This document shows, one piece after another, positions 1 through 64,000 of a DNA stretch of 64,000 bases (positions are counted from its first letter, which is position 1; the number at the start of each line of letters is the position of its first letter). The DNA is from Elsinoe ampelina. Taxonomy: Eukaryota. Made by a program: the position numbers and the translations under genes. The notes beneath the pieces were generated by a model that was not told the origin of the DNA, did not search any database, and saw only the letters and a program-made list of their open reading frames with translations. The DNA lies in the NCBI GenBank assembly GCA_010093995.1, contig ML992506.1, positions 1,355,617 to 1,419,616 on the forward strand, read 5' to 3'.

Positions 1-1396
1 CCTACTCTTTAAGTAAAGCCCCTTATATTCTAACGAGCCTTATATCTTTTAACTTTACTATTAGTAAGCTTCTTAGTCTTAAAGACCTATTTACCTATTA
101 TTAGCCTAACACCTCTTAATACCTAAAATTTCTTAATAATTAAAAAGGTTTTAGAGTTAGTTAGAGCCTTCTACTCTACCTCTATTATAGCTTACTAGTA
201 ATAACCTTTAGGAGAGAATAGTATATCTCTTACTATTTATAGGTCTAGCTTAAAATTAATAGCTATAGATCTAATAATCTTACTATTATTAAGTTTCTTA
301 TAATTAATCTAGCGATGTATTCTAAGGGACCTTCTAATAGTTTCTTATAGTAAGAGAGATCTCTTCCTTTTACTAGTTAGAAGTTATATATTAAATAGTA
401 TAATAAGGAAGTTAACATTCTTATTCTATATATATATTAGTAGTTAATTAACATTAACTATAGGATTAAAGGTTAAATATAGTTTACTAATAACTTTAAG
501 TAGTAGTATTATAAGGTCTTTACTCTTATAATTAGTAATAATAAGTTGCTTTCCCTATTTATTAATAAGTTAAGGATCTAGTTTAGGATGTTAGTATTAC
601 TCCTCTTATTCTTTAATAGGGGTAGATAATTGTTATTTATATCTAGGGATTAAAGAGTAGTTAGATGTTAGTTGTTTAGCTTAAGGTTATTTAGCCTAAG
701 TAGTTTATAGATTTTTATAACTAAAGGGTAGTTAATTATAGCTATAGTCTTAATTATAATTACTACTAAATGTCTACTCCCCCTAAAGCTATAAAGCCTT
801 AAGTTGTTATACCTATAGGATATATAGCTATCTAATAACTTATATTACTTAGTCTTTATAGACTATATTCTTATTAAATGTTATATAGGGTAATATAATA
901 ATCTTTCCCTTCTAGGCTTACTAAGTATAATACTAATAGAGTATCTAGATAAGGTAATTAGTTATTAAGTTGTTCTATATGCTAATATGCTAACTAAGTA
1001 GTGCTCTAGCTTAGAATTTCTATAATTTAGAAATATGTTAGTTATAGATATAGGCTCTATAGCCGAAGCGTCTAATATAAGTTAATAAGACTAGCCTATT
1101 ATTATTAAGAAGATCCTTTCTTAGCTCTTATATAAAGATCTTCTTAGTTTTAGTATAGATAATCCTATTACTAATATAGATTATAAACTCTATAACTATA
1201 TACTAGAGTTTAAGGGGTACTTTATAATTAATAAAGATATACCTTACTCTAAGAATAACTACTTTATTAGTAGCCTTAGATTTACTATTTTAGTATTAAG
1301 TATTAGGTATAGAGATGTTCTATCTCTACCCTTTAAGATAAATAGCTATTACTAGTTTATAGTTCTTAAATTTACTTTCTCTATTAGAGATAAAGA

Positions 1397-1727
1397 NNNN
1401 NNNNNNNNNNNNNNNNNNNNNNNNNNNNNNNNNNNNNNNNNNNNNNNNNNNNNNNNNNNNNNNNNNNNNNNNNNNNNNNNNNNNNNNNNNNNNNNNNNNN
1501 NNNNNNNNNNNNNNNNNNNNNNNNNNNNNNNNNNNNNNNNNNNNNNNNNNNNNNNNNNNNNNNNNNNNNNNNNNNNNNNNNNNNNNNNNNNNNNNNNNNN
1601 NNNNNNNNNNNNNNNNNNNNNNNNNNNNNNNNNNNNNNNNNNNNNNNNNNNNNNNNNNNNNNNNNNNNNNNNNNNNNNNNNNNNNNNNNNNNNNNNNNNN
1701 NNNNNNNNNNNNNNNNNNNNNNNNNNN
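1397..1727. other. Assembly gap (331 N) inside the retrotransposon
   Basis: Run of N seen directly. Confidence 1.
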
Positions 1728-3278
1728 GCTAACTTCCTTTCTATCCTTTATTAAGGATTTGCTAACTATAGAGATACTAAATTCCTCTTTATTCTAAAGA
1801 TTAGATATAAGGGTGTTTAGTAATAATAGTAAGTATATATAATTATAAAGCTTAATAATTAACTTCTTGCCTTTACTATTAGTTAGAGTAAGCCTAACTA
1901 TATTAACTTCTATATTAAGTAGCTTCTTTATACTAATAGCTTATTTAAATTTAAGAACACCTTTATATACCTTAATTATTAAGAACTATAACCTATCTTT
2001 AATAAAGTACCTTAACACACTAGAGTTATAAATTACTCTATTCTTACTATAGATTAAGAATAATAATATAGATACTACTACTACCCTATAGACTAGTATA
2101 ATAATATTAATATTAGTGTTAGAGCATTTATCTAATTTACCTACCTTAGTAGGTTCTCTAGATTCTTTAATAGCTGCTTAACCTCTAACTTTCTTAGTCT
2201 TTAACTTGTTACTTCTACCTTTAGCCTTTATACCTTTATTATTTAACTTGTCTTTATTATCCCTTTTACTCTAACTCTTTAGTACTTTCTTAGAGTACTA
2301 CTTAAAGTAATCTATATTAGAGTAGACATAATAAGTATACTAAGTATATTAATCCTTAATATAACTAGCTACTCTATAAATAGAGTTTAGATTAGTTCTT
2401 CTATTATATAGGGGCTTCTATATTCTAAGAGAGTCTATTATCTCTTTAAGACTCTTCTTATAGTTAAGGCTAGATCTTTAGCTCCTTAACTATTTAGTAG
2501 TCTCTGTTTCTATAATAAACATAGTCTTAATATAGTATAGAGGGAGCTTAAACTTATCTAGTTTAGTACTAATAGTACTTACTCTTTACTCTATAGTAAT
2601 AGTATATTAATAATAGTACTTTATAAAATCTTTATAGTACCTTTAGGTATTATAACTTATTATAATTACCTTATTAAGGTTATAGATAGCTATATATAGC
2701 TTATATAAAATAATAAGTTTAAATGTAGCTTTAATAGTGTCTAGAAGTTTCTTTAAAGTCTTCTAAGTTATACTATAGTAAGGTCTAATAGATTTATAAA
2801 TCCTTATTATAATAACACTATAAGCAATTCTATTATTCTTATACTAGGTCTTATTCCTAACTTTATAGACTACCTTAGTGCCTTTACTAGTATCTAGGGC
2901 TAGTTCTTTAAGCTTTATAACTACTAGTATCTAGTTAATGTTATAAATTATATATCTAAGTATATCCTTTTTAAGGAGAGCTACCTTAAGAGTTAATCTC
3001 TAAGTATTATAGTTACTTCCTCTCTTAAGAATCTAAGTCTTAAGCATTTTTACTAATCTAGATATAATAATAGTAATTAGCTAAAGGCCTATTAATTAGA
3101 TTAATATAATTAGCTTATTTAAGCTGTTTAAGTCGTTTAATTAAAGGGTTAATATGGGCTACTATAAGTGTTTGTCTTAATATAGCTAGTCTAGAATTTA
3201 GTGTAGGCGGCTTAGTAATCCTTTTAATAATAACACGCTTAATTTGCTACAGCTTTAAGTGCTTTTATAGAAGCGCCA

Positions 3279-3289
3279 GGCTTATAACC
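3279..3289 (-). promoter_or_regulatory. Primer-binding site of the Copia element
   Basis: The - strand reads ...AACA|GGTTATAAGCC, a RIP-type version of the GGTTATG(A/G)GCC half-tRNAiMet PBS typical of copia-type elements, directly after the LTR terminal CA. Confidence 0.75.
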
Positions 3290-3431
3290 TGTTATAACTA
3301 GCAAATCGGATCGAGAGACGTGTATTTCATTCAGAGAGTTATAATAACCGATTTATCTACTGTGCGTGCGCTGACTCATCAGTGCCAGTTCTTCAGTACC
3401 AGAGAAGCTGTACTAGCCTTCCATTACAACA
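3290..3431 (-). repeat. 5' LTR (142 bp) of the Copia element
   Basis: Bounded by TG...CA with a short terminal inverted repeat TGTTATAA (3290-3297) / TTACAACA (3424-3431), one transition mismatch. It abuts the PBS on one side and host coding sequence on the other. Confidence 0.8.
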
Positions 3432-3836
3432 GAAACGGCACCCGTCGTTGCCTTCATCGCGGCCGGAGTCGGCATCACTCCACTCTTACCATCCCTCGCG
3501 ACTCTGGATCTGTCCAAGCTGAGACTACTCTGGTCCATACGATCATTTGATGCAGGCCTGGTAGGGAACATACTTGATGCTCACCCTGAGCTGGCTAGGG
3601 GCCTCTCTTTATATGTCACGGGAGACATGCCTGGCAATGATGCTGCCAGAGAATCAATGCTGAAGGTGGTGGCTTCAGGTGCGCAAATTGAGCATCGACG
3701 TATCAGCAAGGAGGACGTGAACAGTCTGCACGGTGAGGTGAGGAGATGGTATGTGTGTACAGGGACGGCACAGAGGAACATTATTCTACCGTGGCTTGAA
3801 GGGCAGGAAGTGCTGTACGAGGACTACAACTTTTAG
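3432..3836 (+). pseudogene. 3' fragment of an FNR-like FAD/NAD(P)-binding oxidoreductase gene interrupted by the LTR
   Basis: Open frame starts right at the LTR end with no ATG: ETAPVVAFIAAGVGITPLLPSL...LLWSIR...WYVCTG...EVLYEDYNF*. It has the FNR NAD-binding motifs AxGxGITP, YxCG and a terminal ExF-like motif. Confidence 0.85.
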
Positions 3837-4183
3837 GATCAGATATGTGATGATGCATATGCAGTAATGAATCCAATACTATCAATAGCTTGTGCTACTC
3901 GAAGAGCTAGTGCTGTGGTAGAAAAGGGGTTCAGGGGTGGACGTCAGTGTGGGGAAAGGTCCCTCCTCCCAGACTTCCAGTCCTTCCAGTCAGGCTGCGG
4001 CGGCCGAAACACGAGGTTGGAGTGACACGAAGCTCGGCTCAAGGAGAGCTCACCTGCATCTACCCAAAAATTGCTACCAACTTCTTCTTCCTCGTCAGTA
4101 CTGGCAGCCTGCATTGATTCCATTGCAAAGCCTTCGTCTGCACTTCCCCACTCAATTGGCCATCAGTCCGCCGCTTTGCAGAC

Positions 4184-5568
4184 ATGACCTCCCTCCAAGT
4201 CCCTAGCAGGCCAAAGAGCGCCAACCCAACCACGAAAGCGGTCATCCTTGTTGGCGGTCCATCTCGAGGCACAAGATTCCGACCTCTTTCACTCGAGCAG
4301 CCAAAACCTCTCTTCGAGATCGCTGGACACCCAATCATCGAGCACTGCTTTGCTGCCATTACCAAGGTTCCATCCATCAAGGAGGTGTTCATCGTTGGTT
4401 ACTATGAAGAGTCGGTATTCAGGGACTTTATTAAGGATACAGCAAAGGCATTCCCCCACATATCGGTGCGCTACCTCCGCGAGTATACCGCGCTAGGTAC
4501 CGCTGGTGGTCTGTACCATTTCCGCGATGCTATCCTCAAAGGACACCCAGACCGTTTCTTCGTCCTCAATGCGGATGTCTGCTGCTCTTTCCCGCTGAAT
4601 GAGATGCTCAGGCTCTTCGAATCTACCTCTGCCGACGCTGTCATCCTGGGCACTCGTGTCTCGAATGAGGCTGCGACCAACTTCGGATGCGTCGTCTCGG
4701 AACCAGAGACCAAGCGCGTTCTGCATTACGTCGAAAAGCCCGAATCACACATCTCCAACCTCATCAACTGCGGTGTCTACCTCTTTTCGACTGAGTCCAT
4801 CTTCCCTGCCATCCGAAGCGCCATAAAGCGTCGGTCCGACAGGCCACGTCTGGTCTCCTACCCCTCGTCAGATGCGCTTGACCAGCAACAGATACCCAGC
4901 CTCGCGGACGACGATGACGATGACGAGAAGAAGAACGAGGTCATTCGCCTGGAACAAGATATCCTCTCGGACCTTGCAGACACATCCAAGTTCTACGTTC
5001 TCGAGACCAAGGACTTTTGGCGTCAGATCAAGACTGCTGGCTCTGCGGTGCCGGCGAATGCTCTCTATCTCATGAAGGCTTTCCAGCAGCAGAGCGAAGA
5101 GCTCGCGAAGCCATCAGCAGTCATTCTTCCGCCTGTCTATATCCATCCTACTGCGCAGGTAGACCCGACGGCAAAGCTTGGCCCGAATGTTTCAATTGGA
5201 CCTCGTGCGAAGATTGGCGCTGGCGCAAGAATCAAGGAGTGCATTGTGTTGGAAGATGCTGAGATCAAGCACGATGCCTGCGTCCTATACAGCATCATTG
5301 GCTGGGGTAGCAAGGTTGGCGCATGGGCACGTGTTGAGGGTACGCCGACGCACGTCAAGGAACATTCAACGAGTGTGGTCAAGAACGGTGTGAAGGTGCA
5401 GAGCATCACTATCCTGGGCAAGGAATGCGGTGTTGCAGATGAAGTCAGGGTACAGAACTGTGTCTGTCTGCCATTCAAGGAGCTCAAGAGGGTAAGCAGA
5501 ATACTCCTTCACCGCCTGAAAGTGACACTGACTTGCAACAGGATGTATCGAACGAGGTCATCATGTAG
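4184..5568 (+). CDS. GMPPA: Mannose-1-phosphate guanylyltransferase, alpha/regulatory subunit (GMPPA-type)
   Basis: KAVILVGGPSRGTRFRPLS motif with the 2-aa insertion typical of GMPPA, YVEKP motif and C-terminal hexapeptide LbH repeats. Intron 5492-5541 (GTAAGC..CTGAC..CAG) gives the end ...KRDVSNEVIM*. Confidence 0.93.
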
Positions 5569-5790
5569 AGAACTCGGTAATCAACCACGTCAGCACAGAA
5601 CAGACACTCAGGTGACAATCGTTGGAGGCGCAAGGAAGACAAAAGCATATCAAATGGCATTGAATTCAGATCGCCGCTCTAGCCTAGACTTTTATTGATG
5701 CCATGAAGAATGGAACGCCCGCTATGAATACCAACCATGCAGATCCGTCATCCATATCAGCGTATATACAACTTCCCTTTGGTCCGTTTC

Positions 5791-6966
5791 CTAGTACTCC
5801 AGCCCCTTCTTGATCGCCTCATAGACCCTGACCACATCCGGGAAGTTGAACTTCTCGTACACCAGCCCAGGATGCGTGCTCCACCCAGCCACCCTTTGCA
5901 CCGGACTCTCCAATCTCAAGAAGCACTGCTCCTGCAACGTCGCCGCCACCTCTGCTCCGACCCCAGCATTCACCATGCTCTCATGGACCACCACCGCCCT
6001 CCCCGTCTTATTCACACTCTCAATCACCGTCTGCCTATCCCAAGGATAAATCGTCCTCAAATCAATCAACTCCACGCTACACCCAAAATCCCTCTCCGCC
6101 TTCTCAATCGCATCACTACACGTATACAACGGCGTCCCATACGATACGACCGTCACATCCTTACCCTCCCTCAGCACCTCAGCCTGACTCAACGGAATCT
6201 CATACCGCTCACTCGGGACATGCTCCACCGTGGCCCTGTACAATATCTTCGGCTCCATAAAAACCACGGGATCCCGACTCTCAATCGCCGCCAACAACAA
6301 CCCCTTTGCCTGCGCCGGGCCCCTCGGCACCACCACCCTCAACCCAGGCACATGAGTGAACAAACTCTCCGGACTCTGACTATGATACAACGCGCCATGC
6401 CCGACACCCCCGCACGGCATCCTCACCACCAACCCACCACACCCCTGCCCCTCCGCGTTCGTGCCGGCGCGGTACCGTATCTTGGCCGCCTCGTTCACCA
6501 ACTGGTCAAAGGCCGGGTAGACATAATCCGCGAACTGGACCTCGGCGACGGCCTTGGCCCCCTCCATGGCGGCGCCGATGGCGAACCCCACGATCCCTTG
6601 CTCCGACAGGGGCGTGTTGAAGACGCGCTCGTCGCCGAATTCCGTCGCGAGGTTCATGCTGCATCGGAAGACGCCGCCGAAGGCTACGTCTTCGCCGAAG
6701 AGGAGCACCGAGGGGTCGGTGCGGAGCGCCGTTGACAGGGCGGAGTTGATGGCTTGGAAGAGGTTGAGGCGGGAGGTGGAGCCGGAGCTGGCGGAGGGGG
6801 GGAGGGAGGGGAGGGAGAGAGCGGATTTGGCCGTGTGGTGGAGGAGGGGGGTCGTGGAGAAGTCGGTGGGGAGGTTTAGGCGGGCGGAGGGGGGGTGGGT
6901 TGCGTAATGGCGGCGGGGGATGCGGCGGCCGTTGAGGCGGAGGGGGAGGCGGAGGGAGGTGAGCAT
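5791..6966 (-). CDS. BCKDHB: 2-oxoisovalerate (branched-chain alpha-keto acid) dehydrogenase E1 beta subunit, mitochondrial
   Basis: FGEDVAFGGVFRC, FNTPLSEQGIVG, EVQFADY and GHGALYHSQSPE motifs. Likely start MLTSLRLPLR (Arg-rich presequence) at 6966. No introns. Confidence 0.93.
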   Translation of the reverse strand: MLTSLRLPLRLNGRRIPRRHYATHPPSARLNLPTDFSTTPLLHHTAKSALSLPSLPPSASSGSTSRLNLFQAINSALSTALRTDPSVLLFGEDVAFGGVFRCSMNLATEFGDERVFNTPLSEQGIVGFAIGAAMEGAKAVAEVQFADYVYPAFDQLVNEAAKIRYRAGTNAEGQGCGGLVVRMPCGGVGHGALYHSQSPESLFTHVPGLRVVVPRGPAQAKGLLLAAIESRDPVVFMEPKILYRATVEHVPSERYEIPLSQAEVLREGKDVTVVSYGTPLYTCSDAIEKAERDFGCSVELIDLRTIYPWDRQTVIESVNKTGRAVVVHESMVNAGVGAEVAATLQEQCFLRLESPVQRVAGWSTHPGLVYEKFNFPDVVRVYEAIKKGLEY

Positions 6967-7415
6967 GGTTGGCGAAGAGGGTGTCATTGTTGGTTGTGCA
7001 TGTCGTGAGGAGGGAGAGAGGGTGTGGGTGCAGAGAATTGAGGTGTTGTGGCCGTGATGTGTGGTGCGGTTAAAGGCGGCTTTGGAGGGGAGTGAGGTAG
7101 AGTTGTCACGAGTCAGGGGAGCTGCCTCTTTCAGGGACAAAGATCTGGGGAGAGCCGCACGTTTCCTATGCTCATTCATTCAGAACTAGCATATTCACTA
7201 GGTGGTAACATTGATGAGGATAGGGACTCTCCAGGATGACACTGATGAAGCAAAGTATGATCAATTTCTTCCCCGCACATGCCCTCCTCTGTTATCCCTC
7301 GAATGCAGCAACGCTCAGAATGCTCTGATACTTATACATGTACAATGCTATGTCCCTTCTCCTTCACTCACTTCATCTCTGCGCCCTTGAAGGTGATGGT
7401 TCTGAGTATCCACCG

Positions 7416-9874
7416 CTACTTTCCCAACAACGGACTCGTCTCTGCGCCTCCATTACCCTTCTTCCCATTCTTCTTGTTTCTCTTCCCACTCTTCTTTTTC
7501 TTCTTCTTCTTGTCTGGTTCGGGCTCATGATGCTGCGCTACCCCATTGCCCTGACCATTAATCTGTTCTGTCTTGCCAGACCCCGAGCCATTCCCGGATC
7601 CGGAGCCTTCGTTGTCGCTAGAACTATGGGTTTCGAGGACCATCTTCTTCATGCCACCAACGTGAACGAGATTCTCAGTAATGCTTCCAGATCTGGCTGC
7701 TCGGCGGACTTTGCTGGGTCGTCGTGAGCCTTCGAGCTCTCCCAAGGTGGAGGTCGATGACGCAGAAGTGCGTCGACTGTGGCTTGACGATGGTCGTGAT
7801 GCTTGCTTGCCTGGGACCTCGAGCGTCTTGGACTTGGACATCTCTTCATCCTGGTGTTCTCGAAGTTGCGAAGGTGGATTGGCAGCCTTTTCTCGAGCAA
7901 ATTTGGAGGCTTCAGCCGCTGTCCTGGGGGAACCGGAAGCAAATCCACCCTCCGCTTCGATCTGCTGGTTTAAGGATGCCTCATCTTCGATACGGATCGG
8001 AGGATTGAGTCCCATAGTACCATAACCTTGAGCGAGTGCCATAACGCCGTCCCTAGCGTCCGCTCCGGCAGAACGCACGATACCTGTACCTACACCACCC
8101 TCGGGTGCTCCGTTGATGCTTGCCGGTCGCTGGCGAACATCGACAGGACCAGATCCAGCTTCATGATGAGCCGGGGCTTCTGGGATAGTCCCAACACCAG
8201 GCTTGATCTTGACTGAGGTGTACTTTGTAGCCTTAGGACGACTCGCGACGTTGCTGGGACCCAAGTGACGGAGGTGCTGTCGCATATCTGCTGTGTTCGA
8301 TCGGACAGCCACTGGACGTCCTTGTTGACCTTCGGTACCACTGCTCCGCCTTCTAAGCAGGAATGTAGTTTCGCGAGACTCGTTGACGGAAGATTTGCGA
8401 CTGGCATTGACATCTCTCTTCTTCGCGCCGCCCTCGACATCGGAAGCTTCGACCTCCGATTCTTGCACAGTGCCTTCCTTCGCGTCGTTAGCGTGGTTGT
8501 GATGCTTGGTGTATCTGGTCCGTGGAGCTGGAGCGATTCTGCGAATGGCACGATGAACATCAATGAAGACGTCAGATTCGTCAATAATTTCCCTGTGGCA
8601 TGTCAGATGTGCAAGGGTGAATGCGTATCGCTGTAAAGACTTACTCGCCAATCAACTCCTCAATGACGTCTTCCAATGTCACTACACCCTGCGCGCCTTG
8701 GTCCTGTCCTGGGAATTCTGAGACCAGGACCATGTGCGATTTACCTTCCTGGAAGAAGTTGACGATGTCGAGACAGCTTGTATCCGGTGCAGTCTCTGGC
8801 AACGTGGCGAGGGCAAAATCACGGACGCGCAGAGAGTCTTCTGGATCGTACGTGATCAGGATCTTGACAAGTAGCATGCCAATGAAGTTGCTCGGGTTTT
8901 CGGGAGCGTAGATGGGAATTCGTGAGTATCCTTGTGAGAGAATTGTGTCCATCATTTGTTCGTCCAGGATAGTATCCGCAGACATGGTAAACACATCGTC
9001 CATGGGTGTCATGATGTCGCCGACTGGCTTTTCTTTCAGGTCTAGAACAGCACTGATGATGGTGACTTCATCCTCGTTCAGTCGATCGGTGGGCGAAGGG
9101 CCAAGCGACTTGTGCAGCGTGACCAGAGTCTTAAGACCAGCTTTCTTGTACGTGGTACCGTGGTCCTCGCCAAGCAGCCAATCGAGTAGCTTTGCAGTCG
9201 GCCATGCAACAGGTGACATGATCCACATAAGTGCGAGAACGAACGGTGATGCCCATGCTCCTATGCTAAGACCATACCTGACACATACAGACTGTGGTGC
9301 AATTTCGCCAAAGATGACTACCAGTGATTAGCATGCTTGTGCCATCAATGCACTTCATCAATGACTCACCAATAAGGACTGTAGAGCTGACCACAGCAGG
9401 CCAGCCACCTCCCAAGGACCTGTCCAGGACAATGGGCAAAGTTTCATTCGTGATGACATTGCTCAGAAGCAGAGTCACCAAAACCCAATGCTTGCCCCTC
9501 TTCAACAACTTCAACACCTTCTTCGCGTGCTTCTTCTCCGACCCCTCGCCAGAAGTCGCAATGACCTGCAAGTATATCTCATCCTGACCCATCAACGCAA
9601 TCGTCAGCCCCGCAAACGCACCGCCAAGCAGCACAAGAGCAATGGCCGTCCCCAAGTACGCCCACAGACTAGCATCTTCCGGAGACTTTGGCGCCTTCTC
9701 TTCGAAGCTGCGCACCGACCGTGACAGTATCGGCGCCGCATAAGAAAGCGTCGGGTGCAATATCGATGCCGCTAGGAGCTTCGCGAGAGAAAATGCCGCA
9801 GGTGATACAGACGACCGGGGACCGGAAGAGCTCCCAAACCGGGCCGGCACGAGAGCTCCATGTTGCGACGACAT
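7416..9874 (-). CDS. MAM3: CNNM/DUF21 + CBS-pair membrane protein (Mam3-like metal homeostasis protein)
   Basis: [44 protein letters not shown] and [22 protein letters not shown] motifs. Introns about 9318-9369 and 8593-8644 join the three ORFs. Confidence 0.92.
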
Positions 9875-11579
9875 TCGCTATGAGGAGGAGGGGGGTTATT
9901 GTCGTGGAGGAGTAGGCGCAATTGGCTTTTGTGCCTGGGCGGGTGTGAAGTGTCGGACGTTGAAGAATCTCAAGGATTGGAATTATGACGTGCGGTGGAA
10001 GAGAAATCAGAGGTCGAAGAGGTCGGGAGGGCCCGAGCTTGCGCGCCTCTTTGCTCCGCTTTGATGGACATGCGCGAATTTTCGGTGGGGAGTTTCACAA
10101 GTGGCTCATCATGGACGGGCAGTGTGTGGGATATATTGCAGGATGTGATCGTGAGGCTCCTCTTATGTTTGCACGATGTATGGAAGTAGAAGAGAATTTG
10201 CCATGAAGCTGTTCTGTCGGAGCAGCTCCATGACTGCTGCAGCCAAGGTCGGCTTCAGATCTCGGTGGAGCAAGGATGTGAGATCTTCAGGTACGGAGGG
10301 TCCACCAGACACATTCAGGCACGTCAGGGTCTTTCAGATATAGCGGACGTATTTCGATACCGCGCATGGAAAATACTGTCTGTTCAGATAAGGAGTCTGA
10401 GGGCTGCACCTCGTTCAGGACAAGTGGATACGATGGCTGTTATTTTGCCTCGCTGATGAGCTTCATCACCAACAAATCCAACGAATCTTAGAGTGAACAC
10501 GACGATTTGCTGGGATACTTCATTGGTTGTCATATTTGTCGTCTCACTGACCCCTGGCGATTCGATTCGGTAGAATGATATCTCCTTGACTCGCGCGTCC
10601 ATCATTGCATCTATTCGTGTCCTGGACGCATAGCACTCGTGTCTCCAAAAGTACATATGATCCCGGCACGCTAGGGCATGTGATGCTAGATGCAGCACAT
10701 GTACATGGTTCTCAAACGGACTTCTGCAAAGACCCGTTCATGACCAGGCGTTCTCGCTGTCCGCTGCCCACGTAATGATGCACATATCATAAGACTCGCT
10801 GCATATCCACGGCACTCATGCCACTGAGGACAGACTCCTGCCCTCTCAAGTTCCACCCCAGGGCGATCTGCGTGGGCTCAGATAGCCTGTCGCACAAGCC
10901 GTAAGTCTGGTCACTGCTCGTGAAAGCTGTCGCTGCGGTAAAGGTCATCTGCTAAGCTGTTCTCGACTGCGAAAAACACCAACAAGACTTCTGATACTGT
11001 GAGATGGACGCATCAATGATGGATGACTCGTGCTGTCTTGACAACTGCTTCTAGACATCGGATACAGGAACAACAAAGGAGAGCATAGAAGCGACGAATG
11101 ACCAGACGGCGAAGGCCTACCTACTGTGCTGTGTGGTAGCTTCTTCGAGACAAAGGTAGCGACGAGCACAACGGACCTGCTGCACCTCCACATCAACTGG
11201 GCAACAGTCCAAGTAAAAGCAAAGCCAGACATTGCAACGTCCAAGCAGTCCATCAGAGAAGAAAAGATCATGACGAGATGTCCGACGACTCCCCGCCTGC
11301 ACGCCCGTTACCTACCAGATGCGCTGTCAACCGGATCGAGGCGATCACATCCAGACACTCTCCCTCCCACTCTCCACGTCTGTCAGCGCAGATGACCTTT
11401 CCCCGTCCTACCCATCTCCTCGGAGTCGTTATCCCTGCATTCGCGTAATCTATCCCAGCATCACGGTATCTCAGCGTGGGCCCGCCTCCCAAGCCAGAAG
11501 GACGCAGCAAAAAAAATGTGATGAAACGATCTAGCCGATGACGCGAAGTGTGCTAGCGAACCACGTTGCTGGGATGTGC

Positions 11580-11606
11580 GGGGGGGGGGGGGGGGGGGGG
11601 GGGGGG
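11580..11606 (+). repeat. Poly-G homopolymer (27 G)
   Basis: Seen directly. Confidence 0.95.
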
Positions 11607-14108
11607 AAGCGAGGCCTCGCCCGCTCGGGAGGTCATCTGCTCCCACCTTCGCTACATGTTCCGCTCGGTTGGACATATTGCCCCTGGTTGATCGTCGACG
11701 TGGGCACGTTTGGCTGGCAAGGCTGCGTTGTTGGGGGTGGCACACCTGTTCGTGAGCAACCCACGCAAAAGTGATCTTCTGTCCTGTCACATTCAGGTCC
11801 GGAGTGGGCGTTCAGGGTGGATGTGGGACATGCATACGGACCCGACGGAGTGGGTGTCGGGTTGGTCTAATGTCGGCTAGGATGGAGAAATTGATGGTTG
11901 GCGAACCTTTTCCTGCACATCACGAGGCGAGAGTTCGCGTATGGATAGAGAATTCGACGGGCAGGGTCCGGAAGAGGGACTCCGGCGGGGGCTGATGAAC
12001 GTGGTAAGGGACGAGACGGAAAAATAGAACATGCCACAGTGCGGCTGAAGCGACAGCTGACATTCTTTGCATCTGCGGCCGGATGAATCTGTCGTTTGAT
12101 GCAGGTGCTCGCCGCTTGTGGTGTCCCTTGCGACGCAAAATGGACGTTTGTGTGCCGGATAAATCCAAGGTGGAGATCCTCCGGGATGAGAATGGATAAT
12201 TTCGCACCTGCTTTTCTCTGGACAGTCGTGCGGCTGCAGCACGCCTATCGCGTACGCAGGTTTCGCAAGATTCGTCGGCGTCGTTTGCAGCTATTGTCAG
12301 TCTATCGTCTTATGATCAGCAACCTGCGCCGGCCGGGTGTCTATCAATCAAAACAACGTGTGCGTGCACCGGTACAGGGTCTGAAAGGGTGTTGATCAAT
12401 CCGCCACGAACGCATGCGGACAGAGTCTGGAGGCATAAAGCGTGGGGGTTTTGGCTGTCGCTTGTCTCCACTGACAGAGATGATCTCCCCAATCTTTTGG
12501 GTGGGAGAGGCTCCTTCCCGTTCCGGCGGGAGGAAATGTCGTTGGACAGATCCAACCGAAGCCACAGATTCATGCAAAAAAGAAAGATTGTCCGCGAGGT
12601 CGAAGGAGCCCCTGAGCTGCCAGGGAGTTGAGGTGAGAGTGTTTGGGCACTTTTGTGGAGAGAAGAATTGGAGCTGATCCGATCATCTCCAGAGTCTCCA
12701 CATCTCCGCATTGTCAACGAAGGACCGTTTGCGGAGCCGTGTGTGTCTGGCATATTGCCGTTGAAATCACAACATCTGTCAAGATTGGCCTCGTTTTGCA
12801 TGCAGTCACATGCAAGGAAGCCAAAGCTCACAGACTTCCCGCGGGGAACTCGCGGGCAAACAGTCCCGAAACACACCGGCGTCGCTCTGAGATGCAATCA
12901 ATGAAATTGCTAGAGATCGACCTGGCGCGTGACCCGAGTCATTGGAGTAGAGAAACCTGATCATCGGCGTCATGGATCTGTCTCTCCTTTCTGCGCATCT
13001 TGTGTGTCCTGCTTTAGCTCGTGCGCAGCCGGAGCAGACTTTGAAGGTGCCGGCGTCTCAGTCTAAGAAAAGCTCGATCAATCACAAACACGAGACTTTG
13101 ATGAGAATCTGCCCTCAAGCCGTTGGAGACCTGGATGGGTGGGTACACCTTGATTTTCCGCCAGGCCAGGTTCGTGGCTCGGCGGCTGCAGATTTCTGGA
13201 CAGGTGGGAACTCCAGGCTCTCCAGCCGTCGTTTTTGTGGAGCGAGGCCATGTGGCATTGATGGGCGGGGCACAAACCTTGTCGACGCCAGGAAAACGGC
13301 TCACTCCCTGGGGCTTCTGATAGAAGAGAGAGTCCGGCGTCATACAATTAGAAACTGTTTGACTTTAGGATCAGTGATGAATGGTGTTGGCAAACTTGGG
13401 AAGAATTAGAAGACCTGAATCGAATCGATCTCCAACCCATGGATCATAGAATGAGTGGCAGGGCGGACGAAGCACTCCGGATCGTCTGCCCTGGGTTTAA
13501 TTTCAGCCGACGTAGTTGTAGCCCAGGGTTGGAAGATTGACATGTTTGCCTGACTATCAAACATCCGGAGTCGTGAGAAGTCACGCGTCCACTGTCCAAA
13601 GAAATCATCGTTCTGCTCGAAACACGACTTTCATCTCGCATGGCAGATCTGTGGACCCCTCATGCAAAATTTGTGCTTAGCCGCTGATCCGGTCCGTTCT
13701 CGATAGCCGCGGACTGTCATGAGTGTTCACATGATTTAGCCGCCTCTAAGCAAAAGAGTCACGTTTCCTTTCCCGACCACGATTCGCATGCATCAAGGTT
13801 TGATCAAGGCATGGCCTCGGTCATCAGAGTAGACAAGACCGTACGTACCTGACAAGGCGCATGCTTTGTCGCCACAGGGCAGGCACATGACAATGACGGA
13901 AATTTGCACGATTTGTGCTTGTCGTGCAGGCCGACTGACAAGCCCACCAAGTCTCACCCAATTGTCTTGGACTCTTTCCGAGTGGAGATGCATCTCTCCG
14001 CGACACGTGCGGCAGACCAAGCGCACAGATTTGTCACTGATCATCAGTCAGGGTCCTGGGGAAGATTGTCGACGGTGGAGCTTGACAGGGCCAACCAACG
14101 TTGCATAC

Positions 14109-14445
14109 GGGAAATGCTATTTACCCCCCCGTTTTTTGCTAGATACCCCCCTCCAAGGCGCTACCACGCGGGAGCAGCCCGTAGCTCTAAACCTTAATCG
14201 AACTACTTAACAATCTACGTAGAATCTACTATTCTATAAGGACTAAATCCTTATAAAAAGGATATATGCTCTTACTCGCTACGCTCGTGCGAGCCGGACA
14301 GATCTTTAGCTAGGTCGCTCGCCGCTAAGCAGGTGTTAAGTTTATACCGTGAGTAGGGGCACGTAAAATAAGTTTAGCCTCCCGCGCACTAGCGCCTTGG
14401 GGGGGGGGTATCTAGCAAAAAACGGGGGGGTAAATAGCATTCCCC
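14109..14445. mobile_element. Non-autonomous MITE, Mutator (MULE)-like, 337 bp
   Basis: Terminal inverted repeats of about 55-66 bp (GGGAAATGCTATTTACCCCCCCGTTTTTTGCTAGATACCCC...CCAAGGCGCTA and its reverse complement). Flanked by the perfect 9-bp direct repeat GTTGCATAC at 14100-14108 and 14446-14454. TpA-rich interior with no coding capacity. Confidence 0.92.
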
Positions 14446-15293
14446 GTTGCATACCAGCGTGCTTTACGAGGAGAGTTTTCGTTATGCTTGCCGAGAGTGG
14501 GCATCATCCGAGCCGCGGCGAGCCACTGAGAGACGATGAAAGATGGACGACCCAGAGGCGTCCAGCAGATGACTTTGCTTCTCGGTCGGCCCGACAAACA
14601 AAAAGGCAAAACGGTGGTCAGCGGGGCAGAGCAAACCATGTGCTCGTTTTTGCCAGCAAACACTCTTGTCAGCCCAGCCTGACGGTGACACGAAACGCCG
14701 GCCAGCAATTTTGCGAGCTGTATCACATGTCGTCTCGTGTGGCCGAGTAGGGCCCAAAGCAAATTGGATTGTGCATGATATGGAAATTGAGGGGAGGGGG
14801 TTGCAGAAAGAAGAGGGCAATAGATTGCGCGGCGGGCTTCTGGAAGCTCAAGAACACAAACCGAACACAGACCTCGCAGGAGTCCTTGTTCGACCGAGTT
14901 GCCCAAAGCAGCACCCCTGGACGGGAGCCAAGGAGGGCCACACCGGGGCGCATGCTGTCACGAGATACGTCCCTTTAGTGATCCGCCGAGTGGGCATGGG
15001 TGATCGTCAACGAGCGCCCGACGAGCGCCGACGCGGGTTGCTTCTTGGGGCGGTCAATTGCCGAGGTGCAGGCCAGGTGCAGGTGCAGCTGTCTTTGGCG
15101 AAACGTGGGATTGAGAGTCGTGGACCGCCCCTGGTGGCGCTGGTAGCGTCATCGGCCCAGCCGTTGAAATGCGTTTTCTCCCTTTAGCCTTTGGTCCAGA
15201 TCGGAATGCGGACAGGTCATGCTCGAGAGTTGAGAGCCTCTCCCACGTCGCGTATCCTGGAGACTCTGAGTCGCCTTGGGTCGCCTTCCCACA

Positions 15294-15317
15294 GCAAACG
15301 CAAACGCAAACGCAAAC
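15294..15317 (+). repeat. (GCAAAC)4 microsatellite upstream of the DUF3295 gene
   Basis: Seen directly. Confidence 0.85.
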
Positions 15318-15812
15318 GCACACGGCATGCAACAAAACTGGCCCCGTCTCCCCATCAGCCTCGAACACGCCCAGTAGACACCTCTATTGGCACCCTTCCC
15401 GCCGTCCACGCGCGCAATCCCTTGCTCTCCTTCAATCCTCGACATTGAGAACAGCCTGCTTTCGACCATTGCTGTTCAGGAACAAAGACAGCACGCCCGA
15501 CACCTGACCGCCCACTTCCCCCATCGAACCAGACTTTAAGACGACCTACCCCAACCACGCCTCTACACCTCAGTCCACGAGTGTCCTTTCCGACAACGTC
15601 TACCGGTTCTTTTTTCCCTGTCTCCATGTCCCAAACCGCCTCATCGGCTTAGCACGCCTGGTCATCCTTCACACGGCCGACGCCTCGGGCTTTACCTTGT
15701 ACCCACCCGCAAGCCTTTGCGCAAAACAACGCGCGCACCAGCGGTCTTCACTCTTCCTTCACGCACATCCTCACTCTCACAACTGCGCGACGACGCAGCG
15801 AATATCGTCGAC

Positions 15813-17550
15813 ATGGTTTTCCGACCAGAGCATTCATTGTTGGAGCTGAATCTGGAGACGCTGCCGACGCTCGATACCAGGAATGTGGAGGATTTGTCCG
15901 GGCTATGGAGAGGTGAGCCAAACCTTGACTTCACCACGTGCAATACCCCTCTGACCATTTGTCTTTTTAGTATTTTCCAGTACCGCAAATGCACTCAAGG
16001 ACGGCAAGAGATTAGAAAACCTGAGTTGGCGCCTTTGGACTCGAGAAACGTTTTGCTGCGCCCCTGCTAGCACTGTCACCAAGAAATCAAGGTCCAGCAT
16101 ATCGTCGGCCCGTGGAGTGCCTCGCCGCCCGAGTAACATTCCTCGAGAACAACCGGAACTGGCAACGAGTCTCGATTCGGTGTCATCGTTGGACGACATT
16201 GATTCTGACGACGAAGCCGATCAATCCCCGCCAGCTCACGTTGTGCGACCAGAACTTGTCCGGCTAGAGTCGACTGACTCGAGAAGCCAGAAACACATCT
16301 CGTCTGGTGCCCTGGAGAAGATTGTCGTGGCGATTAAGCAAACAAAGACTCTTGAACCGATCGAGGATCTAGATTTGCCCGCGCTGTCCGGCTCGCCTGT
16401 CACATTTGGGAAAGAGCGAGAAGTATCGACTCAAATGACTGAGCCGCCCACGGCAGTCGCCCCGGTTCAAACACAGCTTCCCAGCCGCACTCTCAAGGTC
16501 GAATCGTCCAACTCCACCGTCTCTGCCAGCGGATCCGACGCCTCACCTAACGTGCCAGCATCTTCCGACAGTTCTTCCACTACCATGAGTACTCACGACG
16601 TCGTCCGGGGTTTCGTACCAGGCGGCGCTCCATCATCCTATCGCTCTCAGACACAACTCGCTACACAACCGACACCGATACTCAAGAACTCACCTCGCGC
16701 ATTGCCGTCACGACCAAAACAAAAGGGACCCATGTTTACGCTCGGCGGCTCGTCTGGAGAAGAAGAAAGCTCACTCGAGAGCCACCTCTACAAGAGCTCG
16801 ATAAGCTCTCTTTCAGAAGGACTTCACAAGCATGCTGGCAGAAAGCAAGCATCGTTCCGAGACGACAACCTCGTCAGCAAAATCCAGGACAGTCCAGTAT
16901 TCGAATCTGACGACGAAGATGACGACGAAGACGTATCAGAAGGCGTTATCGAAGACGATGAAGACTCTTCTGACTGGGAGGACGAGCTCGGCGACGACGA
17001 CCGCTCCGACACTGAGGACACTCCCCTGTTTCAACGCGTTGACTCTCGACCAAACCTTACCTCAAGGCGCTCTCTACTTACCTCTGCTTTCCACGAAGGC
17101 GATAGGGCAAAGGCACTACAGAATGCTGCCTCCCGATCTACACCAGCCATTCGTAGGACGCAGACTACTCCACCCGAAAGCACTTCCCGCGCTCAATCGC
17201 CCGCTCGCGCCATGAATGGTCCAGAAGGCTCGGCTGCAGGTGCACGACCTATTGCAATGAACGCAGCGGCCCTGCACCCACAGTTGGCGCTCTCTCCTCG
17301 CACTACCCGCCGCAACATGCTCTCCACCGAGCTCACCGAGTCACTTCGCAGGAACCTCCTCTGGGAACGCCAACACAAGAGCTCTCAGAACATTGCTGCT
17401 CTCAAGCGTCGACACACTTCTCACGATGTCAAGAACCTCAAGCAATACCCCGATCCTCAACCTCACATTTCCGCAAAGGAGAACGCGGACAAGTTCAACA
17501 ACGATTACTTTCATGCCGGTCTCGGCGAGTATCATTCAAAGGGATGGTAA
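15813..17550 (+). CDS. DUF1752 (AreA N-terminal-like) + DUF3295 domain protein, conserved fungal regulator
   Basis: ATG at 15813 gives MVFRPEHSLLELNL...DLSGLWR. Intron 15913-15970 then VFSSTANALKDGKRLENLSWRLW (DUF1752 signature RLENLSWR). C-terminal LFQRVDSRPNLTSRRSLLT, SPRTTRRNMLSTELTESLRRNLLWERQ and YHSKGW* match DUF3295. Confidence 0.88.
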
Positions 17551-18474
17551 TTAATTCACCAACGCATGCATTTCAGAGAAGGGTTTCTCGGACTGTAATT
17601 TTACCACTTTTGTTTCTAGCGTGGCGTTTTGACTACGCCATTCTCACGACCATTTCTGAACCTTAGGCGCTCGGCGGATCTTAATTTATGGAGTCAAAAA
17701 GGAATGGCCATTGGTGGAACGGTATGGGGGAATATGGGACTTTACACGATCATTCGCATTGATACCAGCTCGGTATGACATTAGTCTCGGGCATCGATTA
17801 TTCTCGCTGGATTGTACGATAACAACGGATGGGCTTGCGTTTCATCCAACAAAAGCAATCAATTGGAGGGGCGAGTCGCTATAGGAGGCATAACACACTT
17901 TCACGGACGCAAGCGCTTGTGAAGTGTGACGACCAGAAGCATCTGTACCATAGTGCGCGTCAAAAATGAAGAGAGCGGGTGCAAGCCTGCTCGCATTCCG
18001 TGTGCCTGGACTTTCTAGCGTTTCCACATTTGCCGTGTCAAGGTTTGACCATGATAAATGTTTGCCGGGCAATAGCTATCCGGAGCTAAAACCCTCAACG
18101 TGTCTTGCGGTCAGAGTCATACTGTAGGTAGTGTAGATTTCATCTTTGAACAGTATGATCAAGCAAGACGACAGAACGAGCAATCTTGACTCATCGCGAC
18201 TCAACAAGCGAACGAGACCTTCTCCGCAATCACAGCCCCATTTACTGTACGCGGCCGAGTCATCTGCCTCTTTGCAATATATATTGACACGTCTCACTGG
18301 CGCGGGTTGAATAGCAACTCGCATCCGTACCGTAAGCCACGAGAGCCACATCGGATCCACGACGTCGTGTTGAGCCGCTGACCGCAATACGCCTTGCTCA
18401 TTTGCCCGACACATCTCTCTCTCACCGTGTCCCCATTTCGCTCACGACTGCCTGCACTTGGGAGCTGCTCGGCC

Positions 18475-21400
18475 ATGTCTCAGCCAGCACACGAGCCAAA
18501 CGAGTCCGATATCAAAGACGCGGTGAAGAGCGCCACCCCTTCCGCCCCTCGTGCGAACAACGCTACGGGGAACAAGACCTGCAGATACTTTCTCTTCAAG
18601 TCTGGTCAGTAGCCCTGCCTCGCCCTTTTCTCCAGATTACCCAATCATGTCCGCGTCTTCTTCAGCACATTCATTCCGCCATCTCACTGGCTCGATCCGT
18701 CACATTCATGACTCTGTACCATTTTCGGCCACGCATGCCCCAGCTCTGCCTTGTACAGGCTGAACATATCATGTGGTCTTGCACCAACTCATCGCCAACC
18801 TTCGGGCGTGGGATGTACTCGTGACTTTTGCTTACTATACACAGGTTGTAAGGCAGGCGACAAATGCCCATACAAGCATGAGGTCAGCACACAGCAGGCA
18901 GGAGCAACGTCAGCTCGGAAAACAACAAATTTCACTGTGGCACCTGACAAGCATGTGTCACCTCGACGGCCCGGACAACGCCGCTATCAGGCTCCTGTAG
19001 TACCTGCCTCCAAAGTTGTCCCACGTCCCGTACCGACCGCTCAGCTCGAGGATCCACGAGAGTTCCAGCTCGGTCAGATACGAAGACGGTTCTCGCCGGC
19101 CGAGAAGGATGATCCTGCATCGGGGACATCATTCACGTTCAAGCTGGTACCTTCCGATCCTGATTTCCCGTATGAGATTGATGCATTGGAGTGCGTACTC
19201 CTTGTACCTCCTTCGTATCCCAAGGATGACTCCGTGAGACCACGGCTGAGGATCACGAACAAGGAGATGCGCCGAGGCTTTCAGATCAATGTCGAAAATG
19301 GCTTTGATGAGATCGCGGCTGCTTCGCCTACCGCTACGCTGTTGGGGCTTATGAATCGACTAGACAAAGCACTGGCTGATGCCTTGTCAAGACCCATGGC
19401 GGAGACTGTCAAGCTGTACAGGCATGCAGGCACCATCTCAACTGGGACCGGTGATGCTACCAAGACAGCCAGCGCTTCGGGCCCAAGCGCGACAGCTATG
19501 CCGTCTTCTGGTGTACCCATTCCCTCCCGACCAGCACCTGCCATCGTCGCTCAGCCAAGCTATTCCAGCGCAGAGAAGATCCAAGCAGGTCAAAAGCGAC
19601 AGGCAGACATTCGTCAGCTTGTTGCTAGACTGGGTAAGTCACCGGGCTTTCATCAAGCCAACGATGGAGTATCATTCACATTACCTCCTTCTGTGTTTAG
19701 AGTCCCTACGGCACCAGTCTCAATATCCAGAGCAACTTCACTCCAGCTCGTCGTACCGGAACTCTACAATCTAGTACACTGTCAGATCAGATTTGGTGAA
19801 GAGCGCACCGATGAGGTACAGAATGCGGAGGCCGCTTTCGAGGCCAGGACAAAGTCGAACAAGGATGGATCACTGCTGGCTCATGTCAACTACCTTTCGC
19901 AGAATTTGAAAAGCATGGCTGCACAGACACGTGCCACTGTTCAAGAGACTACCGCTTCAGCTGCCCAAGCACAGCCTCCACCCGAGACTGACCGCGCAAC
20001 CTTGCCAGACGAGCCTGTAGTGACACCAGCACCTGAACTTCAGAACACAGATAAACCCCATATTAAAGTCATTCCGCGGCCACTGGAGTGGACACAAGCG
20101 CAAACGCTGTCAAGCGATGAAGACTCCAGCGACCTCTCATACTCTGAGGACAGTGACTTTTCTGATGATGAAGACGTCAAGGAGGGCGTCGCAATCGCCT
20201 CCGCACCTGTGACAGGCACAGCGGAGAAAGGCATCATGCTGTCGTTCCCGAACCTGGAGCTACACGGTATTGAGCTACTTGAGCTTCAATCACTGAGCCT
20301 CACTGTCAAATGCGATCGATGTAAAGAGCTCAACGATTTTGAGCGCATCCGCAACAATTCCCAAGGCGACCACACAGGCATGAAAGAGCAGAATTGTAAA
20401 AAGTGTGGCAGTAGCCTCGCCGTCGGCTATCGCATGGATCTCATACATGTCAACTCGAGTAGAGCTGGCTATCTTGACCTAGACGGCTGCACCACTGTGG
20501 ATGTTTTGCCTAGCACATTCGTTCCTACCTGTTCAGAATGTTCTACCGCTTACACCACTCCTGGATGCATTTCAGTCAGGGGTGATAGCTCAATGGCAGT
20601 TTGCCGCGAATGCCATCGCAAGATGAGTGAGTGACCACGTTCTTGTCCGAAGGGCACGTCTAACAGTCTCAAGGCTTCCGCATTTATGAGGTCAAGTTCC
20701 TCATGGTCAGCGCTGCTGCTGAACGCGCGACTCAGGGGCCTATCAGAAGAAAGGTGCATATTCACTTTGCTTCACCGAAATCAACTTACCCCTGACGATC
20801 ACTAGGTCAAGGAAAACCTCGGTATTGTCGCTGGGCAAGAACTACCACGACGAGGCAAATGCCAACATTACTCCAAATCCTACCGCTGGTTCAGGTATTC
20901 GCGCATCAACGCCTCACTGATAACGACATGCTGACCGCTCCCTCCAGGTTCTCCTGCTGTTCAAAAGTATACCCGTGCGACAGGTATGTCCCTCTACGCT
21001 ACCCGAAAGAGGCAACCCGATCGGCCTTTGAAAAATGTTTCCTCTCACACACCGTCAGATGTCACGACAACGAAAACCCCAACCACACCCACGAGTTTGC
21101 AAACCGCATGATCTGGTACGTACCTGCTCTTCTTCCATGTACCGGACGGAAAACGTCAAAAAACAAAAACGACATCATCCCGACCCCCGGGCCCACATCC
21201 AAACCCCCCCCGACCTCAACTTCCCCGGATGCACGATCAGGAGATCGAAGCGATCATCCCTACAAGCGCAGATCCTCCCGCATTTCCGCATCCTGCCCCA
21301 GAGTCACGACTGACGTAGCCACCACGGCACTGCATGTCTTTATTGTGTATAGACCCGGCAACTGACATTTTCCCAGCGGCTACTGTACGTCCCCGCGATT

Positions 21401-22491
21401 GCCCGGCTCCCATATTTCCGGCCCATGTCCCCCGCTTCCTCCCCGGACTGGGATCAACAGGCAAGGTTTGCATGTATACTGATATGTCTCTCTCCAGGTT
21501 CTCGCGAGCAAAATTACCGTCCTGAAGACTGTGGCGTGTGTCATTCTGTGCTGATCGGCAAGAAAGGACACGGGTTTTGGGAGGGCGGGAAAGGTACGTC
21601 ACTGTTTATTTCCTTGAGATTTGCCTCCCCTGCAAAGGTTGTTGGTTATGTGTATGATTGTTCATCCCCGGGTTCTCCTCAGAAGGACCCGGCTTCACCC
21701 CTGCCGGACGACCTGCATTGCACATGGATGTCCGTTTCGGGGGAAGAGAGAACGCCTCCGACGCAGCTGAGGATGCAGCAGCAGTCGCGCGTCATCCTTC
21801 AACATCCCCCGTCACTAGTCTGACGTGTATCACCCGGTTTACGACGAGCGACATGCGTCTCTGCACATCAGTCGCCCTAAAGCTTGACACGAGACATCCT
21901 GTCATGTCTGCCCTCCTGGTCAATGTCTCACAATATCCAGCGCGACCAGGAAGCCACCCCACAACCACAATCCACCGCAAACAAACATGCACTCTCGCGA
22001 GTTTGAGCTTGAGCTTGAGCTTGAGCCTAAACTTGCTTCCAACCATCAAGCTCGCTCGCAGAAGAGGCGTGTGACGCACACTTTCTCCCCGGGGAACGGG
22101 GGTGGGGTTGCTTCCCCGCGTTTGAGGAATCCAAGTTTTTGCGGGGATGGTGGGGATGTCCGGTGGGGGGAACGGCTACAGCTCAACTTTTGGCACTCCA
22201 CTTCGGGACTGCGCGTACTGGAGAGGCCCTTTCTCAGCTGGATACCCTGGATGGTGGACTGGCGAGTGGCGGTAAAGGATGATGCGCGCGCTGAACGCTG
22301 CGGGGCTTTTGCTCAGCACGAGTGAGAGACTGGTAGCTGACTTGTTGGTCTAGGGACGAGGGATAAGACGAGGATGTCGCGCAAAGGTGAGTGTCTTGTC
22401 CCTTTATTAGTGTTCCATAGGATATGGATACTGAGCATTGGCAGATCCAAGAAAATATAAGCGCAGACCTGGTGGGAAGCCAAAGACGTAG
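18475..22491 (+). CDS. CCCH zinc finger + RWD/UBC-like + CHY-type zinc-finger protein (10 exons)
   Basis: Exons 18475-18604, 18845-20626, 20674-20753, 20806-20894, 20948-20983, 21059-21115, 21377-21384, 21498-21593, 22354-22386, 22445-22491. The spliced product has CRYFLFKSGCKAGDKCPYKH (CX8CX5CX3H), PSDPDFPY..LxVPxxYP, several CxxC pairs, CQHYSKSYRWFRFSCCSKVYPCDRCHD (CHY), NRMICGYCSREQ and GFWEGGKGTRDKTRMSRKDPRKYKRR. Confidence 0.85.
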
Positions 22492-22774
22492 TCTGGCTAG
22501 AGTCTGCGGAGCAGTTTATCTGCTAGAAACCACGACGCTACTTACGAATGGGTCAGGTGGTTGGCTGCACTGGTTGTGACAGAGGGTAAGCATACTACTC
22601 ACGACAGAGGATAAGCATATGAGCTTCTTACGGGTCATGATCGACGAGACGGTTGTAGTATATATACAATGCATTCAATGCGGTCTATATGGTCATAACA
22701 TCATATCTATCATCCTGTGCAACGTCTAGCGTGCGGAAATGTCAACCATCTCCGCCTCTCCAATTCAGCCCTGC

Positions 22775-24781
22775 TCACCTGGCCGCCTTCCCTGCATTCT
22801 CCTTTTCCTCCCCCTCCTCCTCGCCCTCAAGCCACACCTCATGCCCATCCCCCTCCTTCACTCCCCCTCCCGCCACCACCCCCAAGACCGCCCAACAGCT
22901 CATCCCCCACCACACCGCCCCTACCACTCCGTTCCTCAATCCCATCCCGTATCCCCATCCCCCCACCACTGGCCCGAGGGTGCGCATGGCACTACTCACG
23001 CTCTGCCCGATCCCATGCACCGTCCCGAGCACACTCGGATGCGGGCTCGCGTTATTCAACAAAATCGTCGTGGCCGGGAGGGCGAACGTGCGCGCCAGAA
23101 CCTGGATGCTGAGCACCACTACTAGTGCGGCCCAGAAGTACGGTCCATCAGCTGGGTGAGGCGGGGCGGAGGATGTGGGGACCAAAGTGAGGAAGGGGGC
23201 GAGGAGGTAGGACAGCGGGAACAAGAGCAGGGAAAGGCGGTAGGACTTGATGGTTCCGAGGGAGAAGGAGAGAGGTGGGTACAAGATGAGTTGCAGGAAA
23301 AGACCTATGACGCCGAGAATGGCGAGGGAGGTGCCGATCGAGGGAGGCGGGAGGGAGAGGCCGCCTGTGAATGTGAAGGGGAGGTGAGGGCTGTAGTCGG
23401 TGGGTAGGTGGAGGGTGGGGTTGGCTGAGGTGGTAGAGTTGGAGGGGGAAGGCGGGACGAAGCGGGGGGTGGAGAGGAATATGAACCAGAGTTGGTTGAA
23501 GGTGCCGACGTGGCAGGCTAGCATGCCGTGGGCGATGAGGACGAAGATGACGTTGCGGGTCCAGATGCGGGAGAAGGGGAGTTTGCGTTTGGGCTTGGGT
23601 TTGGTGGGAGAGGCGTCGGTGGGGGAGGGTTGGAGTTCGATGTCGGTTGAGGGGATAGTGAGAGGCTGGTAGTTGTGGGTGGAGCGGCGGCAGAAGACAG
23701 TGCGTTTGAGGAAGGAGCCGAGGCGGAGTCCAAGGTCGCGGCGGTCTCGCAAGGAGTCAAGGGTTTCTTCGAGTCCGAGAATGACGGCAAATGCTGACAT
23801 GGCAATGAAGCATGCGCTGACCAGGTTAGGCAGAGCGTAGGGCCACTTCTTCATCCACCATACGCCAGTCTCGCCGCCAATTGATCCTCCCTCACCGAAG
23901 ATGCCAGGGTAGCTCTTGACCGGGTCTGCCAGCAGACCTCCAAGGATGGGACCAATGATGACACCAACGTTGAAGGTCATTGGCAAAAGCAGAAACGCCC
24001 GCGACTGATACTTCTTCTCCCTGATGATTTCCGATATCATGGTCCTCATGACACCCACGTTTCCGTTCAGCGCCCCGCCGACTGCTCTCCAGAACAATGC
24101 CATGTAGAAGCTTTGGCTGAAACCGAATCCAAGTGCGCCAATGCTGGTGCCCATGAGTCCAACAAGTATGACCCTCTTCCTGCCCATGCCATCCCAATCC
24201 GCCATGCGACCCCATAGAATAGCTGTCAAGAACTGCGCGCCTGTGAATGCTGCCTGAAGGAAACCCGCTTGCGATGCGATTGTCGAATCTGGTAGGGACG
24301 GATCGAAAGATTTGAGCTGGTAGAACATGTATGCCTGGAGAGAAGTCTGGGTCAGGGGGTCCGATAGACGGGCGAGTGTGAGGAGTATCAGTTGGTCTTT
24401 GCGAGGTAATGCAGACCAAGAGACCTGCTGTGGCTTGGTATTCGTCTTGTCCGAGGGTGCAGCAGTTGGATGATCTCGCTGCTGTAATGACCTGGCGCCT
24501 TGAATATGCTCCTCTTCGTCCACCGCAAGTGTATGAGAAGTGACGGGCCCTAGCTCTAGCTCTTTCGGTATCAGACCGTGCCTCTCATCTGTATCTTCCA
24601 CGTCCGAGTCGTCGGTATACTCCCCGTGGCTGCTGTCATCCGAGTCATGATCTTTGGCAAACTTGTCGAAGCTGTCGCGTGACGACACCGGACTGAATAT
24701 ATGTGCGCCGTAGTCGCTCTCCGCTGCCGTCATCGTAGTATGTTGAGTCTGCGGTGGTGTCGCATCATTAGGATCTGGCAT
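22775..24781 (-). CDS. Major facilitator superfamily transporter
   Basis: MFS motif A WGRMADWDGMGRKRV and multiple hydrophobic helices. First in-frame ATG at 24781 (MPDPND). Intronless ORF. Confidence 0.9.
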   Translation of the reverse strand: MPDPNDATPPQTQHTTMTAAESDYGAHIFSPVSSRDSFDKFAKDHDSDDSSHGEYTDDSDVEDTDERHGLIPKELELGPVTSHTLAVDEEEHIQGARSLQQRDHPTAAPSDKTNTKPQQVSWSALPRKDQLILLTLARLSDPLTQTSLQAYMFYQLKSFDPSLPDSTIASQAGFLQAAFTGAQFLTAILWGRMADWDGMGRKRVILVGLMGTSIGALGFGFSQSFYMALFWRAVGGALNGNVGVMRTMISEIIREKKYQSRAFLLLPMTFNVGVIIGPILGGLLADPVKSYPGIFGEGGSIGGETGVWWMKKWPYALPNLVSACFIAMSAFAVILGLEETLDSLRDRRDLGLRLGSFLKRTVFCRRSTHNYQPLTIPSTDIELQPSPTDASPTKPKPKRKLPFSRIWTRNVIFVLIAHGMLACHVGTFNQLWFIFLSTPRFVPPSPSNSTTSANPTLHLPTDYSPHLPFTFTGGLSLPPPSIGTSLAILGVIGLFLQLILYPPLSFSLGTIKSYRLSLLLFPLSYLLAPFLTLVPTSSAPPHPADGPYFWAALVVVLSIQVLARTFALPATTILLNNASPHPSVLGTVHGIGQSVSSAMRTLGPVVGGWGYGMGLRNGVVGAVWWGMSCWAVLGVVAGGGVKEGDGHEVWLEGEEEGEEKENAGKAAR

Positions 24782-25460
24782 AAATGTGTCCAACGAGTCG
24801 GAGGTGTAGCGGGAAACAGCGATGGTGGTGGAATCTTGGTATGCTACTCATGCGGCTCTACCGAGAGACTGGTTGATTAAGGGATTGAAAACTGATCTCA
24901 ATCAATCATAGGAGTTCATCAGTATCTGCCTGCGACATGTAGCAATTGTGACTGACACAGCCCTCTTCTGAAGATGTAGGATGCCGACGATCGGAGTCTC
25001 GCCGCAACGCCGAAGAGCGATATCAGTCACATCCATATCGGTGAACACATCAATGCCGTTATACCCGTATTGGTCGACTTTGGCCAATTGTCCAACAAAG
25101 AAGTTGCGTCTTCCAAACCAGGACTTTGACATGTTTCAATGCTGTCATGCGTCTCTTCCATCGTCGAGATTTCAATGTTTGCTCAGTAGAATACATATTC
25201 AGAAGACAAATTTCTGTCACGTGACCTTCTCGTGGAAATATTGCTTGCAAGAGCCTAAACGCCTCGCTCCCTTACGATGACCGCAATTCTTACGATGGAG
25301 CCGATACCATAGCCTCCTTGTTCCAAAAAATTGCCCTCATCGACACGAGCTTGGCGTCTTTGGGAGTGCTATGAGAGCATTACTTCCCGGAGCTCTGTCG
25401 TGTGGTACTCGTAGTCCTGCTATACATCTCCGGAACGAACTACTACACTTCCTTATTCGG

Positions 25461-26465
25461 CTACTCTTCGTCTTCTTCATCGTCAGCCTTTGCGGCCGGC
25501 TCCCTGAACGTCCTAGGCACGTCAGTCATCCTGGCTCGATACATGAATGCGTTTGCCGTGGACCCACAGGTGAGAGACAAAGTAATCCAGGAGCTAGATC
25601 GAGGTTAGTACATACACCATGCGAACGACATGTCGACCGACCTTTTGTGGGCACTTCTGCCGGACCGTATCGATACTGTAGGACGCTTTGTGGCCGTCGT
25701 TGAAGACAAGAAAGACATTGAGCTTGTCATTTCTTTTCTTGCTCTTCGCATCCTTGAAGGGTTCCTCCGATATCGTCTCAATGGCGTTGACTTGTTTCTC
25801 CCAGCTCCCATCGGGGGCCTTCCATTCCTTGCCGTTCACCGCGCCGCCCGATTTGCGCCCTCGTTTGGCTGGAGCCGGGCTTGCAGTCGTGCTTTCAGCT
25901 TTTCTCTTGGTACCTTTTGCTGGTCCCCGTCCCTTCTTAGGTTCTCCACCGATTTTGGTGTGGTATGCCTCCAGAATGTCTGCTGCACCCTCAAGCCTAG
26001 TCCGTGTCAGTCTGCGCATCCGCAACTCTAAGGAGACAGAAGACTACGCACAGATTCTCCTTGGGCTCCCATGTTTGATCGGCCTCGTCCTCGTAGCCAA
26101 GCCACTTCACCTTGTACAAAACGACGCCCTTTACGCCAAAGTCATGCTTGATAATCTCCTCCACAGCAAAACTGGTCTAGGTCAGCTTCTCTGCGCGCGG
26201 AACCGCAAGTGACAAGTACGTTTCTCCATCTTCGGATTCGTCGTCATCATCTGTGTTTGCGTTTGCGCCATTCACAACCTCGTCTTCAACCTCTTCAATC
26301 TCTTCCTCGTCCTCGACCTCGGGCTCAGCTGGCTTTGGCCCTTTCTTAATAGGCTTGGCTGGAATCGTATCCAGGTCGTCCGAAACTGATTCGTTGTCTG
26401 ACATGAGTGCTACGCTAGATTAGCGGACAATGTAGAAGATTTGCGGGGGACGAACGAGGAGGCAT
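25461..26465 (-). CDS. HP1: Heterochromatin protein 1 (chromo + chromoshadow domains; Swi6/HepA orthologue)
   Basis: Spliced model (5 introns): MPPPLMSDNES..., acidic N-terminus, chromodomain FAVEEIIKH...YKVKWLGYEDEADQTWEPKENL, basic hinge, chromoshadow WKAPDGSWE...KCPQK|LLDYFVSHL|TFREP...EE*. Confidence 0.9.
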
Positions 26466-26606
26466 AATCGAAGTGTGGACAATTGTGCGCCTGAATGGGA
26501 TATGGTCGCGGACGCGGCGTTAATGTGATCGCTTGGTCTGGATTACAGCGCTGATGCTTCCTGATAGTCGGAATTGAGGTAAGGAATGAAAGTGAAATGA
26601 TTGACG

Positions 26607-26680
26607 GCGCGAAGACGCGAAAGTGAAACTTTGCGATGCGGAGCTGCACTGAACCCTAACCCTAGCGGACGCGAAATTTC
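26607..26680. promoter_or_regulatory. Bidirectional HP1/CCT5 promoter with telobox-like AACCCTAACCCTA and two ACGCGAAA (MCB/SCB-like) boxes
   Basis: AACCCTAACCCTA at 26652-26664 and ACGCGAAA at about 26615 and 26669, in a gap of about 385 bp between the divergent ATGs. Confidence 0.5.
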
Positions 26681-26850
26681 ACTGTCACGTCGTCCTAAAG
26701 GTGAGGGCAGCTAAGATGGTCAATTACTTCTTCAACTAAATTTGAGATTCACTTGCCGGTAAGCTTGCACTATTGAGCACGTGTAAGGTCTGGACCGATA
26801 TCAAGCTTAAAGAGTGAGAGGCTAGCTCAGCGAGAGCAAAAACAGCCAAT

Positions 26851-28911
26851 ATGGCAATGCGTAAGTTGTGAGAAGGTTGAACAATTGATCGTTGCTGACA
26901 TATAAGCAGAATTAGACATGTCGAATGGTATGCGATATTCCGAGATTGATTCACGCAGAAATTGGAGCTGACTTCCTCAGCGCAAGTCGCAAGAGACGAG
27001 AACGGAAGGCCCTTCATCATCGTGAGGGAGTGAGTAAAAGAGCTCTGCAGCTGGGACACAATTCTGATTACTATGACAGTCAAGGGAGGAAGAAGCGCAC
27101 ACACGGCAATGAGGCAGTCAAGCAGCACATCCTCGCCGCCCGCACAGTATCAAACATAGTCAAGACATCACTGGGACCACGAGGATTAGACAAGATCTTG
27201 ATTTCCCCCGACGGCGATATCACAGTAACCAACGACGGCGCCACCATCCTTTCCCAGATGGAAATCTCCAATCACGTCGCCAAACTCCTCGTATCCCTCT
27301 CACAATCCCAAGACGCTGAAATCGGCGACGGCACAACCGGCGTGGTAGTCCTGGCCGGCGCCCTCCTCGAACAAGCCGCAGACCTCATAGACAAAGGCAT
27401 CCACCCCATCCGCATCGCCGACGGCTACGACGCCGCATGCGAAGTCGCAGTCGCCAAGCTCGACGAAATATCCGACACCATTCCCTTCACCAAGACCGAA
27501 ACCTCCAACCTCCTCAAAGTCGCGCACACCTCACTAGGCAGCAAAATCGTGTCAAAAGCCCACGACCAATTCGCAAAAATCGCCGTAGACGCCGTCCTCT
27601 CCGTCGCCGACCTGGAGCGTAAAGATGTCGATTTCGAACTGATCAAAGTCGACGGGAAAGTCGGAGGTTCGCTAGAAGACACCCTCCTCGTCAAAGGCGT
27701 GATCGTAGACAAAGATTTCTCCCACCCACAAATGCCCTCAGAAGTGCGCGACGCCAAACTCGCTATCCTGACCTGTGCCTTTGAGCCCCCGAAACCAAAG
27801 ACCAAGCACCACATCGACATTACCAGCGTGGAGGAATTCAAGCGCCTCCAGCAGTACGAGAAATCCAAATTCGAGGAGATGATCACGCAGATCAAGGAAA
27901 CCGGTGCTAACGTCGTGATTTGTCAGTGGGGTTTCGACGACGAGGCGAATCATCTGCTGCTCACCAATGCTTTGCCCGCAGTCCGCTGGGTAGGCGGGCC
28001 AGAGATCGAGTTGATAGCCATCGCGACGAACGGCAGGATCGTGCCGCGGTTCGAGGACCTGAGTGCTGAGAAGCTGGGAAAAGCGGGCATCGTGCGAGAG
28101 ATGAGCTTCGGGACGACGAGAGAGAAGATGTTGGTCATCGAGGAGTGTGCGAATTCGAGAGCTGTGACTGTGTTTGTCAGAGGGAGTAACAAGATGGTGA
28201 GTCGGGGACTGCCCTTTTATTCCACAGTTCGCTGACCGCAACAGATCATCGACGAGGCGAAACGCTCACTACACGACGCGCTGTGTGTCGTGCGCAATCT
28301 TGTCAAGGACAACCGAATCGTATACGGTGGCGGTGCTGCTGAGGTTGCCTGTTCGTTAGCCGTCGAGGATGCAGCTGTCAAGACCGCGGGTCTCCAGCAA
28401 TACGCGATGCGCGCCTTCGCGGACGCTCTGGATGCTGTTCCGATGGCGTTGGCGGAGAATTCGGGGCTGAGTCCGATTGAGACGCTGGCGCAGATCAAGT
28501 CGAGGCAGGCGAAGGAGGGTAATTCGAGATTGGGCGTCGATTGCATGCAGACGGGCAGCAATGGTGAGTCGTCTTCTCTTCTGTCCGTGGTTTTCGTCTC
28601 ACCACTTTTTTCCTTTTTGGCTTCACCCGGCTTGAGCCTTCGACCTGCCCTTCAGGTCTTCAATCCCCTCCTCTTCTTATCTTTTTTTTTCTTCTTATTC
28701 TTTTTTGTCATCTTGGTCGTCTTCTTCATCCTCTCCATCCACCAAAACTTCGGTCCCTCCCACTGACTCGTCCACAGATATGCGCGACCACTTCGTCATC
28801 GACCCCCTGATCTCCAAGCGCCAACAACTTCTCCTCGCCACCCAGCTGTGCAGGATGGTGCTCAAGGTCAACAACGTCATCATTGCTGGGAGCGATGATC
28901 AGGATTACTGA
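26851..28911 (+). CDS. CCT5: T-complex protein 1 epsilon subunit (chaperonin CCT5)
   Basis: Spliced [32 protein letters not shown], then [39 protein letters not shown]. End ...[22 protein letters not shown]. Five GT-AG introns. Confidence 0.96.
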
Positions 28912-29388
28912 GTCTCCGAGTCTCCAGTGAGCGATTGTGATGAAAGGGTTGGGAATGTACAATGCAGATAGAGCTGTAGAATACCCCGGGAATGAGAGGT
29001 TGACGACGGTCATTTTGATGCGCCTTTTCTTTCCGGATGGCTGTAGTGATGTTTCGTTGTACATCGTCGTTGGGTAGGTGTTGTATGGTATTGTTGGTGT
29101 TGTATAATCCCATCGTCAGAGATTGTACAGCGCTGTCGATATCGTACAGTGCCGTCTGTTGTGCAATGTTCTTCGGTTCCTCCATCGACTTTGCCATGTT
29201 CGAGTGCCTGCTGATCCAGTATCGAACCAGCATCGTTTCGATGTCGTGGTGTACAGTCTTTCTACCACGAAACTCCCAGTGTCCTACTGCCAATAGCCTG
29301 CAATTCCCACCAGCCGACCGTCCCAGTCTCCCCTCAACTTTCTGTTTGGGTTCCACACTCTCCCCCTTCCCTCCTCACCTCCCCCCCG

Positions 29389-32300
29389 CTAAGGATCCAA
29401 CATCCCCAAATCCTCCCTCTCATCATCCCTCACCTCCACATTCGCAGGCGCAGACTGCGGTCGTGGGACCCACATCCCATCCACATCCTCCCACTCCCCC
29501 TCCTCCTCATCGCCCTCCGCATCCTCCTCCTCCTCATCGCTGCTCTCCTCGTCGTCCCCCTCGCTCCCGTCGTCCCCATCGGGGTTCACCTGGTCGTCCT
29601 CCCCTTCCTCCGCCCGGGGAGTCTCGATCGGTGCGCCGCGCGTGGACGGCCGAGCCATGCCCTGCGCGATGCGGCGGGCTGCTTCCACGGGGTCGTCTGG
29701 CGTGGGAGGGCGGGGGAGGGTGAAGGCGTTGCTGCGGGCGCGGGTCTGCGCGGGCGCCTCGGTTGGTGGAGCGGGGCTGGGGGTTGGCTTGCTCGTTGCT
29801 CGGAGGGAGGGGCTGGGTGGTGCCTTCGACGCCGTCCATGTCTTGGTCTTGCGGTTGCGCCGGCGCCGTGCCCTGCGGTTGCTCGGTCTGTTCTTCGTGC
29901 AGATCGTGCCTTTCCTCTCTCGGCTTCCCGGGTGGTTGTATGTACTCTGTAGTCGGGTCTTTGAACCAGGTGCCATTGCCATAGGGACCGAGGAATACTT
30001 TGTCGTTGCCACCGTAGAGCCAATCGCTTTCAGCCTCGAAGGCGGCCCAATTTTTCCAAGTCGCTGGCGTGCCATCCCGCAGAGTGGGTGCCTCGGGGTC
30101 AAAGGCGTGGTCGCTGCGGAGGGCGGCCATCTCATGATCGATATATCCTTTGGCTAGCTCATCCTGAATCATGCGTCGAAGTACTTGCCGGATCTCTTGT
30201 TGCTGCTGTTGATAGGCGCGTGCATGTTCCATCCGTTTCACCTCGTCGTTTACCAAGTTGCCTTTTACGGGGTTGAAAGACTTGTCGTCGTCGTAGCGAT
30301 GCAGACGAGGCTTGGGGAGGCGTTTATGTCGGGGCATGGGGCCGGGATTGAAGTCATTGCTGGTGGACTGCTGCTTTGGAGGGGAAGGGTAGGTGAAGCC
30401 ATTGTTGTTGTTCTGTGCGCTATTGTTGTTGTCGAAGTATGGAGTCGCAGTGCTTGATGAGCCGCCGAAGGTGAATGGTCCCTGCGGGTTGCCGAACGCG
30501 AAGGAGCTCTGAGGATTAGACTGGGATGAAGTGCCTTGAGCCTGGCTGTTGGGCGTGGCGATATGTGGATTGACCTTGTCGTCAAGGTTCAGGACACTCT
30601 TGCGTTGATTCTGATCATCGGCTGTGTTTGATGAAGTACCATTCACGTACGATTTGAGCTGGCGAAGCGATGAAGGATCCACGGGTTCCTGTGGTGTGGA
30701 CGAGAGCTTGAAGCCCCAGCTGGTGGCGTGGGGTTTGAGCCCATCGGGGTTTGCGGGAGCACTATTCGAGTTAGATGCTTGCCGGAGAGGATAGTCTGGG
30801 CCATACAAGTCATTGTTCGTGTTCTGAGGAACTTGCTTCGGCACGGATGCTCCTTGCTGCACTTCGTCGTCACCTGCATCGCTTTCCCCGTCCTCCATCT
30901 TCTGATCGCCAGAGGGAGTGGCTTGACTTCCTAGGCCAGGTAGTCTCAAACCACCAGTCACTGGTCTTTTACCGGCAGCCTTGTCGCCGAGCGTGTTTGC
31001 CACTTCATTACCAGTTCCTTCTTGATCAAGGATATTGCTAGGTACGGTACTGCTTGAAGGAGTCTGTTGATCAACCTGCAAGCATGTCAGTGTTCGATCC
31101 TACAGCAGCATAGCATGAGCTAGCTCAGCATATCCGGGAGGCCATCAAGTACCTTCTTCTGCTTGTCGTCTAGCTGTCCAAATTCCTGATCATCGTTTGG
31201 CTTACCATTCTGATCGGCTGAGCTCTGGTCTTGGGCATTTGCGTTGTTGGGCTGGGAGGGGCCACCGAAGAGGTCCCTATCCAGCTCCTCCAGCTGTCTC
31301 ATCTGTTCATCCTCGTCATGCTGAGCTGGATCGAACGCGGGTGGCGTGGCGGCTCGTTCTCGATTTTCGAGGCCTAGCATCGCTTTATCTGAGTGGAAGG
31401 GCGCGCCTGGATCACGTTTATCCTCTTCCATTGCATCACCCTCTGGCTCAGAGGTACCTCTTGCTTTCTCTCCGTCAGTCGGAGCCTTCTCCGCGGCTGT
31501 CACCTTCTTGCTATCCTCCTGTTCCTTTTCAAGTCTCTTTTGATTCTCTTCTTGTTGTTTCTTCAGATTCTCCTTTGCAACTTTCTCTTTCCTCAGGGCC
31601 TCCGGAGTCATGAAATCCTCCCTGTTAGGCGGAGGTGCATCGAATCGAGCCTGTCTTCTCTGATTGAACGTCGTCGCAGCTGGTTTACTCGCAGCAGCCG
31701 CCGAGCCCTCAGGAGTTTCGACATCCATGCCCATGCTCTTCGGCACGGCCGGTCTTTCGAAGGCCTCTTGACTTTGAGCCGATTTCTTCTCTTTCGCTTC
31801 GTTCTCCTCTGCCTCCTTCTTCTCAGCTGCTGCCTGCCTTGCCTTTCTCTCCGAGAATGCAATGTTCTTGGATACGTACTGGCTCTTTGTACTATTGCTC
31901 GTCAATGGTCTGTTGCTAGACCGTCTGGTGTAAATTGGCGACGCGAGTCCGCCTTCACCAAAGTCAATGGCTGCAGAGCCGCCGAAGTTGAACTGCATTG
32001 GAGCCGTACTGCCGAAGGGGTTCTGCTGGTGATGATATGGCTGCTGTACAGAAGGAGCTGGTGTAAACGCAGTACCTTGCTGTGGCAAGGGCATGAAGGG
32101 CTGTGGTACCTGCTGAGGTACCTGCTGAGGCTGCTGCATTGACATGCCTTGGACATGATGTTCGGCCAAAGGCATACCATCCTGCATTGAATCTCGCAGG
32201 CCGGATTGAGCAGGCATGTCCTGCGGCAGCTGCTGGAATGGCTGCGGGAATGTGACAGGGACTTGCTGCTGGGGGGGTTCAGCAGCATCCTCCATGGCAA

Positions 32301-33801
32301 GATCTTGTGCCTGCTGAGGAGCGTTGAAGTATGGCACTTGTTGTGCCGGTTGGAAGGGGGTTTGGAAGGGCACATCCTGAGGTAGTCCTTGGTCGAACAC
32401 TCCCGTGCCATTGTTGGCTTCTGCAGGGACTTCTGCAGGGGCTTCTGCCATGTCTTCGTCTTCTAGCCCGACTGTGGCAGGCTGCTGAGGCAAATCCGCG
32501 GCAGGTGCGTCTACCATATCCGTTGCTTCGTCCAGTGCTGGTGCTTCGCCCATGTCTTCATCGAGCTTTGGGTGGATGCTCTGCGGCTCTTCTTGGGCAG
32601 GCTGCTCGGCTGCTACCTGGACATCATCATGGCTGGGAGAGCTGGTAGTATTTTGCTCTTCCCGAACTGCTGATGACGGCACCGGCATCTCGAGAGGTTC
32701 CTGGCTGGCAGATAGGCTGGTAGTAATTTCCGCATGCTGAAGAGGATCTTCAGATATCTGAACTGCTCCACCAACCTCAGTGGTGACCGGTGTGGTAGTA
32801 TCTTCTTGCTGGGGTGCCGCAGGGATTGCCACTGGAGAGTCGATAATTTGATCCGTGGTGATGGCACTGGTAGTACCTGGCTCGCTCATGGGGTTGGTGG
32901 CAGGGTTGGTGGCAGGGCTGGTGGTACCTTTCTCTTCAACAGGAGCGGCGGTAGGGATTTCAACAACGTCTTCAGCAGGCAGGTCGACAACAGTACTGGT
33001 AGGACGTTCTTCTTCTTGAGCAGCGGTCGCAGTAGTCGTCTGAGGTGCTCCCAATCTCTCGTGAAACTGCTCCGTAAGGGTCTTTCGTTGTTCAATCGCC
33101 TTTCTCTGCTCCTCAAGTTCGTGCTCTGCGATCACCTGTGCTGATTCATTGGCGGCGGCTTCCTCTTGCTCGCGCTTGATCCTCTCTACTTCTTCCTCGG
33201 CTGCTTTTCGCTCAGCTTCAGCCTTCTCTCTTTCGAATCTCTTGTCGAGCTTGGAGTTGGACAGAAGGATCGGCAGTGTCTTGACATACTTCTCGACCCT
33301 GTTCTTCGCCCAGTCTGGTCCGAGGTCTTCTTTCTCTTCTTCGACTTGTTCGATGATCTGTGAGGCTTTTTGTATGATCTCGTTATTTTCGGCGACCATC
33401 TCCTTAATAGTAAGGCCACTGCGATGTTGCTTTGTTCTCATCAACCTCCGCCTGTAGGGTGGCATGTTTCCGTATCTACATGTCGTGCTTATGCCTTGAG
33501 CTGCCAGACCTAAAGTACCGATGACCACCAGAGGGTAGGAAGGACAGAAGATGAATCCGGTGAGTGTGAAGAGGAGAAAGATCTCGAAGTTGGCTTGTGC
33601 TGTGCGCAGGAGGCGGAGCTGGTTCGCGTAGGCTTTGATGATAAAGGCGAGGGGAAATGTGAGGCCGGTCCAGGAGGTGGCGAGGTGGGTGGTCAGGAGG
33701 ACAAGAAGGAGGAGCGGGTTCGTGAGGGATGTCATGTCGGGTGCAGACATGGTGGTGAACGCGCCTGAGTTTGGCGGGACGTTGATGGTTGGAATATCCA
33801 T
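29389..33801 (-). CDS. Large low-complexity hypothetical protein with N-terminal hydrophobic helices and an apparent frameshift near 29775
   Basis: The 893-aa ORF joins the 515-aa ORF via phase-0 intron 31076-31152 (GTACTT..CTGAC..CAG). The natural-looking acidic C-terminus lies in another frame ending at 29389. No recognisable domain. Confidence 0.7.
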
Positions 33802-34322
33802 CGCGCTGATGTAAAAGGCCGTGTGTTAATGTCTCTTATGTAGTCCTATCTCGGTGATGCCGTGTTGTGATTCTCTGATCGAGAAGTGTGATGACCTAAT
33901 ATCAGATCAAGAGGTGTTCTGTGACGAAACGTCCGTTGCTTGGAATCGCTGCTAGCTATGCTATTGCTATGATGAGAATCTCTCGTCGCAAAGTAAGCAA
34001 GAAGCGATGCTGATGTGATAGGTGAAGGAAATCCCGAAACAATGAAAACTTCAAAGAGGTGATGTGGTCAAAGAGGACAAACGACGCGCCAACGCCACCC
34101 GCCAGCAAAGTGACAAACGACAAAAGTGGCTAATTTCCTGTTTCAACAAGGCAAAAGGGTGGGGACCGAAGTGGCCGTGGAAAATATGTGACAGCATATA
34201 AACCACGTTCAAGGGGCAGAAAGGGCAAGGGAAACTTGACGAGTGGTCAAAAGCTAATTCATGCAGGAGGGTATCTTAATTGAAGTCAGAGATTTTGTAC
34301 AGACGCTCTTTGTTCATGGAGA

Positions 34323-36413
34323 TCAGAAGCGGTTATTGCCGTATGGTGAGGGTGATGAGGTGTAGTCGCTGCGGTCGATCGGCGCTGTGGCGCTTCGTTG
34401 TAAGGGGCGTTGTGGGCCAAAATAGTCTTGGCTCTGCGACATTGGCTGAAGCTCCACCGGATTGGTCACGTTACGGCGCAACGGACTGGCGTGAGTCGTG
34501 GCCGGGGCACTTGGGGAACGTCCGTATGGGTTGAAAGCGACATAGCCATTACCTTGGCCATTGACTGGCGATGGCGTCGACCTGGTGCCAACAGAGAGTG
34601 GCGATATCCTCTCTGCAATGGGAGGCGGGCTGCGGCTGTCGAAGTGGGGTCGATTCTCATTTGAGAATGGTCGGTTAAAGCTTTGACGTGATACGATGCG
34701 GTTCTGCGTTGTGGCTTGACTGTATACTGACGCCGTGTAGTTTGATATCGGGGTCATTTCTCGAGAAGGCTGTTCTGGTATCGTATAGGTGTTATTGGTG
34801 TATGATCGCTGTGGTGGTCCGAAGCCAGGGCCGCCGCCACTCATGGCGCTGCCAGATCGCGAAAGAGGATTCCGATCTTCGTTCGAGCTGAAGCCAGTGT
34901 TCGATCGCGACGGCATAGCTCTTGTCGGTGGTGTGCCATAGCTTCTTTGAGAACTCATCGTACTGCTTGTGAGTGTACGAGCAGGTGGTGGTCTATTGCT
35001 CATAGCGCTGCCAGACATTTGTCTGTCGATGGGTGACATGCCGTCCATTGGCGACTCTGGCCGGCTATCATAGCCCATGCCGTTCGCATTGTGCAGCAGT
35101 GATGCTTTCGATGAGTATGTGGCATCTGAGAAGCCAGACATACCTGTGTTCTGCCTTTGAACCCGAGGTGGCATGTTGGCACTCAATGCAAGATCTGGTA
35201 GAGTCGGCTGCCTCTGCAAGCCACCAGGGGACGGATTGTCGTTCCTCGTCGGCGGTCTTGACGTGTATGGTGGTAACGTCGAGACAGTGTCGGTCCGTAC
35301 AAGACCAAAGCCTGCAGAGTTCTTCTCTTCATCGTACTTGCCCAAGTCCGGCAGAGTTGGCTGGCGGATAGGTTGACCGGGAAGCGTAGGACCCTTGCCA
35401 GACTTTCCAGCGGCAGCCTGTCTCGCCTCTTCTCGTTGGCGCTTCCTTTCCGACTCTTCGAGGGCAGCCTGGACCTTCTTCTCGACAATCTTCTCCAATC
35501 TCCTATCAACCTTGCGACGGCAGTAGACGCTCAAGCGACCGTCCTCTTCAGGTATATAATGCCACAAAAAGACCAGATAGAGTATCAAGGCAGCGAGCAA
35601 GCAGAGGGCCGAAAATATCCAGATGACGAGCGTGAAGACCATGGAGAAGAGCACGATAGCCTGCTCATTCGAGGAATTCCACAGCGCCGCCACATTGAGA
35701 AAGAACTGGATGACAGGGGATGAGCCATCCTTCGCAGCGTGAGCACCGATAGGCACTAGATCAGCCCTAGCCACAGATATGATGGTCAAAGCATTGATGA
35801 CCTGACGACCACCCTCGGCGATGATGATCCGGACGGCACCTGGAACACGTCAGCAGTTGCCCATCTCCCTCTCGACCATCACACTTACTCTTGAACTCAA
35901 AGTAGACGAAGAACGCAACATAATCCGCGCCCTTCCGGCTCTTTGTCAGGGAAGCAAAGACCAAGAATCTCTTCCAACCCTTGCCCCTCATGGACTGTAG
36001 CTGCACAGCCAACGGATCCATGTAGCTCTCCGCCACACCGCCCCTGCGAATGACTCTGATGGCGCGTAACCACTCATAGGCATAGAGCGCAAATGAGAAC
36101 ATGATGCACCCTACGAAGATCCATTTCGAGTACTTCAAATCGATGGCGGGTTTGATCTGCGACGACCACTTGTCCAGGATAAGCAAGTTGACAGCAGTGA
36201 AGCAATCGACCGCAAAGACAGCCACGCCGACCAGGGCGAAGAACCAAACTGTGAGGTAAGAGAAGGGCGTCCATGATGATGTGGCGTGGAAGTCGTCTAG
36301 ATTCTGCGAGAGGTCAGCACTTTCGCCTACAATCATCTCACTCTGCCACATACAATGTACGCCCACTTCGCCGACTCGTCAATGTGTCCCTTGTCTTTCC
36401 CAAAACACCCCAT
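34323..36413 (-). CDS. KCH1: Kch1/Prm6-family low-affinity potassium transporter / vacuolar membrane protein
   Basis: MGCFGKDKGHIDESAKWAYI|NLDDF..., AVDCFTAVNLL..WSSQIKP, KRFLVFASLTKS..G.DYVA, RIIIAEGGRQVINALT and YCRRKVDRRL motifs. Two introns. Confidence 0.82.
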
Positions 36414-37601
36414 TTTGATTGTCCAAGAATTACTCCGTCTCTCTTTTCAGTATATCTCCCTCTTCCAGTCCAGCTGTATCTCTCCTGCTTGCGCGATGGT
36501 AGCCCCGTCGGCACGCGTCCGTTTCACCGTCCCCCGCTCGCAAGGGATGTCAAGTGTCTTCGTAGTAGTGAGAAATTACTGTGGTCCGCCCGGCGGATTC
36601 GGAAGTGTCGACCGATAAAGAGTGTGTCGCCTCGATAGCAAGATGTAATGAAAGTGATGTAAAAGGCGCAGCCCCGTTCCAAAGGAAGTGATTCAGGAGG
36701 TAAAGAGCGTTTCTGTGGATTTTTCTCAGAGGCTGGCGCGAGGAATGCAGAGGCACATGGTACAACGGCCGTTCAACGGTGAAGGGCTGGGGGAGGGGAG
36801 GAAACGGTGCTGGAAAAGGCCCCTGTGCCGTTGAGGATGGTGATGGTCGTTGGACAATGATGCCGTGCGAATGGTCCTTTGAGTAGAGTTGGACAATTCG
36901 ACGTCGATAATGCCAGGCCGTCCTATTGTCTTGGTGTAGGTACCCGCGCGGGCTGGTATTGAAAGGAGCGTCGATAACAAAGAGCGTCAGATATGCCGTC
37001 CGTAAGGAGCGAGACGGCAGATCAGTGGTCGAAGCACAAAGCGTAAGAGAAAGTGGTGATCAGACGAGACGGCGTAGGGGTCGAAGAGGTGAGGGCTTCG
37101 GAGTCAAGATGGTGTGGGTGAAGAGGCAGATGTGAAACCGGCAGAACAAGAGGGCGGCGTCTGGAACCGTGGGCGCGTCGAGGGTTTCATCTCTGTCTAG
37201 TCCAGGCACCCGGCCAATCAAATGTTCCCACAGGCGCTTTAGCATTGTCCATCCAAATAACCTTGCTCACTGCTTGGTCTCGCTGGCTCTTCCGGCTTGC
37301 CCGACTCTTGTGCTTCTTATTTGCATCTGCTCAGAAACCTTGGTCGTCTTCAGTCAAACGACGAAGATCGGACGAACTGCACATGAAGCGCTTGCTCAGA
37401 CGGCTGGGCAAACGTCCACCTTGCACATGCTCGTCACCATTCATAGCACGAGACTGATGAATCACCATGATTATACAAAGACATTCTTATTCTTCTCGCC
37501 GGTCCGTAGACTCATCTTCCTCGAGCCGCGGCCGGAAGTGACTCGGTATATCTGCTCACTGAATATGCTGGTAAGAAATTCCGCACTGCTACATTGGTAA
37601 T

Positions 37602-39853
37602 CTACAGCTCGTCATGCGATGGCTCGTCGTCACCGTAATCTGGCATTCCACCAGCTCCACCCTCGCCGGCGCTGCCGTAGAGCTTGCTTGTGATCGGGTA
37701 GGCGACATTGCTGAGCTTTTCCTTCTGCTCGTTGTAGTCTTCAGCTTCGGCGGTGGCGCCGTTGGCCTCGAGCCACTCGGTGACCTCCTTGACGGCGTCG
37801 AGGATCTGTATATTGTCAGTATACCGTAAAACTCGCGAACAGCTGTGGGCTTGCTTACAGCTTCCTTGTCATCAGGCTCGATCTTGCCACCCATACCCTC
37901 GTTGTCGTTGACCTGGCTCTTCAGTGAGAAAGCGTAGTTCTCGAGACCATTCCTGGCCTCAACACGCGAACGGGTAGCCTTGTCCTCATCGGCGTACTTC
38001 TCGGCCTCGGCAACCATGCGCTCGATATCTTCAGTGCTGAGACGACCCTTGTCGTTTGTAATTGTGATAGACTCGCTCTTTCCAGTGCCCTTGTCGCCGG
38101 CACTTACTTTCAAGATTCCGTTGGCGTCGAGCTCGAATGTGACCTCAATTTGTGGTACACCTCTTGGTGCGGCAGGGATTCCGGTGAGTTCGAACTTGCC
38201 GAGCTGGTTATTGTCCTTAGTCATAGGTCGTTCACCTTCGAACACCTGGATCAAAACGACCGGCTGGTTGTCGGCGGCTGTGGAGAAGATCTGAGTCTTC
38301 TTGGTTGGGATGGTAGTACCACGCTTGATCAAGTGGGTCATGACACCACCGGTGGTTTCGATACCGAGAGTGAGAGGGTTGACGTCCATGAGGACGACAT
38401 TCTTGGCCTCTTCCTCACCTGACAGAATACCACCCTGGACGGCAGCACCGTAAGCGACAGCCTCGTCGGGGTTGATACCCTTGGAAGCCTTCTTCCCGAA
38501 GTACTCCTCGAGCATGGCCTGAACCTTGGGAATACGAGTAGAACCACCAACGAGAACAATGTCATCAATGTCGGTCTTCTTCATCTTGGCGTCCTTGAGA
38601 ACCTGCTCAACTGGTTTGAGGGTCTTCTTGAACAAATCGTTGTTGAGCTCCTCGAACTTGGCGCGGGTAAGGGTCTCGGAGAAGTCCTTGCCCTTGTGGA
38701 AAGCTTCGATTTCGATACGAGTGGACATCTGGGAAGAGAGAGTACGCTTGGCCTTTTCGACCTCACGCTTCAGCTTACCCATGGTCTTGGGGTCTTTGGC
38801 GATGTCGGCGTCGTTCTCCTTGTTGTACTTCTTGGTGAAGTAGTCCATGACACGCTGATCGAAGTCCTCACCACCAAGATGTGTGTCACCGGCGGTAGCC
38901 TGAACCTCGAAGACGCCCTCGTCGACAGTCAAGATGGAGACATCGAAGGTACCACCACCGAGATCGTAGACGATAATCTGGCGTTCCTTGTCGGTCTTGT
39001 CGAGGCCATAAGCCAGGGCAGCCGCAGTGGGCTCGTTGACTACACGGAGAACGTTGAGGCCGGCAATGGTGCCTGCGTCCTTGGTCGCGGCACGCTGAGC
39101 GTCGTTGAAGTAGGCTGGGACAGTGACGACGGCGTTGACGACCTTCTCACCGAGGTAGGCCTCGGCGACTTCTCGCATCTTCTGAAGGATCATGGAGCTG
39201 ACTTCCTCGGGAGTGAAAGTCTTGGACTCGCTGCAGTTCGCGTTAGCCATGCCTCGAACTGATCTTGACAAGTGTCCACTCACCCCTTGACATCGACCTC
39301 GACTCTGGGCTGTCCGCTCTTGTTGACGACCTTGAATGGGAAGTGCTTCATGTCACGCTGGACATCCTTGTCGTTGAACTTGCGACCAATCATGCGCTTG
39401 ATATCGAAGATTGTTCGTCGAGGGTTGGCGGCGTACTGATTCTTTGCTATTGAGCTGTCAGGAGCTGCAAATCATGCTCATTATTCCTGCAAAACATACC
39501 TGCGTCACCAACGAGACGCTCATCGTCATTCCAGGCAACGTATGATGGTGTGATACGGTTACCCTGATCGTTTACGAGGATTTCGACCTTTCCGCCCTTC
39601 ATGATACCGACACAAGAGTAGGTGGTTCCAAGATCGATACCGATGACTGTCGAAATGATTAGCCCTGCTTCTCACCTTCACACGAAGCTCTAGACTCACC
39701 AGGTCCAGTCACACCAGAGTCCTTGACAGGCTTCTGATCTTGCGCTTGCGCGCCAGTGCCCATCAACACCATTGGTGCCAAAAGGACAAGAAGGAGGTAC
39801 ATGACGGTAGACCACGCAAAGCGTGACTCCGTCCTTGACGTCCGCCTCGACAT
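37602..39853 (-). CDS. KAR2: ER Hsp70 chaperone BiP
   Basis: Signal peptide, [45 protein letters not shown], and C-terminal HDEL* at 37602. Four introns. Confidence 0.97.
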
Positions 39854-40185
39854 TGTGATGTGTGTGTAGTCTCTCGACGACAAGGGGTATAGAGCTCGTG
39901 AGCAGCGGGGTCACCCAATGGGCCTCGAGATAGCTGGATGCAACAATTGAAGGAAGAGAACAACAGCCACTGAAGACCAGTCCTGAGGGGGAAGTTGATT
40001 GCTAAGAAAGGAATCGCAAACTAAGGCGAGAAGGATGGGAAGGAGGAAAGTGTTGTTCGAGTGGTGGACGTTTTTTAGAGCTCTAGAGAAAATGACACGG
40101 GGCACGTTGCAGCAGTGGTCAAGACGTCAGGGTCCAGCTCCACAGGTCTCGATGCTCTCAGCTTTGGTGGCTGCTGCTTGCTGTG

Positions 40186-40195
40186 GCCACGCTGG
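40186..40195 (-). promoter_or_regulatory. Putative unfolded-protein-response element (Hac1/HacA site) upstream of KAR2
   Basis: The - strand reads CCAGCGTGGC, containing the CAGCGTG UPRE core, about 335 bp upstream of the BiP ATG. An nGAAnnTTCn HSE unit (AGAACTTTCT) lies at about 40213. Confidence 0.55.
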
Positions 40196-40525
40196 CCTAA
40201 TCCCGACACACCAGAACTTTCTTTGAGAGGTCATTCAGCCTCATTTCCGGTCATTATTAGCTGAGGAGTATTCGACGGTTTGCTTCAGTTGTGAGTCAAA
40301 ACAAGATTAGTCAACCTGATCGTGACTGTTTTGCTTTCTTAACACGTTTCAATTACTATTCATGCTGAGCCAACTATGTGCAAGAAGCTGTGAGTATCAA
40401 AATACCAGAACAACACTACAAGCATGAGGTCGCGTGCTGTTCCCGCAGACACCTTCTGACCAGCAAATCCATTCCAGAAACACAACACGTAGGTATCATC
40501 TCTCCCCTCCCCTCTTCTTCCAGTA

Positions 40526-41346
40526 TCACACAACCACCCCCCTCCCCTTCGCCTCCCAAAACATCTTCAACCCCCTCACCCTCCCCGCCTCAGTCCCCAC
40601 CTCCCTCCTCTCCGCCCTCCCCTCCCTCCTCTCCTCCACCTTCAACCGTCTCTGCAACCTCCAAACCAACACGCCCACGCCAATCCCCGCCTCCCTCCTC
40701 CTCCCAATCTCCCCCGCCTTCCTCTCCAACCAAACCCTCAATCCCTCCTTCACCTTCTCTCTCTCCACCTTCTTCTTCCTCTCCACCACCAGCCCTCCCG
40801 TCCCGGACGCGGAGAAGACGTACTCCCCGCTCGCTCTGTCGCGACGACAACATTCTCGCGGGAGGATATTGGCAGAGACGAGCGAGGAGAGGCCTGGTCG
40901 TCGGGACAAGGAGCGGTTGAGGCGGATGCAGACGAGGGACCAGTGGAGGCGGCGGGCGGCGAGGTGGGTGCGGGTGAGGTAGATGGCGGAGGTGGGGGGT
41001 TGGAGAGAAGACAGGGGAGGGCGGGTCGAGAGGAGGTGCGGGAGGGTGAGGGTTGTAAAACGGAGGCGGCGGTTGTGGAGGTAGGGGTCGAGGGCGAGGG
41101 CGCGGAGGTGGTGGGAGGTCTGGTTGTGTTAGGGTTGAGGGCAGGAGGAGGGGAGGGCGAGGTAATGGGGAAGGGGAGACTTACTCTTGATATTACGAGG
41201 AGTTCGGGGACGTCGAGGTAGTATAGCACGCTCACCAGTATTTCATCTGGCAGTCGCAGTAGTCCGTTTTTCGCAACCTGGTTGTTGTCGCCGTGGGTGT
41301 CCCTCGGCCCTAACTCCGATTCCACCATGTCGTTCCGCGCGAGCAT
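40526..41346 (-). CDS. F-box domain protein with RPEL-like repeats
   Basis: F-box LLRLPDEILVSVLYYLDVPELLVISR|TSHHLRALALDP (intron about 41121-41183), then LNRSLSRRPGLSSLVSANILP and a C-terminal VRGLKMFWE motif. Confidence 0.75.
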
Positions 41347-42738
41347 GTCGATTCCCCGAGATCAGTGAACTGTGAACGTCCAGCGGTAGCGCTCAGGGCG
41401 TACTTGAGTCGACGACGAAGTGACCATTGAAGACGCGACAGATGCAGGTACAGAAAATATCGGGGCTGGTAGCGACCAGAGTTGAGGCCGGGTCCCGTGA
41501 TTGCAGGCGCCGTGCCTTGAAACATTGGATCATCCAGGGCCGGGGATGCGTCATGGCTTGGAAGCAGCAACCTTTGAATTCAGCCTGCTCTGTGAGGAGC
41601 ATGGAATGCGTTGGGCGGAATCTTGATGTGTGCAAGCCGTTTTTGGCCGCCCGGATGCGGGGACATACGGAATGTCGACTTGCGGCTCCAGCTGGCTGTG
41701 TAGAGCTTCCACTACAAGACTGTCCCTACGATGGGTGCAGGTTGCTAAAGTCTGCTTGTGGTGAGCGTTCGGCTGGAGTTTTGTGAGTCGGTACTGGTGT
41801 AGAGCCGAGTGACATATGACGGAAATGCAGAGTGTGTGCAAAGGCAAGTCAAACCGCGTCTGCTCGCGCACTCAGTGCATGCAGGACTCTATAGAAGATC
41901 TGAATGTTTCTCGAGGAGATCAACAGTGTCTCCATGGTCATGTCCTTCATTCATGCGTTCTGCCTCTGGGTCCTCGGTGTGGTCAAAAAGAAGACGGAGA
42001 CAAGAGTTCACAAGCAGATGGGTCCTGGTTACTTGATCAGGATTTGCAACCGCTTCACCGCTCTCTTGCTCGTCTATGTTTACTACAAACAGGTTCGGCC
42101 TTGGTAGACACAGAGTGTCACTGCGTTCGCTGCGAATCATGGCCTTCTGAAGATAGTTTTGAAGCCCGTTCGTGCTGGGAAAGTCCGCTCTGCTTTCATC
42201 CGGCCTCGCTTCTGGGTGATCCCGGCATTTCGACAGACACTCCACTGTGCTAGACGGAAGAATGGAATTCGCAGCCAGATCACAGCATGGATCTCATGCA
42301 GGCGCGACTCGTTTGCTCTGCCATGCATACTTCCGAGCCGAATCAGCGGGTCTGCCGAACTCACAGCCATTGGGTAGAGCAGCGTGGCTGGCTCGATCTA
42401 GCCAGGGAGGACGATGTAACTTGACATATCGCTTCGTCTGTTCCAGGCATGTCTGTAGGTGATACCTCTCTGTCGCTGCTACATGCTGTATTAGCAGTCA
42501 TTATTCGGAGTTTGCCAGGGCGAAGATGAATCAGGGAGGTGAAGAGATCGGACAAAGCTGTCAAGTGCCATTCTGGCTACCTGCAGCTTCCTGCCCCACT
42601 ACAGTGCGCAATGGGCTGCTCGAGCCTGTGGAGCTCCAGCGCATACCCGCATGTGGAGCGGCAGCGTCTTCTTCTCATGTGATGAGAAGGATGCGCGCTT
42701 TACCGCGCTAGGGAGATTGGCTGGTGAACGTCAAGGCT

Positions 42739-42773
42739 TGGTGGTGGTGGTGGTGGTGGTGGTGGTGGTGGTG
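42739..42773 (+). repeat. (TGG)n microsatellite, about 11-12 units
   Basis: Seen directly. Confidence 0.95.
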
Positions 42774-44855
42774 AGACGAAGGCACATGTCAAAAGCTCGC
42801 ACTACCGACGACACAGGCTCAATGGAAGTTTGACAAGTTGGCCGCGTTGCAAGAGCAGTGCAGCTACATTGTGTCCAATTGATCTGCCTGCAAGTGGGAG
42901 GATGCTCCGTACGTACGCCCTGGCGTGGGAGTGATGTATCCATCCGAGCAAAGACTTTTTTGCCTTTTTCCTTCCCATCCAGCCACCTGGGTTTGAAGCG
43001 AGTCGATCAATGGCTCGCCCTGCATAGAGAGCTGATCGATTCTGCCGATTAGCTAAGGCTCTGACGTTGCGATTCATGATCATGATTCGAGAACCGTGCG
43101 GAGCAAACATGCTGTGTCTCGACTCTGTATGATGCCTTTTGTATCCTTCGGCCCGCATCGACTTCTCAAACTTCTCCGACATTAATCTTCCTCGAAACTC
43201 GAATTCTTTGTGGGAACTTTGTCTGTGTTGTCATATTCAACAAGTCTGAATTCCACGGATCTTTCGGAAGAGGCATTATCTACTTGGAAACTACCTCAGC
43301 CGTCATGGTGCGCTGAAATCCGCAAGATCATCCTTCGGAGACCACTCTACATGGCTGTCTAGCACATCGACGCTCTTTTCCTGCCCAAAGGCCATCTGCC
43401 ACGTCAGTGGTGAGGAGATGGAGGTACTATAGCTCAGAGCTAAAAGCAAGTCATTGCTGGTCTCGGTCTGGAGGCTTGAGGGGCACGGTTTCGTGCAGAT
43501 CGCCTAGTCCTCGACGTAGATATGAGGCAAATGTCGTACCAGTCTCCACTAGGAATGAGGTAACTGGCGAATCGGTTGAAACGAAGTCGCATATCGTCGT
43601 TGCTCTTGACAGTGCTGGGCACTTGTTGCAGGATCGTTGCTACATTAGGGCAGTGCTGAATGCTGAGATCGACACCCGAGAAGGACATTACCTGTCATTG
43701 GATGTGCGAGGCTGTGTCGACTGGGAGATAAAGCGTGCTGACGATGATAGACAAGACCATGGCATTGTCTAGAAGCGAGTGTTGAGCATGGTTGGATTGT
43801 TGTCGTTGAACCCTGCATGGCACGGGATCGATTGGATATGCTGCAAGCATTCGCGCATGCCGAGACGTGTATGGTATTGAGCGGACCATGGGACATGTCG
43901 TAAACATCAGGTGAGGGTGTGACGGTGGTTGGTGGAATGATACGCCAAGTGGCTGATCATTGGACGGACGGGAGAGTCTATAGTGACCGAGGCATCCGTG
44001 AATTGCAGAGCCTGCTATCGGAAACGTGCATGAGGTGGTCAGTGTGTAGTTCGGCACGATAGTTGACAGGGGTGTAGCACTTGTTGACATGGACACGTGA
44101 TGGTACGTTCCTGTCTCGGGAGGATGGAGTGGAGACGCGTCGAGAGCTTGATGGTAAAATGGAACCGCAACGACCTACCAAATGCAACCCACCGAGGAGA
44201 TATGCCATTGTTCCGGCGCCGCCATTGGCTTGTATCGTCCAAGAAGGTTGAGGCGGGACCCCAGCGAGAGTTCAAGACAATATCATGCCGTGTCATGCTT
44301 CAACTAGCGTGCGTGATATACTGTCGACGGCTGAACATATGCAAGCATGGTGATCGGCTCATCCAAAGCTCCAGACTATCGAATGTGAAGCATGCTGATT
44401 GGACTTGTAGGTAATGTTTACGAATGCGTATCGAAGATAGCGACGTGGTACTTCATGAGTGGTGGGAATGAGTCCATGGTGTGATGTGAAAGTTGAGAAG
44501 ACAGACACCTGAGACAGGTATAAAAGAAGTCCGTGACTGTGAGGAGAGGTTTGTGTCCAGTAAGGAAGTCTGCCAAAGACAAAAGTGAAACTCCACCTCG
44601 AACATAGTCAGGAGAGGTTGGGTATCAGAGCCGTCCAGGTGTTCCGCAAAGATCCCAAGGTAAGTCCGCAAGTGGTCGACAGACCTCCAGCATGGCGGTG
44701 GTTGAGAAAGAGACTGACAAGAAAGCAGGAAAACGAGCCCCTTATATCGATCTTGACACCCGAGTGAAACCACAGTCAGGTGAGCCGACGCCGCTCCTTC
44801 TTGGGTTGGATGAGAGTGACTGACGCAGTGTGATAGACACCCCTGAAACGCCAAC

Positions 44856-45203
44856 ATGTGCTTTTACGACATGGTCTGCTTCGCCTGCGGCGACTGGCGT
44901 TGGGACAAGTTCCGCCAACGATGTAGCCAGGAGTACCGGATCGGCGAGACCTGCGGCAGGCGGCTAGTTGCCACGAGCATTCCCATGGCCAACAAGTGCA
45001 AGATCTGTGAGAAGCTGGAGGCGAAGGTTCGAAGGAGGACCGCAGAGTACGAGAGAGTTCTCAGATGGCAACGAGAAGGAGGCAAGTTCAAGGCTTCGAT
45101 CGAAAAGTCCATTGCCATGATCCGAGAGCTGGATATTGACATCCAACGCCTGGCTGCTCAAAGGACACAGAACGTCCCTGGTGCACTCGGTGGCCGACGA
45201 TAG
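44856..45203 (+). CDS. Small conserved fungal Cys-rich protein (115 aa), function unknown
   Basis: Good Kozak context (CAAC ATG). MCFYDMVCFACGDWRW...C...GETCG...CKIC followed by a coiled-coil. TATAAAAG at about 44519 and probable 5'-UTR intron(s): donors GTAAGT 44660 and GTGAGC 44780, branch CTGAC and TAG about 44835. Confidence 0.8.
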   Translation: MCFYDMVCFACGDWRWDKFRQRCSQEYRIGETCGRRLVATSIPMANKCKICEKLEAKVRRRTAEYERVLRWQREGGKFKASIEKSIAMIRELDIDIQRLAAQRTQNVPGALGGRR

Positions 45204-45853
45204 ACTACTGCTGTCACCGGGTCGGCCATCCGTTCCATTCTTCATGTGAAATTCACAGCTTGAGGACCATTCATTTCGGTTGTTGCGGGATGTCGAAACT
45301 GAGGCTGAGATCGGAAACTCACCGCATGTCGTTCCAGTCAGTCTCTTCTGATTCAAGCAATGTGTAGTTTTTTTTTTGAGATCGAGAACAAGTCATCCAT
45401 TCAGTAGCCGCTGTTTCAATAGTGCTCAATTATGTGCTGTATATGATGTCGAAGGTTGGGCACGGGCGTAGGTGGCCGAAAAGGCGGCCAACGACAGTGA
45501 CGGGTGAAGCGCTCGTCGCTGGCCAGACATCATGGGACCCACCACATCTTGCTCGTGAAAGTGGTTCCCATTGTAACCCTATCTATTCTCGGCTTCGATG
45601 GCGATAAAGGCGATTCGTAGCAATTGATGTAAAGTGGGAGAGAAGAGTGGTTCAGAGGGCTGACCGCAACTTGGAAACACGCCAAATCCTTCGCCTGTCG
45701 GTCACGTGAGAGCAGAGCGGCTATTTGCAGGACAGAAGATCATTCTATTCAATCACACTATTGCATCCGCTGAGAAGAAAAAGTTAATCTAATGCTGGTT
45801 CTGCGTTGTCATTAATCCTCGCTTATCGTTGAATTGAGTCACGGTGCTCTCCA

Positions 45854-48695
45854 TCATTGATCGTCCTCATCATAGGCACCCCAGTATGGCTTGGGACCTT
45901 TAGTGTGATAGCCTCCCCATTGACGAGTCGGAACGCAGCTGGAAAAGCAGGCGCTGACAGTGGTTGTCTCAGTCACAGTGACTGTACCCACAGACACTGT
46001 TGGGCAACCGGTGAGAGACGGCGTGCTGGTCGGTGCTGTTGGGAAGGGAATCGTTGAGTTGAAGGAGTTGGTAGGTACGCTCGATGGACCAGTAGTCAAC
46101 GGGACAGAGGTCGAGTCAAACTCAGTACCAGTACGAGCGCCGCTCGTGGAGCTGAGGTTGAAGCTGCTGCTTGGTGTTGCTGTGGGGATGAATGAGCTGG
46201 AATTGCCCGGGAAAGAAGTGATACCAGTGCCACTCGGGACCGTACCAGTGGGCGAGGTCTCACTCGGTCCTGCGGTAGTCGAATTGCTCGGGAAGGGGAA
46301 AGGAGCAGACTCGGACGAGGCAGTAGACGACGGAGTGATTGGTCCGCTTGGATTCGTGCCGGTCGGCGTGAACGAAGTCGTACTTTCGTCTTCAGTGCCA
46401 GTCCGAGCTCCGGATGTGGTAGTACCATTGAAAGGTCCGGTCGAGGTCGGCGTTGTGGTGGTCTCTGGTGCGGTGGTATTAGGGAACGGCGCAGATCCCG
46501 ACGAAGTGATGCTTGGGAAGTCTGATGATGGTGTGAAGCTGGCACGAGTAGTTACAGTGGAGGATTGTGTGACCGTCACCGTCGAATCAAAGTCGGATTC
46601 GGTCCCTGTACGAGCGCCAGAGGTGCTGGACCCAGAGAAGGTGGACGAAGGCGCTGAAGTCGTGTTTGCAGGCACGAAAGTGGAGCTTGAAGAGATCGCG
46701 CCGGAAGTGATGGTTGAGAAGCCGCCACCATCGCCGCCGCTTGAGCTGCTCGTTGCTCCTCCTGGGTAGACCGTTGTGACGGTGGTCTCGTAAACAGTAG
46801 TGACCGAGCCACCGCTTCCACCTCCACTGCCACCACCAGAAGAAGAGCTGCTCTCGTCGACAATGATGATGATAATCGTCCGTGTGCTGTTAGTGGTCGT
46901 AGTGCCCGTGGAACTCCCGGAAGAGCCGCCGGAAGATGATCCGCCGGAGCCAGAAGATCCACCAGAAGACGACCCTCCAGAGCCAGAGGATCCACCGGCT
47001 GACCCTCCTGAGCTGCTGCCCTCACGAGAATAGGAAGTCACCATGCGGTAAGTCTCAGTGGTGCCGTTGTTGTAGACGTAAGTAATAGTTTCGGTCGTGG
47101 TTGTCGTGTTGCCACTCTGAGTCACGACGGTCTCGTTGCGGACAGTGTAGCCTTCGCCAGAGCCGGTGGTCACGTTAGTAGCGCTACCACCAGCACTTCC
47201 TCCGGAGCCGGAGCCGGAGCTGCTGCCACTCTCGCTTCCGCTACCGATGATGGTCGTGGTACTGGCATATGTCGAGCCACCAGAGGCCCCCCAGGCGGAG
47301 GAATAGCTGGTGTAATATGCGCTGGTCCAGCTTCCGTTGCCAGATACGTAGGTCGATGACTCAGTAGCAGTGTAGAAAGTGCTACCGTCCAAGGTCACCG
47401 CTTCACGGTTGGCAACCACGAGTGGAGCAGGGGTGATATAGGAAACAGTTGTGGCAGTGCCAGTCAGGGCAGCGTCAACAGCATCAGTGGCAGTAGACGA
47501 TGCAAAAGCCACGCGAGCCGCAGCGCCAGACTCATAAACACCAACACTCTCCAAGATGGCGACTGAACCACCCTCGGCGATGATCTCAAGATTCGTGCTC
47601 TGTTTGAAGAAACAGTTTGCGGAACCATCGTCTGAAGGGCCAGAGAAGGAGACACCTTGGCAGGCGGCAGCATTGTTGGCTTCGTTGGCGATCGAGCAAG
47701 CAGATATACAGTCGGTGAAAGTGGCATAAGTTCGCTCTGCAACATTGTCGTCAAGGAAGTCGATGCCGCAAGCAACACTGTAGATGTAGTTTCTCCCGTT
47801 GATGAGTTGAGTCTGAGTGGTGTTGCCGCTGGCGGGGCATGTAATCGGAATAGACGTGGGCGTTGCTTCGACGATGTCAGATGCCGTGGTGGTCGTGCTA
47901 GCAAGTCGTACAGTCTCGACAATTGTCTGGGTGGTCACTTGAGTAGGGACGACGATGGTCGATGTGACATCTGGACGTTCGATGGCCTGCACAGAGCGGG
48001 TCACGTACTAGATGAATGTCAGCCTGATTCAAGTTATCGCCGAGCTTGTTACTGACCACGGGAAGGTTTGTGTATGTTTGAGTGGTTGTCCTTGCAAGTC
48101 CAAATCGACAATTCAGGCAGTAGCTCGAAACGGCACTGTCCACGTCGATACCATCACTGCCGCCGGATACCTGGCGCACACGGAGCATCATCTCCGCAGC
48201 TTCCGCATCGCGCTCAACCAAGGAGTGTGCAGCGTTGCGCCTGTTCAAGGCTCCAGCAGTCGTTGTGGTCGAGACTGTCACTGTGCTGTATGGTGTGACG
48301 CGGGTGACGACACCATTTGGAAGTGTTCTTGTGGTGTATACCTCGGAAATGGTTCTAATCGATTAGCCATGCTCTCACTTCGCAATCGAATTGTGCGCTT
48401 ACACTGTAGGAGTATATTCCACGTAGTTGACAATGGGTTGGATGTCCAGGAAGTCGGAGCAGAAAGCATCGATCTTGCTGTATGTACTAAGAATGTCGTA
48501 ATAGTCGTCTTGAACACATTGATCCTGTCTCGGCTTCAAAGATTTGGGATTGAGAACTCTGTCAATAAGAGCGAACACTTTGGCCTTGACGGTATCCTTG
48601 TTCGGTGTTGCATCACGACGGACTGGATGGGCAATTCTTGCCTCTGTAATGAGTGCTGAACTGGCAATGACCAGGTTTAGAATGAATGTCTTCAT
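45854..48695 (-). CDS. Large secreted Ser/Thr/Gly-rich glycoprotein with a PAN/apple-like Cys domain
   Basis: Signal peptide MKTFILNLVIASSALITEA. Two introns (about 48358-48402 and 48008-48057) join three ORFs. CGIDF...FTDCISACS...CQGVSF...CFFK pattern, GS-rich repeats and many N-x-S/T sites. Confidence 0.85.
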
Positions 48696-49654
48696 CTTGA
48701 CGATGTTCGAATGAGTGTGCGCCTCTTAACTCGGCTGTGTTGATGGATGACTTGCGTCTTGGGGAGATGCTGGATATACTTTATAGAGAGGTATACGGGC
48801 CAAGATAGAGAGAAAGGACGCCTCCAAGCGGACTCGGTCGCGTACCTTGCTCCAGAGGAGGCGAGAAAAGATCGCCAGAAGACGCGACTGCCACACCAAT
48901 CCGAGACTGGAGAATACCATGACTGGAGCTAGCAGATTTGGAATATGGATTGACGAACCTAAATCTTACCTTTACCAGCCCTTACCCATTCTTACCCTTC
49001 GGAAGGTACTCAATTAGGCTGGCGAGGAAGCCGTTGGGGCCAAGGAGAGGTGAGGAGTCGCATTCCGGGAGATTGTTGGTATGAAGATAGTCCTCTTGGT
49101 CGATTCTCCTTGCGTGCCATAATCGCATTTTGCTGGAAACAGGTGAGAAACGTCTAAGATTCGAGGATCATCGATGTTCATGGCGGAATGCTGTGGAGTG
49201 ACCTCTTTGAGCTTCACACTTTGTACCTCCTGGTACTGCTGCCGTCAAGGCATGTGATGGGCTCATGCATCGGATCTGCCGAACAAAGGCTGCTCAATGT
49301 ATACTTCGCATCGAGTCATCCATCGTTTCATGCCTCAAGATCTCGCAGGTCGTGAGCGGCCCAGCTCGATGGCCGTGATGTATTCCTGAAATGGAGGTCG
49401 AAGGAGAGGACGTCTGTCGAAGGAGTAATTTTGGAGAGCGGGCTTGGCAATGTCAGGGCCCGTCACTCCCGCCTCTGCCGTCTCCCGCGAAACGAACCAC
49501 ACATGATGCTCCTCGCATTGCCAACTTCCCCTGACCTTTCTTGCATAAAATTACAGGTGACCAAAGCGCTCACGCAGACCACATTGTCCTTCTCGAGGCC
49601 CGATTCTCACAATTATGCCACCACATCGATAACATCCATTCACCATCTTCAGCC

Positions 49655-50544
49655 ATGGGTGCCTGTCTTTCATGTCTGGGTCTCTCACAGCGAGCGACTG
49701 ACGAAGAGGTATTGCCCTCCAGCCCGATCCCTTGCCGCTACCTTCCACCTCTCTGAGCCCTTCGATACCCCTTTTGGACATTCCAGGCCATTGGCAAGCG
49801 TGTGCTGACATCCCTTCGAAGCCGTCCGAGTCGGAGAGGTTACTTTACGACGAGACAAGTACCGTGCGACCTGGCTATGGCGCAACAGAGGCGGGTCCTC
49901 ACGTACCTGCGCCTGACCCGGAGGAGATTCGACGACACCGAGAGATGCTAGAGCGTATATGCGCGGAGACGGCCAAGTATGAGAAGGAAACGCTGCCACT
50001 ATGCGCCAAGGCTAATGATAGCAGCAACCTCATCGATGTACAGCACACGAATCTACTGACTCTGAGAGGCAAGCCCTCCGCCGAGTTCACAACTCTTCTG
50101 AATACACATTTCGCCGCACCGGAACAGTACCAATCACCCCAGCAGCCTTCAGTACCAACCACTCCGAACCCAAATACTCACACCGATGATCCTCCCGAAC
50201 CACCCTCCCCTTTCACCCAAGCCCAGATCCAGGCGGCGCAGCAAAAGAACGGCACTTTCAGCCCCCGAACATTTCAAGAGGATACCACGGACTTGACCTC
50301 CAGCTACCACTCGGCACAACAGACGCCAACCAAATCAGCTGTCGCGAAGCCACGAGATCAGCAGGAACCACATCATGACGAGGACGAAGACGCTGCAGAG
50401 GAAGCATGGCTAAGATCGATCACGAATAATGGCACCGACATCAACTGGGACGAGATCAAGGCTCCTCAAACAGGCTTGGTCGTGGACCTCGACGATGTTC
50501 CAGCGGCCCCGGAGAGCATGCGAAGCGTCAGCAACACCAGATGA
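49655..50544 (+). CDS. LAMTOR1: Ragulator/EGO complex anchor subunit (LAMTOR1/Ego1/Meh1-like)
   Basis: MGACLSCLG myristoylation/palmitoylation motif, acidic dileucine signal ESERLL and LAMTOR-like LERIC..T..NLIDV. Introns 49709-49820 and 49977-50024. Confidence 0.75.
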
Positions 50545-51344
50545 CGTGACTTCTGAACGCCATCTCACGTGGCTATTTCAATTACATGCTCATGGGCGAC
50601 TGGCGTGGTTGGGCGGGGGCGGAATGTGACACGGTAAACACGGAATGTGGAAGCTGACAGTGGGCGGGAGTGGTCGAACAGGCGTACACGGCGACAAAGG
50701 ATATGGGAAAAAAGATAGAGAGATACCCGGAGCTTGCAGTGACAAGTTTCAAACTACATAGATGTTTCCTTGAATCAATGTTTCTACCAACTATTCGCGT
50801 GTAGCGTCTCGTCATATAAAAGCTGCTTAGTCACGCATCTCCCCGCCACGGCGAGATTCCAGCCTGTCCACCGATACCTCAGCACTACCACCCCAACAGC
50901 ATCAATTCATCTGGAATCTCGACTTATTTCCCTGTTACTGCCTACTGTAGATCCTCTCCCAGAGACATCATGCCCCCTCGCCTCAGTAACGCTTTGCACC
51001 AATGACCTCCCCACGTGCCAAGTTCCCGCACTGCACTCGCTACCATCAGCCTTCATGACCACTCTTTCTTGCACACTTCAACTGGCGTATTGTTCTCTCG
51101 TGCATGTTACCAAGCCTGGGCAGGTAAGTAATCCGCCGTCCCTGCAGCATCTGCGCGCCCATCGGGCTATTTCTACCACCGACGTCAGCACCTGCTTGTG
51201 CCAAAGTGGTGCGGTCAAGGTGTCGTGGACCCTGATTTACTATCTGTGAATCGGGCAAAGAGAGAAGGTTGTGGGTATGAGGGGATCATGTGAAGACGGG
51301 CGGGGGGAGCATCAGCGAGGATACAAGAAGAAGAGATGCTGCTG

Positions 51345-52462
51345 GACAGCGTCAATAGTGGACGTGTGGCGAAACGATGGCTTCTTTCCCGACGGCAGAT
51401 CCTCGAACTTCAACGGCAGGACGCAGGGTGGTAGTAATGCCGACAATGTCCTCGCTGATGCGTATGTGAAAGGTGTCAGAGGCCAGATCGACTGGGATGA
51501 TGCATATGAGGCCATAAGGATGGACGCTGAACAAGTACCAGTGAACAACAATGATCCGATTGCGCCGGAAGCATCGACCAAGGAAGGGCGAGGCGCGCTA
51601 CCGGACTGGCAGGCGAGGCCGAGACGTATCTCAATCGGTCACGCAATTGGAGGAACCACTAAAACCCAGAGGAAGAGAGTCTAGGGTTCAAGGGATTCGT
51701 GGTACCGCGGAGAGCAGATGGGACATTCGAGGCGCCCTACGATGCTCTCCAATGTGGCGGGTGCTACTGGAGAGATCCATACTACTAGGGTCTGGATTGG
51801 GAATACAGCTTCAATGCTCACCATGTAGGTTTGTAGATCTCAAGGACACAACCAAAGACTGACAACCACAGGACATGGCAAAGATGATTGAATGGTCGGG
51901 CGGACCAGAGACGTTCACTCGACGCCACGAGACCCTGTTCCAGCCAGGCATCAAACCAGGGAATGAAGGCTTCAACAATACCATCTTGAACCCCACCAAC
52001 GAACCCTCTTTCACCTCACCTTACCTTTTCAACTATGTGAAGCGACAAGACCTCAGCGTCAAGTGCAGCCGCAACATAGCCAAAAGCTACTACAACACCG
52101 GGGTGCAAGGCCTACCAGACAACTCTGACGCCGACGCCATGCAGACGTGGATTTTATGGAACATGATCGGCCTGCACCCCATGACGGGGCAGACGACGTT
52201 CCTCATCGGCAGCCCATGATTCGCGGATCTGGCGATCGACTTGGGTGGCGGGAAGAGGCTGCAAATCACGTCGAGTGGCGGTGACCAGGTGGATGGATAC
52301 TATGTGCAGAGCCTCAGGGTGAACGGACGGGAATGGGATAGAGAGTGGATCACATGGGAGGACGTGTTTGCCGCGGGCGGTACGCTGGGGTTCATGCTGG
52401 GGAGTGAACCGGAGAATTGAACGACGGGGGTGGTACCGCCTAGTCCGGCTTCAGGAGCGTGA
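51345..52462 (+). pseudogene. Glycoside hydrolase family 92 (alpha-1,2-mannosidase) pseudogene, C-terminal part only
   Basis: PDGRSSNFNGRTQGGSNADNVLADAYVKG, KEGRGALPDW, NEPSFTSPYL and GLP.NSDA.AMQTW motifs. No recognisable N-terminal half, an internal deletion/frameshift at about 51611, and premature stops at 51660, 51786, 52217 and 52418. Confidence 0.9.
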
Positions 52463-53691
52463 GCTTGATCTTGATCCTCTGTTGCGAGATGTTGTATGCA
52501 TGCAGATGGCCGTTTGAACGTGGCGAGACAGGAGGATGTGTGGAAGTTGGGGCTAATGAGGAAGTGGTGGTACTTACCCTGAGGCGCTTGTACGAACAAC
52601 CCTGACAGGATCTCTCCGTTGTCTGAAGGAGCTCAGAATATAATTACATGTCGCACAATGCAGATAGGGGTCAGTTGGAGAGTTTGGAGACGAGTGTGCA
52701 TCGACGTTTCACGCGACGATGAGTGAAGATCTGGAGCCCGCGGAGGTGGCGGGTGCAATGGAGGGGTCGCATAACATTGAACGCGATGTTGACTGTGCGC
52801 GTGAGCCCTTGAGGTGTTTCCGTGGTTGACAGGAAGCGAATTGAAAAGAAGCACATGCTCGTTTTCCCCGCCGCATCCGAGGCAGATGATGATCATGATC
52901 GGTGTGATTCTCCACTACTGCAGCCACTGAATCAAGCAATCCCACGTCCCGAATGCAGAGATGAGCTAGAAGTCGATCGACGAGGTACATGGCGAAGATG
53001 CGTTCGTATCTTCGACCTCACTTGACGGCCAGCTGAGCAGAAAATAGCTCGGACAAGCTCCAAACAAGTCCCCATCGCGTCGGCTGGCCGGTCTGGAACA
53101 TGTTTGCCTCCTGAACACCGGCTGCCCACAACAAAAGGCTGCGAACATGGGACAAAGGGTCCGCGCTGCCCAGCCACACCCGGCCTTTGTGGTGCCAAAG
53201 ATGTATCACATGGGGAGGAACAGCGGGCCTGTGCAGTCTTCCAGGAGTGGGTTGACTCTGTCTGATGTCGAGAAAAAAGGCCCAGATTTACCCAAGACCA
53301 AGAGTCTCAGCGTGTCAGCCGCGTGCTTCCAAGAGAACCTTACCGTCTTTGCACAAGACCTTCATACTCCACCACGGTCCACATGAGCTTCTGACCGCTC
53401 CTCGTCTTATCTTGGTACGCCCGCGAGGCTCAGCCTGACCTATCCATGATCCCAGCCGTTGGCTGAAAGGAGTCGCCTCTTGTATATCTTTAATCCTGGT
53501 GCCATCCCCGGACTGCCTCATATCACAGGACCCGCTCCACCACCACTGGTCTCCACCATTCACGCCTTGTTTGCGTATTGCATGGTGCATTCTATCTTCT
53601 TGTACCTTTGGCTTTCCTGCATATAAACGCATCCCTCGACGGCGACGTCGTACGACTCCTCCGTCCCTAATCGACTCCGCCGTCTGTCAAC

Positions 53692-56503
53692 ATGTCGGCT
53701 CCAGCAACCGTCACCGCGACCCTCATCCAGACCGTCACGAGGAATGCCACATCCTCCGCGCCCACAGCCACAAGTACGGACAGAGCTCCTGACCAGGGTG
53801 GTATCATTGACGGTCTAAACCCCACACACTTCAATCCAAAGGATCCCATTGTTCTCTTCATCATCCAGGTACGCCCATGCCCGCCCGCCAACCCATACCG
53901 TCGAGTGTCCCTATACTGACTTCTACCTCAAGGCCACCCTAATCATCGCCTTCTGTCGACTCCTACAATGGCCCCTCTCCAAGATCAAGCAACCGCGTGT
54001 CATCGCCGAAGTCATTGGCGGCATCGTCCTCGGTCCCTCCATCATGGGCCGCATCCCCGGCTTCACGGCAGCCATCTTCCCCACCGCAGCCATGCCAAAC
54101 TTGACGCTGGTCGCCAACCTTGGTCTGACACTCTTTCTGTTCATCGTAGGATTGGAGGTGGATCTGCGGTTTCTCGCCAGCAATTGGAGAATCGCATTGT
54201 CGGTGTCGGCGTTGGGAATGATACTGCCTTTTGGTATGGGTGTGGCTATTGCATACGGTCTATACCATGAGTTTGCCGATGAACCGAACATTGTGCCGAT
54301 TTCGTTTGGCATTTTCGCGCTCTTCATTGGTATTGCCATGGCTATTACGGTATGTTGGACAGAAAGAGCACCGGAATGGAACAAATGCTGACATACACAG
54401 GCCTTCCCCGTTCTCTGCCGTATCTTGACAGAACTGGACCTTCTTCAGACGCCCGTCGGTGTCATCACTCTGGCCGCTGGTGTCGGCAACGATGTTGTTG
54501 GCTGGATCCTGCTCGCCCTCTGCGTCGCTCTGGTCAATGCTGGTAGCGGCCTCACGGCTCTCTACATCCTTCTAGCCACAGTCGGATTCATTCTCTTCGT
54601 CGTCTACGCAGTCCGACCCGCCTTCATGTGGGTCCTCCGCCGCACTCGATCATTCGAAGACGGTCCTTCCCAAGGTGTCATTGCTCTCACCATCCTGATC
54701 GCACTCGCTTGTGCTTTCTTCACCGCCATCATTGGTGTCCACGCCATTTTCGGTGCTTTCGTTGCTGGTCTGATCATGCCTCACGAGGGTGGTTTCGCCA
54801 TCAAGGTCACTGAGAAGATTGAGGATCTGGTCGGTGCAGTCCTTCTGCCTCTCTTCTTTACCCTGTCGGGTCTCAACACCAACTTGGGTCTGCTGGATAA
54901 TGGCATTACCTGGGCCTATGTCATCGGTGTCATTGCAGTCGCTTTTGTCGCCAAGTTTGTTGGTGGCACTGTCGCTGCTCGTGCCAACGGACTGTTGTGG
55001 CGCGAGTCCTCCACCATTGGAGCGCTCATGTCCTGCAAGGGTCTCGTTGAGTTGATTGTCTTGGTAAGTCAATTGTGAACAGACCTATTGAATGAGCACT
55101 AACACTCGCAGAACATTGGTCTCCAGGCTCGCATCCTGAGCACCCGTACCTTCACCATCTTCGTTGTTATGGCCTTGGTTACCACCTTCGCCACTACTCC
55201 GCTCACCTCCTGGTTGTACCCACCATGGTACCAGAAGAAGGTCGCTGCGTGGAAGCGCGGCGAGATCGACTGGGACGGCAATGCCATGGCATCATCCGAT
55301 GGCAGCGTCGACAGCATCGCCATTGCCAAGGAGGACGCCAGGGCACAAAGCCTGCTTGTCTACCTCCGTCTGGACAACATGCCATCACTCCTCGCGTTCG
55401 TTTCTCTCTTCGGCGGCAAGGGCCCGTCTGTGAACAAGGTCCATCCCTCGCAAGCTGGAGATGAGAAGAACTCCTCGCCGACCGAGCCACACACTCGCCC
55501 AGTCGAGGTTCATGGTCTTCGCCTTATTGAACTCACTGATCGTGGCTCCTCCGTCATGAAGGTGTCCGAAGTAGACGAGTACACCGTCCACGATCCCGTC
55601 ATTAACACTTTCCGCACTGTCGGTCGTCTCAACAATCTCGCCGTCTCCGGTGAAGTGGCAATTGGCCCAGAGACCTCATACGCGGACATGCTTACTTCGA
55701 AGGCATCAAACGAAGATTCCGACCTGCTCCTTCTCCCCTGGTCCGAGACCGGTGGCATGCACGAACTCCAGCTCATCTCCAACGACTCAGAACAACAAAA
55801 GCTCGCATCGTCCGTCTATTCTGCATTTGCTCAGCGTGCCCTCGACCTCGCAGTCTGCACTACCGCCGTCTTCGTCGACCGCGGCTTCGGCGGTGGCCCA
55901 CTCAAGACCCGGCCCAGTATGAAGCGTACTGTTTCCTCCCTCTCCCTGCGGTCAAACCGCGACAACGTCACCGTCCCTGCCTCAGACAGGGGCCACCACA
56001 TCTTCGTCCCCTTCTTTGGCGGAGCAGATGGCCGCGCCGCTCTCCGTCTTGCGCTTCAGATGGCCGAAAACCCCTACGTCACAGCCACCATCGTCTTCTT
56101 CGAGAATACCTCCTCCGTCTCAGAAGTCACCGAGTCGGCTCCCAACACACCCATGCCACAGAGCCCGACCAAGGCTACCCGCGTCACCATCGCACCTGCC
56201 ACGAGAGAAAAGGACGCTGGATTCTTCGCCGCCGTCTCCAAGTCCGTCAAGGCCGAGCTCGTAGGCCGTGTCATGTTCGAAACGGTACCGGGTGAGAAGC
56301 CAGTCGAGAGTGCCGTAGAGCGTGCAAGGTCTGAGGTTGGCAACAACCCGAGGAACGGCGGCGATTTGATCGTGCTGGGCCGCAACAAGGGCTGGTTCGG
56401 AGGTGATTTGAACAAGGTCGGCACATTGGGTGCTGTGACGAACAAGTTGGTCGAGGCTGGGGTGAAGGGCAGTCTGTGCGTTGTGCAGGCCAGGAAGGAA
56501 TAA
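53692..56503 (+). CDS. KHA1: K+/H+ antiporter (CPA2 family)
   Basis: QPRVIAEVIGGIVLGPS, AITAFPVLCRILTEL, AGVGNDVVGW and MSCKGLVELIVLNIG motifs. Introns about 53869-53932, 54349-54400 and 55064-55110. Confidence 0.93.
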
Positions 56504-56644
56504 GTCGTCGTTTGGAAACGAGGAGTTTCTTGGATTTGATTTATTTGGGAGGGAAATACCACTCTGCATATCGAGAGACATTCATGATCAATGTATTTGC
56601 TACATCTACCACCACCTCATCCCCTTCCCAGTCAGTCCCGCGAC

Positions 56645-57648
56645 TCAATCCCTACTCGTCAAAGGCAACACCCTTCTCACCACCCCTTCCACCCCCTCCA
56701 CTCCCTCCCTCGACGCCGTCCTAAACGCAGAACTACTCCCATCCCCCAACTCCATCCCCACCTCGTCCCCTATCCCCTCCTGCTCCTCCCTCCTCCTCCA
56801 CCTCTCCTCCCTCTCCCCCCTCTTCCTCCCCACCCACTCCCTGAAATTCCACACCCCCCCGGCCACAAACACCCCACACCACAACCCCAACTCGACCCCA
56901 TAGATCACGATCCCAAGCACCTCGATGTCCTCCCGGAAACAAATCGACAGTATCGCCGTAAGATCCCCCAGCGCATCGAGGGCGCAGAACAGGAACGACA
57001 CGCCGCGGACCGTGCGGTGGAGGTACATGTCCCAGTAATGGCGGAGGACGCCGGCGGCGAGGAGGGCGGCGGCGAGGACGGCCATTAGGGTCGTGGGCCA
57101 GGTGAGGGAGCGACGGGTGGAGAGGCGGAGGAGGTGGGTGAGGGCGTATTCTGTGGAGCCGAGGAGGAGGGCGAGGAGGAGGGTGGAGAGGAGGCATTTT
57201 CGCTTGGGCCATTTCTTCGCGAGGGTAAGGGTTGTGCTGCGGGAGGGCGTGGGGGAGAGGATTGGGAAGGGGAAGGGGGAGAGGGGAGGAGGAAAGAGGA
57301 GGACGAGGGATGGGGGGGAGGACTTACGTGGTTGTAGTAGTACACTTGTCCCCATGTCACGAGCGAGAGGGAAGTGAGGATTTGTGCTTGGATCTGCAGG
57401 GCGATGGAGAGGGAGGAGACGATGTTGTAGACTCCCAGGGGAACGCCGGCGAGGGCCCAGAGGAGCATCATGCTGGGTTGGAGGCCGGTGGCGTTGTGGC
57501 GGCGGTAGTTGAGGAGGATTTGGGGGAGGAGTTGGATGGACCAGCATACCTTTTTTTTTCTTTGCGTGAGATGGGGGAAGAGAGAGCTTACCGGGGGACT
57601 TACTGCGCTGGTGGTGCCGAGGATGGTGGCTGCTGTGGGATTGTTCAT
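56645..57648 (-). CDS. PQ-loop repeat membrane protein
   Basis: MNNPTAATILGT...VCWSIQLLPQILLNYRRHNATGLQPSMMLLWA (PQ-loop) and a second repeat YWDMYLHRTVRGVSFLF..LDALG. Two introns. Confidence 0.85.
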
Positions 57649-57992
57649 GGTTGGTGAGGGATATGGTGGTTGTGGTTCATGGTTGTGCACGATGCTATAT
57701 AGTTGCCATGTCACGTGCCAAGTCGAATTGGATAGCAACTTGTGAAGCGGAAGCGGTTGACTACGACGGCAGAGATGGAAGTGGGTCGAGCGATACGAGC
57801 CCTTCCGTCTGATGATGCTGGATCAAGGGGACCGTTTGAGGCTGGCTGCAAATCCGTTGGGTACAAGGGTGCTTATTCGTGGTGCTCGGATGGATCGAGT
57901 TCTTGGTCTCTTCCGCAAGGTCATGTCAATTCCTCAGGCAAATGCATTATTCACAGCACCCGCCGGTCGAGTTGATGAAGCTGCATGCCAGA

Positions 57993-58050
57993 ACGCGAAA
58001 AGCAAGCCACGACCCAAATGGGGCTAAAGTGGTTTTCTGAGCTCACGCGT
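57993..58050. promoter_or_regulatory. MCB-like cell-cycle boxes upstream of CAC2
   Basis: ACGCGAAA at 57993-58000 and ACGCGT at 58045-58050, consistent with G1/S expression of CAF-1. Confidence 0.4.
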
Positions 58051-58546
58051 CGGAGCGTAGAAAAGAGGCGTCTCAATCCTCAATCTGCGATTGGTCCATG
58101 CCAGGATACCACCGGGGCTGCTGTCCCTCACGAAGGGGAAGCTTTCGATCGAGCTGCAATGAATCGTGACAGGGAGGGTGTATTGCTTTTTGACTGGCGG
58201 GATTTCACCCAGCCTGGCCTGTGCCTGTCAGTGCCAAAACGTAAAGTCAAGTCAAGTGGGACCAACCTGGACCTCGCTCTCGGTGCGGCTGTTCGTCGTG
58301 AGTTCAGCCAATAACCAATGCTTGCCAGTGTGACCCGCTGGAAGCTCACCCTGCAACAACTGAAGGTCAAACGTCTGTGACCTCGTCCAACAGCAGCACC
58401 TCTTGCCCTGACGCCTTCAATTTCAGCCGACTGCCCTGGTAGACTACACAAATCACTCATCTGTCAAATTCCAATTCTACACGATAATCGACAACCTCGA
58501 GACTCCACCAATTGCATCCGCGTCCCCCGTGGGATGAAGCTCCATC

Positions 58547-60991
58547 ATGAGAGCCTATCCTCTTCTCGTCAAATGGCACAATGACAATGCTCCAATCTAC
58601 TCGGCTGCGTTCGAGACGGGTCCAAAAGGTAGACTCGCTACTGCTGGTGGGGATAATCAGGTGAGGGTATGTGCAAAGTAGCGTTCCGTCCAGCATGTCC
58701 ACGTACTTACACTGTCACAGCTCTGGAAGATTGAAGGCACCGACGATGAGAAGAAAGTCACATTTTTGTCAACGCTTGAGAAGCACACACAAGCCGTAAA
58801 TGTGGTACGATGGTGCCCAAAAGGCAAGCTCACACTGTTGCACTTCACATGACGGTAGACTGACAGCAGAAACAGGAGAGATGCTCGCGACTGCCGGCGA
58901 CGATGGTAATGTCCTGTTGTGGATACCAGCCGACCACTCGACTGCCAACAATCTATCAGAGGATGCTTCGGATATGAAAGAGACATGGAGAGTCAAGACA
59001 ATGTGTAGATCACCAACAGGAGCTGAAATATATGATCTGGCGTGGTCACCGGATGGCACATTCTTCATCACAGGGAGCATGGACAACGTTGCGAGGATCT
59101 ACGATACATCAGGTCAGAAGCTTCAAGATGGGTATCATGGCAGAAGCTGACATCCCAAATAGGCACAGTTGTCCGACAGGTAGCAGATGCCCACACCCAC
59201 TACGTTCAAGGAGTTGCTTGGGATCCACTGAACGAGTACATTGCAACTCAATCTTCAGACCGCTCGGTACATATCTTTACTCTCAAGTCGAAGGACGGAC
59301 ATCCATCACTCACAACCCACAACAAAATTACAAAAATGGACATGCCGAGCAGACGAGTGTCATCCAACAGTCCTGCGCCTCCAGATTTCCGAGGGAGAGC
59401 ACTGGCCAGCGAGAACCTCGAGAGAGTGATAGGGTCACCAATCCCTTCTGCCCCAGGCACTCCCCAGTCTCTGGCTTTGCCTATGAACCCGCCGCCCACA
59501 TCCCACAGCAGACGATCGTCTTTTGGTTCCACAGCAGCGCCCTCAATACGACGGTCTGTTTCGCCAAGCCCTTCCCTGCCTCTGCCAGCAATCATGCCCG
59601 CAGCCTCGCCGGGAATATCTGGTCATATGCCAATGACCAGTCTCAAAAACACCAGCCTCTATGCAAACGAGACATTCACCTCATTCTTCCGCCGTTTGAC
59701 GTTTGCACCAGATGGCAGCCTTCTTTTTACCCCAGCAGGACAGCATAAGGAGCAGACCCATCATGGCGAGAAGAGCGATGAGGTCTCCAACATGACTTAC
59801 ATTTACACCAGAGCAGGGCTCAACAAGCCGCCAGTGGCAAAACTGCCAGGTCACAGGAAGCCGTCACTTGCGGTGAGATGTTCGCCGATCTACTACACTT
59901 TGCGGAGCGCACCAGTCAAGACACGAGAGATTACTATCGATACAGGCAATCAGGAAGGGGACTTGTCACCTCTGCCAGAACCCGTGCTTGAATCAAGGGC
60001 ACCGACATCGCAGACGACAATGGATCCTCCACCACCAATGAGCGCCCCATCACCCGCACAGAGCTCGACAACTGCACCGTCCCCCAGACATGTAGATCCT
60101 GAGCCGAGTCCGCTGAGCAACACTCATGGTGGTCTGCCCGCTGGGCCATCGCCTGTGTTTGACCTGCCATATCGCATGATCTATGCCATAGCCACTCAAG
60201 ATGCGGTCCATGTCTATGACACTCAGCAGAAGCAGCCGATATGCGTGGTTAGCAACCTGCATTATGCCACCTTTACTGATCTGAGCTGGTGAGTCCTCAG
60301 GAGAAAACAACGCGTCCATCAGCTAACAAGTATCAGGACTTCTGACGGCTCGATACTTTTGATCAGTTCCTCGGATGGCTTCTGCTCGTGTCTCACCTTT
60401 GCCCCTGGGGAGCTTGGTGTAGTGCACCATCCGTCAGCGGCTACTCGCCAAATACCATCGCAGATCATGACGGCGGCATCGCCTGGCGCTGGAGTCACGA
60501 CGCCTTCACAGACACCCACACAAGCGACTGCGCCTCCGTTGCCTCGTCCAGCATCGTCGCAGAGCCAACCAGCTGGACAGTCGCCTTTTGTCCCGGCACA
60601 TCCAGCCAGCCCGGCCCGCTCCATGTCGATATCGTCAGTCACCACCCAAGAGCTCACACAGTCATTTGCGGACCATTCAGACTCGAGAGCAGCGAGCAGT
60701 CTGACCCCTCAAATCAGTAGCATGCCCACCAACGTAGCCGCCGCCGGATCGTCCGCTGGTGGTTTGCCCATGTTCACTCCGCCACAGACACCAGGATCCA
60801 GCATGGTGGCATCGACGAGTGTGCCTTCTGCTGCAGCAGGTACGAAACGTGAGGGCGAAGTCGCGGCGAGCGGCCAGGAGAAGAGACGACGCATCGCCCC
60901 TACGTTGATCAGTGGTGATGAGAACGCAAAGGTGCCGCCGGCTCCGGCGCCAACGCCAGCTCCTTCGGTCGATACAGAGAAGAAGGACTGA
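58547..60991 (+). CDS. CAC2: Chromatin assembly factor 1 subunit B (p60, WD40)
   Basis: MRAYPLLVKWHNDNAPIYS..RLATAGGDN, HTQAVNVVRW, EIYDLAWSPD, HYVQGVAWDPLNEYIATQSSDRSV, SFFRRLTFAPDG and NLHYATFTDLSW motifs, plus C-terminal B-like motif KRRRIAPTL. Four introns. Confidence 0.93.
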
Positions 60992-62266
60992 TGGCCCTCG
61001 CGCATAGCAATCGTTTCTTTTGTCAGCGATGCATATTATACAGCAAGCCCGGCGTTTGTGGTAAAACAGGAGGGGAAAGGGTCTCTACAGCATGGACGGC
61101 CATCAGTTTCGTATCGTACATTGATCCATGGGCGCAGTGCTTTCTCCGAGATACCAAGGCTGTTACATAATACAGCTCTGCAATAGGAATCTATCATAAC
61201 AAAAACATGCTCACACGTTCAATCTCGCGGGTCCAGCTACTTGGGACCTGCCAAGTACCATGACCTCCCGGAACCGGCATGGAACATGTCGCCGCCTATC
61301 GAGGTGCCACCTGTGCTGTCGTCTGGTACCTGCCCGATTAGTCGATCGTTTTCAATGATTTTCAGATCTGCGGGGGCCACATCGGCCTGCAATAATTTCT
61401 GGAGACGGACGGGGAGACGTCACTGCTCGAGCTCGAGTGGTTTGGCGCCTTGAGAACCACTCTGTGTGAGATGCGCCACGCCCAATCGCCGTTCTGAAGA
61501 TTACAGGGCAGGCGGGGGGGCAGGTGAATGAATGAATCGTCGACCACGCGAGGTGGCGTTAGCGTCATCCACGATCTGAATCCGAGGGATTTGGCCATGC
61601 ATCGGCTCCGCTTTCGGCTCAGTACGTCCTACCTAGTGACTGACCACTGGAACCAAATCGATCTGGTCGACGTCTGTCGTCCCAACGACGAAATAATAAA
61701 AAAATGCTTGTTTGTCATGCAACTTATCTCGTCGACACCCATCCCAGGCAGGAGCTTAGTGCAGATCTGGCAGGCTCCATCGATCAACCAATTCTGCGGC
61801 CAATTTCACGACATTTGGGAGCCTTCCTGCCGCCTCTACCTAGTCCCCTAGTGGTCTCCAAGCACTTTCCTTATCAATACCAGTCCCCAGTCCCCTTTCA
61901 ATTTCGACATGTCAATACAGCACCGCTCATCCTGGTCGCTAATCCGGCACGCTGGTCCCTGGGGCACCTTTCCCACCCTTTTTTTTTTCGCTGCTCAATG
62001 CCGTGCCTCGTCGTCAGGGCCAACTTTTACGGTAGAGGGGGGCCATCGTGTCGTGATGGGCTTTTCGACTTGCCCGATGTAGGTTGGTGTGGTCGCCGGT
62101 AGGTATATCACCTCTGTGGTCGCCCCCTGTCTGTATTTATGTATCGCTGTGCCACTCGGGACGTCGCTCTTGTCTTTTGTGATAGGTCTACCTCGCAGAC
62201 AGAGTTTGAGATCTTGCAGCGACAGATCGACTTGACACGGGCTTTGCTGGTCTTGATTGTTTCAGC

Positions 62267-63970
62267 ATGCGTGGATCGCTGTTTACCGCCCTGTTGGGCT
62301 TGACGGCTTCGGTCTCGGCCTTTGCGCCTGGATTGGAGGTTCGTGGTGATGATGGTACGTTGATGTCTGCCTTGGGTGCATGAACCTGTGCTAAATGTCT
62401 GATAGAACGCAAGAAGCATCCGAAGCTACCTCTGCTTCAAGAGGCGACTCTCGCGGAGCTCAATGCTGGTCTCGAGAAACGACAGTTCACCAGCGTTGAC
62501 CTCGTCAAGGCATACTCTGCCCGTATCCTCGAGGTTAATGGCACCCTCAATGTGGTGACCGAGATCAACCCCGATGCCATCCGCATCGCTAGGGAATCAG
62601 ACCGCCGCCGAAGGGCTGGTCGTCTCCGAGGACCCCTTGATGGTATCCCAGTACTCATCAAGAACAACATCGCCACCGCCGACCAGATGTCAAACACCGC
62701 TGGCTCTTTCTCCCTGCTCGGTGCAAAGGTCGCCAACGATGCAACTGTCGCAGCGAAGCTTCGCAAAGCTGGTGCCGTCATCCTCGGAAAGTCCAACCTT
62801 TCTCAGTGGGCCAACTACCGCTCGACCAACTCATCCAACGGCTGGTCAGCCTACGGCGGTCAATGCAATGCAGCATACTATCCCGATCAAGATCCCTCGG
62901 GTTCCTCGTCTGGGTCAGGTGTCGCCTCTTCGCTCGGTCTCGCATGGGCCTCCCTCGGTACTGAGACTTCCGGCTCCATTCTGTCCCCTTCCAATGTCAA
63001 CAACCTCGTCGGTATCAAGCCCACGGTCGGTCTCACCTCGCGCCATCTTGTCATCCCCATCTCCGAGCACCAGGACACCATCGGTCCGATGGCCCGCACT
63101 GTCACGGACGCCGCCTACCTCCTCCAAGCCATCGCCGGTGTTGACCCACTCGACAACTACACCTCGGCCATTCCCGGCGGCAAAGTCCCCGACTACATCA
63201 AGGCCCTCGACGCCGACGCCCTCTCCGGCGCCCGCCTCGGCGTCCCCAACAACATCATCTCCCCCCGCTTCAACCCGGTAATCCGCACCGCCTTCAACTC
63301 CGCCCTCTCCCTCCTCACCTCCTCGGGCGCCACCATCACCGACGCCCCCTTCACCGGCTACGCAGCCTACCTCAACAGCTCCGCGCCCGGCACCGTCCTC
63401 GACGCCGACTTCCTCATCAACCTCCGCCAATACCTCGCCCTCCTCACCCGCAACCCCAACAACGTCACCGACCTCGCCTCCGTCGCCGCCTTCACCAAGG
63501 CCTTCCCCGCCGAGGAGTTCCCCTCGCGCAACACCGGCGTGTGGGACGAAGCCCTCGCCTTGGGCTACGACAACACGGACCCGCGCTTCTTCCCGGCCTA
63601 CCAACAAAACCTCTTCTTCGGCGGCGAAGGCGGCGTCCTCGGCGCTCTGGACCGGAACAACCTCACCGCCATCGTGCTGCCGACGAATCTCTCCCCGGGC
63701 ATCCCGGCGTTGGTGGGGAGTCCCGTCGTCACGGTCCCGCTCGGGTTTTACCCGAGTAACACGACGGTGGTGCGGAATAGCCGCGGGAACCTCGTCGCGA
63801 CGGCGCCAGGGGTGCCGTTTGGGTTGAGTTTTCTGGGGAGGAAGTTTGATGAGGAGACGCTTGTGGGGTTGGCGTATGCTTTTGAGCAGAAGACGTTGGC
63901 GAGACTGCAGGGGAAAACGTACTTGGCTCCGAAGACGGAACTGGTGGATGTGTTGAGGAAGGGGGAGTGA
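62267..63970 (+). CDS. Secreted amidase-signature family enzyme
   Basis: Signal peptide MRGSLFTALLGLTASVSA and intron 62355-62405. Catalytic motifs GIPVLIKNNI, PSGSSSGS and LGTETSGSI. Confidence 0.92.
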
Positions 63971-64000
63971 CTGGGGTTTGAGGGGAGGGGGATGTGTGAG

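Follow-up and report, generated by a model that had tools for sequence, protein, structure and literature searches.

Does a long intron filled with complementary segments encode a structured RNA, or is it an intron like others which has only become long? This question is raised by a gene of a CCCH/CHY zinc-finger protein in a 64-kb stretch of the Elsinoe ampelina genome (hereafter the window; all positions refer to this whole stretch of 64,000 nucleotides), whose eighth intron reaches a length of 760 nt. In an earlier note, based on the letters of the sequence, the intron was described as a nested and multibranched structure which would be either a non-coding RNA or a structure-driven splicing switch. 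Here this proposal is compared with gene models, public RNA contigs, related loci from metagenomes, and folding statistics.

The zinc-finger gene and its spliced product

The gene is located on the plus strand, starts with the ATG at 18475, and in the gene model comprises ten exons and nine introns with lengths, in order, of 240, 47, 52, 53, 75, 261, 113, 760, and 58 nt, intron 8 (56.6% GC) being approximately 13 times as long as the median of the other eight. The exon 18712-20625 matches with 98% identity the public protein P0001, annotated as hypothetical protein BDZ85DRAFT_262229 of E. ampelina. The CHY zinc finger was recognized by Pfam in both P0001 and the Myriangium orthologue P0004, and the N-terminus of the latter also contains a CCCH finger with a score below the Pfam threshold.

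In many ascomycetes the orthologous proteins continue after ...GFWEGGKG with the sequence TRDxxRMSRKDPRKYKR, and the complete tail GGKGTRDxxRMSRKDPRKYKR was found in P0004, P0006, P0008, P0014, P0044, and P0073 and, as a variant, in P0064. In the window this conserved basic C-terminal tail is encoded 760 nt further downstream, in exons 9 and 10 (Table 1). As was supposed in the earlier note, removal of intron 8 restores the tail TRDKTRMSRKDPRKYKRR in agreement with the orthologues, and the spliced product of the gene consists of 785 aa.

For the evaluation of splicing, Logan contigs from four public runs (X1–X4) in two studies (P1 and P2) were mapped over positions 20900-22700, the runs being taken as RNA on the strength of the spliced junctions in their contigs. 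In one X1 contig (2727 nt, depth 18.5) a segment of exactly 760 nt is missing, as are segments of 75, 382 (with an 8-nt microexon inside), and 58 nt, and all of them have GT..AG ends. Thus the segment 21594-22353 is a genuine intron, the eighth of nine, since the orthologue tail is restored by its splicing and since the X1 contig lacks precisely these 760 nt, and in this part the earlier description was correct. The GCTGAC motif, which we take to be the branch site, fits the fungal branch consensus CTRAY. GT..AG removal, a putative branch motif near the 3' splice site, and restoration of the conserved frame together characterize intron 8 as a U2-type spliceosomal intron.

Table 1. Positions of the features of intron 8 and its neighbouring exons in the window.
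Feature	Position	Strand	Basis
Exon 8, ending ...GFWEGGK + first base of the G codon	21498..21593	+	RNA contig and gene model
Intron 8, 760 nt, phase 1	21594..22353	+	GT..AG skip in X1 RNA contig; spliced frame gives conserved tail
5' splice site GTACGT	21594..21599	+	Sequence; introns 6 and 7 begin with the same hexamer
5' arm of predicted 14-bp long-range helix	21786..21799	+	Partner 22275-22288; 14/14 pairs canonical, in MFE
TGA closing the frame upon retention of intron 8	21821..21823	+	Reading frame; retention model equals P0001
Imperfect hairpin, ~88 nt	21985..22072	+	Sole locally outstanding fold (120-nt window scan)
(GAGCTT)x4.7 microsatellite	21999..22026		Upper part of hairpin 21985-22072; Tandem Repeats Finder
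3' arm of predicted 14-bp long-range helix	22275..22288	+	Partner 21786-21799
Putative branch site GCTGAC, branch A 22340, 13 nt before 3' splice site	22336..22341	+	Sequence
3' splice site TAG	22351..22353	+	Sequence and RNA contig
Exon 9, encoding (G)TRDKTRMSRK	22354..22386	+	RNA contig and orthologues
Exon 10, encoding DPRKYKRRPGGKPKT and stop codon	22445..22491	+	Preceding 58-nt intron skipped in 4/4 runs

Several other peculiarities of this gene region were observed. The microexon CGGCTACT (21377-21384, plus strand) lies between the 261- and 113-nt introns and contributes part of the C-G-Y-C zinc-finger motif; its eight letters are carried between 21115 and 21498 by RNA contigs of the runs X1 and X4. 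In the metagenome loci L043, L044, and L049 an 8-nt exon TGGTTACT with AG/GT flanks occupies the same place. The protein models of E. fawcettii (P0002) and E. australis (P0005) end with ...ERQxEDVE..., which, when read by eye, looks like the TRDKTRMSRK exon translated in another frame after several skipped exons. Downstream, a gene for an MFS transporter (Pfam MFS_1, E 1.3e-23), convergent with the zinc-finger gene, occupies 22775-24847 on the minus strand and ends 284 nt from the stop codon of the latter, and since plus-strand RNA contigs extend to at least 22700, the 3' ends of the two genes are close or overlapping.

Retention of intron 8 in RNA contigs

Along with the spliced form, the sequence of intron 8 is present in RNA contigs of all four runs and of both studies, so that the retention considered in the earlier note is found in RNA data. 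The 5' part of the intron is contained in an X1 contig (21586-22075, depth 5.3) and an X2 contig (21605-21861, depth 2.5), while further contigs start at 22235 (X2), 22139 (X3), and 22246 (X4), continue from the intron into exon 9 without a break at the 3' splice site, and skip the 58-nt intron that follows. Because of this skip, the X2, X3, and X4 contigs that keep intron 8 represent RNA and not contaminating DNA. In the contigs of the three P2 runs the spliced 760-nt junction was not found, the unspliced form was present, and all contigs over the 3' splice site were unspliced, whereas X1 from P1 was mainly spliced; these observations are qualitative, as contigs lose rare variants and neither isoform ratios nor RNA ends nor strand are derivable from them. 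The differing contigs of P1 and P2 could reflect regulated retention instead of mere inefficiency. Over introns 5, 6, 7, and 9 the contigs gave no unspliced form, which is a matter of missing coverage and carries no weight in the comparison.

In the retained form the reading frame continues for 74 more codons and closes with TGA, and the resulting model is identical to the public protein P0001 across all 835 residues, which confirms the earlier statement that retention replaces the conserved tail by an unrelated peptide with its stop at 21823. Removal at GTACGT ... GCTGAC ... TAG joins GGKG to TRDKTRMSRK and gives the 785-aa protein with the basic tail. A considerable part of the transcripts seems to keep the intron, and the frame read through it gives the 835-aa tail-less form of the public annotation. 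Since the stop codon of the latter is upstream of the 58-nt intron, which is still spliced, the retained RNA is probably a substrate of nonsense-mediated decay and not the source of a second functional product.

The same contigs allow another interpretation, in which those with a start at 22139-22246, in the last third of the intron, mark an internal transcription start of a separate, probably non-coding transcript that shares the last two exons with the gene. Such an interpretation has a very slim chance of being correct. Indeed, the contigs of X2, X3, and X4 begin there and run to the 3' end, and no X2 or X3 contig matched the upstream exons; however, holes in coverage prove nothing, the end of a contig is not that of an RNA, and the X1 and X2 contigs with the 5' part of the intron are what full retention predicts. 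Also, from 22139 on, the sole plus-strand intronic open frame of at least 40 aa is one of 49 aa (22126-22275).

Folding of the intron against chance

The minimum free energy (MFE) of intron 8 on the plus strand is -289.5 kcal/mol. This value corresponds to z = -1.21 against 20 dinucleotide shuffles, z = -1.58 against 100 dinucleotide shuffles, 7 of which fold as well, and z = -2.37 against shuffles within 76-nt blocks that keep the local C/G skew, where 1 of 90 folds as well. In the same three sets the minus strand reached z of -2.85, -2.24, and -2.46, respectively, which is equal to or better than the plus strand. As the minus strand is equally stable, the result points to DNA-level symmetry or composition and not to a strand-specific RNA.

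A background was obtained from 760-nt control windows of the same 64 kb, eleven of them tiled and nine chosen for the shortest open frames, with 14–20 shuffles each; a 21st control (start 1500) was excluded due to its overlap with the N run at 1397-1727. Only one of the 20 valid controls was at or below z -1.58 (range from -2.42 to +2.41), and intron 8 is therefore the second lowest of 21 windows and belongs to the structured tail of the background. In total, the stability of the whole-intron fold is marginal and not strand-specific, and the structured fold expected in the earlier note is visible only as an excess of z -1.2 to -1.6 with dinucleotide shuffles and of -2.4 with skew-preserving ones.

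The complementarity itself was evaluated in a similar way. The best Watson-Crick inverted repeat of intron 8 has a score of 25. Among global shuffles 121 of 300 attain this score, among block shuffles 114 of 300, and among background windows 67 of 167, the last figure becoming 64 of 164 when the three windows overlapping the N run are removed; the top three background scores (starts 761, 1141, and 1521) are artefacts of this run. The best inverted repeat of the intron is thus at chance level.

In the course of the background analysis some segments of the window attracted attention on their own account. The segment 13200-13959, which is 760 nt long and has short open frames, gave a fold z of -2.42 (0 of 20 shuffles), and in neighbouring windows, at about 13681-14820, inverted repeats score 97 and 109, more than anywhere else apart from the N run. 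The first 3300 nt of the window form an AT-rich block with GC of 7–28% in 300-nt bins, containing the N run, and from 3300 on the GC content is about 50%; this block may represent AT-rich repeats of the RIP type interrupted by an assembly gap, and a search for inverted repeats over 1-3200 gave none.

The individual helices listed in the earlier note were correctly placed in all ten segments tested, with 76 of 77 pairs being canonical (G-U included), but only five of the ten occur in the MFE structure, with mean pair probabilities of 0.70–0.99, the other five have probabilities of 0.10 or less, and the helices are not clearly above chance. Similarly, the cUUCGg element does exist at 22201-22206, but according to the fold output there is no well-formed stem around it in the MFE. 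The predicted 14-bp long-range helix has a mean pair probability of 0.94, and its size is at chance level.

Zipper stems, as in yeast introns of the RPS17B type, are a known mechanism of long yeast introns which brings the splice sites together, and both zipper stems and other intron stems influence splicing (PMC2536676; PMC12350175). In the positional definition, linkers have to total 42–85 nt (PMC12350175). Intron 8 shares with this definition one feature, in the form of a prediction only, but its linkers are 186 and 47 nt long (~233 nt in total). In addition, the structural distance by which the 5' splice site and the branch point are separated is 18, which is no shorter than in shuffles that kept the splice signals (median 18; the distance was the same or smaller in 23 of 42). 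By linker length and structural distance the assignment of intron 8 to zipper-stem introns was ruled out.

On a local scale one fold is outstanding. In a scan with 120-nt windows, 17 on each strand, the plus-strand window 21954-22073 gave z of -4.03 and, with 200 shuffles, -4.36 (0 of 200), the minus strand of the same window giving -1.34 with 200 shuffles. Three of the 17 plus-strand windows were at or below -2.3, all of them overlapping the microsatellite hairpin (Table 1), and two of the 17 minus-strand windows were at about -3 (-2.61 and -2.62 with 200 shuffles). Among background windows of 120 nt, taken from position 3200, 1 of 199 was at or below -3, and likewise 1 of 199 reached -4; by hand arithmetic at this rate, a scan of 34 windows contains one such case with a chance of ~0.16. 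The strand asymmetry of the hairpin is explained by its repeat unit, since the self-pairing of GAGCUU RNA covers 6 of 6 positions with G-U allowed and that of its complement 4 of 6, as read from the sequence; the GAGCTT repeat is also the best G-U-allowed helix of intron 8. The lowest of the 199 background values, z of -4.52, belongs to the plus strand of 23300-23419, a strongly G-rich stretch within the minus-strand MFS transporter gene.

No known RNA family was recognized at the locus. Rfam 15 gave no match at the gathering threshold across the whole 64-kb window, and with E-values of up to 10 allowed in 20000-24000 the best was 2.9, with none inside intron 8. The tRNA scan gave none, and the C box RTGATGA is absent from both strands of the intron, which consequently does not qualify as a box C/D snoRNA, a class defined by the C box RUGAUGA and a D box CUGA close to the two ends. 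Together with the marginal fold that lacks strand specificity, these data do not favour the structured non-coding RNA or the structure-driven splicing switch of the earlier note.

It was nevertheless considered that a functional RNA structure, either the long-range helices or the hairpin 21985-22072, tunes splicing versus retention and so switches the basic tail on and off. Retention does take place and does not look alike in P1 and P2, the 14-bp helix and three hairpins have high pair probabilities, the hairpin window is exceptional on the sense strand only, and yeast stems that affect splicing provide a precedent (PMC12350175; PMC2536676). Still, we hold this explanation to be very unlikely, given a whole-intron z which is marginal and matched by the antisense strand, splice sites brought no closer than in shuffles, a hairpin signal which originates from a microsatellite and has the above chance of arising among 34 windows, and an intron sequence that is not conserved in L043 and L044, the two loci with an intron at this place. 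We do not think that a specific structured RNA is encoded here; the complementary segments are rather what results, at this length, from 57% GC, the division into a C-rich and a G-rich half, and a microsatellite complementary to itself. More generally, many helices that look convincing to the eye appear in a long GC-rich sequence with C-rich and G-rich halves, even though it is not a structured RNA.

Intron position, possible origin, and significance

The occurrence of the intron in relatives was examined in a metagenome scan with orthologue alignment, which provided 74 loci, 66 of them containing the FWEGGxG motif. In 64 of these 66 the motif continues directly into TRD/TRN (50 by strict pattern and 14 by eye), and only in two, L043 and L044, an intron is present at the phase-1 position of intron 8, with a length of 98 nt in L044 (4163-4260) and of at least 294 nt in L043, where it reaches the contig end. 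The microexon and the intron after RMI are likewise found in L043 and L044, together with L049, which makes these three loci the closest relatives within the set. In blastn against the 74 loci the exons were conserved and no similarity to the 760-nt intron was found, so the comparison of orthologues gave the structured-intron proposal no support, as only two relatives have the intron position and their introns are unalignable. The position of intron 8 is thus older than Elsinoe, confined to one clade, and highly variable in intron length.

A different origin of the length and self-complementarity would be an inserted repeat, of which intron 8 would be, or would contain, a decayed relic. Introner-like elements are the main candidates, since Elsinoe belongs to the Dothideomycetes, for which long, multi-copy, and strongly folding elements have been described; they are characterized by hundreds of copies, greater length than regular introns, stable predicted structures, canonical splice signals, and fast decay (PMC3609843). 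Intron 8 has in common with them the class of fungi, the length, and the canonical splice signals. Its predicted folding exceeds that of shuffles somewhat, with a z of -1.2 to -2.4 and one of 20 controls lower, and it does so on both strands, as would be the case for a repeat at the DNA level. Moreover, sequence was gained or lost here, as one and the same position carries introns of 98, at least 294, and 760 nt. Introner-like elements are multi-copy, however, and no second copy of intron 8 was found within the 64-kb window or the 74 related metagenome loci; the phase-1 position is occupied in both L043 and L044, hence no fresh intron gain took place, the best inverted repeat is at chance without a target-site duplication seen, and the translated intron frames gave nothing real. 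According to these facts, descent from an introner-like element or other inserted repeat is unlikely.

Other mobile or coding sequences were searched for with the same outcome. A MITE or DNA transposon with terminal inverted repeats was rejected because the best repeat is at chance (121 of 300 shuffles) and no target-site duplication was seen. None of the four translated intron frames gave anything above the Pfam threshold, the word-indexed search for protein homologues of the frame 21888-22322 gave 0 matches, and HMMER on the representative library found for the frame 21658-22071 a single match, P0121 (E 2.2e-5), a repetitive protein of 505 aa matched at three repeats, which was judged to be spurious. 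In Hypoxylaceae, internally symmetrical stwintrons and their sister introns are described with terminal inverted repeats of 45–55 nt that could form a long duplex and with many sister copies (PMC8469720), whereas in intron 8 the best inverted repeat is internal and at chance level, and the contigs show a single 760-nt skip.

Taken together, intron 8 is likely an ordinary U2-type spliceosomal intron that was expanded to 760 nt and is spliced inefficiently. The retention would be a consequence of intron recognition in fungi, which takes place across the intron, long GC-rich introns being spliced with lower efficiency. In another filamentous fungus intron retention accounts for 93% of alternative splicing events, and retained introns are longer and more GC-rich than constitutive ones (PMC4324775). 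Intron 8 resembles them in its GT..AG ends, in being longer and GC-richer than its neighbours, in the presence of both spliced and unspliced forms in RNA, and in the premature stop upon retention. It differs by its length, which is far beyond the median of 73 bp given there for retained introns (PMC4324775), and by the fact that here the retained form became the reference protein model.

A more elaborate variant of the retention reading, in which the retention is a regulated switch and, as the three P2 runs hint, the majority of transcripts would contain the intron in certain conditions, would lead either to loss of the conserved, basic, nuclear-localisation-like tail or to decay of the mRNA; the GAGCUU hairpin or the 14-bp helix would then set the splicing rate, and the microsatellite length would tune it. 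We regard this variant as highly improbable. Should retention nevertheless turn out to be under regulation, fungal splicing control would gain a modest example.

With inefficient splicing of an expanded intron as the preferred reading, the main value of these data is in annotation. In P0001, the public model for E. ampelina, intron 8 is retained and the C-terminal tail conserved among ascomycetes is absent, and the models of E. fawcettii and E. australis likewise seem to be joined wrongly at their C-terminal ends.
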